The notes under the pieces: generated by a model
The model's input: the letters and a program-made list of their open reading frames with translations, nothing else
What the model was told of the DNA's origin: nothing
Databases searched by the model: none
Origin: an uncultured Chloroflexia bacterium
GTDB lineage: Bacteria > Chloroflexota > Limnocylindria > Limnocylindrales > CSP1-4
NCBI GenBank assembly: GCA_963763775.1
Contig: CAVXPZ010000002.1
Coordinates: forward strand, 32,001-96,000
Length of the DNA: 64,000 bases
Direction of reading: 5' to 3'
Part shown: positions 1 through 64,000 of the stretch, one piece after another
Position numbering within the stretch: position 1 is the stretch's first letter
Layout: every line of letters starts with the position of its first letter
Position numbers and translations under genes: made by a program

Positions 1-2
1 GC

Positions 3-404
3 CTGCTCGCGCAGGAGCGGCTCGGCCGCCCGCGAGATCCGACCCGAGTGGCCACCGGACGGCAGCTGCATGGCCGTGATGTCGGTGACCTTGCCGCCGC
101 TCACGGTGATCGAGACCTGCACGGGTCCGAACTGCGTGTCGACGACCGGGCCGCTGACCGTGGCGCCGGCCGGCGTGGCCGTCGCGCCAGATCCGGTCGT
201 CGGGGCCGATGTCGCCGCCGGGGTCGTGGTCGTGCCGCCGGCGGTCGTGCCGCCGGCCGTCGTCGGCGCCGCTGTGGCCGTGTCGGCGAATGCGCTGCCG
301 CTGATCGAGTTGCCGACCACCTGGTCGGGGGTCTTGAAACTGAGCAACAGGATCAGGGCGACCGTCGTGACGGCGATGGCGGCTGCGCCGCGTTTGGGAA
401 ACAT
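3..404 (-). CDS. FMN-binding domain secreted protein (3' end runs off the window)
   Basis: Manual translation from ATG at 404: MFPKRGAAAIAVTTVALILLLSFKTP (anchor), a Thr/Ala-rich linker, then TVSGPVVDTQFGPVQVSITVSGGKVTDITAMQLP...SGRISRAAEPLLREQA, typical of FMN_bind proteins. Not in the ORF track because it is truncated. Confidence 0.85.
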   Translation of the reverse strand, partial: MFPKRGAAAIAVTTVALILLLSFKTPDQVVGNSISGSAFADTATAAPTTAGGTTAGGTTTTPAATSAPTTGSGATATPAGATVSGPVVDTQFGPVQVSITVSGGKVTDITAMQLPSGGHSGRISRAAEPLLREQ

Positions 405-415
405 CGATCCGGACC

Positions 416-1276
416 TCAGCTCTGGGTGGCGCCCACGGCCTGCTGGATCAGGCTCGACGCGGCGCTGATGGGGATCGCGAAGCCGAGTCCCTCGGCCTCG
501 GAGGACACGGCGGTGTTGACGCCGACGACGGCCCCGCTGGCGTCCAGCAGCGGCCCGCCGCTGTTGCCGGGGTTGATCGCCGCGTCGGTCTGGATGAGGC
601 CCGTGAGGGTCTCCGGCTGGCCCGTCTCCTCGTCGGACACCGTGATCGTGCGGTCGACCGCGGAGACGATGCCCTTGGTGACGGTTTCGGTGAACGTGCC
701 GAGCGGGCTGCCGATCGCGATGGCTTCCTGCCCGACCTGGAGCGGGGTCGCGCCCGCGATCCGCGCCGCCGCGAGACCGGTGGCCTCGACCTTGATCAGG
801 GCCAGGTCCTGATCGTCCGAGATCTTGACGACCTGCGCGTCGTACTGCGTGCCGTCCTCGAGTTCGACCGACAGGGACGAGCTCCCGGCCACGACGTGGC
901 GGTTCGTCAGGATGTAGCCGTCGGCCGTCAGGATGATCCCGGAGCCCACGCCGGTCGTCGGGACCGCGAACGGCGACAAGCCACCGCCGGACTGGCTGTC
1001 CGCCGTGATCGTCACGACCGAGGCGGTCGCGGCGGCCACCACGTCCGTGATGTCCTTGGCCTTGGCGGCGGTCATCCCGACGGCCGTGCCCGAGCCGACC
1101 GAGGCCGGCGTCGCGGACGCGGCTGGCGCGCCACCGCCCACGATCAGCGCTGCGGTGGTGGTCGAGGCGAGGACCGCGGACAGCAGCGAGACCGCGAAGA
1201 CGGAGCGGCCGAGGCGGCGCGTCGGCGTTGCCGGGGAGCGCCCGGGCTCCGGGGCGGCGGCGCTCTGGCGTGTCAT
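416..1276 (-). CDS. HtrA/DegP-like trypsin serine protease (S1C), no PDZ domain
   Basis: LTNRHVV, DLALIK, IQTDAAINPGNSGGPL catalytic triad motifs; N-terminal TM segment; ends right after the protease domain. Confidence 0.92.
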   Translation of the reverse strand: MTRQSAAAPEPGRSPATPTRRLGRSVFAVSLLSAVLASTTTAALIVGGGAPAASATPASVGSGTAVGMTAAKAKDITDVVAAATASVVTITADSQSGGGLSPFAVPTTGVGSGIILTADGYILTNRHVVAGSSSLSVELEDGTQYDAQVVKISDDQDLALIKVEATGLAAARIAGATPLQVGQEAIAIGSPLGTFTETVTKGIVSAVDRTITVSDEETGQPETLTGLIQTDAAINPGNSGGPLLDASGAVVGVNTAVSSEAEGLGFAIPISAASSLIQQAVGATQS

Positions 1277-1380
1277 CGCGGGGCGCCGGGGTCAGGACGG
1301 TGGTGTCGTACATCGGGGGTTCTCCAGGTCGTCGCGTCGCGTCGGTCCCTCCCCGACGATCCCCATGTAAGCCGGTTCGC

Positions 1381-1397
1381 GTGAGAGGCTGCTGAGA
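1381..1397 (-). promoter_or_regulatory. MprA-like direct repeat box upstream of the HtrA gene
   Basis: Minus strand TCTCAG-cagcc-TCTCAC. Confidence 0.65.
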
Positions 1398-1402
1398 ATC
1401 GA

Positions 1403-1435
1403 ACGACGCGGCGACCGCGAGGGTCGCCGCGTCGT
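1403..1435 (-). terminator. Strong hairpin downstream of the DUF5666 gene
   Basis: ACGACGCGGCGACC-gcgag-GGTCGCCGCGTCGT, a perfect 14-bp stem. Confidence 0.6.
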
Positions 1436-1454
1436 CTCGGGTCGGTGCCGCGAG

Positions 1455-2321
1455 TCAGCCGGCGCCGGCGGACGGGACCGGGGAGGCGTTCGGCGAACCG
1501 TCCTGCGGGCCGCTGGCGCCCGGCCAGCCGGGGCCGTCGCCGTCGCGATGGAACATGCCGCCGCCGAGGCCGCCGGCGACCGCCTCTGCGTCGAGCGAGC
1601 CGTCGGCGCGCTGGGTGCCCTGGGCCACGATGAACGCGTCCACCTTGATGTCCGCGAGCGTCGGGTTCGTGACGCCGGCGACCTGGTAGGTCGTCGAGCT
1701 GTCGACATGGATCGTCTGGGTCGTCCCCCCGAAGCCCTGGACCGTGATGGTGGAGCCGTCGACCTTCGTGACCTGGCCGAAGACGGTCGGGATCACGACA
1801 CGCACGGCCGTGATGGTGTAGGTGCCATCGGTCTGGCGATCCTGGCGGAACGAGATCTGGTCGCCGACCTTGAGGTCAGCCACCGCGATCGTCTTGCCGG
1901 CCCGCGTGATCGCGGTGTCGCTCGTGACGGTGATGGTCCGTGTCCAGCCGTCGTCGGTCTTGAGCGAGAGATCGGAGCCGTTGATCGCCGTGATGGTCAC
2001 GCCGCGTCCGACCCCGAATCCGGGGCCTGCGTCACCACCGAAGAAGCCGAAGCCGCGGCCGCCCATCATCGGACCGCCGTTGCGTGGGCCGAGGTTCGGG
2101 TCCGCCGAGGTGGCCGGTGCGCTGGACGGCGCCGCCGACGGATCGGTCACGGTCGACGGGTCGGCACCGGTCGACGGCGCGGGCGAGGCGCCCATCACCG
2201 ACATCACGCCGACCGCGAAGAGCAACGCGGAACCCAGGACGATCCCGCCCCGCGTCGCGCCTCGCGACAGGAGTGGGCGATGGATGCGCTCGTGGAACTC
2301 GGTGGGCTCTCGCTCGGTCAT
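1455..2321 (-). CDS. Secreted DUF5666-like protein (two OB-like repeats, Gly-rich segments)
   Basis: TM/signal segment, then repeats TITAINGSDLSL...T.IT...VADLKVGD and GQVTKVDGSTITV...LADIKVD..IVAQG..DGSLDA. Confidence 0.7.
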   Translation of the reverse strand: MTEREPTEFHERIHRPLLSRGATRGGIVLGSALLFAVGVMSVMGASPAPSTGADPSTVTDPSAAPSSAPATSADPNLGPRNGGPMMGGRGFGFFGGDAGPGFGVGRGVTITAINGSDLSLKTDDGWTRTITVTSDTAITRAGKTIAVADLKVGDQISFRQDRQTDGTYTITAVRVVIPTVFGQVTKVDGSTITVQGFGGTTQTIHVDSSTTYQVAGVTNPTLADIKVDAFIVAQGTQRADGSLDAEAVAGGLGGGMFHRDGDGPGWPGASGPQDGSPNASPVPSAGAG

Positions 2322-2402
2322 TCGGACACTCCGTGGTCGTGTTGGGATCTCGATGGCGGGTCGATGGACGGACCCGTGCAGCGCTGAGTCTCGATGGCGA
2401 TT

Positions 2403-2419
2403 CTTCGAGGGTCCTGAGA
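2403..2419 (-). promoter_or_regulatory. Degenerate MprA-like box upstream of the DUF5666 gene
   Basis: Minus strand TCTCAG-gaccc-TCGAAG, followed 10 nt later by the -10-like hexamer GAGACT. Confidence 0.45.
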
Positions 2420-2493
2420 ACGGGCGGATCCGGGGCGTGCGGGCAACATCGTCGGCGTCGCCGTCTCGGCGGGGCGCGTGAGCCCCGACCGGG

Positions 2494-3876
2494 CTAGTAC
2501 GCGAACCGCTCGGCGTGGATCTGCGATCCCGGGACGCGCAGTTCGGCCAGCGACGCCTCGACGGTCTGCATCATCGGGACCGGGGCGCAGATGTAGACAT
2601 CGCGGTCGACGACGTCGGGCACGAGCGTCAGCAAGGCGCGAGGCGCCAACGGATCCCCGGGCATGGCCGCGGACCCGCGTCGACCGATCACGTAGTGCAC
2701 CGCGATGCCGCGCTGGCGAGCCAGCTGGTCGAGCTCGTCGCGGAAGACGATGTCGGCGGGTCGGGCCGCGCGATAGACGAGCACGAGCTCGCCGGGAGCG
2801 GCCGGCAGGGCCTCCAGCAGCGCGCGCAGCGGCGTGATGCCGATACCGCCGGCGATCATCAGGACCCGGCGTCGCGTCCGTCGGGCCCCCGTGAGGATCC
2901 CGTACGGCCCCTCGACGCCGACGCGCGTCCCCGCGTGGATCTCCTGGAGCTGCTTGGACCAATCGCCGAGGTCCTTGACGGTGATCCGCAGCCAGCGGCC
3001 GTTCGGCGCCGACGAGATCGAGAAGGGATGGGCCCGCCACCAGCCGTCGCGCGTGAGGAACCGCCACTGGAACCACTGGCCGGCACGGACGGCGAGCTGA
3101 TCGAGGTCACGGCCCGTGATGTAGAGGCTGACCACGCCCGGCGCCTCCTGGACGACGTTGGCGACCACGAGGCGGTGTCGAAGCGACGTCCGGACCGGCT
3201 GTCCGACCCGGAAGACCAGGATGAGCGCGATGGTCGCGAGGTACAGCCCGATCCAGTACATCGACGCGACCTGGTCGTGCATGAAGTCCGAGCCCACGAA
3301 GAGCTGGTGGAGGAACCCGAGGGCGATCGCGAGGTAGGCGTACAGGTGGATGCCGTACCACGTCTCCCGCGACAGCTTTCGACGCGCGGCCCGGATCGAG
3401 GTGATCGTCACGGCCGCGAACAGGCCGGCGCTGACGGTGGCCATGAGGACGTAGGGATACGTGGTCACGAGCGCGACGAACTCGTCGACGACGCTCGAGC
3501 CGTCACCCAGGGCGTAGCCGACCGTCGTCGCGACGATGTGGCCGAGCAACAGCCAGGCCGTGGCGAACCCGAGCCACCGATGGGCGACCGCGAGGCCGTC
3601 CATCCCGAAGGTCTGGTCGAGCCATGGACTCCGGGACATGAGGACGAGCTGGATGAGGGCGAAGTAGGTGCCGTAGAGCGCGGTGACCTGGCCGATCGCC
3701 GTCAGGAGCCCGGCAGGGCTCGAGAGCTCGGCCGTGCCGCCGTGGCGGAACCACATCAACCCGATCACGATCGCCTGGGCGATCAGGACCGCCACGACGT
3801 CCGCGCCGCGCAGCCGACGCGACCGCGGCATCGGGACGGCGCGCGGTGCAGCGGCAGTCTGCGGGCGGCTGGTCAT
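2494..3876 (-). CDS. Ferric reductase-like transmembrane / FAD-NAD(P)H oxidoreductase
   Basis: Heme His motifs AHRWLG, LLGHI, IHLYAY, FLHQ; HPFSISS, GPYG, AGGIGITP, C-terminal ERFAY. Start moved to MTSRPQ. Confidence 0.92.
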   Translation of the reverse strand: MTSRPQTAAAPRAVPMPRSRRLRGADVVAVLIAQAIVIGLMWFRHGGTAELSSPAGLLTAIGQVTALYGTYFALIQLVLMSRSPWLDQTFGMDGLAVAHRWLGFATAWLLLGHIVATTVGYALGDGSSVVDEFVALVTTYPYVLMATVSAGLFAAVTITSIRAARRKLSRETWYGIHLYAYLAIALGFLHQLFVGSDFMHDQVASMYWIGLYLATIALILVFRVGQPVRTSLRHRLVVANVVQEAPGVVSLYITGRDLDQLAVRAGQWFQWRFLTRDGWWRAHPFSISSAPNGRWLRITVKDLGDWSKQLQEIHAGTRVGVEGPYGILTGARRTRRRVLMIAGGIGITPLRALLEALPAAPGELVLVYRAARPADIVFRDELDQLARQRGIAVHYVIGRRGSAAMPGDPLAPRALLTLVPDVVDRDVYICAPVPMMQTVEASLAELRVPGSQIHAERFAY

Positions 3877-3899
3877 GGTCCGGATGCTGGGGCCGGACG

Positions 3900-3916
3900 C
3901 TGAGAGGAATCTGAGA
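3900..3916 (-). promoter_or_regulatory. Perfect MprA-like box upstream of the ferric reductase-like gene
   Basis: Minus strand TCTCAG-attcc-TCTCAG, 10 nt from the -10-like CAGCAT, which lies 7 nt before the ATG. Confidence 0.7.
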
Positions 3917-3946
3917 GCGCGATACTGCGCGGGACAGGAGGTTCGG

Positions 3947-5950
3947 ATGCGAGAACCCGGCCCCTCGTGGCCGATCTTCGGGCGCGACGGCGACGGCGTG
4001 GCGTGGCGACCTGATCCGGCCATGACCGGGGCGTCGCTCCTCGAGGGGTTCCTCCGGACCACCGGGGAGCGGAGTCTCGAGACGGTGCAGGCCCGCGCGG
4101 CCGCCGACCCGGCATGGTTCTGGGGAGCGGCGGCGGACGACGTCGGGATCCGCTGGCAGCGCCGGCCGTCCGGGATCCTCGACCTCTCCGGCGGGCCGGC
4201 GTGGGCTCGCTGGTGGAGCGGGGCTGCCTGGAACTACGCGCGCGCCGCGGTCGAGGCGGCCGACGCCGCGGACGGGGACCGGCCCCGGCTCGTCTGGGAA
4301 GGCGAGGACGGCGCGGTCGTCACGCTGACCGGCCGAGAGCTCGCCGCGGCCGTCGACGTGGCGGTCCGTCGCCTGGCCGCGCACGGGGTGCGTCCCGGCG
4401 ACCGGGTCGGGGTGCTGCTGCCGATGCTTCCCGAGACCGTGGTCTCGGTCCTCGCCCTCGGCCGGCTCCAGGCGATCTTCACGCCGATCTTCAGCGGCTA
4501 CGGCGCACCGGCGATCGCGACCCGGCTCGCCGACTGCGAGGCGTCGCTGCTGATCACCGCGGACGGGTTCCTGCGGCGTGGGACATGGGTCCAGCTCAAG
4601 GCCGTCGCCGACGAGGCGGTCGCGGGCGTCCCGTCGATCCGCCGGTTGCTCGTGGTCCGCCGCGCGGGCGACGCCCTCGAGACACCCTGGACCCAGGGCC
4701 GCGACGCCTGGTGGCACGACCCGGTGGCCGGGGAGGCCGGCGGTCCCGCGCCCGATGCCGGCAGCGAGACCGATCCCGAGACGCCGTACATGCTCATCTA
4801 CACATCGGGCACGACCGGGCGTCCGAAGGGGGCGGTCCACGTGCACGGCGGCTTCCCGATCAAGGCCGCCCAGGACCTGGCCCATCAGTTCGACCTCGGA
4901 CCGGCCGACACGCTCTTCTGGTTCACGGACCTGGGCTGGATGATGGGCCCGTGGGCGATCGCCGGCACACTGCTCCGCGGTGCTCGACTCGTCCTCTACG
5001 AGGGCGCGCCGGACTTCCCGGGGCCGGACCGGCTGTGGTCCCTGGTGGCACGCCACCGGGTCACCCACCTCGGCCTGTCCCCCACCGTCATCCGCGCGCT
5101 GATGGCCCACGGCGAGGAACCGGTCCGGTCGCACGACCGCTCGTCGCTCCGGGTCCTCGGCTCGACCGGCGAGCCGTGGAACCCGAGCCCTTGGTGGTGG
5201 TATTTCCGCGAGGTCGGGGAGGGCCGCTGCCCGATCGTCAACTACTCGGGCGGGACCGAGGTCTCGGGCGGGATCGTGTCCGGGAACGTCGTCGGGCCGA
5301 TCAAGCCGGCGTCGTTCTCGGGGCCGTGCATCGGGACCATCGCGGACGTCGTGGACGAGGCGGGGACCTCGGTGCGCGGCGCGGTGGGCGAACTCGTGAT
5401 CCGGGCGCCGATGCCGGGCATGACCCGGGGGTTCTGGCGCGATCCCGAGCGCTACGAGTCCACCTATTGGTCGCGGATCCCCGGCACGTGGGTCCATGGC
5501 GACTGGGCGCTCCGTGGATCCGACGGCTTCTGGTACATCCACGGCCGGTCCGACGACACGCTCAAGGTGGCCGGCAAGCGCGTCGGGCCGGCGGAGGTCG
5601 AGAGTGCGGCCGTCTCGCACCCGGCAGTCCTGGAGGCGGCCGCGATCGGCGTCCCGCACGAGATCAAGGGGGAGGTCGTCGTGGTGCTCTGCGTCCTGCG
5701 CCCGGGAGAGACCGACGACCCGGCACTCCGATCGGCGATCTCCGCGACCGTCGCCGAGCAGCTCGGCAAGCCGCTCAAGCCCGAGACGGTCGCCGTGGTC
5801 CGGGCCCTGCCCAAGACGCGCTCGGGCAAGGTCATGCGCCGCGTCGCCCGCGCGACATGGCTGGGTCTCGACCCGGGTGACCTCTCGACCCTCGATGACG
5901 CCGGGGCGCTCGACGCGATCCGGTCCGTGGCCCCACCGCGACCGGGCTGA
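3947..5950 (+). CDS. Acetate/acyl-CoA ligase (AMP-forming, ACS-like)
   Basis: YTSGTTGRPKG, STGEPW, GGTE, GRSDDTLKVAGKR, PKTRSGKVMRR motifs; SD AGGAGG before ATG 3947. Confidence 0.92.
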   Translation: MREPGPSWPIFGRDGDGVAWRPDPAMTGASLLEGFLRTTGERSLETVQARAAADPAWFWGAAADDVGIRWQRRPSGILDLSGGPAWARWWSGAAWNYARAAVEAADAADGDRPRLVWEGEDGAVVTLTGRELAAAVDVAVRRLAAHGVRPGDRVGVLLPMLPETVVSVLALGRLQAIFTPIFSGYGAPAIATRLADCEASLLITADGFLRRGTWVQLKAVADEAVAGVPSIRRLLVVRRAGDALETPWTQGRDAWWHDPVAGEAGGPAPDAGSETDPETPYMLIYTSGTTGRPKGAVHVHGGFPIKAAQDLAHQFDLGPADTLFWFTDLGWMMGPWAIAGTLLRGARLVLYEGAPDFPGPDRLWSLVARHRVTHLGLSPTVIRALMAHGEEPVRSHDRSSLRVLGSTGEPWNPSPWWWYFREVGEGRCPIVNYSGGTEVSGGIVSGNVVGPIKPASFSGPCIGTIADVVDEAGTSVRGAVGELVIRAPMPGMTRGFWRDPERYESTYWSRIPGTWVHGDWALRGSDGFWYIHGRSDDTLKVAGKRVGPAEVESAAVSHPAVLEAAAIGVPHEIKGEVVVVLCVLRPGETDDPALRSAISATVAEQLGKPLKPETVAVVRALPKTRSGKVMRRVARATWLGLDPGDLSTLDDAGALDAIRSVAPPRPG

Positions 5951-6020
5951 CCGGTCATGGCCGGCCGGCGCGACGGTCGCGGCCGGCCCGCGACGGCCGC
6001 GGCGCCGTATCCTTGGCGAC

Positions 6021-6494
6021 GTGCAGACGACCACGGCCCCCGACCGCGACATCGTCACCTGGGACGAGCTGGACCGACTCGTGGCGGACCTGGCGGAACG
6101 GCTGACCGGCGCCCAATTCGACGTGATGCTGGCGATCACCCGCGGCGGTCTCGTGCCCGCAGGCATGCTCGCCTATCGGCTGCGCCTGCGGAACATCCTC
6201 GTCGCCGCCGTCGAGTACTACGACGACCACGGCAAGCCGGGGCCGCACCCCACGTTCCTGCAGTTCCCGGCGGATCCGCTCCTGCGCGGTCAGCGGGTGC
6301 TCATCGTCGACGAGGTCTGGGACAGCGGGACGACGATCCACGCCGTGACGGATCGCGTGCTGCAAGCGGGCGGCATCCCGACGACGGCGGTCCTGCACTT
6401 CAAGCCGGCGCGGTCGCGCGTCCCCGGCCGGCCGGACGTGTTCGCGGTGGAGACCGACCGATGGGTCGTGTATCCCTTCAAAGCGGGCGGCTGA
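6021..6494 (+). CDS. Purine phosphoribosyltransferase (Gpt-like)
   Basis: AITRGGLVPA, PRPP-binding VLIVDEVWDSGTT, WVVYP; TATCCT -10 shortly before GTG (leaderless). Confidence 0.88.
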   Translation: MQTTTAPDRDIVTWDELDRLVADLAERLTGAQFDVMLAITRGGLVPAGMLAYRLRLRNILVAAVEYYDDHGKPGPHPTFLQFPADPLLRGQRVLIVDEVWDSGTTIHAVTDRVLQAGGIPTTAVLHFKPARSRVPGRPDVFAVETDRWVVYPFKAGG

Positions 6495-6567
6495 CCATCG
6501 GTCGGTCCCCAGAACCAACCTGTGCCGTGCGGCCCGATGCCGCGCCATCGACCAACGGAGGCCGATC

Positions 6568-7653
6568 GTGACGACCCAGTCGATACTCCTCGTCGGAACG
6601 AAGAAGGGGGCGTTCATCCTCGAGAGCGACGCGTCGCGTCACGACTGGACCGTGCGCGGGCCGTTGTGCGAGGGCTGGCCGATCCACGACCTGATCGTGG
6701 ATCCGGCGAGCGGGGCGATCCTCGCGGCCGGCGGCAGCCCGTGGTTCGGGCCTGCCGTGTGGCGGAGCGACGACCGCGGCGAGACGTGGACCCACTCCTC
6801 GGACGGGCTCACGTACGGTGACGACGCACCGGCGGCCGTGAAGACCGTCTGGAGCCTGGCCGTGGCTCCTGACGGCACGATCCTGGCCGGGGTCGAGCCC
6901 GCCGGGCTGTTCAGGAGCCGGGATGGCGGCACGACCTGGACGCATGTCGAGGGCCTCACGAATCATCCGACTCGCCCGACGTGGGGCCCCGGAGCGGGCG
7001 GCCTCATCCTCCATACGATCGTCCCGCACCCGGTCGATCCCGATCGCACCTGGGTAGGGATCTCGGCGGTCGGGGTCTTCGAGACCCAGGACGGCGGCGT
7101 CTCGTGGGAACCGCGCAACGTCGGCGTGCGTGCCGGGTTCCTGCCGGACCCCCATCCGATCACCGGCCAATGCGTCCACAAGTTCGCCATGGCGGCCGGC
7201 GAGCCGGACACGCTCTACCAGCAGAACCACTGCGGCGTCTACCGTTCGGACGACGCGGGCGCGACGTGGATCGAGCTCACGGACAACGGCCTGCCGAGCG
7301 AGTTCTCGTTCCCGCTCGTGACCCACCCGCGCGACCCGGACACGGCCTGGGTGATCCCGCTCAACGGCGCCGACCAGGGACGGTTCGTCCCCGACGCGCG
7401 CCCGGCGGTCTGGCGGACCCACGATCGCGGCACGTCCTGGATCCGGGCGGATGCGGGCCTGCCGTCCGAGCACGCCTACTTCACGATCCTGCGCGAGGCC
7501 ATGGCCCGTGACACGCTGGATCCGGTCGGCGTCTCGTTCGGCACGGAGACCGGCCAGCTCTGGCACAGCGCGGACGAGGGCCTGTCGTGGCGTCTGGTCA
7601 CCGATGCGCTGCCGGAGATCTGGGCGGTCGAGGCCGCGGTCATCGAGCGCTGA
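6568..7653 (+). CDS. BNR/Asp-box beta-propeller protein (exo-alpha-sialidase-like annotation)
   Basis: LLVGTKKG start; repeated S-x-D-x-G-x-T/S-W Asp-boxes; CVHK and QQNHCGVYRS motifs. Confidence 0.85.
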   Translation: MTTQSILLVGTKKGAFILESDASRHDWTVRGPLCEGWPIHDLIVDPASGAILAAGGSPWFGPAVWRSDDRGETWTHSSDGLTYGDDAPAAVKTVWSLAVAPDGTILAGVEPAGLFRSRDGGTTWTHVEGLTNHPTRPTWGPGAGGLILHTIVPHPVDPDRTWVGISAVGVFETQDGGVSWEPRNVGVRAGFLPDPHPITGQCVHKFAMAAGEPDTLYQQNHCGVYRSDDAGATWIELTDNGLPSEFSFPLVTHPRDPDTAWVIPLNGADQGRFVPDARPAVWRTHDRGTSWIRADAGLPSEHAYFTILREAMARDTLDPVGVSFGTETGQLWHSADEGLSWRLVTDALPEIWAVEAAVIER

Positions 7654-7657
7654 CGGC

Positions 7658-7921
7658 GTGGCCGTGGTGCTGCTCCCGCGCTCGCTGATCGCGCTCTTCC
7701 CCGGCGCGGAGCGGCGCTACGAGGTCGGCGGCGTCACGGTCGGCGCCGTCCTGCTGGAGCTCGACGACCGGGTCCCCGGGATCCGCGAACGCCTCGTCGA
7801 ATCGGGGCCGCGGCTGCGTCCGCACATCAACGTCTACGTCGATGGCGACCCGGCCGACCTCGTCTCGGCCGTGGGACCGTCCGCCACGGTCCACGTGCTG
7901 CCGGCGGTGTCGGGCGGCTGA
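7658..7921 (+). CDS. MoaD/ThiS family ubiquitin-like sulfur carrier
   Basis: LRPHINVYVDG...VHVLPAVSGG with C-terminal GG. Confidence 0.9.
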   Translation: MAVVLLPRSLIALFPGAERRYEVGGVTVGAVLLELDDRVPGIRERLVESGPRLRPHINVYVDGDPADLVSAVGPSATVHVLPAVSGG

Positions 7922-8121
7922 CGGGAAGCACGAGCGGCCGGGCCGGGTTGACCGGCGCGACCTGGGAGTTGCGCGGGGGGACGCCCTCCTGGATCGGCGC
8001 CGGTCGGATCACATCGTCGCCGAGCTCGCGATCCGTTCCGAGGGCGCGAACCGGCAGACTCGACCCGACGCGGTTGCACGGTCGCGGCAACGCCACGAGG
8101 CGGACGCGCTATGGTCCCGCC

Positions 8122-9306
8122 ATGGCCATCGATGGGCAGATGGGCGACGACGTCGAAGGATTCGACCTCGAGGCGATCGTGACGATCGTGGCGGCGGACG
8201 TCGGCGAACGCCCGGACGACGTCCGCGAGGCCGTCGAGCAGGTCATCCGTCTCGCCCTCGGACCGACCGAGCCCGGGGCGGCCGCCGGGATCGTCGAAGC
8301 CGACGGCGAGCGGGCCGCGCGTGACGGGATGCTCCCGGAGCAGCTCATCGACCGGTACCTCTCCACCCTCTGGGCCGTCTGGGAGGCCAGCGCCTCCGGA
8401 GCGAGCTCGAAGGGCGCCCTCGTGATGCTCGGTGACCGGCTCCTCCACGCCGCCGACGAATTGGTCGCCGCGGTGGCGGTCGGCTATCGGTCGGTCGAGC
8501 GCGACCTCATCGTCCGGAACGCCGAGGCACGACGCGCCTTCCTCGAGGAGCTGCTGGGGGCCGTCGCCGTGGACACGAGCGCGATCGGGCGACTTCGGCG
8601 GATCAGCGCCCGGAACGGCCTCGACCCGTCGGCCAACTACCGGCTCGTGGCGATCGCGGCGGACGGCGACACGGACGACACCGAGACCGAGGCCCTGGCC
8701 GGCCGGCTCCGGCTCGTCGTCGCCCGCCCGGCTGGGCTCGATCGGGCGCGAGCCGGCGTCACGCTGCCGCAGGTCATCACCTGGCGCGGGCGCGTCCTCG
8801 TCCTCGCCCGGGCGTCGTGGCCCGGTCTCGCCGGGCTCCAGGCGAGCCTCGCCGACGCCGCCGGCACGCGCTGGACGGCCGTGGTGTCGCCATCGATCGC
8901 GGGCGTGCAAGGTCTCGCGCCCGCCCTCGCCAGGCTGCTGGACACCCTGCGGACGGCGCGTCGGCTGCATCACGACGGCTGGATCGAGCACCCCGACGAC
9001 CTCGCAGTCGAACGGTTGATGCTGGCCGACGACGTCCTGCTCCAGACGATCGTGGATCGCGAGCTCGGACCGCTGCTCGACGACGCGCGCATGGGCGACG
9101 AGCTCGTCCACACGCTCCAGGTCTACTTCGACGCCGGCGAGAACATGCGCGAGACCGCACGACGACTGCATCTCGCCAATCGGACGGTCGCCTACCGGAT
9201 CGAGCGGATCGCGACCCTCCTGGGGCACCCGCTGGACGGCGCCTCGCGCCAGCGCCTGGTGATCGCGCTGCTCGCGCGACGGATCCTGGGCGGGGACACC
9301 GCCTGA
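8122..9306 (+). CDS. PucR/CdaR family transcriptional regulator
   Basis: GGDEF-like middle domain; C-terminal LVHTLQVYFDAGENMRETARRLHLANRTVAYRIERI HTH. Confidence 0.88.
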   Translation: MAIDGQMGDDVEGFDLEAIVTIVAADVGERPDDVREAVEQVIRLALGPTEPGAAAGIVEADGERAARDGMLPEQLIDRYLSTLWAVWEASASGASSKGALVMLGDRLLHAADELVAAVAVGYRSVERDLIVRNAEARRAFLEELLGAVAVDTSAIGRLRRISARNGLDPSANYRLVAIAADGDTDDTETEALAGRLRLVVARPAGLDRARAGVTLPQVITWRGRVLVLARASWPGLAGLQASLADAAGTRWTAVVSPSIAGVQGLAPALARLLDTLRTARRLHHDGWIEHPDDLAVERLMLADDVLLQTIVDRELGPLLDDARMGDELVHTLQVYFDAGENMRETARRLHLANRTVAYRIERIATLLGHPLDGASRQRLVIALLARRILGGDTA

Positions 9307-9308
9307 CC

Positions 9309-10888
9309 CTAGGGGCCGAGGACGCCGGCGAACGGGTCGAACGCCTCCGAGCGGTCCGCCACGGCGTCGCCGCCGAGGGCCCGGGCCGAGGAGACGTCCG
9401 GCGCATCGCCCGCGACGGACCGCCAGCCGCGATCGATGAGCATCTCGAGCGTCGCCGTCGCGACGCCGATCGCCCGCTGGGCGTGGTCGAGCGCGACGCC
9501 GGTCAGGTTCGCGGGCTCGCGGGCGGCCCCGACTTCGCGGGCGATCCGGGCCGCTGCCCGCGTCTCGCGCGCGACCGCCTGCGTCCGGCCGGACGGCGGA
9601 TCACGATCGCGACGTCGCCCGAGATGGAGAGGCCCGCGCTCAGGATGAACGGCCAGGCCGCCGCCTGGTCTGGCGGGACGTCGGGCTCGACGAAGGCCAT
9701 CGGGTGGCCCGAGTAGATCTCGCGACGGATCGCCACCTCGGCGATCGAGCGGGCGCCAGCCGCCGGCTCGTCGACGATCCACGGCGGCAGGGCCCCGACG
9801 GCGACCTGGTCGGCCGGGACGCCGTCGGCGCGCGCGAGCGACACCGCGAGCAGCTGGAGCGCGAGCGCCCGGCCGCAGCGCGTCGCCGGGTCCGACGGGA
9901 TCCCGACGCGCAGGTCCGGCGCCACGACGAGCGACCCGGCGCCGATCATGAGGATGGTGCCGGCCCGACGATGGAGCCGGTGGGCGAAGGCGTGGTCGGA
10001 GAGCGCACGCGCCGGATCGATCCCGGTGGCGACGATCTCGGCCATCGGATCGGCCTCCACGAGATCGATGCGCTCGAAGGCGGCGACGACCGCATCCTCG
10101 GGCGACCAGAGCGCCGGAGCCGCGGTCGCGAGCCGGACATAGCCGCGTCGCTGGGCCGCCAGGCTGTCCGTCAGTCGGCGGATCTCCGCGAGCGCCCGCT
10201 GGCTCCCCGCCGGGGCGGGCTCGACCCGTTCGCGCCCGCCATGTCCGCCGCGGCCCTCGCCGGCGCGCCACTCCGGGACGTCCTCGCCGACGCCCTGCAG
10301 GCGCTCGGCCAATTCCCGCCCGACGGGGACCTCGATGCGGATGACGTCGGCGCCGGCGGCGACGAGCTCGTCGACCTCGTCGAGCGCGCCGTCGAGATCC
10401 GGTTCGACGAGCGTCGTGCCGATCCAGGGTCGCGGCGCGTCACCGAGCAGGCCGATGATCTCGCGCCGCGCGGTCCGGTCGGCGTCGATCCGCTCGATGG
10501 CCGCTCGGCCGAGGCGTGTCGCCTCGGCCTCGGCGACGGCTCGGCGGTCGGGCTCGCGGAGCAGGTCGGCCTCGAGGCCGAGGTCGACGATGCCCGCGGC
10601 GACGTCCATCGCCAGCTGCTGCGGGTCGAGGTCGTATTCGAGCAGGCCCATCGCGAACGGCAGGGCGATCCCGCCCCCGAGACCGCGCCGGTCACGCGCC
10701 AGCCAGCGGTCGACCGTGGCCCCCGCGAGCGGCCGGCCGTCCCGATCGAGGCCGGTCACCCCGAACAGCCGGAGCACGGCGCGCTCCTGGCCCAGCGAGG
10801 TCGTCTCACGGGCGCGCGGCGCGAGGGACGCCGCAAGCGTGTCGGCGCGGGCCACGAGCGCGTCGAGCGGGCCCCAATCGCTCCTCAC
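9309..10888 (-). CDS. Lysine 5,6-aminomutase alpha subunit-like TIM-barrel protein, divergent (frameshift near 9585)
   Basis: TTSLGQERAVLRLFGVTGLDRDGRPL, GADVI, RGYVRL, FERID and the C-terminal DAV..RSEAFDPF match the KamD layout. The C-terminus is in the 9309..10271 frame. Confidence 0.7.
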
Positions 10889-12064
10889 CCGGCGAGTCTC
10901 CCGGCCGCGTGGAGCATCGCGAGCGTCCGATCGATCGGGAGGCCGCGGACGACGTGGCCGTCACGACCCTCGACGGTGTCGGCCCGGAAGAGGGCGTCGA
11001 GCACCGCCGCTTCGGTCGCCTCGACGACCGCGCCGAAGAACGGGTCGAGGTATTCGTCGTCGATGGTCTCGACCGCGAGCAACGGCTGTCCGCTCCCGCG
11101 CGGGATGCGCAGGCCGGTCGAGAACGCGAGGAAGATCTCCCCCGAGCCGTGACCCGCGGTCGAGCCGGTCCTGGCCAGGCCCATCCCCGCGCGCCGGGCC
11201 AGCCGGGTCAGCGCCGGGCCGAGCAGGGGCGCGTCGGTCGCCACGACGACCGCGCAACTGCCGCGCTCGCGGTCGTGCGGGATCGCCTCCGGCCAACCCC
11301 CGGCCGTCAGGGCCTCGCCGACCCGGACGCCGTCGACCGTCAGGCGTCCCATGCGTCCGAAGTTCGCGAGCACCATGACGCCGACCGTGTAGGCGGGACC
11401 TCGAGGGCCCCCGCGACCGTCGAGGTCCTGCGGAATCGCGACGGTCGACCGGATGGACGACGCGCGACGCCGAGCCGATGCCGCCTTTCATCTCGTAGCA
11501 GATCATCCCCGTCCCCGCTCCGACGACGCCGCCGGCCACCGGGCCGCGCTCCGGGCCGGCGGCATCGGCCAGGGCCGCCCGCACGTCGGTCGCGTCGACC
11601 TGGACGGTCCGGGACGCGTTCAGCCAGCCGTCATCGCACTCGCCGACGGCCGGCATGAGCGCGTCATCGATCCCGGCCGCCTCGTCCAGCTCGACGAGCG
11701 TGGCGACGGCCGCGTCGTAGACGCGACCGATCGCCATCGAGCTGGTCCACAGGATCGGCGTCTCGAGGACCCCCCACTCGCCGATCGTGGTGATCCCGAT
11801 CGCCTCGCCGGCGCCGTTGAGGACGGCGGCCCCGGCCGGCACGCGCTGCTGGAACAGCTCGCCGATCCCGAACGGGACGATGGCGGTCACCCCGGTCCGC
11901 GCGATCCCGCGACCCTCCGGGGGCGGCGGCTCGTCGCGCCAGACCGTCGCGTGGCCGACGCGAACGTTCGCGACGTCGACGATCGAATCGGTCGGGCCGG
12001 GCGGGAGCATCCCGATGTGGATGCCCAGGTCGCGCGGGCGGGCTCGCGGGAGCGGCGGGGTCAC
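10885..12064 (-). CDS. DmpA / P1 (S58) family aminopeptidase (frameshift about 11395-11450)
   Basis: RPRDLGIHIG, VRVGHAT, RTGVTAI, VGECDDGWLN, VGAGTGM, KGGIGSASR, then VLANFG and the autocleavage site HGSGEIFLAFST in another frame. Confidence 0.88.
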
Positions 12065-12134
12065 GGGCACCTCCGAGCGGGCGGCTCGCCCGGTCGCGCG
12101 CCCCGGGCTCCTCGATGTCCCAGTATGGCCGCGC

Positions 12135-12976
12135 TCAGTCGACGGTGCCGGCCAGCCGGTTCCCCGCGAGGAACCCGCGGAACGCCAGACCGGGTCGTCG
12201 GACACGTACCGGACGCCGCGATCGCCGACCCGCTCCGCGCCCGGCACGATCGCGGCATGGTCGGCGACGACCCCGCGCGCGTACTCGACCTCGATGACGA
12301 CCGGCGGTGGGACCGTGAGCCGCTGCAGGGCGCCAGGCTCGGCGGCTCGGCGCACGGCCCGCTCAGCGCCGGCGCGGACCCGGTCGCGGGCCACGCTCGG
12401 ATGCACGGAGGCCGCGCTGTTGCCGCCGTCCGCGACCTTGACCACGACCCGCTCGGTCCACGGCAGCCAGGCCTCGACCTCCTCGGCCAGCGCATCGTCG
12501 CCCGTCACCAGCCCGACCGGGATGCCCCAGGCGCCGAGGACCAGGGCGTTCAGGCCGTACTCACCCGTCGGTCGTCCGGCGAGGCGGGTCTCGACGGGCC
12601 GGCCCGAATAGGTGTGGGCGATCGTGCCTCGCGGGTGCCCGGCCCGGGCGTGGTACCCGACGAACAGGGCGACGTCGAATGCCGGGCCACCGTCCGGCCC
12701 GGGCTGGGCGCCGGCGACCATCGACCAGGCCTTCTCGCCCTGGAGGACCCGGGCCGCCGGGTGCAGCTCGGCCGGGAGCAGGTTGCGCATGTCCCAGTGG
12801 CTGTCGTTGACCAGGATGTCGTCCGCGCCGGCGGCGACCGCGCCCTCGATGGCGGCGTTCGTCTCGCCGATCATGAGCTCGACGGACGCGGGATAGCGGA
12901 CGTTCGCCGGATCCGTCGGGTGCGGATGGCTGACGCCGCCGATGCCCTCCATGTCGACGCTGATGTACACCCTCAC
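12135..12976 (-). CDS. M55 family D-aminopeptidase (DppA-like; frameshift near 12188)
   Basis: MRVYISVDMEG, VNDSH, FVGYHA, AHTYS, VTGDD; natural end AFRGFLAGNRLAGTVD* at 12135 in a shifted frame. Confidence 0.88.
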
Positions 12977-13722
12977 GACGGCCCCTCCTCGAGTCCGGTC
13001 CGCGCGGCATGCCCCACCCAGACGTGGCCGTCCGCGAACCGTTCGGCCTTCCAGATCGGCACCCGCGCCTTCGTCTCATCGATCGCGTAGCGAGCCGCCT
13101 CGAAGGCGGCGGCTCGATGCGGCGACACGGCGACGACGGCGATGGACGCCTCGCCGAGCGGCACGACCCCGAGACGGTGGACGATGGCCAGGCCGTCGAC
13201 GCCGAACCGCGCCTCGACCTCGTCGGCGATCGTCGCGAGCATCGCGAGGGCCATCGACTCGTGGGCCTCGTACTCGAGCGACTCGACGTCCCGTCCGACG
13301 TGCCGGGCCGCCTCGGCCTCCTGCCCGGGTGCCGGGGTCCCGGGCGTCGACCGGGTCCGCCCCAGGAACCCGACGACCGCGCCGTCGCCCGGGTCGGCGA
13401 GCCGGTCCGCCAACTCCCCGAGGACCGACGCGTCGAACGGCGACTCGCGCAGCTCGAGGACTCGCGTCGCCGACCCGCCCGAGACCGGCGGGATCATCGC
13501 GACCTCGTCCCCGTCAGCGAGGGCGGTCATGGGGTCCGCGTACGCGCCGTTGCACGCGAACCTGACGGACGGCCGCCCGGGCCCGAGGACCGGGAACCGC
13601 GCGACGAGCGCGGCCCAGGCATCCTCGATCGTCGCGCCGTCGCCGAGCTCGACCGGGACGTCGCGCGTGCCGGCCTGTTCGCGCTGCATCGCGAACAGGC
13701 GGATCCGGACCGTGATGGGCAT
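12973..13722 (-). CDS. MoaD-MoaE fusion (molybdopterin synthase, MoaX-like)
   Basis: N-terminal MoaD ending MIPPVSGG, followed by MoaE motifs GAVVGFLG, LEYEAH, HRLG, SPHR, PIWKAE. Confidence 0.92.
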   Translation of the reverse strand: MPITVRIRLFAMQREQAGTRDVPVELGDGATIEDAWAALVARFPVLGPGRPSVRFACNGAYADPMTALADGDEVAMIPPVSGGSATRVLELRESPFDASVLGELADRLADPGDGAVVGFLGRTRSTPGTPAPGQEAEAARHVGRDVESLEYEAHESMALAMLATIADEVEARFGVDGLAIVHRLGVVPLGEASIAVVAVSPHRAAAFEAARYAIDETKARVPIWKAERFADGHVWVGHAARTGLEEGPS

Positions 13723-13723
13723 C

Positions 13724-14392
13724 TCAGCCGTGCCACGTCGCGACGAGCAGCCCGTCGCCGAGCGGGAGGATCGTCGCGGTGAATCGCGGGTCGCCCAGGA
13801 CGGTGGCGCAGAAGGCCCGCAGCGCCTCGGTGTTCGCGTCGCCCGTGCCGCCGCCCGTCGCCCCGGACGATCGGCCGCTCCACAGGACGTTGTCCGCGAC
13901 GACGAGGGCGTGCGGGGCGAGGCGCGGGATCAGCGCCTCGAGGTACGCCCCGTATTCCGGCTTGAGGGCATCGATGAAGGCGAGGTCGAACGGTCCGTCC
14001 AGCGCCGGGACCGCGGCGGCGAACGCCTCGAGCGCCGGCGCGGAGACCACGATGATCCGATCGTCGGCGATGCCCGCATCGCGCCACCAGCCGCGCGCGA
14101 GGTCCGTCCGCGTCCGGTCCGGGTCGATGGTCGCGATCGTCCCGTCGCCGGGCTGGCCGAGGGCGAGCCAGAGCGTCGAGTAGCCGTACGCGGTGCCGAC
14201 CTCGACGATCCGACGCCGCCCGCCCGCCAGGACCGAGAGGACCCGGCCGGAGTCCCGGTCGACGATCGGGACATGGAGCGGCTCGGCCGCCGCCTCGATC
14301 GCGAGGAGCGCGGGTACCGGCGGCAGCCCGAGCGACTCGATCCACTCGAGGTCGGTCGTGGTCGGGATCCAGCTCCGATCGTCCTTGCCCAT
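13724..14392 (-). CDS. SAM-dependent O-methyltransferase
   Basis: VEVGTAYGYSTLWLA, FDLAFIDALK, ADNVLWSG, PLGDGL. Confidence 0.9.
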   Translation of the reverse strand: MGKDDRSWIPTTTDLEWIESLGLPPVPALLAIEAAAEPLHVPIVDRDSGRVLSVLAGGRRRIVEVGTAYGYSTLWLALGQPGDGTIATIDPDRTRTDLARGWWRDAGIADDRIIVVSAPALEAFAAAVPALDGPFDLAFIDALKPEYGAYLEALIPRLAPHALVVADNVLWSGRSSGATGGGTGDANTEALRAFCATVLGDPRFTATILPLGDGLLVATWHG

Positions 14393-14406
14393 CGTCGTCT
14401 CCTCTT

Positions 14407-15246
14407 CTAGACCAGCAGTCCGGCGCCGAAATACAGCCCGGCGGCGAGGATGGTCCCCGCGGCGACCGATCCGACGTTGATGTACAGCAGCCCGGTCGCC
14501 GACTCCATCGACCGCGTTCGCGCCGTCTTGACCGAGGCCACCGACACGATCAACGGGAACACGAGTCCGACGATCAGTCGCAGCCACACGAACAGCGCCC
14601 ACGGGCCGACGAGCGCCGCGAACGGCGCGACGTCCGCCGGACCGGCACCCGTCGCGGTCCACGCCGCGAACAGCACGACCTGGATGGCGATCACGGCGAC
14701 CAGCACGCGCGTCAGCAGGATGAGCGGCCCCTCGGCCAGCTTGGGTGTCACGAGATACCAATGGCCGAGGATCATCGCCGCGAAGACGCCGCCGATCGCC
14801 GCCGCGACGACCGCCAGCTGCGTCAACAGGGAGACACTGCCCATCGCGCCGCCGCCCCAGGCGAGCGCGCCGAAGACCAGCGTCGCGACCCCGGCCGCCA
14901 GGGCGGCCCAGCCGAGCGCGTCCGCGACCCCGGGCCGGATCCGGCGGAGGAGCAGGGCGCCGCCCGCCAGGAGGCAGAAGGCCGCCAGGGCTTCGCGGCG
15001 AGGCGCGTCCCATGCCGGGTCGACGGTCACCGGCGAGTCACCGAGTGTCGTGGGAAGGGCCCCGTCCGAGATCCACGCGAGGACGCCGAACGCGATCGCG
15101 CAGACCGCGGTGAACGCCAGATAGCCGCTCGTGGCGGCCGTCCGACGGTGCAGCATGACGACCGCGGCATAGGTCCCGAGCGCGAGGCCCGTCAGCAACG
15201 TCCAGTTGATGAAGGCGAGGTTCTGGGCGATCTGTGTGGCGGGCAC
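14407..15246 (-). CDS. Conserved multi-pass membrane protein of unknown function
   Basis: About 8 hydrophobic helices with motifs AMILGHWYL and SATGLLYI; TACACT -10 7 nt before GTG. Confidence 0.75.
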   Translation of the reverse strand: MPATQIAQNLAFINWTLLTGLALGTYAAVVMLHRRTAATSGYLAFTAVCAIAFGVLAWISDGALPTTLGDSPVTVDPAWDAPRREALAAFCLLAGGALLLRRIRPGVADALGWAALAAGVATLVFGALAWGGGAMGSVSLLTQLAVVAAAIGGVFAAMILGHWYLVTPKLAEGPLILLTRVLVAVIAIQVVLFAAWTATGAGPADVAPFAALVGPWALFVWLRLIVGLVFPLIVSVASVKTARTRSMESATGLLYINVGSVAAGTILAAGLYFGAGLLV

Positions 15247-15299
15247 GAACGCGAGTGTAGCCGCGTCGCTAGCATCGTCGGCACAGGAGGTTCGAAGCG

Positions 15300-16031
15300 A
15301 TGGGTATCGGTCGCGACACGACGGTCACCTGGTACGGCCACGCCTGCGTCGAGGTCCGGACACCGGGCGGGAAGGTGATCCTGATCGACCCGTGGTTCGG
15401 CAACCCGCGCTCACCCCGGACGGCCAATTCGGTCGACCGGTGCGACATCATGCTGGTGACCCACGGGCACAGCGACCATATGGGCGAGGCCGTGGCGATC
15501 GCCAGCCGGCTCCGGCCAGCGTGGCCGTGCATCCATGAGATGAGCCTGTGGCTGGCCCGGCGGCTCGCCGGCGGCGGCGAGGCCGTCATCGGCATGAACA
15601 AGGGCGGGACCGTCGAGCTCGACGGCGTCAAGGTGACGATGACCGGCGCCGACCATTCCGCCGGCGACTGGAACGCCGCCGGCGAGGTCCCGCTCTACCT
15701 GGGCGAGCCTGCCGGGTTCGTGGTCGAACTCGAGAACGGGTTCCGCCTCTACCACGCGGGCGACACGAACGTCTTCGGGGACATGCGCATCATCGGCGAG
15801 CTGTATCACCCCGACGTCGCCCTGCTCCCGATCGGGGGGCACTACACCATGGGCCCGACCGAAGCCGCCCTCGCGGCCGAGTTGCTCGGCGTGGATACCG
15901 TCATCGCCATCCACTACGGGACGTTCCCGATCCTGGCCGGGACCCCGGACGCGCTCCGCGCGGCCCTCGCCGCCCGCGGACGGTCGGACGTGATCGTCTA
16001 CGCGCCGGAACCGGGTGAGCCGGTCGGCTGA
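15300..16031 (+). CDS. Metallo-beta-lactamase fold hydrolase (UPF0173-like)
   Basis: WYGHAC, IDPW, THGHSDH, YHAGDT, PIGGHYTM, IHYGTFP. Confidence 0.92.
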   Translation: MGIGRDTTVTWYGHACVEVRTPGGKVILIDPWFGNPRSPRTANSVDRCDIMLVTHGHSDHMGEAVAIASRLRPAWPCIHEMSLWLARRLAGGGEAVIGMNKGGTVELDGVKVTMTGADHSAGDWNAAGEVPLYLGEPAGFVVELENGFRLYHAGDTNVFGDMRIIGELYHPDVALLPIGGHYTMGPTEAALAAELLGVDTVIAIHYGTFPILAGTPDALRAALAARGRSDVIVYAPEPGEPVG

Positions 16032-16111
16032 GTCCCGCCGGGACCGCGATGCCGTACCGTAGGCTGCGAGCCGAGCGCCGCCAGACGATCCCCACACACC
16101 GGGAGGCGATC

Positions 16112-16981
16112 ATCGATCCGTTTGACTTCGCGCTCCTGGCCTGGGCGTTCGCCTTCGGCCTGGCGGCAGCGTGGCTCGCCCGCCGCCGTGAGCGCGTCCC
16201 CGCCGCGTGGGCCGTCTACGGGGCCATCCTCGGCCCTGTCGCGCTCACCCTTCTCTGGCTGGCACCGCCCGGGCGGTGTCGAGTCTGCCGGTCGTCCGTG
16301 CGCGGCTGGACGTCGACCTGCACCTGGTGTGGGAGCGACGTCCGTGGTGCCGCGAGCCGATTCGCGCCTCGCCCGGTGCGCGCCGTGCCGTCACCGCAGG
16401 CGATCGTCGTTGCCGAGGCGGCCGCGGCCGACGTCCCAGGGGTCGCGGCCGGTGGGCCAGAGCCTCGGACGGTTCCGCCGGACCCGGCGACCCCCCATCC
16501 GATCATCTCGGTCGCGCCGACACGCCGACCGGCCGATGGCGACGACGCGGCCGTGCCGGCGGCCCCGAGCGCGACGACCGTCGTGACCCCCGAGACGGCC
16601 AGTTCCGGGTCGACCGACACGAAACCACCGTCGAAGCGCGCCTCGAAACGACCGACGCCGGCATCACCGCCGGGCGTGGTCCTCGGCTCGGGCATCTTCG
16701 TGACGGGGACCGTCGGACTGTCGGCGGGGTCGCGGTACGCGATCGAGATCTCGGGGCACGACCTGCGGGTCGTCGCGACCTCCCGAACGGGGACCGCCCC
16801 GTCGCCGTTCACCCGAGCACTTCCGGGATTCGAGGCGACCGCCGTCGACGGCCGGCTGATCATCGCGTCCAGCGGCCGGAATGGCGCCGTCCTCGTCTTC
16901 ATGTCCGTCGACGGCGCCGGTCCGTCCGCTGTCGCCGACGCGATCAACCGCGCCGTGGACGACGCCGGAGGCACGTCGTGA
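16112..16981 (+). CDS. Membrane protein with zinc ribbon and C-terminal PH-like domain; start uncertain (possibly ATC)
   Basis: Two TM helices, CRVC...CTWC, Pro/Ala/Thr linker, beta-rich C-terminal domain; SD GGGAGG at 16101-16106. Confidence 0.6.
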   Translation: MDPFDFALLAWAFAFGLAAAWLARRRERVPAAWAVYGAILGPVALTLLWLAPPGRCRVCRSSVRGWTSTCTWCGSDVRGAASRFAPRPVRAVPSPQAIVVAEAAAADVPGVAAGGPEPRTVPPDPATPHPIISVAPTRRPADGDDAAVPAAPSATTVVTPETASSGSTDTKPPSKRASKRPTPASPPGVVLGSGIFVTGTVGLSAGSRYAIEISGHDLRVVATSRTGTAPSPFTRALPGFEATAVDGRLIIASSGRNGAVLVFMSVDGAGPSAVADAINRAVDDAGGTS

Positions 16982-17763
16982 GCGGGACGGCGGGACCAGT
17001 GCGGCCGACCACGTCCAGGCTGCGCGAGAGCCTCAGCCCGGAGGCGATCTCGGTCGGCCTGATCGCGTTCCTCATGCTCGGGGCCATCGGGGCCATCGTC
17101 ACCGGAGGCACGCCGAGTCGCCTGGACGGCGGGTCTGGCGGTCCGCCGAGCGCACCGGCATCAGCCGGCGCGGTGGCGCCGTCGACCTCGCTCCTGCCGC
17201 CGACCGCGATCCCGACGCCCACGCCGACCCCGACCCCGACGCCGGAACCGACACCCACGCCGTCGCCCACGCCCACCGCGGCGCCGACGCCGACACCGAC
17301 ACCCACGCCGACCGCGGTGCCCACGCCGGTCGCGTGGCAGGCGACCGCCCGGACCGTGCTCGCGGCCGACGAGCGGCTGATCCTGGCTCGCGAGGAGCTT
17401 CGGGCGGTCCTGCGAACGAACCCGAAGCGCGCGGACGACCTCATCCGTCTGCTCCGCTCGACCAACCAGACGCTCAGTGCCACCAGCGACGCCATCGCGA
17501 CGCTGGCCCGCGAGCACGCGCCGAGCGACCTGGTATCACGGCTCCGGGAGGTCCATCAGACGGCGCTGGATGCGAGCGTTGCCACGCTCGCGAATGCCTT
17601 CAGCGATGTCGCTGCGTATCGCGCCGGGTCCGCGAAGGTCGCCGACATCCTGGGCGGCCTCGAGCCGTTGATGGTGGACCTCGCGACCGCCGCCGGCCTG
17701 CCCGACCCGTTCCCCGGCGGCACCCCCGCGAGCGCCTCCCCGAGCGCGTCGCCGGCGCCGTGA
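16978..17763 (+). CDS. Membrane-anchored protein with PT repeat stalk and helical C-terminal domain
   Basis: GTG overlaps the previous stop; TM ISVGLIAFLMLGAIGAIV; (PT)n tract; amphipathic helices. Confidence 0.7.
   Translation: MSGTAGPVRPTTSRLRESLSPEAISVGLIAFLMLGAIGAIVTGGTPSRLDGGSGGPPSAPASAGAVAPSTSLLPPTAIPTPTPTPTPTPEPTPTPSPTPTAAPTPTPTPTPTAVPTPVAWQATARTVLAADERLILAREELRAVLRTNPKRADDLIRLLRSTNQTLSATSDAIATLAREHAPSDLVSRLREVHQTALDASVATLANAFSDVAAYRAGSAKVADILGGLEPLMVDLATAAGLPDPFPGGTPASASPSASPAP
17210..17330 (+). repeat. Pro-Thr coding hexamer repeat
   Basis: Degenerate (CCGACG/CCCACG/CCGACC)n encoding PTPTPT. Confidence 0.85.
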
Positions 17764-17867
17764 AGTCGAGGCGACCGAGCCTTCCCGGGATCGTCCCGCC
17801 CCGAGGGCTGTGCTAGGCTCCCGGACGGTCCAGCCACGGAAGTGAGGAGTCTGACATCCCCATCATC

Positions 17868-18101
17868 GTGGGCGACGTCGGTCGCCGGCTGCTCGACGGC
17901 GTGCCGCTCGACACTCGGTCGGTCCTGCTGGCCGCGATCGCCGGGACCGCGCTGCTCGTGATCCTCGCGATGCGCGAGATCGAGCTCATCCTGCGGCCCG
18001 AGTCCGAGCACCGCGTGCACCGCCTCGACGGGGCGATCGCCGTCCTGTGCGTGGCCGTCGGGACGATCATCCTCGATCGGGCGTTCGCGATCCTCTCGTG
18101 A
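17868..18101 (+). CDS. Small two-TM membrane protein
   Basis: Two hydrophobic helices; stop overlaps the GTG of the CPBP gene; start may be an upstream ATC at 17856. Confidence 0.65.
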   Translation: MGDVGRRLLDGVPLDTRSVLLAAIAGTALLVILAMREIELILRPESEHRVHRLDGAIAVLCVAVGTIILDRAFAILS

Positions 18102-18859
18102 CGACCGACGAACGCCCGTCCACCTCGCCGCTCGCGCGGACCGCCGACCTCGACCGACTGCTCCTCTGGCTGGGGCTGCTCGCCGCGGCGGGCGTCGTCG
18201 GCGCGGTCGCACCGCTCCTCGGGGCCCTGGCGGATGCCGCGATCCTGGTGGGGTTCGCCGTCATCGCGCGTTCGAAGCGTCCCCTCGGCGACGCCGCCAC
18301 CGCGCTGATGCTCGTCCCGCTGCTTCGGCTCCTGTGGGTCACGATCCTCATCGAAGCCGTCCCGCAGGCCGACCGGACGCTGCTGGTCGCCGTGCCGTAT
18401 CTCGTGGCGACCTTCCTGATCGCGCGCGGCCTCGACGTGACCCCCCACGAAGTCGGCCTGGGCCGCCCGGCCCGACCGTGGGTCGACGTCGCCGTCGCTG
18501 CCGGGATCGGTGCCGCCGGACTCGCGATCGGGCTCCTCGTCGGATCGGAGGTCCACTGGGCGACGACGGCGAGCGGGTTCCAGGTCCGGGCCATCGGCTA
18601 CGCGATCGTCATCGCGTATGCCGAGGAGCTGGCCTTCCGCGGCCTCATGCCCAAGGTCCTCGAGCGTCACGTCCCCGGGCTCGGGTATGCCCTGGCCGCC
18701 GCCGCCTACGCGATCCTCGCCCTCGGTGCCGGCTCGCTGCTCCTCGTCGCCCTCACGATCGGGCTCGGGATCGCGACGACACTCGCGGCGCGGTCGACCG
18801 GGTCGCTCTGGGGCGTCATCGCCGGTCATGCCGCCTTCCTGATCCTGCTGAACGTCTGA
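18098..18859 (+). CDS. CPBP (CAAX/Abi) family intramembrane metalloprotease
   Basis: AEELAFRGL motif and RSTGSLWGVIAGHAAF; multi-TM. Confidence 0.82.
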   Translation: MTTDERPSTSPLARTADLDRLLLWLGLLAAAGVVGAVAPLLGALADAAILVGFAVIARSKRPLGDAATALMLVPLLRLLWVTILIEAVPQADRTLLVAVPYLVATFLIARGLDVTPHEVGLGRPARPWVDVAVAAGIGAAGLAIGLLVGSEVHWATTASGFQVRAIGYAIVIAYAEELAFRGLMPKVLERHVPGLGYALAAAAYAILALGAGSLLLVALTIGLGIATTLAARSTGSLWGVIAGHAAFLILLNV

Positions 18860-18893
18860 CCGAGGGTCCGCGCGGACCCGGACCTCGCGGCCG

Positions 18894-20330
18894 TCAGTCG
18901 GCTGGGGCGTCGAAGCGGCCGGCCAGGCCCGCGGCGGGCGAGCCGGGCTGCAACCGGTAGTCGTGGCCGGCCTGGTCGCGGAAGACCGGGTCGGCCACGA
19001 TGCCGTTGGCCTCCTGCCCGCTCCACTGTCGGAACGTCGCGAATTGGTCGGTCCCATCGTGTCCGTGGACGAACGCGATCTGATTCCCGAGCAGCGGGCA
19101 GACATCGGCTCGACATGGCGAGAAGACGTCGTGGTCGAGGGTGATGTCGGGCGGCAGGTCCGAGTCGATGCTGAACGCGCGTCCGCCGGCGAAGATGTTG
19201 TGGGAGACCTCCAGGCGCTCCATCGGACCACTGAACGAGTCGTTGCCCCGGAAGAGTCCGATGTCGAAGCGGTCCAGCCCGTCGAACGTGTTCCAGGAGA
19301 CCACCGCGTCGGACGCGCAACGCAGGTAGATGCCCCGTTCCTCCTCCCGGTCGCCGACATGGTCGCTGTACAGCACGTTCCGGGTGATCGAGAGGTTGTC
19401 GCAGGGCTGCCCTTCCTGGGTCCCCGTCTCGATGAGGTCGTTCGAGCCGGTGAGCACGTTCTCGCGGATGTCGAGGTCGGAGGCGCCGTAGATCTCGATG
19501 CCGACGTCGTGATTGCCCTGGATCCGGTTGCGCTCGATCGTGATCCCGCCGTGGGTGAAGTAGAGATTGATCCCTCCGCCTCCACGCCACTTGTCGACGC
19601 GCCGGTCGTTGTCGACGATGTCGTTCGCGACGATCGTGGTCCCGTCGGTCCGGCCGTGGATCTCGAGCCCGTAGCCGTTGTCGGTGACCGTGTTGCGCTC
19701 GATCCGTGCGCCGGTCGCATCGACCAGGTGGATCCCGAAGGGGTTGCCTCGGACCACGTTGCCGACGATGACCGCGCCGTCGGCGCCGCGGACCATCAGT
19801 CCACCGGAGTACGGCTCCGTGACCCCGGTGAGGGTGAGGCCCGTGACGGTGACGCCCGTCGCGCCCGTGTCGATCGTGAGGCCGCCGACCACGGACGTCT
19901 GGCCGGGCTCGCCGACGATCGTGAGTCCGGTCTGCTCCACGGTCGTCCCGTCGAAACTGCCCGGCCCCAGGCGGATCGTGGCGCCCGCCGGGGCCGTGGT
20001 CACGGCGTGCGACAGCGTGCGCCAGGGATGCGCCCGCGATCCGTCGCCCGCATCGTCGCCGGTCGTCTCCACGCGCAGGCCGACATCCGGCGCGATCGTC
20101 GGCAACGGGTCCATGTCGGAACCCACCGGGTCGGGCATCGATGCCGCCGGTGCCGTGACCTGGGGCGCGGTGCTGCTTGAGGGGGCCTCGGCCACGCTCG
20201 ACTCCGGGGTCGGCGGGACGCTGGCATCGGCCCCCCGAGACAGCCCGGGCACGCGCAACGCCGCAGCGAGGACGATGACCACGACGACCACCGTCGCGAC
20301 GGCGAGAAGCCGGAAACTGGTGCGGATCAC
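18894..20330 (-). CDS. Secreted right-handed parallel beta-helix protein (DUF1565/pectin-lyase-like)
   Basis: GDDAGDGSRAHPWRTL, repeated I.rN.i..N..GI beta-helix coils, C-terminal ADPVF...DYRLQPGSPA. Confidence 0.85.
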   Translation of the reverse strand: MIRTSFRLLAVATVVVVVIVLAAALRVPGLSRGADASVPPTPESSVAEAPSSSTAPQVTAPAASMPDPVGSDMDPLPTIAPDVGLRVETTGDDAGDGSRAHPWRTLSHAVTTAPAGATIRLGPGSFDGTTVEQTGLTIVGEPGQTSVVGGLTIDTGATGVTVTGLTLTGVTEPYSGGLMVRGADGAVIVGNVVRGNPFGIHLVDATGARIERNTVTDNGYGLEIHGRTDGTTIVANDIVDNDRRVDKWRGGGGINLYFTHGGITIERNRIQGNHDVGIEIYGASDLDIRENVLTGSNDLIETGTQEGQPCDNLSITRNVLYSDHVGDREEERGIYLRCASDAVVSWNTFDGLDRFDIGLFRGNDSFSGPMERLEVSHNIFAGGRAFSIDSDLPPDITLDHDVFSPCRADVCPLLGNQIAFVHGHDGTDQFATFRQWSGQEANGIVADPVFRDQAGHDYRLQPGSPAAGLAGRFDAPAD

Positions 20331-20501
20331 GTCGCCATCACCACGAACGGGGGGTGGGTTGTCAGGTCCGTCGACCTGGTGCGTCCCGCCAACGGGGCAT
20401 GGCCGCGTTCAGGGTCGTGCGTGCCGATAGGAGGCCGGTCCGGGTATCCTGCCACACCCGTGCGTCAGACGGCCAGAGCGCCGGCCACGGACAGGAGAAC
20501 T

Positions 20502-22268
20502 GTGCGGCAGCTCGATTCACGTGGTCGCGCCGAGGGGATCGGGTGGGTGCTTGCCGGCATCGGCCTGGCCGCCTGGCTGCTCACGTTGCGGCCGATCCAT
20601 GCCGCGGATCTCGATGATCTCGGGATCATCGGGGCCCTGCCGATGGGGACGTGGCTGGCGATCGCGCTCGTGACCGCCGCGTTCGCCTTCGCCGTCGAGC
20701 TCAGGCCGATGTCGATGCGCCTCGCCATCGCGTGCATCCTCGGCATGACCGTGATCCTGTACGGGACCCCGGCCATCGTCGAAGCGCTGCCGCGATTCAG
20801 CACGGTCTACGTCCACCTCGGCCTGATCGAGGCGATCGAACGGGCGGGCCGGCTCTTCCCCGAGCTCGATGCCCGGTTCAGCTGGCCGCTCTTCTTCACG
20901 GGCGCGGCCCTGATCTCGCAACTCGCCCAGGTGGACCTGCTGACGATCGCGCAATGGTTCCCGATGGTCACCACCATCGCCGTGCTGCCGCCGCTGTGGA
21001 TCCTGATGCGGTCGTTCGTCAACGACCGGCGGCTGTCCGTCGTCGCGCTCTGGCTGTTCGTCCTGGCCGACTGGGTCGCCCAGGACTACCTGTCGCCTCA
21101 AGGGATGAACCTGGTGCTTTACGTGTGGTTCATCGCGATCGTGGCCTGGCTCTTCAAACGGTCACCCCGGCCCAGCGCGTGGGTGGCGCGGGCGATGGAG
21201 CGCAGCCGACTCCCGCGCGCGGTCTTCGTCGACTCCGTCGACCGACCCATCGGGCCGGCCATCTCGCGCGTCGGGATGTTCGCGATCGTCGTGGCCGTCG
21301 CCTTCTTCAGTACGGCGAGCCATCAGCTGACCCCGTTCGCGATGGTCGGGGCGTCGGTCGGCCTCGTCATCGTCGGGCGGACGAGCCTGCGGTCGCTGCC
21401 GATCATGGTGGCCGTCATCGCGGCCCTGTGGATCAGCTTCGCCGGGCAGGACTACCTGCTCGGCAACCTCGCCCAGCTCCTCAAGGACGTCGGCAACCCG
21501 ACCGGGAACGCGGGGACGTCGATCGCCGGCCGGATCCGCGGCAGCGAGGGCCACCTGTTCGTCGTGGTGGAGCGGATCGCGTTCACCGCCTTCTTCTGGG
21601 CGGTCGCCGCGGTCGGCCTCTGGCGTCGCATCCGACTTGGCTTCTGGGACGTGGGGGCGATGGTCCTGGCTGTCGTGCCCTTCGCGATCATCGGGTTCCA
21701 GAGCTACGGTGGCGAGATCTTCCTTCGCGTGTTCCTGTTCTCGCTCCCGCCGATGGCGTTCCTTGCCGCTGCCGCGATCTTCCCGGTCTTCTATGCGCGG
21801 TCACGCGTCCAGACGGTCGTCCTCGTCCTGCTCAGCGTCGCCCTCGCCGTCGGGTTCGTCGTGGCTCGCTACGGCAACGAGCGCGCCGACATCGTGGAGC
21901 CGGGCGAGCTCGTCGCGACCGAGCAGGCCTACCGCCTCATCCCGCAGGACTCGCTGATCGCCACCATGAACTACAACAGCCCCATCCGCTACCGGTACGT
22001 CGAGCTGTACGACCACCTGGAGCTGCAGGGGCAGCTGGCCGATCTGACCGCCGACGGCGTCGCGAAGGAGCTCGACGCCGCCCGTAATGGCCAGCCGGCC
22101 TTCCTCTTCCTGACGCGCGGCCAACAGGCGCTCGAGGAACTCCTCGGCGGGGCGACCGGGGACTGGGAACGGCTGACGGCCGAGCTGGACGCGTCCGACC
22201 GGTTCGTCCCCGAGTTCCAGAGCGCGGATGCCGTCCTGTACCGATATGTGCCGGTGGAGGCCCCATGA
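20502..22268 (+). CDS. Polytopic GT-C-like membrane glycosyltransferase or polymerase
   Basis: More than 12 TM helices; YVHLG, FSWPLFF, WVAQDYLSPQ, SHQLTP, QSYGGEIFLRV, ARYGNE motifs, as in actinobacterial polysaccharide loci. Confidence 0.7.
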   Translation: MRQLDSRGRAEGIGWVLAGIGLAAWLLTLRPIHAADLDDLGIIGALPMGTWLAIALVTAAFAFAVELRPMSMRLAIACILGMTVILYGTPAIVEALPRFSTVYVHLGLIEAIERAGRLFPELDARFSWPLFFTGAALISQLAQVDLLTIAQWFPMVTTIAVLPPLWILMRSFVNDRRLSVVALWLFVLADWVAQDYLSPQGMNLVLYVWFIAIVAWLFKRSPRPSAWVARAMERSRLPRAVFVDSVDRPIGPAISRVGMFAIVVAVAFFSTASHQLTPFAMVGASVGLVIVGRTSLRSLPIMVAVIAALWISFAGQDYLLGNLAQLLKDVGNPTGNAGTSIAGRIRGSEGHLFVVVERIAFTAFFWAVAAVGLWRRIRLGFWDVGAMVLAVVPFAIIGFQSYGGEIFLRVFLFSLPPMAFLAAAAIFPVFYARSRVQTVVLVLLSVALAVGFVVARYGNERADIVEPGELVATEQAYRLIPQDSLIATMNYNSPIRYRYVELYDHLELQGQLADLTADGVAKELDAARNGQPAFLFLTRGQQALEELLGGATGDWERLTAELDASDRFVPEFQSADAVLYRYVPVEAP

Positions 22269-22684
22269 CGACCACGGATCGGGGCCCCGCCTCGGACGCC
22301 TCCGAAGCGACGGCGGCAGCGATCGTCGGCGCGTCGGCCGCGGTGTTGATCGTCGTCGCCCTGGACATCTCCGGGGTCGTCCGGACGGGCCTCGTCGCCG
22401 GCTACCTGCTGTTCGTCCCGGGTCTCGCCGCCATCCGCGCCGCAGGCTTCAGCGGGTCGGCCGCGGTCCTGTCGCTCTCGCTCATCCTCAGCCTCGGCGT
22501 CGACGGGACCGTGGCCATGGTGCTGTACGCGACCCAGCGATTCGAGACGATCCTCGCGCTCATCCTCGTCGTCGCGGTGACCCTCTGCCTGGTGTTCGTG
22601 GAGCGGCTGCTCGTGGCCGACCGACCCTTGACGGAACTGGACCCGACGACCGACGACTCGGGTGTTGCCCCCACGCACCGATAG
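22265..22684 (+). CDS. Small four-TM membrane protein
   Basis: YLLFVPGLA and LSLILSL hydrophobic segments; ATG overlaps the previous stop. Confidence 0.7.
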   Translation: MTTTDRGPASDASEATAAAIVGASAAVLIVVALDISGVVRTGLVAGYLLFVPGLAAIRAAGFSGSAAVLSLSLILSLGVDGTVAMVLYATQRFETILALILVVAVTLCLVFVERLLVADRPLTELDPTTDDSGVAPTHR

Positions 22685-22715
22685 TCGCGGCGCGCACCCG
22701 AATCCGACCGTCCTC

Positions 22716-22748
22716 AGGGTTGACCCGCAACCCTACTGGTACTACCGT
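22716..22748 (+). promoter_or_regulatory. Sigma70-type promoter with a palindromic operator over the -35
   Basis: TTGACC (22720-25), 17 nt, TACCGT (22743-48); inverted repeat AGGGTTG-acccg-CAACCCT at 22716-22734. Confidence 0.6.
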
Positions 22749-22832
22749 CCCCTAGTACTTATCTCCCTGGGACCAGCCTCGGATAGGCGTCCCCGGGCCC
22801 GTCCTAGCGAGCGTCTTTGTAGGGGGAATCCA

Positions 22833-23705
22833 TTGGCTCAGGCTGCCTCGATACGAGTACTCCGACCGACGGCACCGACTCGGCTCGTTCCGAAGTCGCG
22901 ACCCACGGTGTCGGTCATCATCCCGACCATGAACGAGGCGGCGAACCTTCCGCATGTGATGCCTCGGCTCCCCGACTTCGTGAACGAAGTCATCCTGGTG
23001 GACGCCCATTCCCATGACGACACGGTCGCCGTCGCGCAGTCCCTCCGGCCCGATATCCGGGTCCTGATCCAGGAAGGCCGCGGCAAGGGCGCTGCCCTCC
23101 GACAGGGGTTCGCCGCCGCGCGCGGCGACATCATCGTCAGCATCGACGCCGACGGTTCGACCATCCCCGAGGAGATCCACTCGTTCGTCGAGGCCCTCAT
23201 GGCCGGCGCGGACTACGTGAAGGGGTCGCGCTACCTCCACGGCGGCGGCTCGGCCGACCTGACCCTCCTCCGACGGGCCGGGAACCGAGGTCTCACGATG
23301 ATGGTCCGCGTCGTCCATGGCGCGCACTTCAGCGACCTCTGCTATGGCTTCAATGCCTTCTGGCGCGACGTGCTCCCGATCCTCGACCTCCAGAGCACCG
23401 GCTTCGAGATCGAGACGGAGATGAACCTCCGCGCCCACATCGCCGGCCTGCGGGTCGTCGAGGTGCCGAGCGTCGAGGCGGCGCGCATCCACGGTGAGAG
23501 CAACCTTCGGACGTTCCCGGACGGGTGGCGGGTGTTCAAGCAGATCCTGCGCGAACGCCGACGCGACGTCGCGGATGTCGCCGAGCCGATGCCCGAGCCG
23601 AGCTGGGTCGCGGTGCCGATGGCCAGGTCCGAGCAGGTCGCCGTCCCGATCGCCGTCGAGGCCATCGAGCCGGTCAACGATCAGGAACTGGCCGGCGTCA
23701 TCTAG
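22833..23705 (+). CDS. GT2 glycosyltransferase (DPM synthase-like)
   Basis: VSVIIPTMNEA, VDAHSHDDT, GKGAAL, IDADGS, KGSRY, FEIETE; TTG start after a GGGGGA SD-like site. Confidence 0.9.
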   Translation: MAQAASIRVLRPTAPTRLVPKSRPTVSVIIPTMNEAANLPHVMPRLPDFVNEVILVDAHSHDDTVAVAQSLRPDIRVLIQEGRGKGAALRQGFAAARGDIIVSIDADGSTIPEEIHSFVEALMAGADYVKGSRYLHGGGSADLTLLRRAGNRGLTMMVRVVHGAHFSDLCYGFNAFWRDVLPILDLQSTGFEIETEMNLRAHIAGLRVVEVPSVEAARIHGESNLRTFPDGWRVFKQILRERRRDVADVAEPMPEPSWVAVPMARSEQVAVPIAVEAIEPVNDQELAGVI

Positions 23706-24665
23706 GTGACGAGCGACCCGTCGATCGCGGTCGTCATCTGCGTCTACACGGAGGATCGCTGGGATCAGATCCTGGCGGCCGTGGCATCGGTCCAGTCGCA
23801 GACTCGACCTGCCGCAGAGATCGTGGTCGTCACCGACCACAATGACGTCCTGCATGACCGCCTGATCGCCGCCTACGCGGCGGAACCCGGTGTGCATGTG
23901 ACGCCGAATGTCGAACCCGCCGGCCTGTCCGGCGGACGGAACTCCGGCATCGCCGCCACGAGAAGCGAGGTCGTCGCCTTCCTTGACGACGATGCGGTCG
24001 CGTCCGAGGGCTGGCTGTCGGCCCTGGCCGCGGCCTACCAGGACCCCGGCGTGATCGCCGCAGGCGGCGAGATCGAGCCCGACTGGGCCACCCGTCGCCC
24101 CGCCTGGTGGCCGCGCTCCTTCGATTGGGTCGTCGGCTGCACGTACGAGGGGATGCCGACGTCTTCGGCGCCGGTCCGGAACGTCATCGGCGCGAACATG
24201 TCCTTCCGGCGGTCGATCCTCGACCACATCGGCGGGTTCGTGCATGGCGTCGGTCGCGCGCGCGGCCGGCCGATGGGCGGCGAGGAGACCGAACTCAGCA
24301 TCCGGGCGATCCGGCATGACCCGTCCGCGACCATCCTGTACGTCCCCGAGGCATCGGTCCGACACCACGTGCCGGCAAGCCGCGCCACGTTCCGCTACTA
24401 CGTCCTGCGCTGCTATGCGGAGGGCCTCTCCAAGGCCAAGGTCACCCGGCTCGCGGGCCGCGAGCACGGGCTGGCTTCCGAGCGGCGCCACGCCATCTTC
24501 ACCTTGCCGCGCGCGGCGCTCCGCGACATGGGCGGGGCGATCCGGCACGCCGATCCGGCCCTCGCCGGGCAGGCGTTCGCGATCGCGACCGGCTTGCTGA
24601 CCACGACGGCCGGCTACGTCGTCGGGTCGGCGCAGCTCCGAGGCGATCGCGACCCCATATCCTGA
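23706..24665 (+). CDS. GT2 glycosyltransferase
   Basis: VVICVYTEDRW, GLSGGRNSG, AFLDDD, IGANMSFRR, GGEETEL, EGLSKA. Confidence 0.92.
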   Translation: MTSDPSIAVVICVYTEDRWDQILAAVASVQSQTRPAAEIVVVTDHNDVLHDRLIAAYAAEPGVHVTPNVEPAGLSGGRNSGIAATRSEVVAFLDDDAVASEGWLSALAAAYQDPGVIAAGGEIEPDWATRRPAWWPRSFDWVVGCTYEGMPTSSAPVRNVIGANMSFRRSILDHIGGFVHGVGRARGRPMGGEETELSIRAIRHDPSATILYVPEASVRHHVPASRATFRYYVLRCYAEGLSKAKVTRLAGREHGLASERRHAIFTLPRAALRDMGGAIRHADPALAGQAFAIATGLLTTTAGYVVGSAQLRGDRDPIS

Positions 24666-24670
24666 GGTCC

Positions 24671-25750
24671 ATGCGCGCCCTGCTGGTCACGCCCCGGTAT
24701 GCCCCATCGACGGGCGGCGTGGAGACGCACGTCCGCGAACTGGCGCAGCGGCTCCCTGGCCTGGGCGTCGACGTGTCGGTGCTCACGACGGACGACTCCG
24801 GCCGGCTGGCGCCATCGGAAGCGGTGGCCGGCGTGCCGGTGGATCGGGTGCGGGCGTGGCCTCCCGACCGGGACTGGCTCGCCGCCCCCGGCCTGGTCGG
24901 TCGCATCCGGGCGGCGGATGCCGACGTCATCCACATCCACAGCTACCAGACGTTCGTCGCGCCGCTGGCGCTGGCGGCCGCGGTGACCTCCGGTCGGCCC
25001 ACGGTGCTCACGTTCCACAGCGGCGGATCGTCGGTCGGGCTCAGGAACGCCGTTCGCCCCATCCAGACCATCGCGCTGTCGCCGCTGCTGCGACGCATGG
25101 ATGCGCTGGTAGCCGTCTCGCGGTTCGAGGCCCGACTCTTCGCCGGCCGGCTGCGGATCCCGACGGCCCGCATCCGCGTCGTCCCGAACGGCTCCGACCT
25201 TCCCGCCCCGTCGCCGGATGTCCGGGTCGAGCCCGGCCGGATCGTGTCGGTGGGGCGACTGGAGCGATACAAGGGCCATGAACGGGCGGTCGAGGCCTTC
25301 GCCATCATCGCCGCGCGGGACCCCGCGGCGCACCTGCTCATCCTCGGGGCAGGACCGGGGCGCGACGCCATCGACGACACCGCGCGCCAGCTTGGCGTCG
25401 CGGACCGCGTCGAGATCCGGTCCATCCCGGGCACCGACCGGCAAGCCTATGTCGACCTGCTGGCCTCGGCGGCCGTCGTCGCGGTCCTGAGCGGATACGA
25501 GTCGCACGGCATCGCCGCGTGGGAGGCGGCGGGTCTGGGCCGCCCGCTCGTGGTCACGGAGGCGACGGCACTCGCGGAGCTCGTCGAGATCGGGGCCGCC
25601 GTGGGCGTCGCGCCGGACGCCGATGCGAGCCTGGTGGCGTCGGCGATCGACGAGGCGATGCGCGCCGGCGTGCGCCGGCGGCCGGACCCGCCGACCTGGG
25701 ACGACACCGCGCGGGCAGTGGCGGCGATCTACGCCTCACTCATCCCGTAG
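24671..25750 (+). CDS. GT4 glycosyltransferase
   Basis: GGVETHV, VVPNG, VGRLERYKG, YESHGIAAWEA (E-x7-E). Confidence 0.92.
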   Translation: MRALLVTPRYAPSTGGVETHVRELAQRLPGLGVDVSVLTTDDSGRLAPSEAVAGVPVDRVRAWPPDRDWLAAPGLVGRIRAADADVIHIHSYQTFVAPLALAAAVTSGRPTVLTFHSGGSSVGLRNAVRPIQTIALSPLLRRMDALVAVSRFEARLFAGRLRIPTARIRVVPNGSDLPAPSPDVRVEPGRIVSVGRLERYKGHERAVEAFAIIAARDPAAHLLILGAGPGRDAIDDTARQLGVADRVEIRSIPGTDRQAYVDLLASAAVVAVLSGYESHGIAAWEAAGLGRPLVVTEATALAELVEIGAAVGVAPDADASLVASAIDEAMRAGVRRRPDPPTWDDTARAVAAIYASLIP

Positions 25751-26459
25751 CGAGCTGGGTGCCCGACGTGTCGCAGTCGTCCGCGTGGACCGACGGGCCG
25801 AGCGTCCCCTCGACCCGCCCGTAGGCGTCGCTGTCCCGGATGCGCACGACGCGGTCGGTGTGCGGCGCCAGCGCCGCAGCCACGGCGCGGCGGTTGATCC
25901 GATCCCACCGTCCGGCGGCGATGTCGTCTGGGACATCCGGTCCTGTTCGCCGCCAGTAGTAGCCGGACACGTCCCACAACTCCTGCAACAGGTCGACGCC
26001 GTGCCGGAGATACGCTCGAGGACGGATGACCCGGTGGATGCCTTCGTGCTGGAGCGACTCCCGAGCCCGGGAGCGACGCACGCGGTGGAGGATCCGCGTC
26101 GTGACCGTCACGAGTCCCGGGTGGTCGAGCCAGACGATCGTCTCCGCTCGCTCAAGGAGTGGGTCGGTCCAGTCGAGGAAGGCGCCCTCCGCGATCCATC
26201 GCGGCCCCTCGGCCATCTGCTCCACGATCCGGCGGCGGTCGGCGAGGGGCCGCGGCTCGAAGGCGGTCGTAGGACGATCGTCGACCGGGGCATGCAGGGC
26301 GCCCGGGTCGGCGTCGCCGCCGACAGCCGCGACGCTGTCGAGATGGAAGACCGGAAGGCCCAGGCGGTCCGAGAGCCGTAGAGCGAGTGTGGTCTTCCCG
26401 GTCGCCGACGATCCGATGATCATGACCCGACAGGGACGGTTCGACCGCTCAGCGCTCAT
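25740..26459 (-). CDS. P-loop kinase (FlaR/topology modulation, adenylate kinase-like)
   Basis: IIGSSATGKTT Walker A, FHLD, WIAEG, IVWLD. Confidence 0.8.
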   Translation of the reverse strand: MSAERSNRPCRVMIIGSSATGKTTLALRLSDRLGLPVFHLDSVAAVGGDADPGALHAPVDDRPTTAFEPRPLADRRRIVEQMAEGPRWIAEGAFLDWTDPLLERAETIVWLDHPGLVTVTTRILHRVRRSRARESLQHEGIHRVIRPRAYLRHGVDLLQELWDVSGYYWRRTGPDVPDDIAAGRWDRINRRAVAAALAPHTDRVVRIRDSDAYGRVEGTLGPSVHADDCDTSGTQLATG

Positions 26460-28977
26460 CGATGACGAGCGCGGCGTCCATGGCCGCGTCCAGGGCTGGG
26501 TCCAGGGCCGGTTCGAGGGCCGGTTCGAGACTCTGCGTGTCGTGGTGCAGGTGCGTGACCATGCGCTCCTTGGCGTACTGCAGCAGCCACGTCGGCGCGA
26601 GGATCGACCCCGCGGCGAAGACGAGACCCGAAGGACGCAGCACGACGCCCGGACTCCATTTCGCGGCCCGGATGACGTCCGAGAGGGCCCCCCTGCGGCC
26701 CTTGCCCTGCGGAAGCACACGATGCTGCGCGGCCCGCTGGAGGTGCGACCGGCCGATCGCGTTGATCAGGCGGCGGCGCTCGCGCGATGAGAGGCCACGC
26801 ACTTCGTCATGGGCGTGCAGGGCATTCTGGTAGGCCAACCCGACGACCGTGTCGCCGACGCCGCTCGCTCGATTGAACTGCAGCCGCTGCGGGCCGTCGG
26901 AGTCGTCGCGGACGGTGTAGTCGAGAAGCTCGTCCATGAGGTACGCGACGTGCCCATACGCGCCGACGCGCATCGTCGATTCGAAGTCGGCCGACAGCCC
27001 GACCTCGGGCCGGAAGAGCCCGCCGGACTCGGCGACCACGCGACGGCTGACGACGACCGAACCCACCTGCCACGGTGGCTGACCGTCGCCGGTGCAGAGT
27101 TCGAGCCACTCGCTCGGTGAGTAGACGCCGTCGCGGACCGGGAACTTGGCCTTCGTTCCGTACCAGACGCGATCGGCCGATCCGCCGTCGGGGTAGACCC
27201 GTCGGCAGGACGAGAGCGCCATGGCGAGCCTCGGGACCTGCGGCTCGAACCACTCGATCGCGGCGGCCAGCCGTTGGAGGCAGTCGGGTCGGATCCGGTC
27301 GTCGGCGGCGAGCGACTGGATCCAGTCGCTCTCGCACAGTCCCGCCGTCCGGTTCCAGCTCTCCAGGATCGACACCCCGTGGTCGAAGCGGTGGTACCGG
27401 ATCCGCGGGTCGTCATAGCGCCCGACCACCGACGCGATGTCCTCCGTGGACGCGTTGTCGCCGATGACGAGCTCCCAGTGCTGGTAGGTCTGCTGGAGCA
27501 CGCTCTCGATGGCCCGCGGCAGCCACTTGGAGTCATTCCGCACCGGGATGAAGACCGAGATCGCGACCGAGGGCGACGGGATGTCCGCGATGATCCGGTC
27601 GCTCAGCGGGACGACCCGCTCGAGCGTCGCCGGGAGCGTGACCGGTCCGACGGGGACGGTCAGGGCGTCCACGGTCGCGCGGGTCATGTACCGGTCTGGG
27701 TCCGACGTCGTCGCCGCGCCGAACACCTCGCGGACCATGAGCAGCGCGGTCACGCACAGCCCGATGAACCAGCCGATGGCCAGCCCGGTCACCTCGTCGC
27801 GGACGGCACCGGCCCACGCCAGGGCGATCTGGAGGATCGCGCCGAACACGAGGATCGCGACGGTGCCACGCATCTCGTGACGGATCCGGCGCAAGGCGAT
27901 CCAGTGGTCGATCACGATCAACGGGATCGCGCAGGCGGCCAGCCAGGGGAGGCTGGCGCCGGCCAGCTCGACGTACGTCGGCCCGAAGAGGCCGAGCAGC
28001 CACGGGCCAAGGACCCAGAGGACCGCGATCCCGACAGCCACGATGGCACTCGACAGCGCGAGGGTGACCCGCAACTGGTGCTGGAACGCCCGTGGGGACC
28101 GCTCGCCGACGGCATAGAGCGTGAAGGTCGCCGACGATGCGATGACCTGGAGCGCCGTCGTGAGGATCAGCGCGACATAGAAGGCGGCGTTGGCCGTCGC
28201 CGACAGCACGCCCGTGACCAGGACCGGCATGAACAGCGCAGGGCCGGTGCGAGCCGCGCTGATCGCGTGGTGGCCGGCCGCGCTCCTCGCCAGCCGGGAG
28301 ACGGCGCGCCACTCGAAGGCGACGGTGATCCGCTCGTCCGATCGGCGAGTGGCCAGGATGGCGACGTACGAGAAGGCATCGCCCAGGGCCCACACACCGA
28401 AGATGACGAGGGCGCTCGACCCGCCGAAGACCAGGGCCGCCACGAGGAGGAAGACCAGCTTTCCGCCGGCGAAGGCCACGTTCCGGAAGAGCTGGAGTTC
28501 GCCCAGGCGCATCCCGAGCAGGATCTGGTCCATCACCACGCTGGCGGCCGCCAGGCCCACGCCGATGGCGAAGAGCGCGACGAACGGGAGGCTCGCGACC
28601 AGGGGGCGGTACTCATTGGAGAAGAACGGCGCGATGACCGAGAACAGCAGCCCGAGCACCGCACCGATGGCCACGGCGATCAGGATGGCTGTCGCGATGA
28701 GCTGCGCCCGTCGCCCGGCATAGCTCGGGACGAAGCCGGCCAGCGCGGTACCGAGTCCGCTCACGGTCAACCGCGCGATCAGGACGCTCGCCGAGATCGT
28801 GGCGCTGGCCAACCCGACCGCCTCGGGCGTGAACGTCCGGCTCGCCGCCCACCAGAAGACGAAGCCGAGCATCGAGTTGACGGTCCAGGCGGCGACCATC
28901 ATGCCGGTGGTCGCGATGATCACGCGCGATCGGCCGAAGAGGCCGAGGGCCTGTTCGATCGAGGTCAGGAAAGTCAC
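26449..28977 (-). CDS. Wzx/MATE-like polysaccharide flippase fused to a GT2 domain
   Basis: About 12 TM helices (LGFVFWWAASR...VGLASA) in the first ~420 aa, then SVFIPVRN, IGDNAST, LAADD, SADFE GT2 motifs in one frame. Confidence 0.85.
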   Translation of the reverse strand: MTFLTSIEQALGLFGRSRVIIATTGMMVAAWTVNSMLGFVFWWAASRTFTPEAVGLASATISASVLIARLTVSGLGTALAGFVPSYAGRRAQLIATAILIAVAIGAVLGLLFSVIAPFFSNEYRPLVASLPFVALFAIGVGLAAASVVMDQILLGMRLGELQLFRNVAFAGGKLVFLLVAALVFGGSSALVIFGVWALGDAFSYVAILATRRSDERITVAFEWRAVSRLARSAAGHHAISAARTGPALFMPVLVTGVLSATANAAFYVALILTTALQVIASSATFTLYAVGERSPRAFQHQLRVTLALSSAIVAVGIAVLWVLGPWLLGLFGPTYVELAGASLPWLAACAIPLIVIDHWIALRRIRHEMRGTVAILVFGAILQIALAWAGAVRDEVTGLAIGWFIGLCVTALLMVREVFGAATTSDPDRYMTRATVDALTVPVGPVTLPATLERVVPLSDRIIADIPSPSVAISVFIPVRNDSKWLPRAIESVLQQTYQHWELVIGDNASTEDIASVVGRYDDPRIRYHRFDHGVSILESWNRTAGLCESDWIQSLAADDRIRPDCLQRLAAAIEWFEPQVPRLAMALSSCRRVYPDGGSADRVWYGTKAKFPVRDGVYSPSEWLELCTGDGQPPWQVGSVVVSRRVVAESGGLFRPEVGLSADFESTMRVGAYGHVAYLMDELLDYTVRDDSDGPQRLQFNRASGVGDTVVGLAYQNALHAHDEVRGLSSRERRRLINAIGRSHLQRAAQHRVLPQGKGRRGALSDVIRAAKWSPGVVLRPSGLVFAAGSILAPTWLLQYAKERMVTHLHHDTQSLEPALEPALDPALDAAMDAALVIDER
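26490..26530 (-). repeat. 12-bp tandem repeat encoding LEPA/LDPA
   Basis: TCCAGGGCTGGG-TCCAGGGCCGGT-TCGAGGGCCGGT-TCGAG on the + strand. Confidence 0.7.
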
Positions 28978-29220
28978 GGGTCGGTTCGGTCCATGGGTGT
29001 CGCGGGATGGTCCGGATGGATGGGTCGGATGATCGGCTGAGCATACCCGGCAATGCGCCGGGTGCCGTTGTCAGGGTGCAACGGAACTCGCTCCGCCGGA
29101 CCCCTGACCTTCTGGCCAGCGCCTCGTCCACGGTCCCGGACCATCCCGCCATCGACTTCCGGCGGACCGCCACGGATACTGCAGGCCGGTCCAGACGCGC
29201 CCCGGGGACGCTGGACACCC

Positions 29221-29295
29221 CACGAACGAGCACACCCGCTGCGAGGCGGGGCCGCAAAGCCACGGGACTCTCGGAGTCAGCCGGGTTGCCGAATG
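29221..29295 (+). ncRNA. GEMM-I (c-di-GMP-I family) riboswitch, A20 variant
   Basis: GCACA-CCCGCT-GCGA-GGCGGG-GCCGCAAAGCCACGGG-ACTC-TCG-GAGT-CAGCCGGGTTGCCGAA: P2 with a GNRA loop, the GCAAAGCC core and the P3 end, directly before SD GAGGTG. Confidence 0.85.
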
Positions 29296-29307
29296 AGGTG
29301 GATATCG

Positions 29308-31129
29308 ATGTATTGGGATGGAGAACGCTGGCTCGACGAGGAGCGCCCCACCCGCCGACGGAACCCGGGTACACAGCGAACCCGAACCCGCGATTGGATC
29401 GCGACAGGGATCATGGCGATCGCGCTTGTCGCCCTCGTGCTTCCCCTGGGGGCGACCTTTGCGGCGACCCGCCCAGCTGGGCGCCAGCTGTTGTCCGACT
29501 GGTCGGCACGCGCGAGGGTGCGCGTCTACCAAGAGAACAGTGACGCGATGACGTATCGCGGGCATTGGGTCAAGGCCATCTACCCCGGCTACCTGGGCCG
29601 GGGGGCACGGGCGTCCGATGTCGCCGGAGCGAAGGCGAGCCTGAAGTTCCGCGGTGCGGCCGTCTCCTGGATCGGGCCGGTCGGCCCGACGCGCGGGAAG
29701 GCGAAGGTCTACATCGACGGCGAGTATGTCGCCACGGTCGACACCCATGCCGCATCGTTCAAGCCCACGCGTGTCCTCTTCAAGACCTCCTTCAAGAAGG
29801 TCGGCGTGCACCGGATCACCGTGATCAACCAGGGAACAGCGGGCCATCCGACGGTCGCCGTCGATGCGTTCGCCATCCGTGGCGTCAACACGGCCGAGGC
29901 CGATCCGGTCCAGGGACCGCCCGCGCCGCCGGCGGACCCGACACCCGCCGACCCGACGCCGAAGCCGACGGCCGATCCGACTCCGACGCCGAAGCCGACC
30001 GCGGATCCGACCCCCACGCCGAAGCCGGCCGACACCCCGCCGCCCACGCCGACGCCGACACCGACACCGACACCCACGCCGGTGCCGACCCCGACACCCA
30101 CGCCGAAGCCGACGCCGACCCCGACGCCGCGCGTCGTCATCCTCGACCCGCCGGCTGCCACACCCACGCCCACACCCACGCCGACGCCGACGCCTGCTCC
30201 GACGCCGACGCCCGCTCCCACGCCGGCGCCCACGCCGAGCCCGGTGCCGACGCCGGCACCCACGCCAAGCCCCGTCCCGACACCGGCTCCCACACCGGTG
30301 CCGACACCCGTCCCGACTCCGGTCGCGACGCCCACGCCGACGCCGACGCCGAAGCCCACACCGACCCCGACACCGGTGCCGACGCCCGTTCCGACGCCGG
30401 TCCCCACCCCAGTCCCGACCCCGGGATCGGGCACCTCGATGCCGACGTCTGACCTCCCCGGCTGGAAGCTGGTCTTCAACGACGACTTCAACACGCCGGT
30501 CGCCCTCGGCAGCTTCCCGAGCGCCGTGTCCAGCAAGTGGGGCGCCTACCCATCCGGGTGGACCGACACGAGCAAGCACGGTGTCTACTCACCCGAGATC
30601 GTGAGCATCAACAACTCGATGATGGACGTGTGGGTCCACACCGAGAACGGGATCCACAAGGTCGCTGCACCCGACGCCGAAGGTGCCCGGCGGCGACCAG
30701 ACCTACGGCCGGTACGCGATCCGCTTCCGGGCGGACGCGGTCAAGGGCTACAAGGCGGCCTGGCTGCTCTGGCCGAAGTCCGGCACGTGGCCGCGCGACG
30801 GGGAGATCGACTTCCCGGAAGGCAACCTCGATCAGAAGATCTCGGCGTTCATGCATCGCCAGGGGGCGACCGCCGGTTCCGACCAGGATGCCTACAACAC
30901 GCAGTCGACCTTCACCTCATGGCACACCGCCGTCATCGAATGGGGGCCGGGACAGACCCGCTTCCTCCTCGACGGCACGGTGATCGGCACGTCGACCAGC
31001 CGGATCCCGAACACGGCGATGCACTGGGTCATCCAGACCGAGACGGCGCTGGACGGGACGACGCCGGCCGACAGCGCTCAGGGCCACGTCCAGATCGACT
31101 GGGTCGCGGTCTGGTCGTACGCCCCCTAG
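29308..31129 (+). CDS. Secreted/anchored protein: beta-sandwich (CBM-like) domain, long PT linker, GH16 glycoside hydrolase (frameshift near 30673)
   Basis: [10 protein letters not shown] helix, [13 protein letters not shown] jelly-roll domain, (PT)n, WKLVFNDDF, then [17 protein letters not shown] and catalytic [23 protein letters not shown] in the shifted frame. Confidence 0.85.
29930..30425 (+). repeat. About 500-bp Pro-Thr coding repeat region
   Basis: (PT)n, [10 protein letters not shown] x2 and PVPT units. Confidence 0.9.
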
Positions 31130-31217
31130 CCCATCTGGCGGGTTCGACCGCCACCCACGGACACCGATACCGCGACGGCCGGACCTCCTGGTCCGGCCGT
31201 CGTCCTTGTCGAGCCCG

Positions 31218-31239
31218 TCCCGCGTCGCCGCGCGGGACG
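31218..31239. terminator. Hairpin between convergent genes
   Basis: GTCCCGCG-tcgccg-CGCGGGAC. Confidence 0.5.
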
Positions 31240-31243
31240 TCGG

Positions 31244-32485
31244 TCAGCGAATCTCGGGCGACGGGATCGGCACGATGAAGCGGCCGCCTCGTCGGACGTA
31301 CTCGGCCTGCTGGCGGATGATCTCGTCGGCGAAGTTCCAGGCGAGGAGCAGGACGTAGTCGGGCTGCCGCTCGAGCAGCGCGCTCGGCGTCGACGATCGG
31401 CAGTCGGGCGCCGGGCGTCCAATGCCCCTGCTTGTGAGGATTCCGGTCGGCGACGAAGTCGATCGTGCGATGGTCGATCCCCGCGTAGTTCAGGAGCGTC
31501 GCGCCCTTCGCGGTGGCCCCGTAGGCCGCGACCGACCGGCCCTCGGCACGGAGGCCGCGCCAGGAGTCGCCGCAACGAGTCGGCGATCCCCTCGACGCGC
31601 GCGGCGAAGTCCGCGTACGCGCCCGATCGTCGTGAAGCCTCGCTCGCGCTCCTCGGCGAGATACGACCGGACGCGATCGGTCGGAGCCTCGACCGGGCTG
31701 ATCCACCAGCGCAGCGTGCCACCGTGCAACTTCGGGAAGTAGTCGACGTCGTTGAGGAACAGGCCGTGGCGTCGCATCAGGGCGTCGACCGCACTGCACG
31801 AGAAGTAGCACCAGTGCTCGTGATAGATGGTGTCGAACTCGGCGTGGTCGACGAGGTCGCGCACGTACGGGTTTTCGACGGTGATGACGCCGTCGTCGGC
31901 GATCAGCTCGCGGAACCCTTCGACGAACCCGTTGAGGTCGGGCACGTGGGCCATGACGTTGTTGGCCACGATGACGTCGGCCGGACCGTACTCGCGACGC
32001 AGGTCGGCCGCCATCCCGGTGCCGAAGAACGTCTGCAGTGTCGGGATCCCGAGATCCCGCGCGGCCGCCGCCGGGCCCGCCGTCGGCTCGATCCCCAGGA
32101 CGGGGACACCCCGTTCCATCGCGTGGCGCAGCAGATAGCCGTCGTTGCTCGCGACCTCGACGAGCAGCTTGCCCGGCCCGAGCCGGCCCGTCGCGATCAG
32201 CCCTTCGACGTGCTCGAGCGAGTGGGCCAGGAGGTCGTCGGAGTACGACGAGAAGTAGGGATACGCATCATCGAAGATCGCATCGGCCGGCAGCGCGTAC
32301 GTGAGCTGCACGAGCGTGCAGGTCTCGCAGAACCCGACGGCGAGCGGGAACCGCGGCTCCTCGCGCGCAAGGTCGTCCTCGCCGAGCAGGGCGTTCGCGA
32401 TCGGCGTGGCCCCCAGCGACAGGAACGGCCGCAGCTCGGGCGAGCCGCAGGAACGACAGGTCGCGACGCGAGCGCCCTCAGACAT
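31244..32485 (-). CDS. NDP-sugar C-methyltransferase (class I SAM, Zn-binding N-terminus); several frameshifts about 31385-31620
   Basis: [60 protein letters not shown], and C-terminal LLAWNF...GGRFIVPIP across frames. Confidence 0.88.
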
Positions 32486-33549
32486 CCGAACCCGCGCCCC
32501 CCTGGACCGTCGCGACCTGGGGCGACGACACCCACCGGAGCTCCTCGTCGAGCCGGCCGGCTGCCTGGAGCTCGTTGATCCGGGCCAGCCGGGTGTAGCG
32601 CGGCCCGTTCAGATCCTCGATCGTGAGGCCGCGGAGGCGATAGGCGTCGGCGAGCTCGCGGATGCCGGCGTCGACGGTCCAGGTGGGCGCGGCCGACGGC
32701 ACGCGCTCGTGCAGCTTGGAGAAATCGACGCGGTAGTCCCGGGCGTCCGAGCCGGCGCCATCCGCGAACGTCACCTCGCTCCCGGGGATCGCCGCCTGGA
32801 CCAGCTCCGCCACGGTGCGGATCTGCAGGTTCGTGTCGTCCCGGCCGACGTTGAAGGCCTCGTCGTGGATCGTCTCGCGATCGACATCGAGCATCGCGAT
32901 GAAGGCGTTGGCGATGTCGCGGACGTGGACCAGCGGCCGCCACTGACGCCCGTCGCTCTGCAGCCGCACCTGCCCGGTCGCATGGGCCCAGCCCGTCAGG
33001 TTGTTGATGACGATGTCGCCCCGGAGGCGCGACGACACGCCGAACGCGGTCGCGTTCCGCAGATACGTCGGCGAGAACGACCGGTCGGCGAGCTCGTGGA
33101 TCGCCTGCTCCGCGAGGATCTTCGACTCGCCATAGGGCGTGACGGGATTGAAGGCCGCGTCCTCGTCGACCGGGGCGTCGCCCGCGGCACCGTACAGGCT
33201 GCACGACGACGAGAAGAGGAACCGCGTCACGCCGGCCGCCTTCGCGACGCGGGCGAGGTCGACCGAGGCGTGGGCGTTCACCGCGTAGGTGGAGGCCGGG
33301 TTCAGGTAGCCGATCGGGTCGTTCGAGATGGCCGCGAGGTGGATCACGGCGTCGATGCCGTCAAGGTCGGCGACGGTCGACGTCCCGGATGTCGCGCTCG
33401 ATCGACGGGATGGCGCCCGGCGCGGGGCCGAAGTCGCACCCGACGTAGAACCCCGTGTCGAGGCCGACGGCTTCGTGGCCCGCCGCAACCAGCATCGGGA
33501 CGAGCACGGCCCCGATATATCCCTCGTGTCCCGTCACGAGTACGCGCAC
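32478..33549 (-). CDS. NAD-dependent epimerase/dehydratase (frameshift near 33375)
   Basis: MRVLVTGHEGYIG in one frame; HLAAISND, SSSCSLYG, YGESK, LRNATAFG, RPLVHV in the other. Confidence 0.9.
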
Positions 33550-33676
33550 GTCTGTCCCCCTGGCACGATGGCCCGTCGTCGATGGAACCGGCACACCTCG
33601 GCGCCGGTTGCCAACCATAGCGTCACGGGCCGATCCGGGGAATTGCCTTCGGTGTCACCGCGCACCGGGAAGCGCG

Positions 33677-34276
33677 TCAGCCTGCGGCGGGACCGCCTTC
33701 GGGCGGGGTGTCGCCGAACCACACGGCGAGCTGGTCGCGAAGATCCGCGAGCGCCGGCAGCCCGCGGTCGCGCTCGGAGAGGACCGTCGGCGCGATCGGC
33801 CACGGGATGGCCAGCTCCGGGTCATCCCAGGCCACGCCGACCTCGAGCGCCGGGGCGTACACCGCGTCGTGCTTGTAGCAGATGTCGGCCAGATCGGAGA
33901 GCACGAGGTAGCCGTGCGCACAGCCGGGCGGGACGAACAGCTCGTGGTGCTCCACGTCGTCAAGGAGCACGTGGTCCTGCACGAGGAACGTCGGCGACCA
34001 CGGGCGAAGGTCGACGACGGCCTCGAAGACCGTGCCGCGGGCGCACCGGACGAGCTTGCCCTCCCGGAGCTCGCGACGGCAGTGGAGGCCGCGCAGTGTC
34101 CCCCGGCCGGATCGTGACTGGTTCTCCTGGACGAAGGATGCGGGATCGATCCCGGCGGTCCTGGCCGTGGCGGCGTCGAACGTGCGGACGAAGAAGCCAC
34201 GCTCGTCGCGGATCGGCGCGGGCTCGATGTGCCACGACCCGAAGATGATGCCGGGGCGGATGACGGGCTCGGCCAT
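33677..34276 (-). CDS. rfbC: dTDP-4-dehydrorhamnose 3,5-epimerase family cupin
   Basis: DERGFFVR, QENQSRS, GTLRGLH, KLVRC, VDLRPWSPTF, PPGCAHGY. Confidence 0.9.
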   Translation of the reverse strand: MAEPVIRPGIIFGSWHIEPAPIRDERGFFVRTFDAATARTAGIDPASFVQENQSRSGRGTLRGLHCRRELREGKLVRCARGTVFEAVVDLRPWSPTFLVQDHVLLDDVEHHELFVPPGCAHGYLVLSDLADICYKHDAVYAPALEVGVAWDDPELAIPWPIAPTVLSERDRGLPALADLRDQLAVWFGDTPPEGGPAAG

Positions 34277-34294
34277 GCCGATATGATGCCGGAT

Positions 34295-35590
34295 GTGCCC
34301 CACGCCGACGCTTCCCTGACGACCGACGAACTGGCGGCGCTCGCCGCCCGGCTGTACCCCATCCGGCGGAGTCTCACGGGTCCAGGCGTACGCGAGACCC
34401 TTGGCGTGATCGGCGAGGTCATCCCGCTCGACGTCCACGAGGTCCCGACCGGGACCCCGGCCCTGGACTGGACCGTCCCGAGGGAGTGGATCCTGCGCGA
34501 CGCCTGGGTCGAGGACCCGTCCGGCCGACGCGTCATCGATGTCGCCGACCATCCGCTGCATGTCGTCGGGTACAGCGTGCCGGTCGACCTCGAGGTCGAC
34601 CTGGCCGAGCTCCGCGAACACCTCCATGGGATCCCGGAGCGGCCGGACTGGATCCCCTATCGGACGTCCTACTACCGTGAGACGTGGGGGTTCTGCGCCA
34701 CCCAGCGGACGATCGACGCCCTGCCGGAGGGCCGGTATCGCGTCCGGATCGATGCCGACCTGATCGATGGCTCGCTGACCTACGGCGAGCTCGTGATCCC
34801 CGGCGCGAGTCCCGACGAAGTCGTGATCACCACGCACATCTGTCATCCGGCCATGGCCAATGACAACGCCTCGGGCATGACGGTGGCCACCGCGCTCGCC
34901 CACTGGCTTGCCACAGGATCGCGCCGCCTGACCTATCGGATCCTGTTCCTGCCGGGCACGATCGGCTCGCTGACCTGGCTCGGGCGCCACCGCGACGACC
35001 TCGGCCGGATCCGCCACGGCCTGACGCTCGCGGGGATCGGCGATCGCGGCGACCACACGTACAAGCAGACCGAGGCGGAGGGCGCGCCGATCGATCGGGC
35101 GGTCGCCCTGGCCCTGCGGGATGCCGGCGCGCCGTACCAGGTCCGGCCGTTCTCGCCGTGGGGGTATGACGAGCGACAGTTCAACTCCCCGGGGTTCCGG
35201 CTGCCGGTCGGGCTGCTGATGCGGACGCCGCACGGCACGTACCCCGAGTACCACACCTCCGCGGACGACCTCGGCTTCATCGACACGGACCAGCTCTCGG
35301 AGAGCGTCGCCGTGCTGCGGCAGGTCGTCGCGATCCTCGAGCGCGACCGGTCGGTCCGCAACCTGGAGCCGTTCGGCGAGCCACAGCTGGGTCGGCGAGG
35401 CCTGTACGGCATGGTCGGCGGCCGGAGCGGCGTGGCGCTGGACGAGCTGGCCATCCTGTGGGTCCTCAACCAGGGCGACGGACGGCATCGGCTCATCGAT
35501 ATCGCCGAGCGAAGCGACCTGCCGTTCGAACGCATCGCCGACGCGGCCGACGCCCTCGAGGCCGCCGGGTTGCTCGAGGCGACCTGGTGA
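34295..35590 (+). CDS. DUF4910 aminopeptidase-like protein of polysaccharide loci
   Basis: RSLTGPGVRETL, DWTVPREW, PYRTSYY, HICHP.MANDNASG, YDERQFNSPG, YHTSAD, C-terminal winged HTH. Confidence 0.88.
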   Translation: MPHADASLTTDELAALAARLYPIRRSLTGPGVRETLGVIGEVIPLDVHEVPTGTPALDWTVPREWILRDAWVEDPSGRRVIDVADHPLHVVGYSVPVDLEVDLAELREHLHGIPERPDWIPYRTSYYRETWGFCATQRTIDALPEGRYRVRIDADLIDGSLTYGELVIPGASPDEVVITTHICHPAMANDNASGMTVATALAHWLATGSRRLTYRILFLPGTIGSLTWLGRHRDDLGRIRHGLTLAGIGDRGDHTYKQTEAEGAPIDRAVALALRDAGAPYQVRPFSPWGYDERQFNSPGFRLPVGLLMRTPHGTYPEYHTSADDLGFIDTDQLSESVAVLRQVVAILERDRSVRNLEPFGEPQLGRRGLYGMVGGRSGVALDELAILWVLNQGDGRHRLIDIAERSDLPFERIADAADALEAAGLLEATW

Positions 35591-35705
35591 TCCGACCGGT
35601 GCCGCCGGTCACCACCGAAGGCCCGGCGGGTCCCGCTCGCACCAGGACCTTTGGCACACTGGGGCCGAAGGACGGCGCGGTCGCCGTCGGCCGATGGGGG
35701 AATCC

Positions 35706-36497
35706 GTGAAGGTCGTCCTGTTCTGCGGGGGTCAGGGGCTCCGCCTGCGCGAGTACAGCGAGGCGATCCCGAAGCCCATGGTGCCCATCGGGACGCGCCC
35801 GATCCTGTGGCACGTCATGCGCTACTACGCCCATTTCGGCCATCGCGACTTCGTGCTGTGCCTCGGGTATCGCGCCGAGGTGGTGAAGGATTACTTCCTC
35901 CGGTACAACGAGGCGATCTCGAACGACTTCGTCCTGACCGAGGGCGGCCGGTCCCTGGAGCTGCTCAGCACGGATATCGACGATTGGCGGATCACCTTCG
36001 CGGACACGGGACTGCTGGCCAACATCGGGCAGCGGCTGCGGGCCGTCCGCCGGCATCTCGGCGACGACGACATGTTCCTCGCCAACTACGGCGACACCCT
36101 CACCGACGCGCCGCTCGACGAGCTGATCGAGACGTTCCGCCAGTCCGACAAGGTCGCGGCGTTCCTGGCGATCCGACCGACCTACAGCTTCCACCTCGTC
36201 GACACGGAGCAGGACGGCACCGTCCGCGGGATCGAGCACGTCCAGGAATCGGGCACGAGGATCAACGGCGGCTACTTCATCTTCCGCCGCGAGATCTTCG
36301 ACTACATCAACGACGGCGACGAGCTCGTGGAGGAGCCGTTCGTCCGACTCGTCGAGCAGCGAAAGCTGATGGCGTTCCGGTACGACGGGTTCTGGGCACC
36401 GATGGACACGCTCAAGGACAAGCAGGAACGCGACGCGGAATGGGACCAGGGCGACCCGCCGTGGGCGGTCTGGCGACGCGGGGACCAGGCGCCTTGA
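35706..36497 (+). CDS. rfbF: Glucose-1-phosphate cytidylyltransferase
   Basis: LFCGGQGLRL, PKPMVPIG, LGYR, DTG, NYGD, INGGYF, GFWAPMDTLKD. Confidence 0.9.
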   Translation: MKVVLFCGGQGLRLREYSEAIPKPMVPIGTRPILWHVMRYYAHFGHRDFVLCLGYRAEVVKDYFLRYNEAISNDFVLTEGGRSLELLSTDIDDWRITFADTGLLANIGQRLRAVRRHLGDDDMFLANYGDTLTDAPLDELIETFRQSDKVAAFLAIRPTYSFHLVDTEQDGTVRGIEHVQESGTRINGGYFIFRREIFDYINDGDELVEEPFVRLVEQRKLMAFRYDGFWAPMDTLKDKQERDAEWDQGDPPWAVWRRGDQAP

Positions 36498-37143
36498 TCC
36501 AACCGCTGGCATTGCCGGCCGCCCCGCTTCGTCTCCTGTGCATCGGCGCCCACCCGGACGACATCGAGATCGGGGCGGGCGGGACGATCGCACGGCTGGC
36601 CGGCGAAGGCCGTCTCGCCGAGGTCCATTGGCTCGTGCTCACCGGGTCAGATGCGCGAGCGGCGGAAGCGCGGGCGGGCGCGAAGGCCTTCCTCGAGGAC
36701 GGCCCGGCGGCCAGCCTGACGCTGCATGCGTTCCGCGACGGCTTCCTCCCGACGCAGCAGGCGGAGGTCAAGCTCGCGTTCGAGGCCCTGAAGGGCACGA
36801 TCGAGCCGGACCTCATCCTCACCCATCGTCGCGAGGACCTCCATCAGGACCATCGGCTCGTCGCCGAGCTGACGTGGAACACCTTCCGCGACCACCTGAT
36901 CCTCGAGTACGAGATCGCCAAGTACGAGGGTGACCTCGGCTCGCCGAACGTCTACGTCGCCCTCCCCGACGGCGGCATCGAGGCGAAGGTCGAACGACTG
37001 CTCCGGGTCTTCGGAAGCCAGCACGGCCGCGATTGGTTCGAGCCCGAGGTCTTCCGTGGCCTGGCGCGGATCCGTGGCATGGAATGCCGGGCCCCGAGCG
37101 GATACGCCGAGGCATTCACGGGCCGCAAGATCCGGACTCTGAT
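36494..37143 (+). CDS. PIG-L family deacetylase
   Basis: GAHPDDIEIG, HQDH, YEIAKYEGD, AEAF. Reads in frame into the next gene, probably because of a one-base insertion at a TGATG junction. Confidence 0.85.
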
Positions 37144-38083
37144 GGCGCCCGTCAAGCTCGGGGCCCTGCTCTGGAGCCAGTACACCGGCTGGAACGAGCT
37201 CCTCGAGGCCGCGCAGCGCGCCGACCGACTCGGCTACGACACGTTGTGGACGTGGGACCACGTCATGCCGGTCGTCGGCGACCCGGACGGACCGATCTTC
37301 GAAGGATGGTCGACGCTCGCCGCCTGGGCCCACGCGACCGACCGCATCCGCCTCGGGCTCATGGTCGGCGCCAACACGTTCCGACCGCCGGGCCTGACGG
37401 CGAAACTGGTCACGACCCTGGACCATATCTCGAACGGCCGGGCGATCCTCGGGATCGGCTCAGCCTGGTTCGAACCCGAGCATCTCGCCTTCGGGATCCC
37501 GTTCGGGTCCGGGGCGCCGGAGCGTCTCCGATGGCTCGCCGAGGCCCTGCCGGTCATCCGGTCGATGCTCGATGGACGTCCGGCGACCTCATCCGGCCCC
37601 CGCTACGCGGTCCAGGGAGCCCGCAATGACCCCGTGCCGGTCCAGGCGCATCTCCCGATCCTCATCGGTGGGGGCGGGGTCGACGTGACCCTCAAGCTCG
37701 TCGCCCGGTACGGCGATGCGAACAACATCGGCGGGGGCGTGGAGAACGTGCGTCGGAAGGACGAGATCCTCGTCCGGCACTGCGAAGCCATCGGCCGGGA
37801 CCCGGCGGAGATCGAGCGCACGTCCGGCCTCGGCACCGTCGTCATCAGGGATTTGCGACGGGAGGCCGTCAAGGTCCAGCGCGAGATCTTCGAACGGCAA
37901 GGCCGCGCCGAGGTCTGGGCCGACCAGCCGGTCGGCACCCCCGAGGACGTCGCCGAGCGCATCCTCGCCTACATGGACATCGGGTATCGCCACCTGACCG
38001 CCGGGTTCCCTGGCCCGCACGACGAGGAGTCGATGGTCCGCCTCGCCGGTGAGGTCCGCGCGATGGTCGATCGAGCGGGCTAG
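37142..38083 (+). CDS. LLM-class (luciferase-like, possibly F420-dependent) oxidoreductase
   Basis: LWTWDH, EGWSTLAA, TLDHISNGRAILGIG, PILIGGGG. Confidence 0.88.
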   Translation: MAPVKLGALLWSQYTGWNELLEAAQRADRLGYDTLWTWDHVMPVVGDPDGPIFEGWSTLAAWAHATDRIRLGLMVGANTFRPPGLTAKLVTTLDHISNGRAILGIGSAWFEPEHLAFGIPFGSGAPERLRWLAEALPVIRSMLDGRPATSSGPRYAVQGARNDPVPVQAHLPILIGGGGVDVTLKLVARYGDANNIGGGVENVRRKDEILVRHCEAIGRDPAEIERTSGLGTVVIRDLRREAVKVQREIFERQGRAEVWADQPVGTPEDVAERILAYMDIGYRHLTAGFPGPHDEESMVRLAGEVRAMVDRAG

Positions 38084-41000
38084 CTACCGACCCCGGCGGT
38101 CCGATGGGCCGCCACCTGGGTGGCCGTCAGGACCTTCGCGTAGACCGCGACCTCGTCGAGGATCACGTTCCCGAACTTGGTGCCGTCGTTCCACCGGCCC
38201 ATCCACAGGTTGGTGGTCGACGTCGCGAGCGTCCGGTCGGTCACCGTGCCCGTCACGTCGGCGCCGTCCTTGTAGAGCTTCACGGCCGAACCGTTCTTGG
38301 TGAAGACCACGTGATGCCACGTCGTCGTGTCCGTGGTCGTCCCGGTCTCCGCCACGATGATCCCGCCGCCGTTCTTGCTCACGGTCAGCTTGTTCGTGGT
38401 GCCGGAGATGTCGATCTGGTAGGCGTTCGGCCCGTCGTCGAGGAGGGCCTGCATGCCGGTCGCCGTCTTGCGCTTGAACCAGAACTCGATCGAGAGCGGG
38501 CCGTTCCCGAGTGCCGGGACCGACGATCCCGGCACGCCGACATAGCCACTCGTCCCGTCGAGCGACACCGCGCCGTTGGCATCGCCGGTGATCGCCCCGG
38601 CGACACCGCGCGTCAGCGTCCCGCCATACCAGCCGGTCCGGGTCCCGACGGCGTCCGTGGCGATGATCCCGGTCGTGTCACCAAGACGCCAGTACGCGGA
38701 CGGGCCGTCGGCGATGACCGTGTCCTTGTACGAGGCGGTCGACCCGGACGACGCGTACGTGGCGGTGAACGTGGCAGCCGCCGCGGCGCTCACCTGGTGG
38801 CTGGCCGCGCCGGCGTCGGACCAGTTCGAGAACGTGTAGTTGGTCCCGGCAAGCGACTGCGGCGTCGGCGCGGTCACCGACACCACGCCGCCCTTGATCG
38901 CCGTGTGGTCGTAGGGGGTCGTATGCGACACGCCGGTCACGGTCACCGACAGCCCCGAGGGCACCGAGCGGAACGAGAGGACGACGGTCTTCGGGTCGAG
39001 ACGGAGGGTGGTCGACGCGGACACATTGGCCGAATTGGTCGCGGTCAGCGTGAGCTCGAGCCATGACGGGTAGTCGTGATCCGGCGCGGCGAACGACCCG
39101 GTCGCGACACCGGCGAACGTCTGGAGCTGGTGGGTGTGGCAATTGGATGGGCAGTGCTGGAGGACGAGCTGCCAGGACAACCTGGTCGCGGGCTCGGTGA
39201 CATCCTCGGTGTCGGTCGCGTGGCCGGTGAAGGAGATCTGGTCGCCGACCGCCCAGGTCGTCCCGGTCAGGGGCGTGTCGATGACGGGGACCGGCGGGTT
39301 GTTCGACGCGGTGCCCACGGAGATCTGGACGCTCGCGGTCGCGCTCGCACCACCGGTGTCCGTCACGCGCAGGCCGACCGTGACGATGCCGGCCGTCGTG
39401 TAGGTCCGGCTCGGGGTCGCGCTCGTCGAGTCGTTGTACTGGCCGTTGCCGTCGAGGTCCCACGCGTAGGTCAGGGCCGTGTTCTCCGGATCGGAGGACG
39501 TCGTGCCCGAGAAGGAGACCGCCAAGGGGGCCGTCCCGGATGTGGGGTTGGCGACGATCCGCGCCGTCGGCGGCTGATTGGTCGACGTGGACGTGATCCG
39601 GCGGATCGTCCCGCCGTCGAAGTCGACGTAGAAGATGTCGCCGCCCGGCCCGACCTCGAGCTTGACGGGATTGGCCGCCGGCGACGCGATCACGCGGATG
39701 TTCGCCGGGTCGGGCAGGCCGTTGGAGCCGGGCAGCATCGCCCAGATGCAGTCCCGGGAGTTGTCCGCGAAGAACAGGGCATTGCGGTACTCGGCCGGGT
39801 ACGACGTCCCGGTGTAGAACGCGATCCCCGCGATCGCCGAGCTCCCGACCGCGCACCCGTCGCCGTTGAGGACGCTCGACGCGTGGTTGTACGTGAAGTA
39901 CGGGGCCGTGACGGGGTTGGCGCTGTCGGCATAGAGGCTCGAGCAGATCGGTAGCGAGGCATAGCCCGGCTGCTGGCCGACCCCCTCGTAGCACGGCCAT
40001 CCGAAGTTGCGCAGCGAGGTGGTCGACGTGATCCGGTCGATCTCCTCCCAGTCGCTCCATCCGACGTCGCCGACCCAGATCTCGCTGGTGCCCGGACGGA
40101 ACGTGTATCGGAACGGGTTGCGCATGCCGTAAGCGATGATCCGGCGAGCATTCGCGTCGGTCGACGAGGCAAGGGGGTTCGTCGGCATCCCCGCGCCCGT
40201 GGCCGGGTCGATCCGGATGATCGAACCGTTCAACGCCACCGGGTCCGACGCGCCGCCGCCACTCCCGCCGGCGAGGCCGGCCTGGTAATGGGCGAGGGCC
40301 TTCGCGCCCGACAGGGCGGTCCCGTAGATCGCCACGTCGTCGAGCACGACGTTCGCGAAGGCCGTGCCGTCGTTCCACCGCCCCAGCCACAGGTTCGTCG
40401 TCGAGTTGGTGAGGGTGGCGTCGGTGCCCGGCGCGGTGACGTCCACGCCGTCTCGATAGATCTTGGTGGTGGCCCCGCTCTTGGTGATGACGAAGTGGTG
40501 GAACGTCGTGGTATCCGTCGTCGCCGTGGACTCCTTGGCCAGGATGGCACCGCCGTTCTTCGCCACGGTGAGCTTGCCGTCAGAGCCGGAGAAGGTGATC
40601 TGGTACGAGCCTGGCCCCCGATCAAGGATCGCCTGGTTGCCCGTCGTGCTCTTGCGCTTCACCCAGAACTCGACGCTGAACGGGCCGTTGGCGAGGTCGA
40701 GCGGGGTGTAGTCGGGCACGCCGACATAGCCCGACGTTCCGTCGAGCGACACCGCGCCGTCCGTGTCACCGACGATCGCGCCGGCGACGCCGCGCGTCGA
40801 GGTGCCGCCGTACCAGCCGGTCTGGGTCCCGATCTGGTCGTTGACGAGGATGCCCGTCGGCTCGCCGAGCCGCCAGTACACGAGCGGCGCGTCGGCCAGC
40901 ACCGTCGACCGGTAGCTCAGCCCCGAGCCGCCGCTGGACGGCATGGTGCGCAGGTCCTGCGCGCGAAGGGCGCCGCCCTCATTGTTGGGGTCACCGCACG

Positions 41001-41757
41001 GGTTCTTCGGGGTCTGGCTGCCGCTGCTGCCCCCGAACTGCCCCCAGTCCGCGTTCGTGAAGCTCGCCCCGTCACCGCCGGAGACGTACAGCGCACCGTC
41101 GCTGCCGAACTGCATATCGCCGATGGAGTGGCTCGGGAACTGCTGGCACCAGTCGTTGATCAGCACGGTCTCCGAGCCGGTCATCACGTTGCCGGCGGCC
41201 TGGAGCCGCGAGACGCGGCTGCTGACCACGCAGCCGTCGGTGTTCGGTCCCGGCGGGTTCGGGCAGGCGTCGTTCCAGACGGGGGCCGTGCCGTTGATCG
41301 GCGCGTCGTAGGTATAGGCGACGTAGACGTACGGATCGGTCGGGAAATTCGGGGCGAGCACCATCCCGAGGAGCCCGCGGTCCCAGTAGTCATCGACCTT
41401 CGTCCGCAGATCCGCGAAGACGGTCGAGGTGGTCGCGGAGAGCGAGGCGAAGACCTTGATGAGCCCGCTCTTCTCGGCCACGAACACGCGTCCGTCGGAG
41501 GCGAACCGGACGTTGGTCGGGAAGGTGAGCCCGGAGATCGTGGTCGTCTCCGCCAGGCCGGTCGCGATGGACTGGGTCGAGAACGACCCGACCGTCGCGC
41601 GATGGGTGCCCACGGCCGCCCCGGCGTCCTCGCCCAGGAACGGGCGCGCGCTCGGGTCCGCCGCCGCGGCCGGCGAGACCGGCCCGACCGCGACCCCAAG
41701 CAGGGCCATCAGGACGACGGCCGTGGTGGCCGACCGTCCCATCCGTAGACGCCGCAC
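38080..41757 (-). CDS. Large secreted protein: PQQ-dependent sugar dehydrogenase-like propeller with an inserted LamG domain, PKD and Ig-like domains, second LamG domain
   Basis: Signal peptide; FVAEKSG, DRGLLG, SHSIGD..FGSDGALY, YGMRNPFR, DVGWSDWEEI, NFGWPCYEG; two YWRLG...DDVAIY LamG domains; YAWDLDGNG PKD motif. Confidence 0.88.
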   Translation of the reverse strand: MRRLRMGRSATTAVVLMALLGVAVGPVSPAAAADPSARPFLGEDAGAAVGTHRATVGSFSTQSIATGLAETTTISGLTFPTNVRFASDGRVFVAEKSGLIKVFASLSATTSTVFADLRTKVDDYWDRGLLGMVLAPNFPTDPYVYVAYTYDAPINGTAPVWNDACPNPPGPNTDGCVVSSRVSRLQAAGNVMTGSETVLINDWCQQFPSHSIGDMQFGSDGALYVSGGDGASFTNADWGQFGGSSGSQTPKNPCGDPNNEGGALRAQDLRTMPSSGGSGLSYRSTVLADAPLVYWRLGEPTGILVNDQIGTQTGWYGGTSTRGVAGAIVGDTDGAVSLDGTSGYVGVPDYTPLDLANGPFSVEFWVKRKSTTGNQAILDRGPGSYQITFSGSDGKLTVAKNGGAILAKESTATTDTTTFHHFVITKSGATTKIYRDGVDVTAPGTDATLTNSTTNLWLGRWNDGTAFANVVLDDVAIYGTALSGAKALAHYQAGLAGGSGGGASDPVALNGSIIRIDPATGAGMPTNPLASSTDANARRIIAYGMRNPFRYTFRPGTSEIWVGDVGWSDWEEIDRITSTTSLRNFGWPCYEGVGQQPGYASLPICSSLYADSANPVTAPYFTYNHASSVLNGDGCAVGSSAIAGIAFYTGTSYPAEYRNALFFADNSRDCIWAMLPGSNGLPDPANIRVIASPAANPVKLEVGPGGDIFYVDFDGGTIRRITSTSTNQPPTARIVANPTSGTAPLAVSFSGTTSSDPENTALTYAWDLDGNGQYNDSTSATPSRTYTTAGIVTVGLRVTDTGGASATASVQISVGTASNNPPVPVIDTPLTGTTWAVGDQISFTGHATDTEDVTEPATRLSWQLVLQHCPSNCHTHQLQTFAGVATGSFAAPDHDYPSWLELTLTATNSANVSASTTLRLDPKTVVLSFRSVPSGLSVTVTGVSHTTPYDHTAIKGGVVSVTAPTPQSLAGTNYTFSNWSDAGAASHQVSAAAAATFTATYASSGSTASYKDTVIADGPSAYWRLGDTTGIIATDAVGTRTGWYGGTLTRGVAGAITGDANGAVSLDGTSGYVGVPGSSVPALGNGPLSIEFWFKRKTATGMQALLDDGPNAYQIDISGTTNKLTVSKNGGGIIVAETGTTTDTTTWHHVVFTKNGSAVKLYKDGADVTGTVTDRTLATSTTNLWMGRWNDGTKFGNVILDEVAVYAKVLTATQVAAHRTAGVGS

Positions 41758-41883
41758 GTGACCCTCCCCCGGCACCCTTCGACCCACGCATCCGCGGCGG
41801 AAGACGACCCGTTGGTGCTCGGGTCGCGAACCGACCCGGACCGCCGGTTTCCTGGGGATCCGCGCGCTGTGTGGTTGAGGTGG

Positions 41884-41927
41884 AGACTAGGCCGGTCCGG
41901 TGGGGTGCGTCAACCAGAATCCGGTGC
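41884..41927 (-). promoter_or_regulatory. Sigma70-type promoter flanked by a GCACC direct repeat
   Basis: Minus strand GCACCGG-attctgg-TTGACGCACC; TTGACG, 18 nt, TAGTCT. Confidence 0.55.
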
Positions 41928-41954
41928 ACCCAGGCACCTGCCGCCCGGCCGGCC

Positions 41955-42881
41955 TCAGGGCGTGTAGGTGACGCTGACGGCCACGTAGTCGAGCTGGAAC
42001 TGCTTCGTGGTCAGCGTCGAGGCGTCGACGATCCGGACCCGGAAGTTCGTGGTGCTCAGCTGGGCGGCCGTCCAGGTGCGGCCCCACGTGTCCGACGTCG
42101 AGCCGAACGTGTACGTGGTCTCCGCCGCGGCCGGGATCGCCACGCTCTTGAGGGACGTCCAGGTCGTCCCGCCGTCCCAGGAGAGCTGGGCGCAGAGGTT
42201 CGTCGTGCCGCTCGCATTGTTCAACGCGAGGTCGGCCCGGACCCGGATGCCGTTGATGGACGTCACGGTGCCGGGCAGCCCGAGGACGTACCCCCAGAAC
42301 CGGTGTTGGTCCTTCGTCGTGTCGGGCGTCGCGCCGGTGCCGCACGACTGCGTCCCGCCGGTGCCGCTGTTCGCGTCGGTCGCGAACGACGAGTCGTCGA
42401 CGCAGGCGCGGGCCGGGTTGCCCTCGTAGCCGTTGTTGTCGCCGGCACTCGTCGTCTGGGCCCCGTTCGAGACGCACGGTTGATACAGCGTCGTCCCGTC
42501 GACGGCAGTGACCGTGTTGCTGTCGACGCTCTCCCAGCTCTGGAACACCGCCCGCAGCCGATACCAGAACGTCCCGCTGCCGGGGTCGTCGACGGTCGTC
42601 GTCGTGGTCCGGCCGGCGATCGCCGCGACCAGGGTGTACGTCCCGCCCGAGCTCGTCGCCCGATACAGGTTGTAGCCCGTCGCATAGGTGTCCGACGTCG
42701 CGGTCCAGCTCAGCGTGATCGAGGCGCCGCCCGCGGCGGTGAGCGTCGTCGGCGGCTGGAGGGTGTCCGACCCGACCGAGCCGGTGGACGTGGCGGCGTC
42801 GGTGTAGCGAGCCAGGGACCATGGCGCGGGAACGCCGATGACCAGGAGGGCCAGGACGAGCGGCACCGAGCGTCGGAGCAT
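41955..42881 (-). CDS. Secreted protein with SipW-class signal peptide and FN3-like domain (TasA-operon accessory)
   Basis: Hydrophobic leader ending WSLARYTD; LSWTA...GYNLYR...YRLRAV FN3 pattern; Cys-containing beta-rich C-terminal domain. Confidence 0.75.
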   Translation of the reverse strand: MLRRSVPLVLALLVIGVPAPWSLARYTDAATSTGSVGSDTLQPPTTLTAAGGASITLSWTATSDTYATGYNLYRATSSGGTYTLVAAIAGRTTTTTVDDPGSGTFWYRLRAVFQSWESVDSNTVTAVDGTTLYQPCVSNGAQTTSAGDNNGYEGNPARACVDDSSFATDANSGTGGTQSCGTGATPDTTKDQHRFWGYVLGLPGTVTSINGIRVRADLALNNASGTTNLCAQLSWDGGTTWTSLKSVAIPAAAETTYTFGSTSDTWGRTWTAAQLSTTNFRVRIVDASTLTTKQFQLDYVAVSVTYTP

Positions 42882-42884
42882 CGG

Positions 42885-43478
42885 TCAGGCGACCGGGTCG
42901 GGCGTCCGGCCGTCGTCGGCCCACGCCACGCCGGCGTCGGACCCTTCGGCCTCGGCGGGGTCCCGATCGAGTGCCCACGAGCCCACCAGCAGGACGATCC
43001 CAAGCGCGATGACGAACAGGATCCCGCTCGGGATCGACAGGAGCGCGACAAGGAAGCCCGCGTACGGGATGACGAGGACCTCGCGGCCGAGGACGGCGGT
43101 CGCCGGGGTGATCGACGGATCGGGCGCGTCGTTGGCGTCGCCCTTCGTCTCCAGCCACGGCTGGCCGTCCCGTGCGGCGATGCGGATGATCCGATGCGTG
43201 AAGACCGCCCGCTGCGGTCCGCTGCGCAGGCTGACCACGTCGCCGACCGCGAGCTCGCCCGCGGCGACCGGCCTGACGACCACGGCGGCGCCGAGCGGGA
43301 TCGTCGGCTCCATCGAACCGCCGGCGACCACGAACGTGGAAGCGCCGAAGAGCGGCACGACGCGGCCGAGGACCACGCCGAACAGCGCGACCACGACGAC
43401 ACCGATCAGCGCGAGGTCAAGCGCGCGTCGCAGCCAGGTGGTCCCCCGTCGTTGCCGATCCATGGTTGGCATCTCCAT
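42885..43478 (-). CDS. sipW: Signal peptidase I, SipW (ER/archaeal-type)
   Basis: VAGGSMEPTIP, VGDVVS, FTHRII, TKGDAN, IPYAG. Confidence 0.9.
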   Translation of the reverse strand: MEMPTMDRQRRGTTWLRRALDLALIGVVVVALFGVVLGRVVPLFGASTFVVAGGSMEPTIPLGAAVVVRPVAAGELAVGDVVSLRSGPQRAVFTHRIIRIAARDGQPWLETKGDANDAPDPSITPATAVLGREVLVIPYAGFLVALLSIPSGILFVIALGIVLLVGSWALDRDPAEAEGSDAGVAWADDGRTPDPVA

Positions 43479-43534
43479 GCTGCGACGGACCGCCACCCCG
43501 GGTGGGGCGACGGCGTCCACCGGCACGAATCGGG

Positions 43535-44125
43535 TTACGGGTTGTTGGCGGTCTGCTCGGCGTCGAACGTGAACGTCACGGCCGACGTGAGGCCCTGGAG
43601 CGTGTTCCCGCTGGTGAGCGGGAGGCTCACCCGGAAGCAGAGGACCTCGTTGCTCGCCGCCGCCAGCGTCCGGTCGCCGGCCTGGGCGCCCTGGGTGTTG
43701 CTGCCGATCGCGGCGCCGCTGAGCGCCGTGGCCGCCAGGACGGTCGTGCCGTCGAACGCGGCGCAACTGGTGCCCTGCGTCTTCACGGTCAGCTGGAGGG
43801 CCGCGCCGAGCGCGGTGGTCGCGGTCGTCGACATCGCGTAGCGGAGCGGCGCGGTGCCGGCGTTGGCGATCGTCATCGTGGCCGTGTTCGCGTCGCCGGG
43901 CATCATCGCCGCGACGTTGAACGCGACGGCCGGGCTCGATGTGATGTCGATGGTCCCGCTGGCGAACGACCCCGTCGACGCGGCGGTGTCGGTGAAGATC
44001 GCCAGGGAGAAAGCCCCGGCGCCCAGCCCGACCACGGTCAGGCCAAGCAGGGCAGCGAGGATCGGGCGGCGGTGGATGCGACGTTGCGCGCTCGGCATCC
44101 GGGTGAGGAGGTTGGACTCCTGCAC
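43535..44125 (-). CDS. TasA/CalY family SipW-processed fibre protein
   Basis: GAGAFSLAIFTD cleavage motif, FASGTIDI, MMPGD, NAGT..LRY, LCFRVSLP, GNTLQG, FTFDAEQ. Confidence 0.85.
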   Translation of the reverse strand: MQESNLLTRMPSAQRRIHRRPILAALLGLTVVGLGAGAFSLAIFTDTAASTGSFASGTIDITSSPAVAFNVAAMMPGDANTATMTIANAGTAPLRYAMSTTATTALGAALQLTVKTQGTSCAAFDGTTVLAATALSGAAIGSNTQGAQAGDRTLAAASNEVLCFRVSLPLTSGNTLQGLTSAVTFTFDAEQTANNP

Positions 44126-44330
44126 GGGGTGAACCCCTTTCGCTATGCAGCGGCCGGGCATGGCCGCGTTGTCCCCCCGGATCCCACAGGCGTGGAGACC
44201 CCGACGCTCTGTGCCTCCGGGATGGCATCGCGATCCGGTGAAGTGGCGTCTGGTGCATTCAAGCCGCCGCCGGTGCGTCGCCGCCACGGGACCGATGGGT
44301 CAGTGCGGGCGGTACCTTCGTCCGCCGCGC

Positions 44331-45191
44331 TCAGTCGGGTGGTGCCGCCCGCCCGCTCTCGGCCAGCCGCTCGTCGTAGCGCCGGTCGCGCCACGCCAAT
44401 GCGGCCTTGAGCCCGTCGCGCCGCACGATCTCGTCCCACTCGCGCTGTTCGGGGGTGTCGGCCGCGTTGATGATCGCGCCGAGGTCCAGGCCGGCCTCGA
44501 CCGCCATCCGGAACCCGGCCGCGTCCATCGCGCGGTTCAACATCATCTTCGTGGGACCCATGACCTCGGGCGGGGTCCGCGCGAGCCGGTCCGCCAGGGC
44601 GTCGACCTCCGCCGCCAGCCGGTCGGCCGGGACGACCCGGTTGATGAGCCCGATCCGTTCGGCCTCGACCGCGTCGATGAGGTCGCCGGTCAGCAGCAGC
44701 TCCCGGGTCTTCTTCTGGCCGATCAGGTACGGCATGAGGAGGGTGACCGGCGCCGAGCCATACCGGATCTCCGGTTCGCCGAGCTTGGTCCCCTCAGCGG
44801 CGACCACGAGGTCGCAGGCCATGGCGATCTCGAGGCCCCCCGCGAGCGCGTACCCGTGCACCTGGGCGATGACCGGCTTCGCGAGATCGAGGATCCGCAG
44901 CGTCGCCGCGACGTCGGCCGCAAGGAGCTCGCGCCAGCGGACCGGTCCCTCGATCCCGCCGTCGACCTCCTCGGCGAGGTCGTAGCCCGCCGAGAACGCC
45001 CGCCCGGCGCCCTCCAGCACCACCACCCGCACGCTCGGGTCCGCGGCCGCCGCGTCCAGGGCCGCGACGAGCGCTTCGACGAGCGGGCCCGAGAGCGCAT
45101 TCAGCTTGGCCGGACGGTTCAGGGTCAGGCGGACGCCCCACGGCGTCGACGTCGTCAGGACGAGGGCCGTCCCGTCGTCAGGTGCCGGCAT
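44331..45191 (-). CDS. Enoyl-CoA hydratase/isomerase family protein
   Basis: LNRPAKLNAL, FSAGYDL, ALAGGLE, GEPEIRYG. Confidence 0.92.
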   Translation of the reverse strand: MPAPDDGTALVLTTSTPWGVRLTLNRPAKLNALSGPLVEALVAALDAAAADPSVRVVVLEGAGRAFSAGYDLAEEVDGGIEGPVRWRELLAADVAATLRILDLAKPVIAQVHGYALAGGLEIAMACDLVVAAEGTKLGEPEIRYGSAPVTLLMPYLIGQKKTRELLLTGDLIDAVEAERIGLINRVVPADRLAAEVDALADRLARTPPEVMGPTKMMLNRAMDAAGFRMAVEAGLDLGAIINAADTPEQREWDEIVRRDGLKAALAWRDRRYDERLAESGRAAPPD

Positions 45192-47385
45192 CCCGTCCCT
45201 CCTCGAGCACGACCAGGGCGTCGACGGCGATCGCGCCGGTCGCCGACGCGATGACCGGATTGAGGTCGACCTCGAGCACGTCCGGTCGATCGGCACCGAG
45301 CCGGCCCAGGGCGACGAGCATCGCCGCGACCGCGGACCGGTCCACCGGCGGGCGTCCTCGGACGCCGTCGAGCAGCGCGCGGCCGCGCAGGTCGTCGAGC
45401 ATCGCCATCGCCGCTCGAGGGGTGACCGGGGCCAGGCGGATCGCGACGTCGTCGAGGACCTCGGCGAGGATGCCGCCCAGGCCGACGAGGACCGCGGGTC
45501 CGAACTGCGGGTCGCGCTGGAGCCCGACGATCAGCTCCACCCCCGGGTCCGCCATCGGCTCCACGAGCAGGCCTCGGACCTCGAGCCCGGACACCCGGGC
45601 CGCGTCGAGCATCCGCTCGGCCGCCGTGCGGACCGCCTCGTCGCCGACGAGCCCCAGGGCCACGCCGCCGACCTCGGTCTTGTGCCACACGCCCGCGGCA
45701 TCGAGCTTGATCGCCACGGCGCCGCCGATCCCGCGGGCCGCATCGACCGCCTCCCCGGCGTCGGCCGCCGGCACGGGACGGACGACCTCGATCCCGGCCG
45801 CCCCGAGGAACGCGAGGCTCTCGCGTTCCGCGAGCGGACGCCCATGGCCCGCCGGTCTCGGCATGGGCTCGCGGTCCGCGCCGTACGACGTGCGGTCCGC
45901 GGCCAGCGCCGGCCAACCGCCCCGCCAGGGTCCCACGGCGTGGCGGTGGTCCCGCCGGGTGGTCCAGCGGGCGGTCTTGGCGATCGCCGTGAACGCTTCG
46001 ACGCCACCGCGCAGCAACGGCGCGCCGCCGCCCTTCGTGTCCAGCAGCGCCTTCGTCTCGGCCGGTGGCTCGCCCGACGTCAGGGAGACGTAGACGGGCA
46101 GGATCGAGGGGCGGTCGGCGGTGGCCTCGAGCAGCTGGAAGGACACGTCGTTCGCCGTCCCCACCTCGGAGGGCAGTGACCGGTAGGGGAAGTCGTGCAC
46201 GATCGCGAGCACGTCGTAGGCCCCGGAGGCCGCCATCGCCTCGAAGGCGGCCCCGTAGGCGACGGCCGGGTCGTCGGCGCCCCACGGATCGAGGGGGTTG
46301 CCGACGTAGCCCATCGTGGGCAGAGCGGCCAGGATCGCGGCGCGCGCGGCGTCGGGGATCGGCGGAAGGTCCACGCCGGTCTGCGGCACCTGGTCGGCGA
46401 TGAGCGAGGCCTCCCCGGTCGACACCGTCACGACCCCGGTCCGCCCGCGCCCGACGGAGCGCCCGGTCCGCCGCATCCCCTCGACGAGCTCGGCCGTCTC
46501 GAGCAGCTCGTCGAGGTCGGCACAGCGGATGACGCCGGCCGCGTCGAGCGCCGCGTCGGTGATCCGGGCCTCCCCGGCGAGCGAGCCGGAGTGCGCGACG
46601 GCGGCCTGCTGCGCCTGGGGGCTGCGGCCGACCTTGACCGCCATGATCGGCTTGCCCAGCTCGAGGGCGCGGTCCGCGAGCGCGAGGAACCGCTCGGGCC
46701 GCTTGAAGCCCTCGACGAAGAGGATGACCGAGGTGGTCTCCGGGTCGTCGAGGCAGAACGCGAGGTAGTCGCAGACGTCGAGGACCACCTCGGAGCCGCA
46801 CGAGATGATCCGGCTGAACCCGACGCGCGAGCCCGAGTGGACGTACGCGTCGGTGACCGAACCCGATTGCGCGATCCCGGCGACGCCGCCGCGCGGCAGG
46901 TACGGCGAGACGTCGCCGATGTACGTCGCGGCGTTCGCCACGAGGTCGATGACGCCCATGCAGTTCGGTCCGAGGAGCGCGATCCCGTGCTCCCGCGCGA
47001 TGCGGGCCACCTCGGCCTGCATGGCCGCCGCAGCCGGACCGCCTTCCACGACCCCACCGCCCGGGATGATCACCGCGGGCACGCCCGCCGCCGCCGCCGC
47101 CTCGGTCACGGACGCCGCCCGCAGCGGATTGAGGGCGACGACGGCGATGTCCGGCCGCTCGGGCAGCGCCTCGAGGCTCGGGTAGCACGGCTGACCGTGC
47201 AGCTCGTCGTACTTGGGGTTGACGAAGTGGCAGCGCGTCGCGCTGCCCATGGTCCGCAGGTTGTCGCGGACGGTCTCGGCGATCCAGCTCCGCGGCGAGG
47301 CGCCGACCACCGCGACCGACCGCGGCGCGAAGAGCGGGCGGAGGTCGATCTCGCCGGTGGCGCGCACCGCGGCCGGGTCGGTCAT
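45178..47385 (-). CDS. Acyl-CoA synthetase (NDP-forming), acetate--CoA ligase family
   Basis: LFAPRSVAVVGAS, LGPNCMG, QSG, AHSGSLAG, NPLD, HKTEVGGV, DPQFGP, VDLNP. Confidence 0.92.
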   Translation of the reverse strand: MTDPAAVRATGEIDLRPLFAPRSVAVVGASPRSWIAETVRDNLRTMGSATRCHFVNPKYDELHGQPCYPSLEALPERPDIAVVALNPLRAASVTEAAAAAGVPAVIIPGGGVVEGGPAAAAMQAEVARIAREHGIALLGPNCMGVIDLVANAATYIGDVSPYLPRGGVAGIAQSGSVTDAYVHSGSRVGFSRIISCGSEVVLDVCDYLAFCLDDPETTSVILFVEGFKRPERFLALADRALELGKPIMAVKVGRSPQAQQAAVAHSGSLAGEARITDAALDAAGVIRCADLDELLETAELVEGMRRTGRSVGRGRTGVVTVSTGEASLIADQVPQTGVDLPPIPDAARAAILAALPTMGYVGNPLDPWGADDPAVAYGAAFEAMAASGAYDVLAIVHDFPYRSLPSEVGTANDVSFQLLEATADRPSILPVYVSLTSGEPPAETKALLDTKGGGAPLLRGGVEAFTAIAKTARWTTRRDHRHAVGPWRGGWPALAADRTSYGADREPMPRPAGHGRPLAERESLAFLGAAGIEVVRPVPAADAGEAVDAARGIGGAVAIKLDAAGVWHKTEVGGVALGLVGDEAVRTAAERMLDAARVSGLEVRGLLVEPMADPGVELIVGLQRDPQFGPAVLVGLGGILAEVLDDVAIRLAPVTPRAAMAMLDDLRGRALLDGVRGRPPVDRSAVAAMLVALGRLGADRPDVLEVDLNPVIASATGAIAVDALVVLEEGRDAGT

Positions 47386-48557
47386 CCGACCACCCGGCCG
47401 ACGCCGCGCTTCTCGAGGGCGCGGGCGACGATCAGCCGCTGGATCTCCGAGGTCCCCTCCCAGATCCGGTCGACGCGCAGCTCGCGGAAGAACCGCTCCG
47501 CCGGGTACTCGCGCATGTAGCCGCGGCCCCCGAAGACCTGGACGACGCGGTCGGCGCATCGGAATGCCGCCTCCGAGGCGAACAGCTTGGCGAGCGAGGC
47601 CTTCGCGTGGACCACCTTCGGGTCGGCGCCGGTATCGGCCAGCCAGGCGCACTCGCGGGTGAGCAGGCGCGCCGCGGACGCGTCGGCGGCGGAGTCGGCC
47701 AGCGGGAACGACACGCCCTGGAAGTCGTAGATCCGCTCACCGAACTGGATCCGCTCCGTCGCCCACTCGACGGCGAGCGTGAGGAGGCGCTCCATCGCGC
47801 CGCTGCAGCGCGCGCCGATGTGGATGCGCTCCTCGACGAACCACTCGTTCGTGAGCTCGTCCGCGCGGCCGACGCCGCCGAGCACGGCGCTCGCCGGGAC
47901 GCGCACGCCGGACAGCACGAACTGGGGATGCCGGTCCGCGAAGGTGTGCATGTAGTCGGGGTCGTGGTTGACCCGGACGCCGGGAACGTCGTAGTCGACG
48001 AGGAACAGCGTGGGCAGGCGGCGGTCGCCGTCGACGACGTTGGCCTGGAAGATCATGAAGTCCGTGTCGTCCGGGCCCGTCACGAACCACTTCTCGCCAT
48101 CGAGGATGTAATCGCCGGTGGCGGTGTCGCGGACCGCCGTCGCACGGATCGCGCGCGCGTCGGAGCCGGCCCCGTCCTCCGTGACCGCGTAGCTGCCGGA
48201 GCGCTCGCCGCGCATCGATGGGTCGAAGTACCGGCGTTTCTGCTCCGCATCGCCGTGGACGAGCACGTTGTACGGGCCCGGGATGTACGACCACAGGCCG
48301 CCGGTCACCTGGCCGAGCTGCTCGTGGACGAGCACCTGCTCGAAGACCGACCAGCCCTGGCCGCCGAGTCCCACGGGGAAGTTGCCCCCGTGCAGCCGGG
48401 CCTCGATGGCGGCCCGACGGATCGGGTCACCCCAATCGCGCGGCACCTTGCCGCCGGCACGCTCGAACTCCTGCTCCTTCGGCTGGAGCACGTCGTGAAC
48501 GAACGCGCGCGCTCGCGCCTGGAGCTCGAGCTGGGCGTCGGTGAGCGTCAGGTCCAT
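47382..48557 (-). CDS. Acyl-CoA dehydrogenase
   Basis: TEDGAGSD, GEKWFVT, RIQFGE, QVFGGRGY, RIWEGTSEIQR. Confidence 0.93.
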   Translation of the reverse strand: MDLTLTDAQLELQARARAFVHDVLQPKEQEFERAGGKVPRDWGDPIRRAAIEARLHGGNFPVGLGGQGWSVFEQVLVHEQLGQVTGGLWSYIPGPYNVLVHGDAEQKRRYFDPSMRGERSGSYAVTEDGAGSDARAIRATAVRDTATGDYILDGEKWFVTGPDDTDFMIFQANVVDGDRRLPTLFLVDYDVPGVRVNHDPDYMHTFADRHPQFVLSGVRVPASAVLGGVGRADELTNEWFVEERIHIGARCSGAMERLLTLAVEWATERIQFGERIYDFQGVSFPLADSAADASAARLLTRECAWLADTGADPKVVHAKASLAKLFASEAAFRCADRVVQVFGGRGYMREYPAERFFRELRVDRIWEGTSEIQRLIVARALEKRGVGRVVG

Positions 48558-48617
48558 GGGCGCCAGTCTGGCGTACGCGGCGGGCGGCTCACGGGTCCCG
48601 TCGCGGGCCTCGGGACG

Positions 48618-50063
48618 TCAACCCGGCTGGGCGAGCACCATGATCCGGATCTCGGTCATGTCCTCCATCGCCCAGCGCAGCCCCTCGCGGCCGAGCCCGG
48701 AGTCCTTGACCCCGCCGTAGGGCATGTGGTCGATGCGGTAGGTCGGGATGTCGTTGACGATGACCCCGCCCACCTCGAGCTCGCCGAACGCCCGCCAGGC
48801 GCCCGCCAGGTCGTTGGTGAAGACGCCCGTCTGCAGCCCGAACATGCTGTCGTTGACCTTGGCGATGGCCTCGTCCATGGTCCGGAACGGGGCGGCCACC
48901 ACGAGCGGGGCGAAGGCCTCGTTCGAGCAGACCTGGGCCGTCGTCGGGACGCCGGTCAGGACCGTCGGCGGGAAGAACGTGCCGTCGGCCGTGCCACCCG
49001 CGAGGAGCGTGCCGCCCAGGGCGACCGCCTCGTCGACCCAGCGCTGGGTCCGCGCCGCCGCGGCGCCATCGACCATCGGCCCGACGTCGGTCGCCGGGTC
49101 GAGCGGGTCACCGAGCTTGAGCGACTTCACGCCCTCGACGAAGCGGGACATGAACGCGTCCCAGACATCCTCGTGGATGAACGCCCGCTGCACGCTGATG
49201 CAGACCTGGCCGGCATACGCGAAGCCGCCGATCAGGATCCGCTTGACGGCCCACTCGAGGTCCGCGCTCTTGTCGACGATGACGCCGGCGTTGCCGCCGA
49301 GCTCGAGGACGACCTTCTTCTTGCCGGCGCGCTCCTTCATGCGCCAGCCGACGCTCGGGCTGCCGGTGAACGTCAGGAGCTTGAAGCGCTCGTCCGCGAC
49401 CATCCGGTCGCCGAGCTCGCGGGTCATCGGCAGGATCGAGACCGACCCGGCCGGCGCGCCCGCCGCCTCGACGATCTCGGCGACGGCCAGCATCACCAGC
49501 GGGTCCTTGGACGGCGGCTTGAGCACGATCGGATTGCCCGTCGCGATCGCCGGCGCGAGCTTGTGCGCGGCGAGGTTCAGCGGGAAGTTGAACGGGCTGA
49601 TCGCGGCGATCGGGCCGATCGGGAACCGGCGCGTGATCCCGACGCGGTCCTTCGACGACGGCATGAGGTCGAGCGGGATGAGCTCGCCGGTCATCCGCTC
49701 GGCCTCCTCGGCGCCGAGGCGGAAGGTCAGCGTGGCGCGGTCGACCTCGACGAGCGCGTCGCGGATCGGCTTGCCGGCCTCGAGCGCGATGAGCCGGCCG
49801 AGCTCCTCGCGACGGTCCTTGATCCCCGCGCTGATCTCGCGCAGGATCCGCCCGCGCTCGTAGGCCGGCAGGTGACGCGTGACCTCGAAGGCGGCCACGG
49901 CCGCCTCGACGGCCGCCTCGTACTGGGCCTCGCTGGCATGGAACGTCGACCCGGCCGGGGTCGTGGGGTCCGCCGGATTGGCGACGACGAGCGGCTCGTC
50001 GGACTCGACCCAGCGGCCGGCCAGGAAGATGGGATGGGGCTTGGTGCCGGCGACGATGGCCAT
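48618..50063 (-). CDS. Aldehyde dehydrogenase
   Basis: PFNFP, FTGS, ELGGNA, AGQVC, EAFAP, PYGGVKDSGLGREG. Confidence 0.95.
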   Translation of the reverse strand: MAIVAGTKPHPIFLAGRWVESDEPLVVANPADPTTPAGSTFHASEAQYEAAVEAAVAAFEVTRHLPAYERGRILREISAGIKDRREELGRLIALEAGKPIRDALVEVDRATLTFRLGAEEAERMTGELIPLDLMPSSKDRVGITRRFPIGPIAAISPFNFPLNLAAHKLAPAIATGNPIVLKPPSKDPLVMLAVAEIVEAAGAPAGSVSILPMTRELGDRMVADERFKLLTFTGSPSVGWRMKERAGKKKVVLELGGNAGVIVDKSADLEWAVKRILIGGFAYAGQVCISVQRAFIHEDVWDAFMSRFVEGVKSLKLGDPLDPATDVGPMVDGAAAARTQRWVDEAVALGGTLLAGGTADGTFFPPTVLTGVPTTAQVCSNEAFAPLVVAAPFRTMDEAIAKVNDSMFGLQTGVFTNDLAGAWRAFGELEVGGVIVNDIPTYRIDHMPYGGVKDSGLGREGLRWAMEDMTEIRIMVLAQPG

Positions 50064-50150
50064 CGGGAGGGGCTCCTGGGGCAAGCGGGTTGCGGTACCG
50101 TCGCATCGTACAACCCGGACCCACGGACCCGACGCTCAGGAGGCCGCCAG

Positions 50151-50974
50151 ATGGGCAACGGCACCGACCTGCGAGACGCGCTGCGCGTCCGACCCGGCTC
50201 CCGCATCCACCTCGAGAAGCTCGACCCCGCCGCTACCCACGGGCGCGACAAGGCCTCGGCGGCCGAGGCGACCGCGAAGCAGCTCGTGCGGCTCGGCGAG
50301 CTGCAGGACCGGTTCTGGGCCGAGGCGAAGCACTCGGTGCTCGTGGTCCTCCAGGGCATCGATGCCGCCGGCAAGGACGGGACGATCAACAAGGTGATGG
50401 AGGCCTTCAACCCGCAGGGGTGCCCGGTCACCAGCTTCAAGGTCCCGAGCAGCGACGAGCTGGCCCACGACTACCTGTGGCGGGTGCACAAGGCGGTCCC
50501 GCGCAAGGGCGAGATCGGGATCTTCAACCGCTCGCACTACGAGGATGTCCTGATCGTCCGGGTCCACGACCTCGTGCCCAAGCGTGTGTGGTCCAAGCGG
50601 TTCCACCAGATCAACGAGTTCGAGCGCACCCTCGCCGAGAACGGCACCACCATCGTGAAGTTCTTCCTGTCGATCTCGAAGGACGAGCAGCGCGAGCGGT
50701 TCCAGGCGCGCTACGACGACCCCACGAAGCGCTGGAAGTTCTCGATGGCCGACCTGTCCGAGCGCGAGCGGTGGGACGACTACCAGGTCGCCTTCGACGA
50801 CGCGATCTCGAAGACCTCGACCGACTGGGCACCGTGGTACGTCATCCCGGCCGAACCGCAAGTGGTTCCGCAACCTCGCGGTCGCGACGATCCTCGCCGA
50901 CACGATGGCCGGGCTCCGTCCCGCGTACCCGGCGGTCGCGGCGGACGTCCCCGCGGATCCTCGAGATCACCTAG
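50151..50974 (+). CDS. ppk2: Polyphosphate kinase 2 (class III-like); frameshifts near 50855 and 50960
   Basis: LQGIDAAGKDG, HDYLWR, FNRSHYEDVL, KFFLSIS, WKF, APWYVIPA. Confidence 0.9.
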
Positions 50975-51983
50975 GCGCGGGCGCCCGCGGCGGGACCAGC
51001 GTCCCCAGGGTCTCCGCCGTCGCCCGTTCGAACCCGCCCATCGCATCGGGCTCGAGACCTCGCACGGCGCGTTCCCAGGCGGCCGCCTTGGCGATCGGCG
51101 CCAGCCGGATGGCGCGGTCGGCGACCTCCGCCAGGGCTCGGGACGGGAGCCGGTCCGTCCACGCCTCGAGGTACGCGTCGCGCAAGCGGACGATCCCCGG
51201 CGCCGCGGTCGTCGTCCCGGTCCGGCGGGCGATGGAGGCCAGCGTCTGCGCGAGCGTCTGGAACGGGTGCGCCAGGGTCGCATCGCCCCAGTCGAAGAGG
51301 CGGAACCCGGCCCCGTCGACCAGCACGTTCCCGCCGTGCAGGTCGCCGTGGTCGATCGAGTCGGGGATCCCTGCGGCGGCGAGATCCGCCGCCGCGGCCT
51401 CCGCCATCCCGAGCCGCGACCGCAGCCGTCGGCGCGTCGCCGCCGCGCCGGCCCGCGCCCAGGGGGCCTCGTCGTCGAGCAGGCTCGCGAGGATCGTCGG
51501 CAGGCGGGCGGGTCGGGCATCCGGGATCCCGGTCGTGGCGAGGCTCGCGGCCCATGGCTCGGCGGCACGCTGCATCGCGGCGTAGCCCCGGAGCACACGC
51601 TCCCACGCCCCGAGGTCGCGGTCCCCGGACCCGTCCGGTCCACGAGCACGGAGGGTCGGCCCGCCATCGTCGAAGAGCAGCCAGGCGCGACCGTGGTCGG
51701 CGGCCAGCGGGTAGAGCACGTGCGCCACCCCGTGCTCGGCCAAGGCGGCGAGCAGGGGGCCTTCGTAGGCCGGTCCGGGACCCGTCGCCTTCGACCAGGC
51801 CACGCCGCGGTCGGTCGGGATCCGAAAGGCGGTCGACCATGGCGTCAGGTGGGGCTGGTCCACCGTCCCGGCCACGTGCCGGCCGGCGGCGGCGAGCTCG
51901 GCCTCGGCCCAGGCCAGGTGTCCGGCTCGCCACGCTGGGTCGGTCCAGGTCGCCGTCCCGGTGGGGATGCCGCCGTCCGCCAT
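50967..51983 (-). CDS. Aminoglycoside phosphotransferase-like kinase
   Basis: PWSTAFR, WSKA, HGDLHGGNV, FDWGD. Confidence 0.85.
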   Translation of the reverse strand: MADGGIPTGTATWTDPAWRAGHLAWAEAELAAAGRHVAGTVDQPHLTPWSTAFRIPTDRGVAWSKATGPGPAYEGPLLAALAEHGVAHVLYPLAADHGRAWLLFDDGGPTLRARGPDGSGDRDLGAWERVLRGYAAMQRAAEPWAASLATTGIPDARPARLPTILASLLDDEAPWARAGAAATRRRLRSRLGMAEAAAADLAAAGIPDSIDHGDLHGGNVLVDGAGFRLFDWGDATLAHPFQTLAQTLASIARRTGTTTAAPGIVRLRDAYLEAWTDRLPSRALAEVADRAIRLAPIAKAAAWERAVRGLEPDAMGGFERATAETLGTLVPPRAPAPR

Positions 51984-51997
51984 GCGAGGGCTGCCGC

Positions 51998-53675
51998 CTA
52001 CTTCGACTTGCCGCCGCCGAAGAGCGTCCCGAACACGCCGCGGATGATGTCCTGACCGAGGCGCGAGGAGACCACCTTCCCCCCGGTGCGGATGGCCGTG
52101 TCGATGGTCTTCTGCTGGGCCTTCGCGGCCTCGCGCTGCGCCTTGACCTCGGCCTGCTGCTGGCGCGTGCGCCTCGCGGGCGGCCTTGGCCTGCGCGGCC
52201 TCGATGGCCTTCTGCTGGCGGGCCAGCTCGCGTTCCTGCTGCGCCGGGGTCATCGTGTTCATCCCGGCCGCCGTGGTCGGGTCCACGCCGGCTCGCACCG
52301 CCGCGTCCGTGGCGGCCTGTCTCGCGGCGGCGATCTTCGCCGTGATCCGCTCGTACGCACTGTCCCGGTCGATGGTCTGGCCGTATTTCGCCTGGAGCGG
52401 GCTCATCGCGATGTGGCCGCGGAAGACGACCTCCTCGACGGGCGCCATCAACGAGTCCGGCGGCAGCAGCCGGGTCGCCGCGAGCGGGGTCGGGACGCCC
52501 TTGGGCGAGAGGACCGTGACCAGCGCCTCGCCCGTCCCGAGCGAGGTGATCGTCTTCTCCACGTCGTAGAAGTCCGTCATCGGGAACGTGCGCGCGGTCT
52601 TGCGGAGCGCGTCGGCATCGACGGGGGTGAAGACGCGAAGCGCGTGCTGGATGCGGTTGCCCAGCTGGGCCAGGACCGGCGACGGCACGTCGGTGGGCGT
52701 CTGCGTGACGAAGTACACCCCCACGCCCTTCGAGCGGATGAGCCGAGCGGTCCGCTCGATCTGGTCGAGCAGCGCCTGCGACGCATCGTCGAAGAGCAGG
52801 TGCGCCTCGTCGAAGAAGAAGCACAGCTTGGGCTTCGGGAGGTCGCCTGCCTCGGGGAGGTTCTCGTACAGCTGCGCCAGCATCCACAGCATGAACGTGG
52901 AGAACAGCGCCGGCTTGTCCATGACGTCCGACAGCTCCAGGACGCTGATGATCCCGGCCCCTTCGGGCGTCGACCGCATCAGGTCCGCGACCTCGAACTC
53001 GGGCTCGCCGAAGAAGACGTCCGCGCCCTGCTGCTCCAGCACGACGATCGACCGCTGGAGCACGCCGACCGAGGCCGGCGACATCCCGCCGTAGTCGGCG
53101 AGGTTCGCCTTCCCGTCGTCCGACGCGAGGTACTTGAGGGTCGCGGTCAGGTCCTTGAGGTCGAGCAGCGGGAGGTCGTTGTCGTCGCAGTACTTGAAGA
53201 TCAGCGCGAGGATGCTGGTCTGCGTGTCGTTGAGCCCCAGGACCTTGCCGAGCAGCAGCGGTCCGAACGAGTGGACCGTGGCCCGCACCTGCGACCCGAG
53301 CTTGCCCGAGAGCGAGAGGAACTCGACCGGGTGTCCGGCGGCCTGGAAGGTCCATGCCATGGACGCCGCCCGCTCGACGACCTTCGGGTTCGCGGCATCC
53401 CCCGGCGCGGCCAGACCCGTCAGGTCGCCCTTGATATCGGCCACGAACACCGGCACGCCGGCCTGGGACAGCTGACCGGCGAGGAGCTGGAGCGTCTTGG
53501 TCTTGCCGGTCCCGGTCGCGCCGGCGATCAGGCCGTGGCGGTTCATCATCGAGAGCGCGACGGCCACGCGGGTGTCGTTGAACAACTCGCCGTCGCGCAT
53601 CGCGCTGCCGATGGTCAGGCTCGGTTCCGTGAGCGAGTAGCCGGCCGTCATGGCGTCGCGGAACGCCTGGTCCAT
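51998..53675 (-). CDS. DUF853 HerA-like P-loop ATPase (YjgR family; frameshift near 52165)
   Basis: NRHGLIAGATGTGKT, DIKGDL, FFDEAHLLF, RSKGVG, QLGNRIQHALR; natural end RGVFGTLFGGGKSK* at 51998. Confidence 0.9.
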
Positions 53676-53775
53676 GGGTCCCTCCGGGAGCGCGAACGGG
53701 TCGTTCAGGGGAGGTCGCAAGCGTATCATCGGGCCGAACGCGTGCCATGTCGGTGACGGTCAGGGAGGACGGACG

Positions 53776-54183
53776 TTGGGAAGCATCGATGATGTCGAGG
53801 GCATCGGCCCCACGTATGCCGGGAAGCTCGCCGCGGCGGGAGTGAAGACCACGGACGACCTGCTCGCCGCCGGCGCCAAGCCGTCGGGCCGCACCTCGCT
53901 CGCAGGATCCACGGGCATCGACCAGGCGCTCATCCTCGAGTGGGTGAACCACGCCGACCTCATGCGTATCAAGGGCGTCGGCTCGGAGTACTCCGACCTG
54001 CTCGAGGCCGCCGGCGTCGACTCACCGGCCGAGCTCGCGCAGCGCAATGCCGCGAACCTGGCGATCACGTTCCAGGAGGTCGTCGCCGCCCGACCGGGCA
54101 TCGTCCGACGCGTCCCGAGCGAGAGCGAGGTCGCCGGCTGGATCGATCAGTCGAAGGGCCTCGACAAGGTCGTCGAGCACTGA
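53776..54183 (+). CDS. DUF4332 helix-hairpin-helix protein
   Basis: IDDVEGIGP, WVNHADLMRIKGVG, LLEAAGVD, LAQRN. Confidence 0.85.
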   Translation: MGSIDDVEGIGPTYAGKLAAAGVKTTDDLLAAGAKPSGRTSLAGSTGIDQALILEWVNHADLMRIKGVGSEYSDLLEAAGVDSPAELAQRNAANLAITFQEVVAARPGIVRRVPSESEVAGWIDQSKGLDKVVEH

Positions 54184-54208
54184 TCGCTCGGCACGGGAGG
54201 TCCTGCCG

Positions 54209-54580
54209 ATGGGTGGGTTCCGCGAGTTCCTGACCAAGAGCAACGCCCTGGCCCTGGCCATCGGCGTGATCATCGGCGCGGCGCTCGGCAGCGTGGTCAA
54301 CACGCTCGTCAACAGCGTGATCATGCCGCCGATCGGCTACGTGCTGGGCGGCGTGGACTTCGCCTCCATGAAGACGGTCCTCGGGCACGACAGCAAGGGC
54401 GCCGAGATCTCGATCGGCTGGGGACTGCTGATCAACTCACTGATCGTCTTCGTCATCGTGATGCTGGTCGCGTACGTGCTCAGCAAGATGTTCATCAAGG
54501 AGGGCCCTCCGCCCGGTCCGTCCCCGGAGGAGACCCTGCTGACCGAGATCCGCGACGAGTTGCGCAAGCGACCCGCCTGA
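54209..54580 (+). CDS. mscL: Large-conductance mechanosensitive channel
   Basis: FREFL..N..LAIGVIIGAA, IMPPIG, LLTEIRDEL. Confidence 0.93.
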   Translation: MGGFREFLTKSNALALAIGVIIGAALGSVVNTLVNSVIMPPIGYVLGGVDFASMKTVLGHDSKGAEISIGWGLLINSLIVFVIVMLVAYVLSKMFIKEGPPPGPSPEETLLTEIRDELRKRPA

Positions 54581-54608
54581 CCGGCCCGACGAACCCGATC
54601 GCGCGACC

Positions 54609-54634
54609 ATGGCCCGCCGGCGACGGCGGGCCAT
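54609..54634. terminator. Hairpin between convergent genes
   Basis: ATGGCCCGCCG-GCGA-CGGCGGGCCAT, a perfect 11-bp stem. Confidence 0.65.
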
Positions 54635-54640
54635 CGCGAT

Positions 54641-55327
54641 TCAGGGCGGCGCGCCACGCCTCGGGATCTCGACTCGGGCAAGGAGGGTGGTCCGCCGGTC
54701 CGACATCGTCCGATTGGTCGAGACGAGCTCGACGGCCTCCGGGCTGAACCCGGCATGACGGACGCGCCGGACCCGCTGGACGGCGTCGAAGAGCTCGCGG
54801 GACGGGGGCCGCGTGAACCGGATGAGGTTCGCCCAGAGCAGACGGCCGGCGACGATGCCGCCGATCCCGCCGCGGCCGGCGACCGCCCATCGACGCGCAA
54901 GTTCTCGCCGGGCACCCCGGAGATCGAGGTCGACCTCGTCGAGTGCCGCGAAGACCGAGGTATCACCCACCCCGATCCGGACCACCTTCAGGGACCCGCC
55001 GACGAGCCTCGGCGCGACCGCCAGCAGGTCCGAGATCGCCACGGCCGTCGTCTGCCCGTCGGGTACGTGGATGGGACCACAGACCGTGACGTGGATCGTC
55101 CGAGCCGGGCACACGTACTGTCCGGGCTGCGCCTGGGCGATCGTCTCGGCCACCGCCTCGAGCCGGGTCGCAAGGCCTGCCGGCAACCGGATGACGCTCG
55201 TGGCGAACGAGGCCGGCGCGTCCGGGTCGGCACCGTCCGGGTCCAGGCGATCTCGCCGGAGGCCGAGGCCGGTGCGTCGACGCACCATCCAGTCGGCATC
55301 GATGACGGCGGTCGTCAGCGACGTCAC
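54641..55327 (-). CDS. 2H-phosphoesterase-like hypothetical protein
   Basis: Y..P..TIHVTV first HxT motif; the second motif is degenerate (WANL). Confidence 0.5.
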   Translation of the reverse strand: MTSLTTAVIDADWMVRRRTGLGLRRDRLDPDGADPDAPASFATSVIRLPAGLATRLEAVAETIAQAQPGQYVCPARTIHVTVCGPIHVPDGQTTAVAISDLLAVAPRLVGGSLKVVRIGVGDTSVFAALDEVDLDLRGARRELARRWAVAGRGGIGGIVAGRLLWANLIRFTRPPSRELFDAVQRVRRVRHAGFSPEAVELVSTNRTMSDRRTTLLARVEIPRRGAPP

Positions 55328-55340
55328 GCGGGTCGGCGAC

Positions 55341-56186
55341 TCACGCGTCCCGCGCGCAGGGGTACGAGCCGAGGACCCGCCACATCGTCGTGACGGCCCC
55401 GAGGTCCTCGAGCGCCGCCGCTGTCTCCGGCCGCGCGACGTCCGCATCGAGGTCCACCCAGAACACGTACTCCCAGGCTCGCTCGCGGCTGGGCCGCGAC
55501 TCGAGCTTGTGCATGTTCAGCTCGTGGGCGGCGAAGACTCGCAGGACCGCGAGGAGCGTTCCCGGCTCGTTGCGGACCGCGACCACGAGGGTCGTCCGGT
55601 GCGCCGGTCCGGCGCCGATGACGGACGGTGGCGGTTCCCCGGCTCGGGCGAGGACCACGAAGCGGGTCCGGTTGCCCGGCAGGTCGCCGATCCCGTCGGC
55701 GAGCACCTCGAGACCGAAGAGGCCGGCCGCGCGGGGCGAGAGCACCGCCGCCGCGCCGCGCTCACCGCGATCCGCGATGGACTTGCCCGCACCGGCGGTG
55801 TTGTAGGTCGACAGCAGTTGCCACGGTCGCGACCGCAGGAACGTCTCGGCCTGGCCAAGGGCCTGGATGTGCGAGTAGACCCGCTCGACATCCTCGATGC
55901 GCTGGCCTGGCAGCGCCGCCAGGCACAGGCTCACCGGGACCACGACCTCGCCGACGATGATCAGCTCGTACTCGATCAACAGGTCGTAGTTCTCGCGGAC
56001 CGTCCCGTTGATGACGTTCTCGATCGGCACGACACCCGTCGCGGCCTCGCCGCTCGCCACGGCGTCGAACACGGCCCTGAAGCTGCCCAGCGGCGTCCGC
56101 GGCACGTCCCCGAAGGCCGCCAGCACGGCATCCTCGGCAAAGGCGCCGGGTTCCCCGGCGTAGGCCACGATCGTCGGTTCGCGCAT
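55341..56186 (-). CDS. pheA: Prephenate dehydratase
   Basis: AYAGEPGAF, VPIENVING, SHIQALGQ, NRTRF, ACT domain with LESRPS. Confidence 0.92.
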   Translation of the reverse strand: MREPTIVAYAGEPGAFAEDAVLAAFGDVPRTPLGSFRAVFDAVASGEAATGVVPIENVINGTVRENYDLLIEYELIIVGEVVVPVSLCLAALPGQRIEDVERVYSHIQALGQAETFLRSRPWQLLSTYNTAGAGKSIADRGERGAAAVLSPRAAGLFGLEVLADGIGDLPGNRTRFVVLARAGEPPPSVIGAGPAHRTTLVVAVRNEPGTLLAVLRVFAAHELNMHKLESRPSRERAWEYVFWVDLDADVARPETAAALEDLGAVTTMWRVLGSYPCARDA

Positions 56187-56236
56187 CGTGCCGATGAGTC
56201 TATCCGGGCGGGACCGCGGGTCGGCCCCGAGGACCG

Positions 56237-56782
56237 CTAGCGCTCGAACCAGGCCGTGGTGTCGTGCTGGCCTTCGTCCTCGTCGATGGCGGCGCGCCGT
56301 TCCCGCGCGACGCCGGCCGGGACCGGTGACCCCGGCCGCGCCTCCGAGCCCGTGGCGGCCGCGGCTTCCGGGGCGCCGGCCCACTGCGTCTCGGCGAGCA
56401 TCGCGTTGAGGGCGTTGAGGTAGGCCTCGACGGACGCGGCGATGATGTTGTCGCTCCTGGCCTCGCCCGTGTACTCGCCCGCGCCGCGGGCCCCGCCGAC
56501 GTCCGGCGGTGCGACACGGACGGTCACGGCGCCTTCCGTGTCGGTCCCCTCGCCGAGCGCATGGATGTCGTAGGCGAGCAATCGCGGGTGGCCGGCCAGG
56601 ATCTCCGACAGCGCCCGGTCGACCGCGAGGTAGAGCGCGTCGATGGCCCCGGTCCCGTCGGCCGAGGCCCGCCACTGGTGGTCGCCGGCCTCGATGACCA
56701 CGGCGCCGCGGCTGCGGGCGTTGCTGCCGGACGTGACCGTCCAGCGAGTCAGACGGATCGTGGGGGACGAGTCGTCGGGCAT
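56237..56782 (-). CDS. Stand-alone LeuA/CimA allosteric (regulatory) domain protein
   Basis: GTGAIDALY, LLAYDIHAL, SDNIIAASVEAYLNALN; collinear with the C-terminal domain of LeuA in the same operon; own ATG after GGAGG. Confidence 0.8.
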   Translation of the reverse strand: MPDDSSPTIRLTRWTVTSGSNARSRGAVVIEAGDHQWRASADGTGAIDALYLAVDRALSEILAGHPRLLAYDIHALGEGTDTEGAVTVRVAPPDVGGARGAGEYTGEARSDNIIAASVEAYLNALNAMLAETQWAGAPEAAAATGSEARPGSPVPAGVARERRAAIDEDEGQHDTTAWFER

Positions 56783-56787
56783 CCGGG

Positions 56788-58476
56788 CTACCTCCGAGGC
56801 GTCGCGGTCGGGTGGACGGCCGCGGACCGCGGTTCCGACGGCCGCGCGGTGGTGAAGTGGCGCTCGTCGCGCCGCCGAAGCTCGGCTCCGGACTTCCAGA
56901 TGGCGTACTCGATCGAGTCCGCGAGCGCCGCGGCCGAGGCCGCGATGATGTTCGTGTCGCTGCCCATCGTCGACCAGGTCCGGGCACCGTCCTGCGAGTC
57001 GATGATCACCCGGGTGCGGGCGGCCGTCGCGGCGCCGCCATCGATGATGCGGACCTTGTAGTCGACAAGGTGGACGTCGTCGAGGCCGGGGTAGAACGCC
57101 CCCAGCGCCTTGCGCAGGGCGGCGTCCAGGGCGTTGACCGGGCCGTTCCCGTCGGCGGCGGTGTGCAGGACCTCGCCGTCGACCTCGACCTTGACGGTCG
57201 CCTCCGCGAGGAGCTCGCGGCCATCCCGCTGCTCGACGAGACACGTGTAGTCGACGATCCGGAACGGCGCGGCGTAGTCGGTCGCGTGGCGGCGGATGAG
57301 CAGCTCGAACGAGGCCTCGGCGCCCTCGAAGGCGAGCCCTTCCGACTCGAGCTGCTTGATGAGCGTCGAGAGCTCGCGCGGGTCCACGACGCCCTCGAGC
57401 TCGTGGCCGAGCTGCTGCGCCCGGATCGAGGTGTTGGCCCGCCCGCCGAGCTCCGACACGACCAGGCGGCCGGCATTCCCGACCGAGCCCGGATCGACGT
57501 GCTGGTAGCTCCGCTCGACCTTCGCCACGGCCGCGCCGTGCACGCCGCCCTTGTGCGCGAAGGCGGACCGCCCGACGTACGGCTGGTAATCGGAAGGATT
57601 GACGTTCGCGATCTCCGCGACCGAGCGCGAGAGGTCCGTCAGACCGGCAAGGTCGCCACCGCCCGCCGGCACGAGACCGTGGCTCGTCTTGAGCGCGAGG
57701 TTCGCGAGGATGCTGACCATGTTCGCGTTCCCGCAGCGCTCACCGTAGCCGTTGATCGTGGCCTGGACGTGCCGGATCCCGGACGCCACGGCGGCCATCG
57801 AGTTCGCGACCGCCAGCTCCGCGTCGTTATGCGTGTGGATGCCCCAGGTCACGGTCGGGGCGTCCGGCTCCCCCTCCAGGGTGCCGCGGACGTCGCCGAT
57901 GATCGCCACGAGCTCGTCGGTCAACGTGCCGCCGTTCGTGTCGCACAGGACGAGCGTCCTGGCCCCGGCCTGGCGGGCCATCCGCAGGGTCGAGAGGGCG
58001 TACTCGCGGTCCGCCTTGTAGCCGTCGAAGAAGTGCTCGGCGTCGTAGACGGCCTCGCGCCCCCGGTCCACGACGAAGCCGACCGAGTCCGCGATCATGT
58101 CGAGGTTCTCCGTCGGCGTCGCGCCGAGGACCTCGATGACGTGCAGCAGCCACGACTTCCCGAAGATCGTGACGACCGGCGTCTCGGCCGCGACGAGCTC
58201 GCGCAGGTTCGGGTCGTCCGCCGGGGCGTTGGCGCGGTGCCGCGTGGACCCGAAGGCCGCGAGCTTGGCGCGCTCCCAGCGCATCGTCCGGGCCGCCGCG
58301 AAGAACTCGATGTCCTTGGGGTTCGAGCCGGGCCAGCCGCCCTCGATGAACGGCATCCCGAACTCGTCGAGCATGCGGGCCACGCGCAGCTTGTCGGCGA
58401 GCGAGAGCGTGATGTTCTCGCCCTGCGTGCCGTCGCGCAGCGTCGTGTCGTAGAGGATGACCGGCTGGTCGCTCAT
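56788..58476 (-). CDS. cimA: Citramalate synthase
   Basis: [62 protein letters not shown]. Confidence 0.93.
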   Translation of the reverse strand: MSDQPVILYDTTLRDGTQGENITLSLADKLRVARMLDEFGMPFIEGGWPGSNPKDIEFFAAARTMRWERAKLAAFGSTRHRANAPADDPNLRELVAAETPVVTIFGKSWLLHVIEVLGATPTENLDMIADSVGFVVDRGREAVYDAEHFFDGYKADREYALSTLRMARQAGARTLVLCDTNGGTLTDELVAIIGDVRGTLEGEPDAPTVTWGIHTHNDAELAVANSMAAVASGIRHVQATINGYGERCGNANMVSILANLALKTSHGLVPAGGGDLAGLTDLSRSVAEIANVNPSDYQPYVGRSAFAHKGGVHGAAVAKVERSYQHVDPGSVGNAGRLVVSELGGRANTSIRAQQLGHELEGVVDPRELSTLIKQLESEGLAFEGAEASFELLIRRHATDYAAPFRIVDYTCLVEQRDGRELLAEATVKVEVDGEVLHTAADGNGPVNALDAALRKALGAFYPGLDDVHLVDYKVRIIDGGAATAARTRVIIDSQDGARTWSTMGSDTNIIAASAAALADSIEYAIWKSGAELRRRDERHFTTARPSEPRSAAVHPTATPRR

Positions 58477-59603
58477 GCCGGCACCGCGGCGCCGAGGGCC
58501 TCGACGACCGCGGTCGCGAAGGCCGTCGTCCCGACGACGACGAACCCGTCCTGGAGGTTCGCCGGATCCGCCAGGTCGCCCGTCCGCCAGCCGGCATCGA
58601 GCGCGCCCGCCACGGCCGCTTCGACGGCCGACGCCGCGTCGTCGCGGCCGAGCGACATCCGCAGCAGCATCGCGGCCGACAGGATGGTGCCGATGGGATT
58701 GGCCTTGTCCTGCCCGGCGATATCCGGCGCGGATCCGTGGATCGGCTCGTAGAGGCCGAACGTGCCGTGGGCCGTCCGACGCGTGCCGAGCGACGCGGAC
58801 GGGAGCATCCCGAGGCTGCCGGCGAGGACCGCCGCCTCGTCGGAGAGGATGTCCCCGAACAGGTTCTCGGTCACGATCACGTCGAAGTCCGAGGGATGCC
58901 GCACGAGCAGCATCGCGCACGAATCCACGAGCTGGTGGTTGAGCGTGACGGCCGGGAAGTCGGCCGCGACCTCGTCGGCGATGGTCCGCCACAGCCGTGA
59001 GGTCGCCAGGACGTTCGCCTTGTCCACCGACGTGACGCGCCCTCGACGGGCGGACGCCAGCTCGAAGGCGAGCTTGACGATCCGGCGCACCTCGGCCTCG
59101 GCGTACGGCAGGGTGTCGAGCGCCGAACGCTCCCCCACCGGGCCGGACGCCTCGCGCCGTTCGCCGAAGTAGATCCCGCCGGTCAGCTCGCGGACGATGA
59201 GCAGGTCGACGCCGTCGAGCAGCTCGGGCCGGAGGGGCGACGAGGCCACCAGCGCCGGGTGGACGCTGACCGGTCGCAGGTTGGCGTACAGGCCGAGCCC
59301 GCCGCGGAGCGCGAACAGCGCCTGCTCGGGGCGGACGGCCGCACCCGGGTCGGACCACTTCGGGCCGCCGACGGCGCCCAGGAGGATCGCGTCGGCCTCG
59401 CCGCACGCGGTCACGTCCTCGGGGCGGATCGCGACGCCGTACGCGTCGATCGCGATGCCCCCGACGAGGTACTCCGGCCAGGAGACGTGGAACCCGAAGG
59501 CCGCGCCCGCCGCGTCGACGACCCGCCGCGCGGCATCCACCACCTCGGGGCCGACACCGTCGCCCGGGATGACGGCGACGCGGTAGGTCCGGCTCGCGGT
59601 CAC
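58473..59603 (-). CDS. leuB: 3-isopropylmalate dehydrogenase
   Basis: PGDGVGPE, ANLRP, RELTGGIYFG, VDKANVL, NLFGDILSD, EPIHGSAPDIAG. Confidence 0.96.
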   Translation of the reverse strand: MTASRTYRVAVIPGDGVGPEVVDAARRVVDAAGAAFGFHVSWPEYLVGGIAIDAYGVAIRPEDVTACGEADAILLGAVGGPKWSDPGAAVRPEQALFALRGGLGLYANLRPVSVHPALVASSPLRPELLDGVDLLIVRELTGGIYFGERREASGPVGERSALDTLPYAEAEVRRIVKLAFELASARRGRVTSVDKANVLATSRLWRTIADEVAADFPAVTLNHQLVDSCAMLLVRHPSDFDVIVTENLFGDILSDEAAVLAGSLGMLPSASLGTRRTAHGTFGLYEPIHGSAPDIAGQDKANPIGTILSAAMLLRMSLGRDDAASAVEAAVAGALDAGWRTGDLADPANLQDGFVVVGTTAFATAVVEALGAAVPA

Positions 59604-61240
59604 GGCAGCCCCTCTTCGCTGCGCGGGGCCACGAACGCGACCTTGACGCCGTTGATCTCGGCGCCGTGGAGCTTGTTGACCGCCACGAGATAGGCGTCGA
59701 GCGACGCCTCGATGATGTTCGTGGATAACCCGTGCCCGGACACGACGAGCGCGCCCGGACCCTCGTCCGAGGACCGCCGGCAGCGCACGAGCACCTGGCC
59801 CTGGGCATCCTCGCCGGCCGACACGGCCTTGATCTCGTACTCGGCAAGCGTCGGGTGCCAGCCGAGGATCGGCTGGAGGGCCTCGTCGACCGCGCCGAAG
59901 AGCGCGTTGACCGGTCCGTTCCCGGTGGTCTCGGCCGTCCGCTCGGCGCCTTCGACGGTGAGGGTGACCGTGCCGGTGGCGTTCCCGCCATGCGACGATG
60001 TCACGCTCCAGCCCACGAGCGCGACACTCGCGGGGACTTCGGCCGCCCGCTGCTCCATGAGGGCCATGAGGTCGGCGTCGGTGACTTCCTTCTTCGCGTC
60101 GGCGAGGGCCACGGCCTGGCGATACATCTCGTCGAGGGCCTCGCCCTCGAGCTCGTAGCCGAGCTCCTTGAGCTTGCCCTGAAGGCCACGCCGCCCCGAC
60201 AGCTTGCCGATCGTCAGCTGGCTGCCCGAGAGCCCGACCGACTGCGGGGTCATGATCTCGTAGGTCAGCGGGTTCTTGATGACGCCGTCCTGGTGGATCC
60301 CCGACTCGTGCGCGAACGCGTTGCTGCCGACGATCGCCTTGTTCGGCTGGACCGTGAACCCGGTCAGGTAGCTCACGAGGCGACTCGCCGCGGTGATCTG
60401 CTCGGTCGCGATCCCGGAACCGCCTTGCTCGAACTGCGTCGGGCGGGTCCGGAGCGCCATGACCACTTCCTCGAGGGACGCGTTCCCGGCTCGCTCGCCG
60501 AGGCCGTTGATGGTCACCTCGACCTGGCGCGCACCCGCCTGGACCGCCGCGAGCGTGTTGGCCGTCGCGAGACCCAGGTCGTTGTGGCAATGCACGCTGA
60601 CGGTCGCCTGGTCGCCCACGAGGTCGACGACCCGCTTGGTGAGCGTCCCGAACTCGGCGGGGATGGCATACCCGACCGTGTCGGGGATGTTCACGGTGGA
60701 CGCCCCGGCCTCCACGACGGCCTCGTAGATCTGCAGCAGGTAGTCGATGTCGGTGCGCGAGGCGTCCTCGGCGCTGAACTCGATCTCGGCGTCGCGGCCC
60801 AACTGCTCGCGGCCGTAGCGCACCCAGCGGACGGCCTCGGCGAGGGCCGTCTCGCGGTCGATGCGGAGCTTGTGCTTGAGGTGGATGTCGGACGTCGCGA
60901 TGAAGACGTGGAGGTGCGGACGCTCCGCGACCTTGATGGCCTCGATCGCGCGCTGCGGGTCGCCGTCCTTGCAGCGGGCGAGTGCCGCGACGGCGATCCC
61001 GCCCCGTGTCTCCTGGGCGATCCGCCGGACCGCCTCGAAGTCGCCGGGCGAGGCGGCCGGGAACCCGGCCTCGATGACGTCGACCTTCAGCCGCACGAGC
61101 TGGCGGGCGACCTCGAGCTTCTCGGCCGCGGTCAGCCCGGCGCCGGGCGCCTGCTCCCCGTCGCGCAGGGTGGTATCGAAGATGCGGATGCTTCCCGCGG
61201 GCACGAACGGTCCCGCGGGCCGGGGTACGGCGGCGCTCAT
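59600..61240 (-). CDS. leuA: 2-isopropylmalate synthase
   Basis: [39 protein letters not shown]-terminal regulatory domain. Confidence 0.96.
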
Positions 61241-62289
61241 CGCGACGCGCCGGGCGTCGTGGCGGCGGCCTGGGCCTGACCGGCCTGGACCTCGACCGGA
61301 TCGAGGAACGGCATCTGGCCGCGGAGGCGTCCGCCGACGCGCTCGATGAGGTGGTCGTGGTCCGCCTGACGCAGCCGTTCGAATTCCGCGCGACCCGACT
61401 CGTTCTCGGCGATCCAGCGATCGGCGAACGTCCCGTCCTGGATCTCGCGGAGGACCTGCTGCATCGTCTCGCGGACGTGGCCGTCGATGATCCGGGGCCC
61501 GCTGACGTAGTCGCCGTACTCCGCGGTATCGCTGACGCTGAAGCGCATGAAGTTGAGCCCGCCGCGGTACATCAGATCGACGATGAGCTTGAGCTCGTGC
61601 ATCGTCTCGAAGTACGCGAGCTCCGGCTGGTAGCCGGCCTCGACGAGCGTCTCGAACGCCATCTTCACGAGGGCCGCCGTGCCGCCGCACAGGACCGCCT
61701 GCTCGCCGAACAGGTCGGTCTCGGTCTCCTCGGCGAACGTGGTCTCGAGGACGCCGGCGCGCGTGGACCCGATCGCCCGCGCATAGGCCAGGGTCCGTGC
61801 CCGGGCCGTGCCCGACGCGTCGTTCTGGACCGCGAACAGTGCCGGGACGCCGCCGCCGGCCCGGTACACGCTGCGGAGCAGGTGCCCAGGGCCCTTGGGG
61901 GCCACCATGCCGACGTCGACGATGGCCGGCGGATCGATGCGCCCGAACCGGATGTTGAACCCGTGGGCGAACATGAGGAGCTGTCCCGGTCGCAGGCTCG
62001 GCGCGATCTCCTCGTCGTAGACCGCCTTCTGGGCGGTGTCGGGGACGAGGATCATGATCACGTCCGCCGCCTTCACCGCGTCCGCGACGTCCATGACCTT
62101 CAGGCCGGCGTCGGCGGCCAGGGCCCGGCTCTTCGACCCGGATGCGAGCCCGACGACGACGTCGACACCGGACTCGTGCAGGTTCAGCGCGTGCGCGTGG
62201 CCCTGCGACCCATAGCCGATGATCGCGACCGTCTGGCCGGCGAGCGCCGACGGGTCCGCGTCATCGTCGTAGTACATCGTGGCGGTCAT
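61237..62289 (-). CDS. ilvC: Ketol-acid reductoisomerase
   Basis: [42 protein letters not shown]. Confidence 0.97.
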
Positions 62290-62900
62290 CGCTTGAGTGC
62301 CTCCTCGATCGATCCCGAACCCCGGGCCATGACGACCGCGCCGGTACGGACGGATTCCTTGATGCCATACGTGCGGACCAGCGAGATGAACGTGTCGATC
62401 TCACCCTCCGAGCCGGTGACCTCGACGACCACCGAGCCGTCGGCCACGTCGAGGACACGCCCGCGCGACAGTTCGACGAGCCGGAGCACCTCGGCCCGGT
62501 TCGACTCGGTCGCGCGGATCTTCACGAGCGCGAGCTCGTGCTCGACGGTGGGCTCCGAGGTGACGTCCTGCACCTTGAGGACGTCGATCAGCCGGTAGAG
62601 CTGCTTGGCGGCCTGCTCGACGGCCACGTCATCGCCATGGAGCGTGATCGTCATGCGGCTCACATCGGGCTGGTCGGTATGGCTGACGGCCAGCGAGTCG
62701 ATGTTGAAGTTGCGGGCGCGCATGAGGCTCGCGACGCGGTTGAGCACGCCGGGCTTGTTCAACACGATGGCGATCAGCACGTGCCGGCGGTGCTCGCCGC
62801 CGCCCGGCAGGGCCCGCGGCGGCGGTGCGGCGTGGGCTGGGCCAGCCGTGCCGGCCTCGGTGCCGGGCAGCTGCCCGTTCGAGTTCGCGTCGGCGGTCAT
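62286..62900 (-). CDS. ilvN: Acetolactate synthase small subunit
   Basis: [32 protein letters not shown]. Confidence 0.94.
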
Positions 62901-64000
62901 TCGTCCGGACCGTCCCACTTCTCGATCAGGTCGGACAGGCCCTTGCCGGCCGGCATCATCGGGAAGACGTTCTGCTCCTCGGCGATCTCGAACCAGATGA
63001 GCGCCGGACCGTCGACGGCCTGCGCCGCCGCGATCGCCGCGTCCACCTCGTCGGGCGTCCGCGCGCGGAACGCCGGGATCCCGTACGCGTCCGCGAGCTT
63101 CGCGAAGTCCGGGCCGGGCAGGTTCGATGAGTGGTAGTTGCCCGCGTAGATGATCTCCTGCCACTGGCGGATCATCCCGAGCTTCTTGTTGTCGAGCAGG
63201 GCGATCTTCACCGGGATGTGGTCCGCGACCAGGGTCATCAGCTCCTGCGAGGTCATCTGGAACCCGCCGTCGCCGGTGATCGCCCAGGTCTCGCGATCGG
63301 GGCGTCCGAGGGCCGCGCCCATCGCCGCCGGGACGCTGAAGCCCATGGTGCCGAGCCCGCCGGAGCTGACATGGCTGTTCGGGTGGCGGAAGCCGGTGTA
63401 CCGGGCGAGCCACATCTGGTTCTGGCCGACATCGGCGACGTAGGTCGCGTCGTGGTTCGTCAGCTCGCCGATGCGCTCCACCACGTAGTCGGCGGAGAGC
63501 AGGCCGTCGCGCCAGGCACCGGATCCGTGCCAGCTGGAGGCCACCGAATCGGTCTTCCACTCGGCCAGCTGCTCGAAGTAGCCGGCGCGCGTCGCCGGGT
63601 CGACGGCCGGGGACAGCCGGAGCAGCTCCGCGAGGACGCGCCTGGCATCGCCGACGATCGGCACCTCGACCGCGACGTTCTTCCCGATCTCGGCCGGGTC
63701 GATGTCCGCGTGGATGATCCGCGCGTAGGGTGCGTACGTCCGGACGTTGCCGGTCACCCGGTCGTCGAAGCGCATCCCGATCGCGATCAGCAGGTCGGCG
63801 GTCTGGATCGCGCGGTTCACGTGCTTCCAGCCGTGCATCCCCATGTAGCCGTAGGCCAGGGGGTGCGTCTCGTCGATCGCCCCGATCCCGAGCAGCGTCC
63901 ACGCGACGGGGATCTGGGCCTTCTCGGCGAACGCCTTGAGCTCGTCCCAGGCCTCGGCATGGAGGACGCCGTGACCGGCGAGGATCACCGGTCGCTGGGC
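62897..64000 (-). CDS. ilvB: Acetolactate synthase large subunit (5' part outside the window)
   Basis: GMHG, RFDDRVTG, DVGQNQMW, GGLGTMG, TPP motif GDGGFQM...NKKLGM. Confidence 0.95.
   Translation of the reverse strand, partial: AQRPVILAGHGVLHAEAWDELKAFAEKAQIPVAWTLLGIGAIDETHPLAYGYMGMHGWKHVNRAIQTADLLIAIGMRFDDRVTGNVRTYAPYARIIHADIDPAEIGKNVAVEVPIVGDARRVLAELLRLSPAVDPATRAGYFEQLAEWKTDSVASSWHGSGAWRDGLLSADYVVERIGELTNHDATYVADVGQNQMWLARYTGFRHPNSHVSSGGLGTMGFSVPAAMGAALGRPDRETWAITGDGGFQMTSQELMTLVADHIPVKIALLDNKKLGMIRQWQEIIYAGNYHSSNLPGPDFAKLADAYGIPAFRARTPDEVDAAIAAAQAVDGPALIWFEIAEEQNVFPMMPAGKGLSDLIEKWDGPDE

Follow-up and report, generated by a model that had tools for sequence, protein, structure and literature searches.

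The window, by which is meant the whole 64 kb stretch of DNA analysed here, contains a c-di-GMP-I (GEMM-I) riboswitch bearing adenine rather than guanine at position 20 (Vc2 numbering), and there is good reason to think that this switch senses c-di-GMP and acts, by a predicted translational OFF mechanism, on the gene for a likely exported GH16 glucanase. A cmscan search identified RF01051 (c-di-GMP-I) as the sole Rfam match at gathering score in the window. It lies at 29219–29293 on the forward strand, as do all features of the switch and its gene described below, and covers the entire model (positions 1–87) with 56.4 bits against a gathering score of 35 (E = 2.4e-08), which bears out the full GEMM-I fold of the original prediction. 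In the RF01051 structural alignment, which had been proposed as a check, A29229 stands under the G20 of the model, immediately 5′ of the P2-closing G21-C22, and C29289 is the equivalent of C92; position 20 is A, not G, as had been read by eye. Lacking the G20 of canonical c-di-GMP-selective aptamers, the window aptamer is an A20 variant of the c-di-GMP-I class, and it combines A20 with C92 as does GEMM-Ib. C92 pairs with the second guanine of the ligand (PMC6140456), and C29289 is predicted to do likewise.

The upper stem of P2, with a GNRA-type loop, spans 29235–29250 in the RF01051 alignment, in the fold and by covariation among leaders. Its closing pairs, 29230-29255 (G-C) and 29231-29254 (C-G), are of the Vc2 type and are paired in 99.5% and 100% of cells, respectively, while the P1/P2/P3 three-way junction with A47 and C92 comprises 27 pairs, with 94.5% of cells paired across 33 leaders. 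P2, the junction core, the Shine-Dalgarno sequence (29295–29300) and the start codon (ATG 29308) all lie where they had first been placed. Five sets of DNA contigs, of small share each, were searched for read support of A29229. One contig, from run X4 (record 25), shows no differences from the window over 29025–29259, A29229 included, at a depth of 2 and with only 30 letters 3′ of 29229, one below the bridging rule; the run is possibly the source sample. Since this contig is identical and 48 of 301 related genomes also carry A20, at 53 sites between them, a read error at A29229 is unlikely.

The riboswitch class, its A20 variants and the dual binding of such variants are already known. Vc2 carrying the G20A change binds c-di-GMP at 53 nM and cGAMP at 120 nM (PMC6140456, Keller 2018), and for Cbe 1-2, a naturally A20 aptamer, the values are 30 nM and 463 nM, respectively (PMC6140456). 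Both share A20 and C92 with the window aptamer, and neither binds cGAMP more tightly than c-di-GMP, the latter being bound through a protonated adenine (PMC6140456). In Cd1, replacing the equivalent base with A or C made no great difference (PMC9262584), and A20G changes the ligand of Gmet_0970 from cGAMP to c-di-GMP (PMC6456294). Because published A20 aptamers also bind c-di-GMP, A20 permits the binding of cGAMP without showing selectivity for it. By analogy, the purified window aptamer would probably also bind cGAMP, and the promiscuous sensor that had been offered as a fallback finds support in vitro to this extent. In the organism, c-di-GMP would bind via protonated A20, probably more weakly than it would with G20, and A20 would on this inferred scheme raise the c-di-GMP threshold, as a threshold tuner. 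The genome also holds one DAC gene, but C92 pairs with a guanine, and c-di-AMP was rejected as the ligand.

Comparison with characterised switches places the window aptamer close to Vc2, with which it shares the full model match, the closing pairs G21-C46 and C22-G45, A47 and C92. It differs from Vc2 in A20 for G20, in a J1/2 one base shorter, in C at position 24 opposite C or U, and in a P1 that runs straight into the Shine-Dalgarno sequence. The Geobacter GEMM-Ib switches (Gs1761, Gm0970 and pilM) likewise have A at position 20 and C92, but in Gs1761 the adenine is followed by a C-G pair (C15-G40) and J1/2 has six bases (PMC6274999), whereas the window aptamer has G-C and five bases; it therefore lacks the pocket context of Gs1761, which is perhaps not general to GEMM-Ib. 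Two related aptamers (L085 and L086), in which position 21 is C and A47 is preceded by G-G, have a pocket nearer to that of Gs1761 and yet carry G20. The pilM switch is a transcriptional ON switch (PMC9262584), whereas that in the window is a predicted translational OFF switch; and Geobacter possesses the synthase GacA, whereas the genome of the window shows no synthase signature.

The distribution of position 20 among relatives was established with Infernal, which found 75 aptamers in 32 of 61 genomes searched. Those with an A-A-A loop (53 sites) have G at 52 and C at one, with A at none, and a further count of this loop type gave A at one of 11 sites. Twenty sites are of the window's type (C24 and short J1/2), with 10 A, 8 G and 2 C, and 19 of them lie ahead of proteins that begin in one of two recurring ways; the remaining two aptamers are of other types. 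Within the window's own genus (131 genomes), 73 sites of the window's type comprise 32 A, 37 G and 4 C, and across the order (301 genomes) A occupies 53 sites, spread over 48 genomes and 13 genera, and 57 non-A genomes have G at 59 sites, C at 6 and U at none, an unpublished genome (G325) supplying 2 of the 59 G sites; these site counts, like the cross-tables given below, were counted by eye from tables. Adenine stands at 45% of window-type sites despite the 71% GC of the genome, compared with none of 53 and one of 11 in the A-A-A loop subfamily, which argues that A20 in the window's subfamily is not plain drift and that something favours it, a point that tells against the c-di-GMP reading. 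In sister family f2 (G037–G060, genomes of about 1.1 Mb), GEMM-I was found in none of 24 genomes searched. One relative carries four GEMM-I aptamers within 14 kb (L075; G012 C8:107238-120577), three of them A20.

Fifteen of 17 close homologues of the regulated gene carry the aptamer, with 7 G, 7 A and 1 C at position 20, and both of those with a GH16 motif (L178 and L183) have G20. A tree was built from 15 genes, that of the window and 14 of the 15 aptamer-bearing homologues (all but L194). On it the window's gene falls together with L178 and L183, on a branch that has support of 93/98 but is not starred, and A requires four changes, no fewer than with shuffled labels (106 of 500 as low). From these comparisons the switch is a member of a Ca. 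Limnocylindrales-type Chloroflexota subfamily with A, G or C at position 20. Such a subfamily offers natural, near-isogenic A/G/C aptamers in which the effect of position 20 could be measured.

The genome of the window (3.3 Mb, 71% GC, 87% complete) has 21 GGDEF matches, of which three are degenerate and 18 have a readable N-x-x-x-G-H-x-x-G-X motif. The specificity position was set from the Asn339/Ser348/Asp374 spacing (PMC6456294), 17 of the 18 domains being re-read, and it is Asp in all 18, so that no Hypr-signature GGDEF occurs among the readable domains of this 87% complete assembly. The four readable HD-GYP motifs are of the canonical form R-P-Y-K/R, and none shows RxxQ/N, a cGAMP marker drawn from bioRxiv 10.1101/600031. 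A SMODS CD-NTase was not found in the assembly by a search whose control matched, and a cGAS model matched nowhere, nor did its control, so that this search carries no weight. With Asp in 18 GGDEF domains and with HD-GYP motifs of canonical form, the host is equipped for c-di-GMP turnover, whereas the genome search that had been proposed for a Hypr-type GGDEF or CD-NTase found neither; the main caveat is the missing 13%, in which a synthase could lie. One of the canonical GGDEF genes, C2:98015-98482 (-), lies on the same contig 2 kb past the right end of the window.

Cyclases with the Hypr signature do occur in the family. A stricter pattern, in which Asn-Asp was required, matched 10 times across 9 of 131 genomes but never within a GGDEF domain; it misses the GAF-GGDEF cyclase family, and a pattern of Ser/Thr348 with GGDE[F/Y] was used instead on the same 301 genomes. 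This matched in 10 genomes, with eight in-frame GGDEF domains, six with Thr (genus g4) and two with Ser (genus g18); Ser/Thr348 and GGDE[F/Y] are found together at L130–L135, L137, L138 and L174. Matches in G172 and G315 were rejected as out of frame. Four of the 131 genomes of the window's own genus match the pattern, one of them in frame (G081, Ser type, with a G20 switch), those in G070, G084 and G094 being out of frame and likewise rejected. The best match of the Hypr types in the genome of the window is C3:779146-779586 (-), a GAF-rich GGDEF protein with Asp at the specificity position and 50–53% identity over the domain, and on this ground it and the sister-genus enzymes are treated as orthologues. 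In g4, 31 of 41 genomes show the orthologous cyclase, as 15 Thr, 1 Ser and 15 Asp forms. Ser forms were seen in g18, G385 and G081, Thr in g4, and Asp in the window genome and half of g4. In all six Thr types that were read, the cross-dimer position is occupied by Ala, which has been linked to mainly cGAMP production (PMC6456294). Like the Hypr GGDEF enzymes GacA and Bd0367, the orthologues of the sister genera combine Thr or Ser at position 348 with GGDEF; they differ from these in a GAF-rich N-terminus and in an activity that is putative, and the orthologue in the window genome has Asp. The Ser/Thr cyclases are thus candidate cGAMP synthases in Chloroflexota, and cGAMP signalling may operate elsewhere in the family through the Ser/Thr orthologue in sister genera. 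The signature is no proof of cGAMP synthesis, because D-to-S alone inactivated four of five canonical enzymes (PMC6456294).

Across relatives, by counts in which kin are not independent and genomes are incomplete, A20 does not follow the Hypr enzymes: a Hypr-signature cyclase is found in one of 48 A20 genomes (G215), the other 47 being without it, versus 2 of 57 non-A genomes. Where both states are known in g4, there are eight genomes with A20 and Asp, three with A20 and Thr, one with G20 and Asp, and one with C20 and Thr. Against this stands the genus level, at which g4 is richer in both traits, with A20 at 16 of 19 and Hypr types at 16 of 31, than the window's own genus, with A20 at 32 of 73 and a Hypr type in one of 131. 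The first part of the original proposal, that this lineage uses cGAMP at the window switch, is not supported, given a genome in which no Hypr GGDEF, RxxQ/N HD-GYP or SMODS was found, and it is further undercut by the alternation of A, G and C among orthologues without tracking Hypr enzymes, and by the G20 of the nearest GH16-bearing orthologues. It is very improbable that cGAMP is what the switch senses in this organism, supplied by a synthase that either lacks the Ser/Thr signature or falls outside the assembly. Such a reading could draw on A20 with C92, on the behaviour of Gmet_0970, on the completeness of just 87%, on the Hypr-signature enzymes in the family and on the G20 of the second GEMM-I aptamer in the genome, which makes two channels conceivable. 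Set against these are the genome's own orthologue of the Hypr-type enzyme, which has Asp, when S-to-D makes GacA c-di-GMP-only (PMC6456294); the 47 A20 genomes without the signature; the P2 closing pair, which is G-C and not the C15-G40 of Gs1761; and the G20 of the nearest orthologues.

A20 might instead be kept because the switch is a dual sensor, of c-di-GMP always and of cGAMP where the GAF-GGDEF cyclase is Hypr, the cGAMP input being unused here. The near restriction of A20 to one subfamily, in which it is common, the Ser/Thr signature in the same orthologous cyclase of three genera, and the richness of g4 in both A20 and Hypr types would fit such a role; it is made unlikely by the want of association inside g4 (A20 with Asp outnumbering A20 with Thr), by the G20 of the Ser-type genomes of g18, and by genera g9, g10 and g14, which are A20-rich without a Hypr match. 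It is a doubtful suggestion that the family has been caught evolving cGAMP signalling, through an orthologous cyclase that has become Thr or Ser and an A20 switch, placed on genes for exported proteins in 13 genera, that would serve as a ready-made dual receptor. If so, the window (A20 switch, Asp cyclase) would represent the state before, and G215, G392 and G404 the state after; and if the Thr/Ser cyclases of the sister genera make cGAMP, Hypr signalling would extend to Chloroflexota. The presence of A20 is not enough by itself to mark a riboswitch as one for cGAMP, since in this subfamily A interchanges with G and C before the same gene and mostly occurs without a synthase signature.

Sensing of c-di-GMP, the preferred reading, would be coupled to translation through P1. 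The 5′ strand of P1 with its anti-Shine-Dalgarno extension (29216–29224) was located from the fold and from covariation among leaders, and the Shine-Dalgarno sequence, which together with ATG 29308 lies immediately downstream of the aptamer, is predicted to be paired in the extended P1 when ligand is bound. In 33 leaders of the window's type, the stretch 5′ of P1 pairs with the Shine-Dalgarno region across a two-base bulge, the five extension pairs being 79.9% paired, compared with 28–49% in slid controls, a signal to be read with the caveat that the Shine-Dalgarno sequence is conserved for its own sake. Eleven extension cells are changed on both sides, a number reached in none of 500 shuffles; the slid controls were all exceeded save one, at slide +2 (11 against 10). 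At one extension pair, 14 rows have A-U and 9 have U-A, eight of the latter coming from g4 and so being kin, and 9 of the 33 rows break the pair; at another, 21 rows have U-A and two, including the window, have C-G. The number of covarying extension pairs is no higher than in shuffles (268 of 500). With P1 and P2 forced, ViennaRNA paired five of the six Shine-Dalgarno bases for all three 5′ ends tried; unconstrained, it left the Shine-Dalgarno sequence only partly open, to a degree varying with the 5′ end.

Because P1 reaches across the Shine-Dalgarno sequence and its pairing shows compensatory changes, the aptamer is predicted to be a translational OFF switch. The translational control that had been proposed is supported by the overlap, by pairing of the extension in the leaders and by the fold. 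Transcriptional attenuation was rejected, no terminator-like site (nor any sigma-70-like site) being found within 28900–31400. High c-di-GMP generally favours matrix building. Ligand would stabilise P1 and hide the Shine-Dalgarno sequence, stopping synthesis of the hydrolase at high c-di-GMP, and at low c-di-GMP the hydrolase would be made. Vc2 has been described as a translational OFF switch dependent on P1 stability (PMC9262584), and the window switch is predicted to work likewise; its subfamily offers a compact example of such a predicted switch.

The 5′ part of the regulated gene (29308–30671) was delineated from its ORF, Pfam and comparison with homologues, and encodes in turn a short W-D-G start motif, a hydrophobic segment, a domain of about 125 aa, a Pro/Thr-rich linker and the start of GH16. 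The hydrophobic segment (about 29395–29466) is likely an export signal or anchor. The domain of about 125 aa (about 29506–29883) drew no sequence match from Pfam, NCBIfam or PDB, and CE2_N in 19% of one atlas look-alike cluster is a lead only. The 3′ part (30672–31129), in the next frame, has the E-x-D-x-x-E catalytic motif intact at 30803–30820 and belongs to GH16 by Pfam PF00722 (E = 8.4e-12; 45.3 bits against a cut-off of 22); it resembles laminarinase/beta-1,3-glucanase structures (E = 1e-4 to 8e-4). By these features the product is likely an exported glucanase, both export and substrate being inferred. Most homologues of the downstream protein come from sequence records that bear Chloroflexota, Chloroflexia or Ca. 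Limnocylindrales in their titles.

The frameshift near 30671 that breaks the GH16 domain was absent from the original prediction. It was located by tblastn with the intact orthologue L183, which aligned as two pieces in two frames at 79–81% identity, and no contig of the five DNA sets covers it. The break is probably an assembly error, since other ordinary genes, such as an HD-GYP gene on C4 of the same assembly, and many ORFs of relatives also look frameshifted. These same frameshifts weigh against the idea that A20 is a neutral change ahead of a decaying pseudogene, which the break itself, its lack of read coverage and the frameshift in the orthologue L178 might seem to favour; all the aptamer pairs and the anti-Shine-Dalgarno helix are intact, compensatory pair included, as is the GH16 catalytic motif, and decay is very unlikely.

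The gene lies within a surface-polysaccharide cluster (18894–44299), which was assigned by Pfam and fits the description of an EPS island under which the GH16 gene had first been placed. The cluster includes a beta-helix protein, three GT2 enzymes, GT4, a C-methyltransferase, an epimerase, RmlC, a nucleotidyltransferase, PIG-L, a LamG/GSDH/PKD protein and a camelysin/TasA-family (M73) gene. The last two, a large protein at 38080–41787 (-) and a gene at 43538–44299 (-), stand at its edge. No report appeared among the literature listings of riboswitches in Limnocylindria/CSP1-4, of Hypr signalling in Chloroflexota or of a riboswitch-controlled glycoside hydrolase in Chloroflexota, and the supplements of the founding papers may bear on the novelty of each.

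Other GEMM-I aptamers in these genomes precede genes for small hydrophobic peptides; small proteins under riboswitch control in C. difficile are the subject of PMC13724677. The second GEMM-I of the window genome (L001; G000 C4:295898-296090) has G20 and overlaps the Shine-Dalgarno sequence of a gene for a conserved 35-aa hydrophobic peptide, a gene that occurs throughout the genus (L027–L039). A further G20 subtype (L058, L059, L060, L048, L142 and L152) precedes hydrophobic peptides of 28–30 aa with an aromatic-rich tail; switch and peptide are often repeated together, and a second short peptide sometimes follows.
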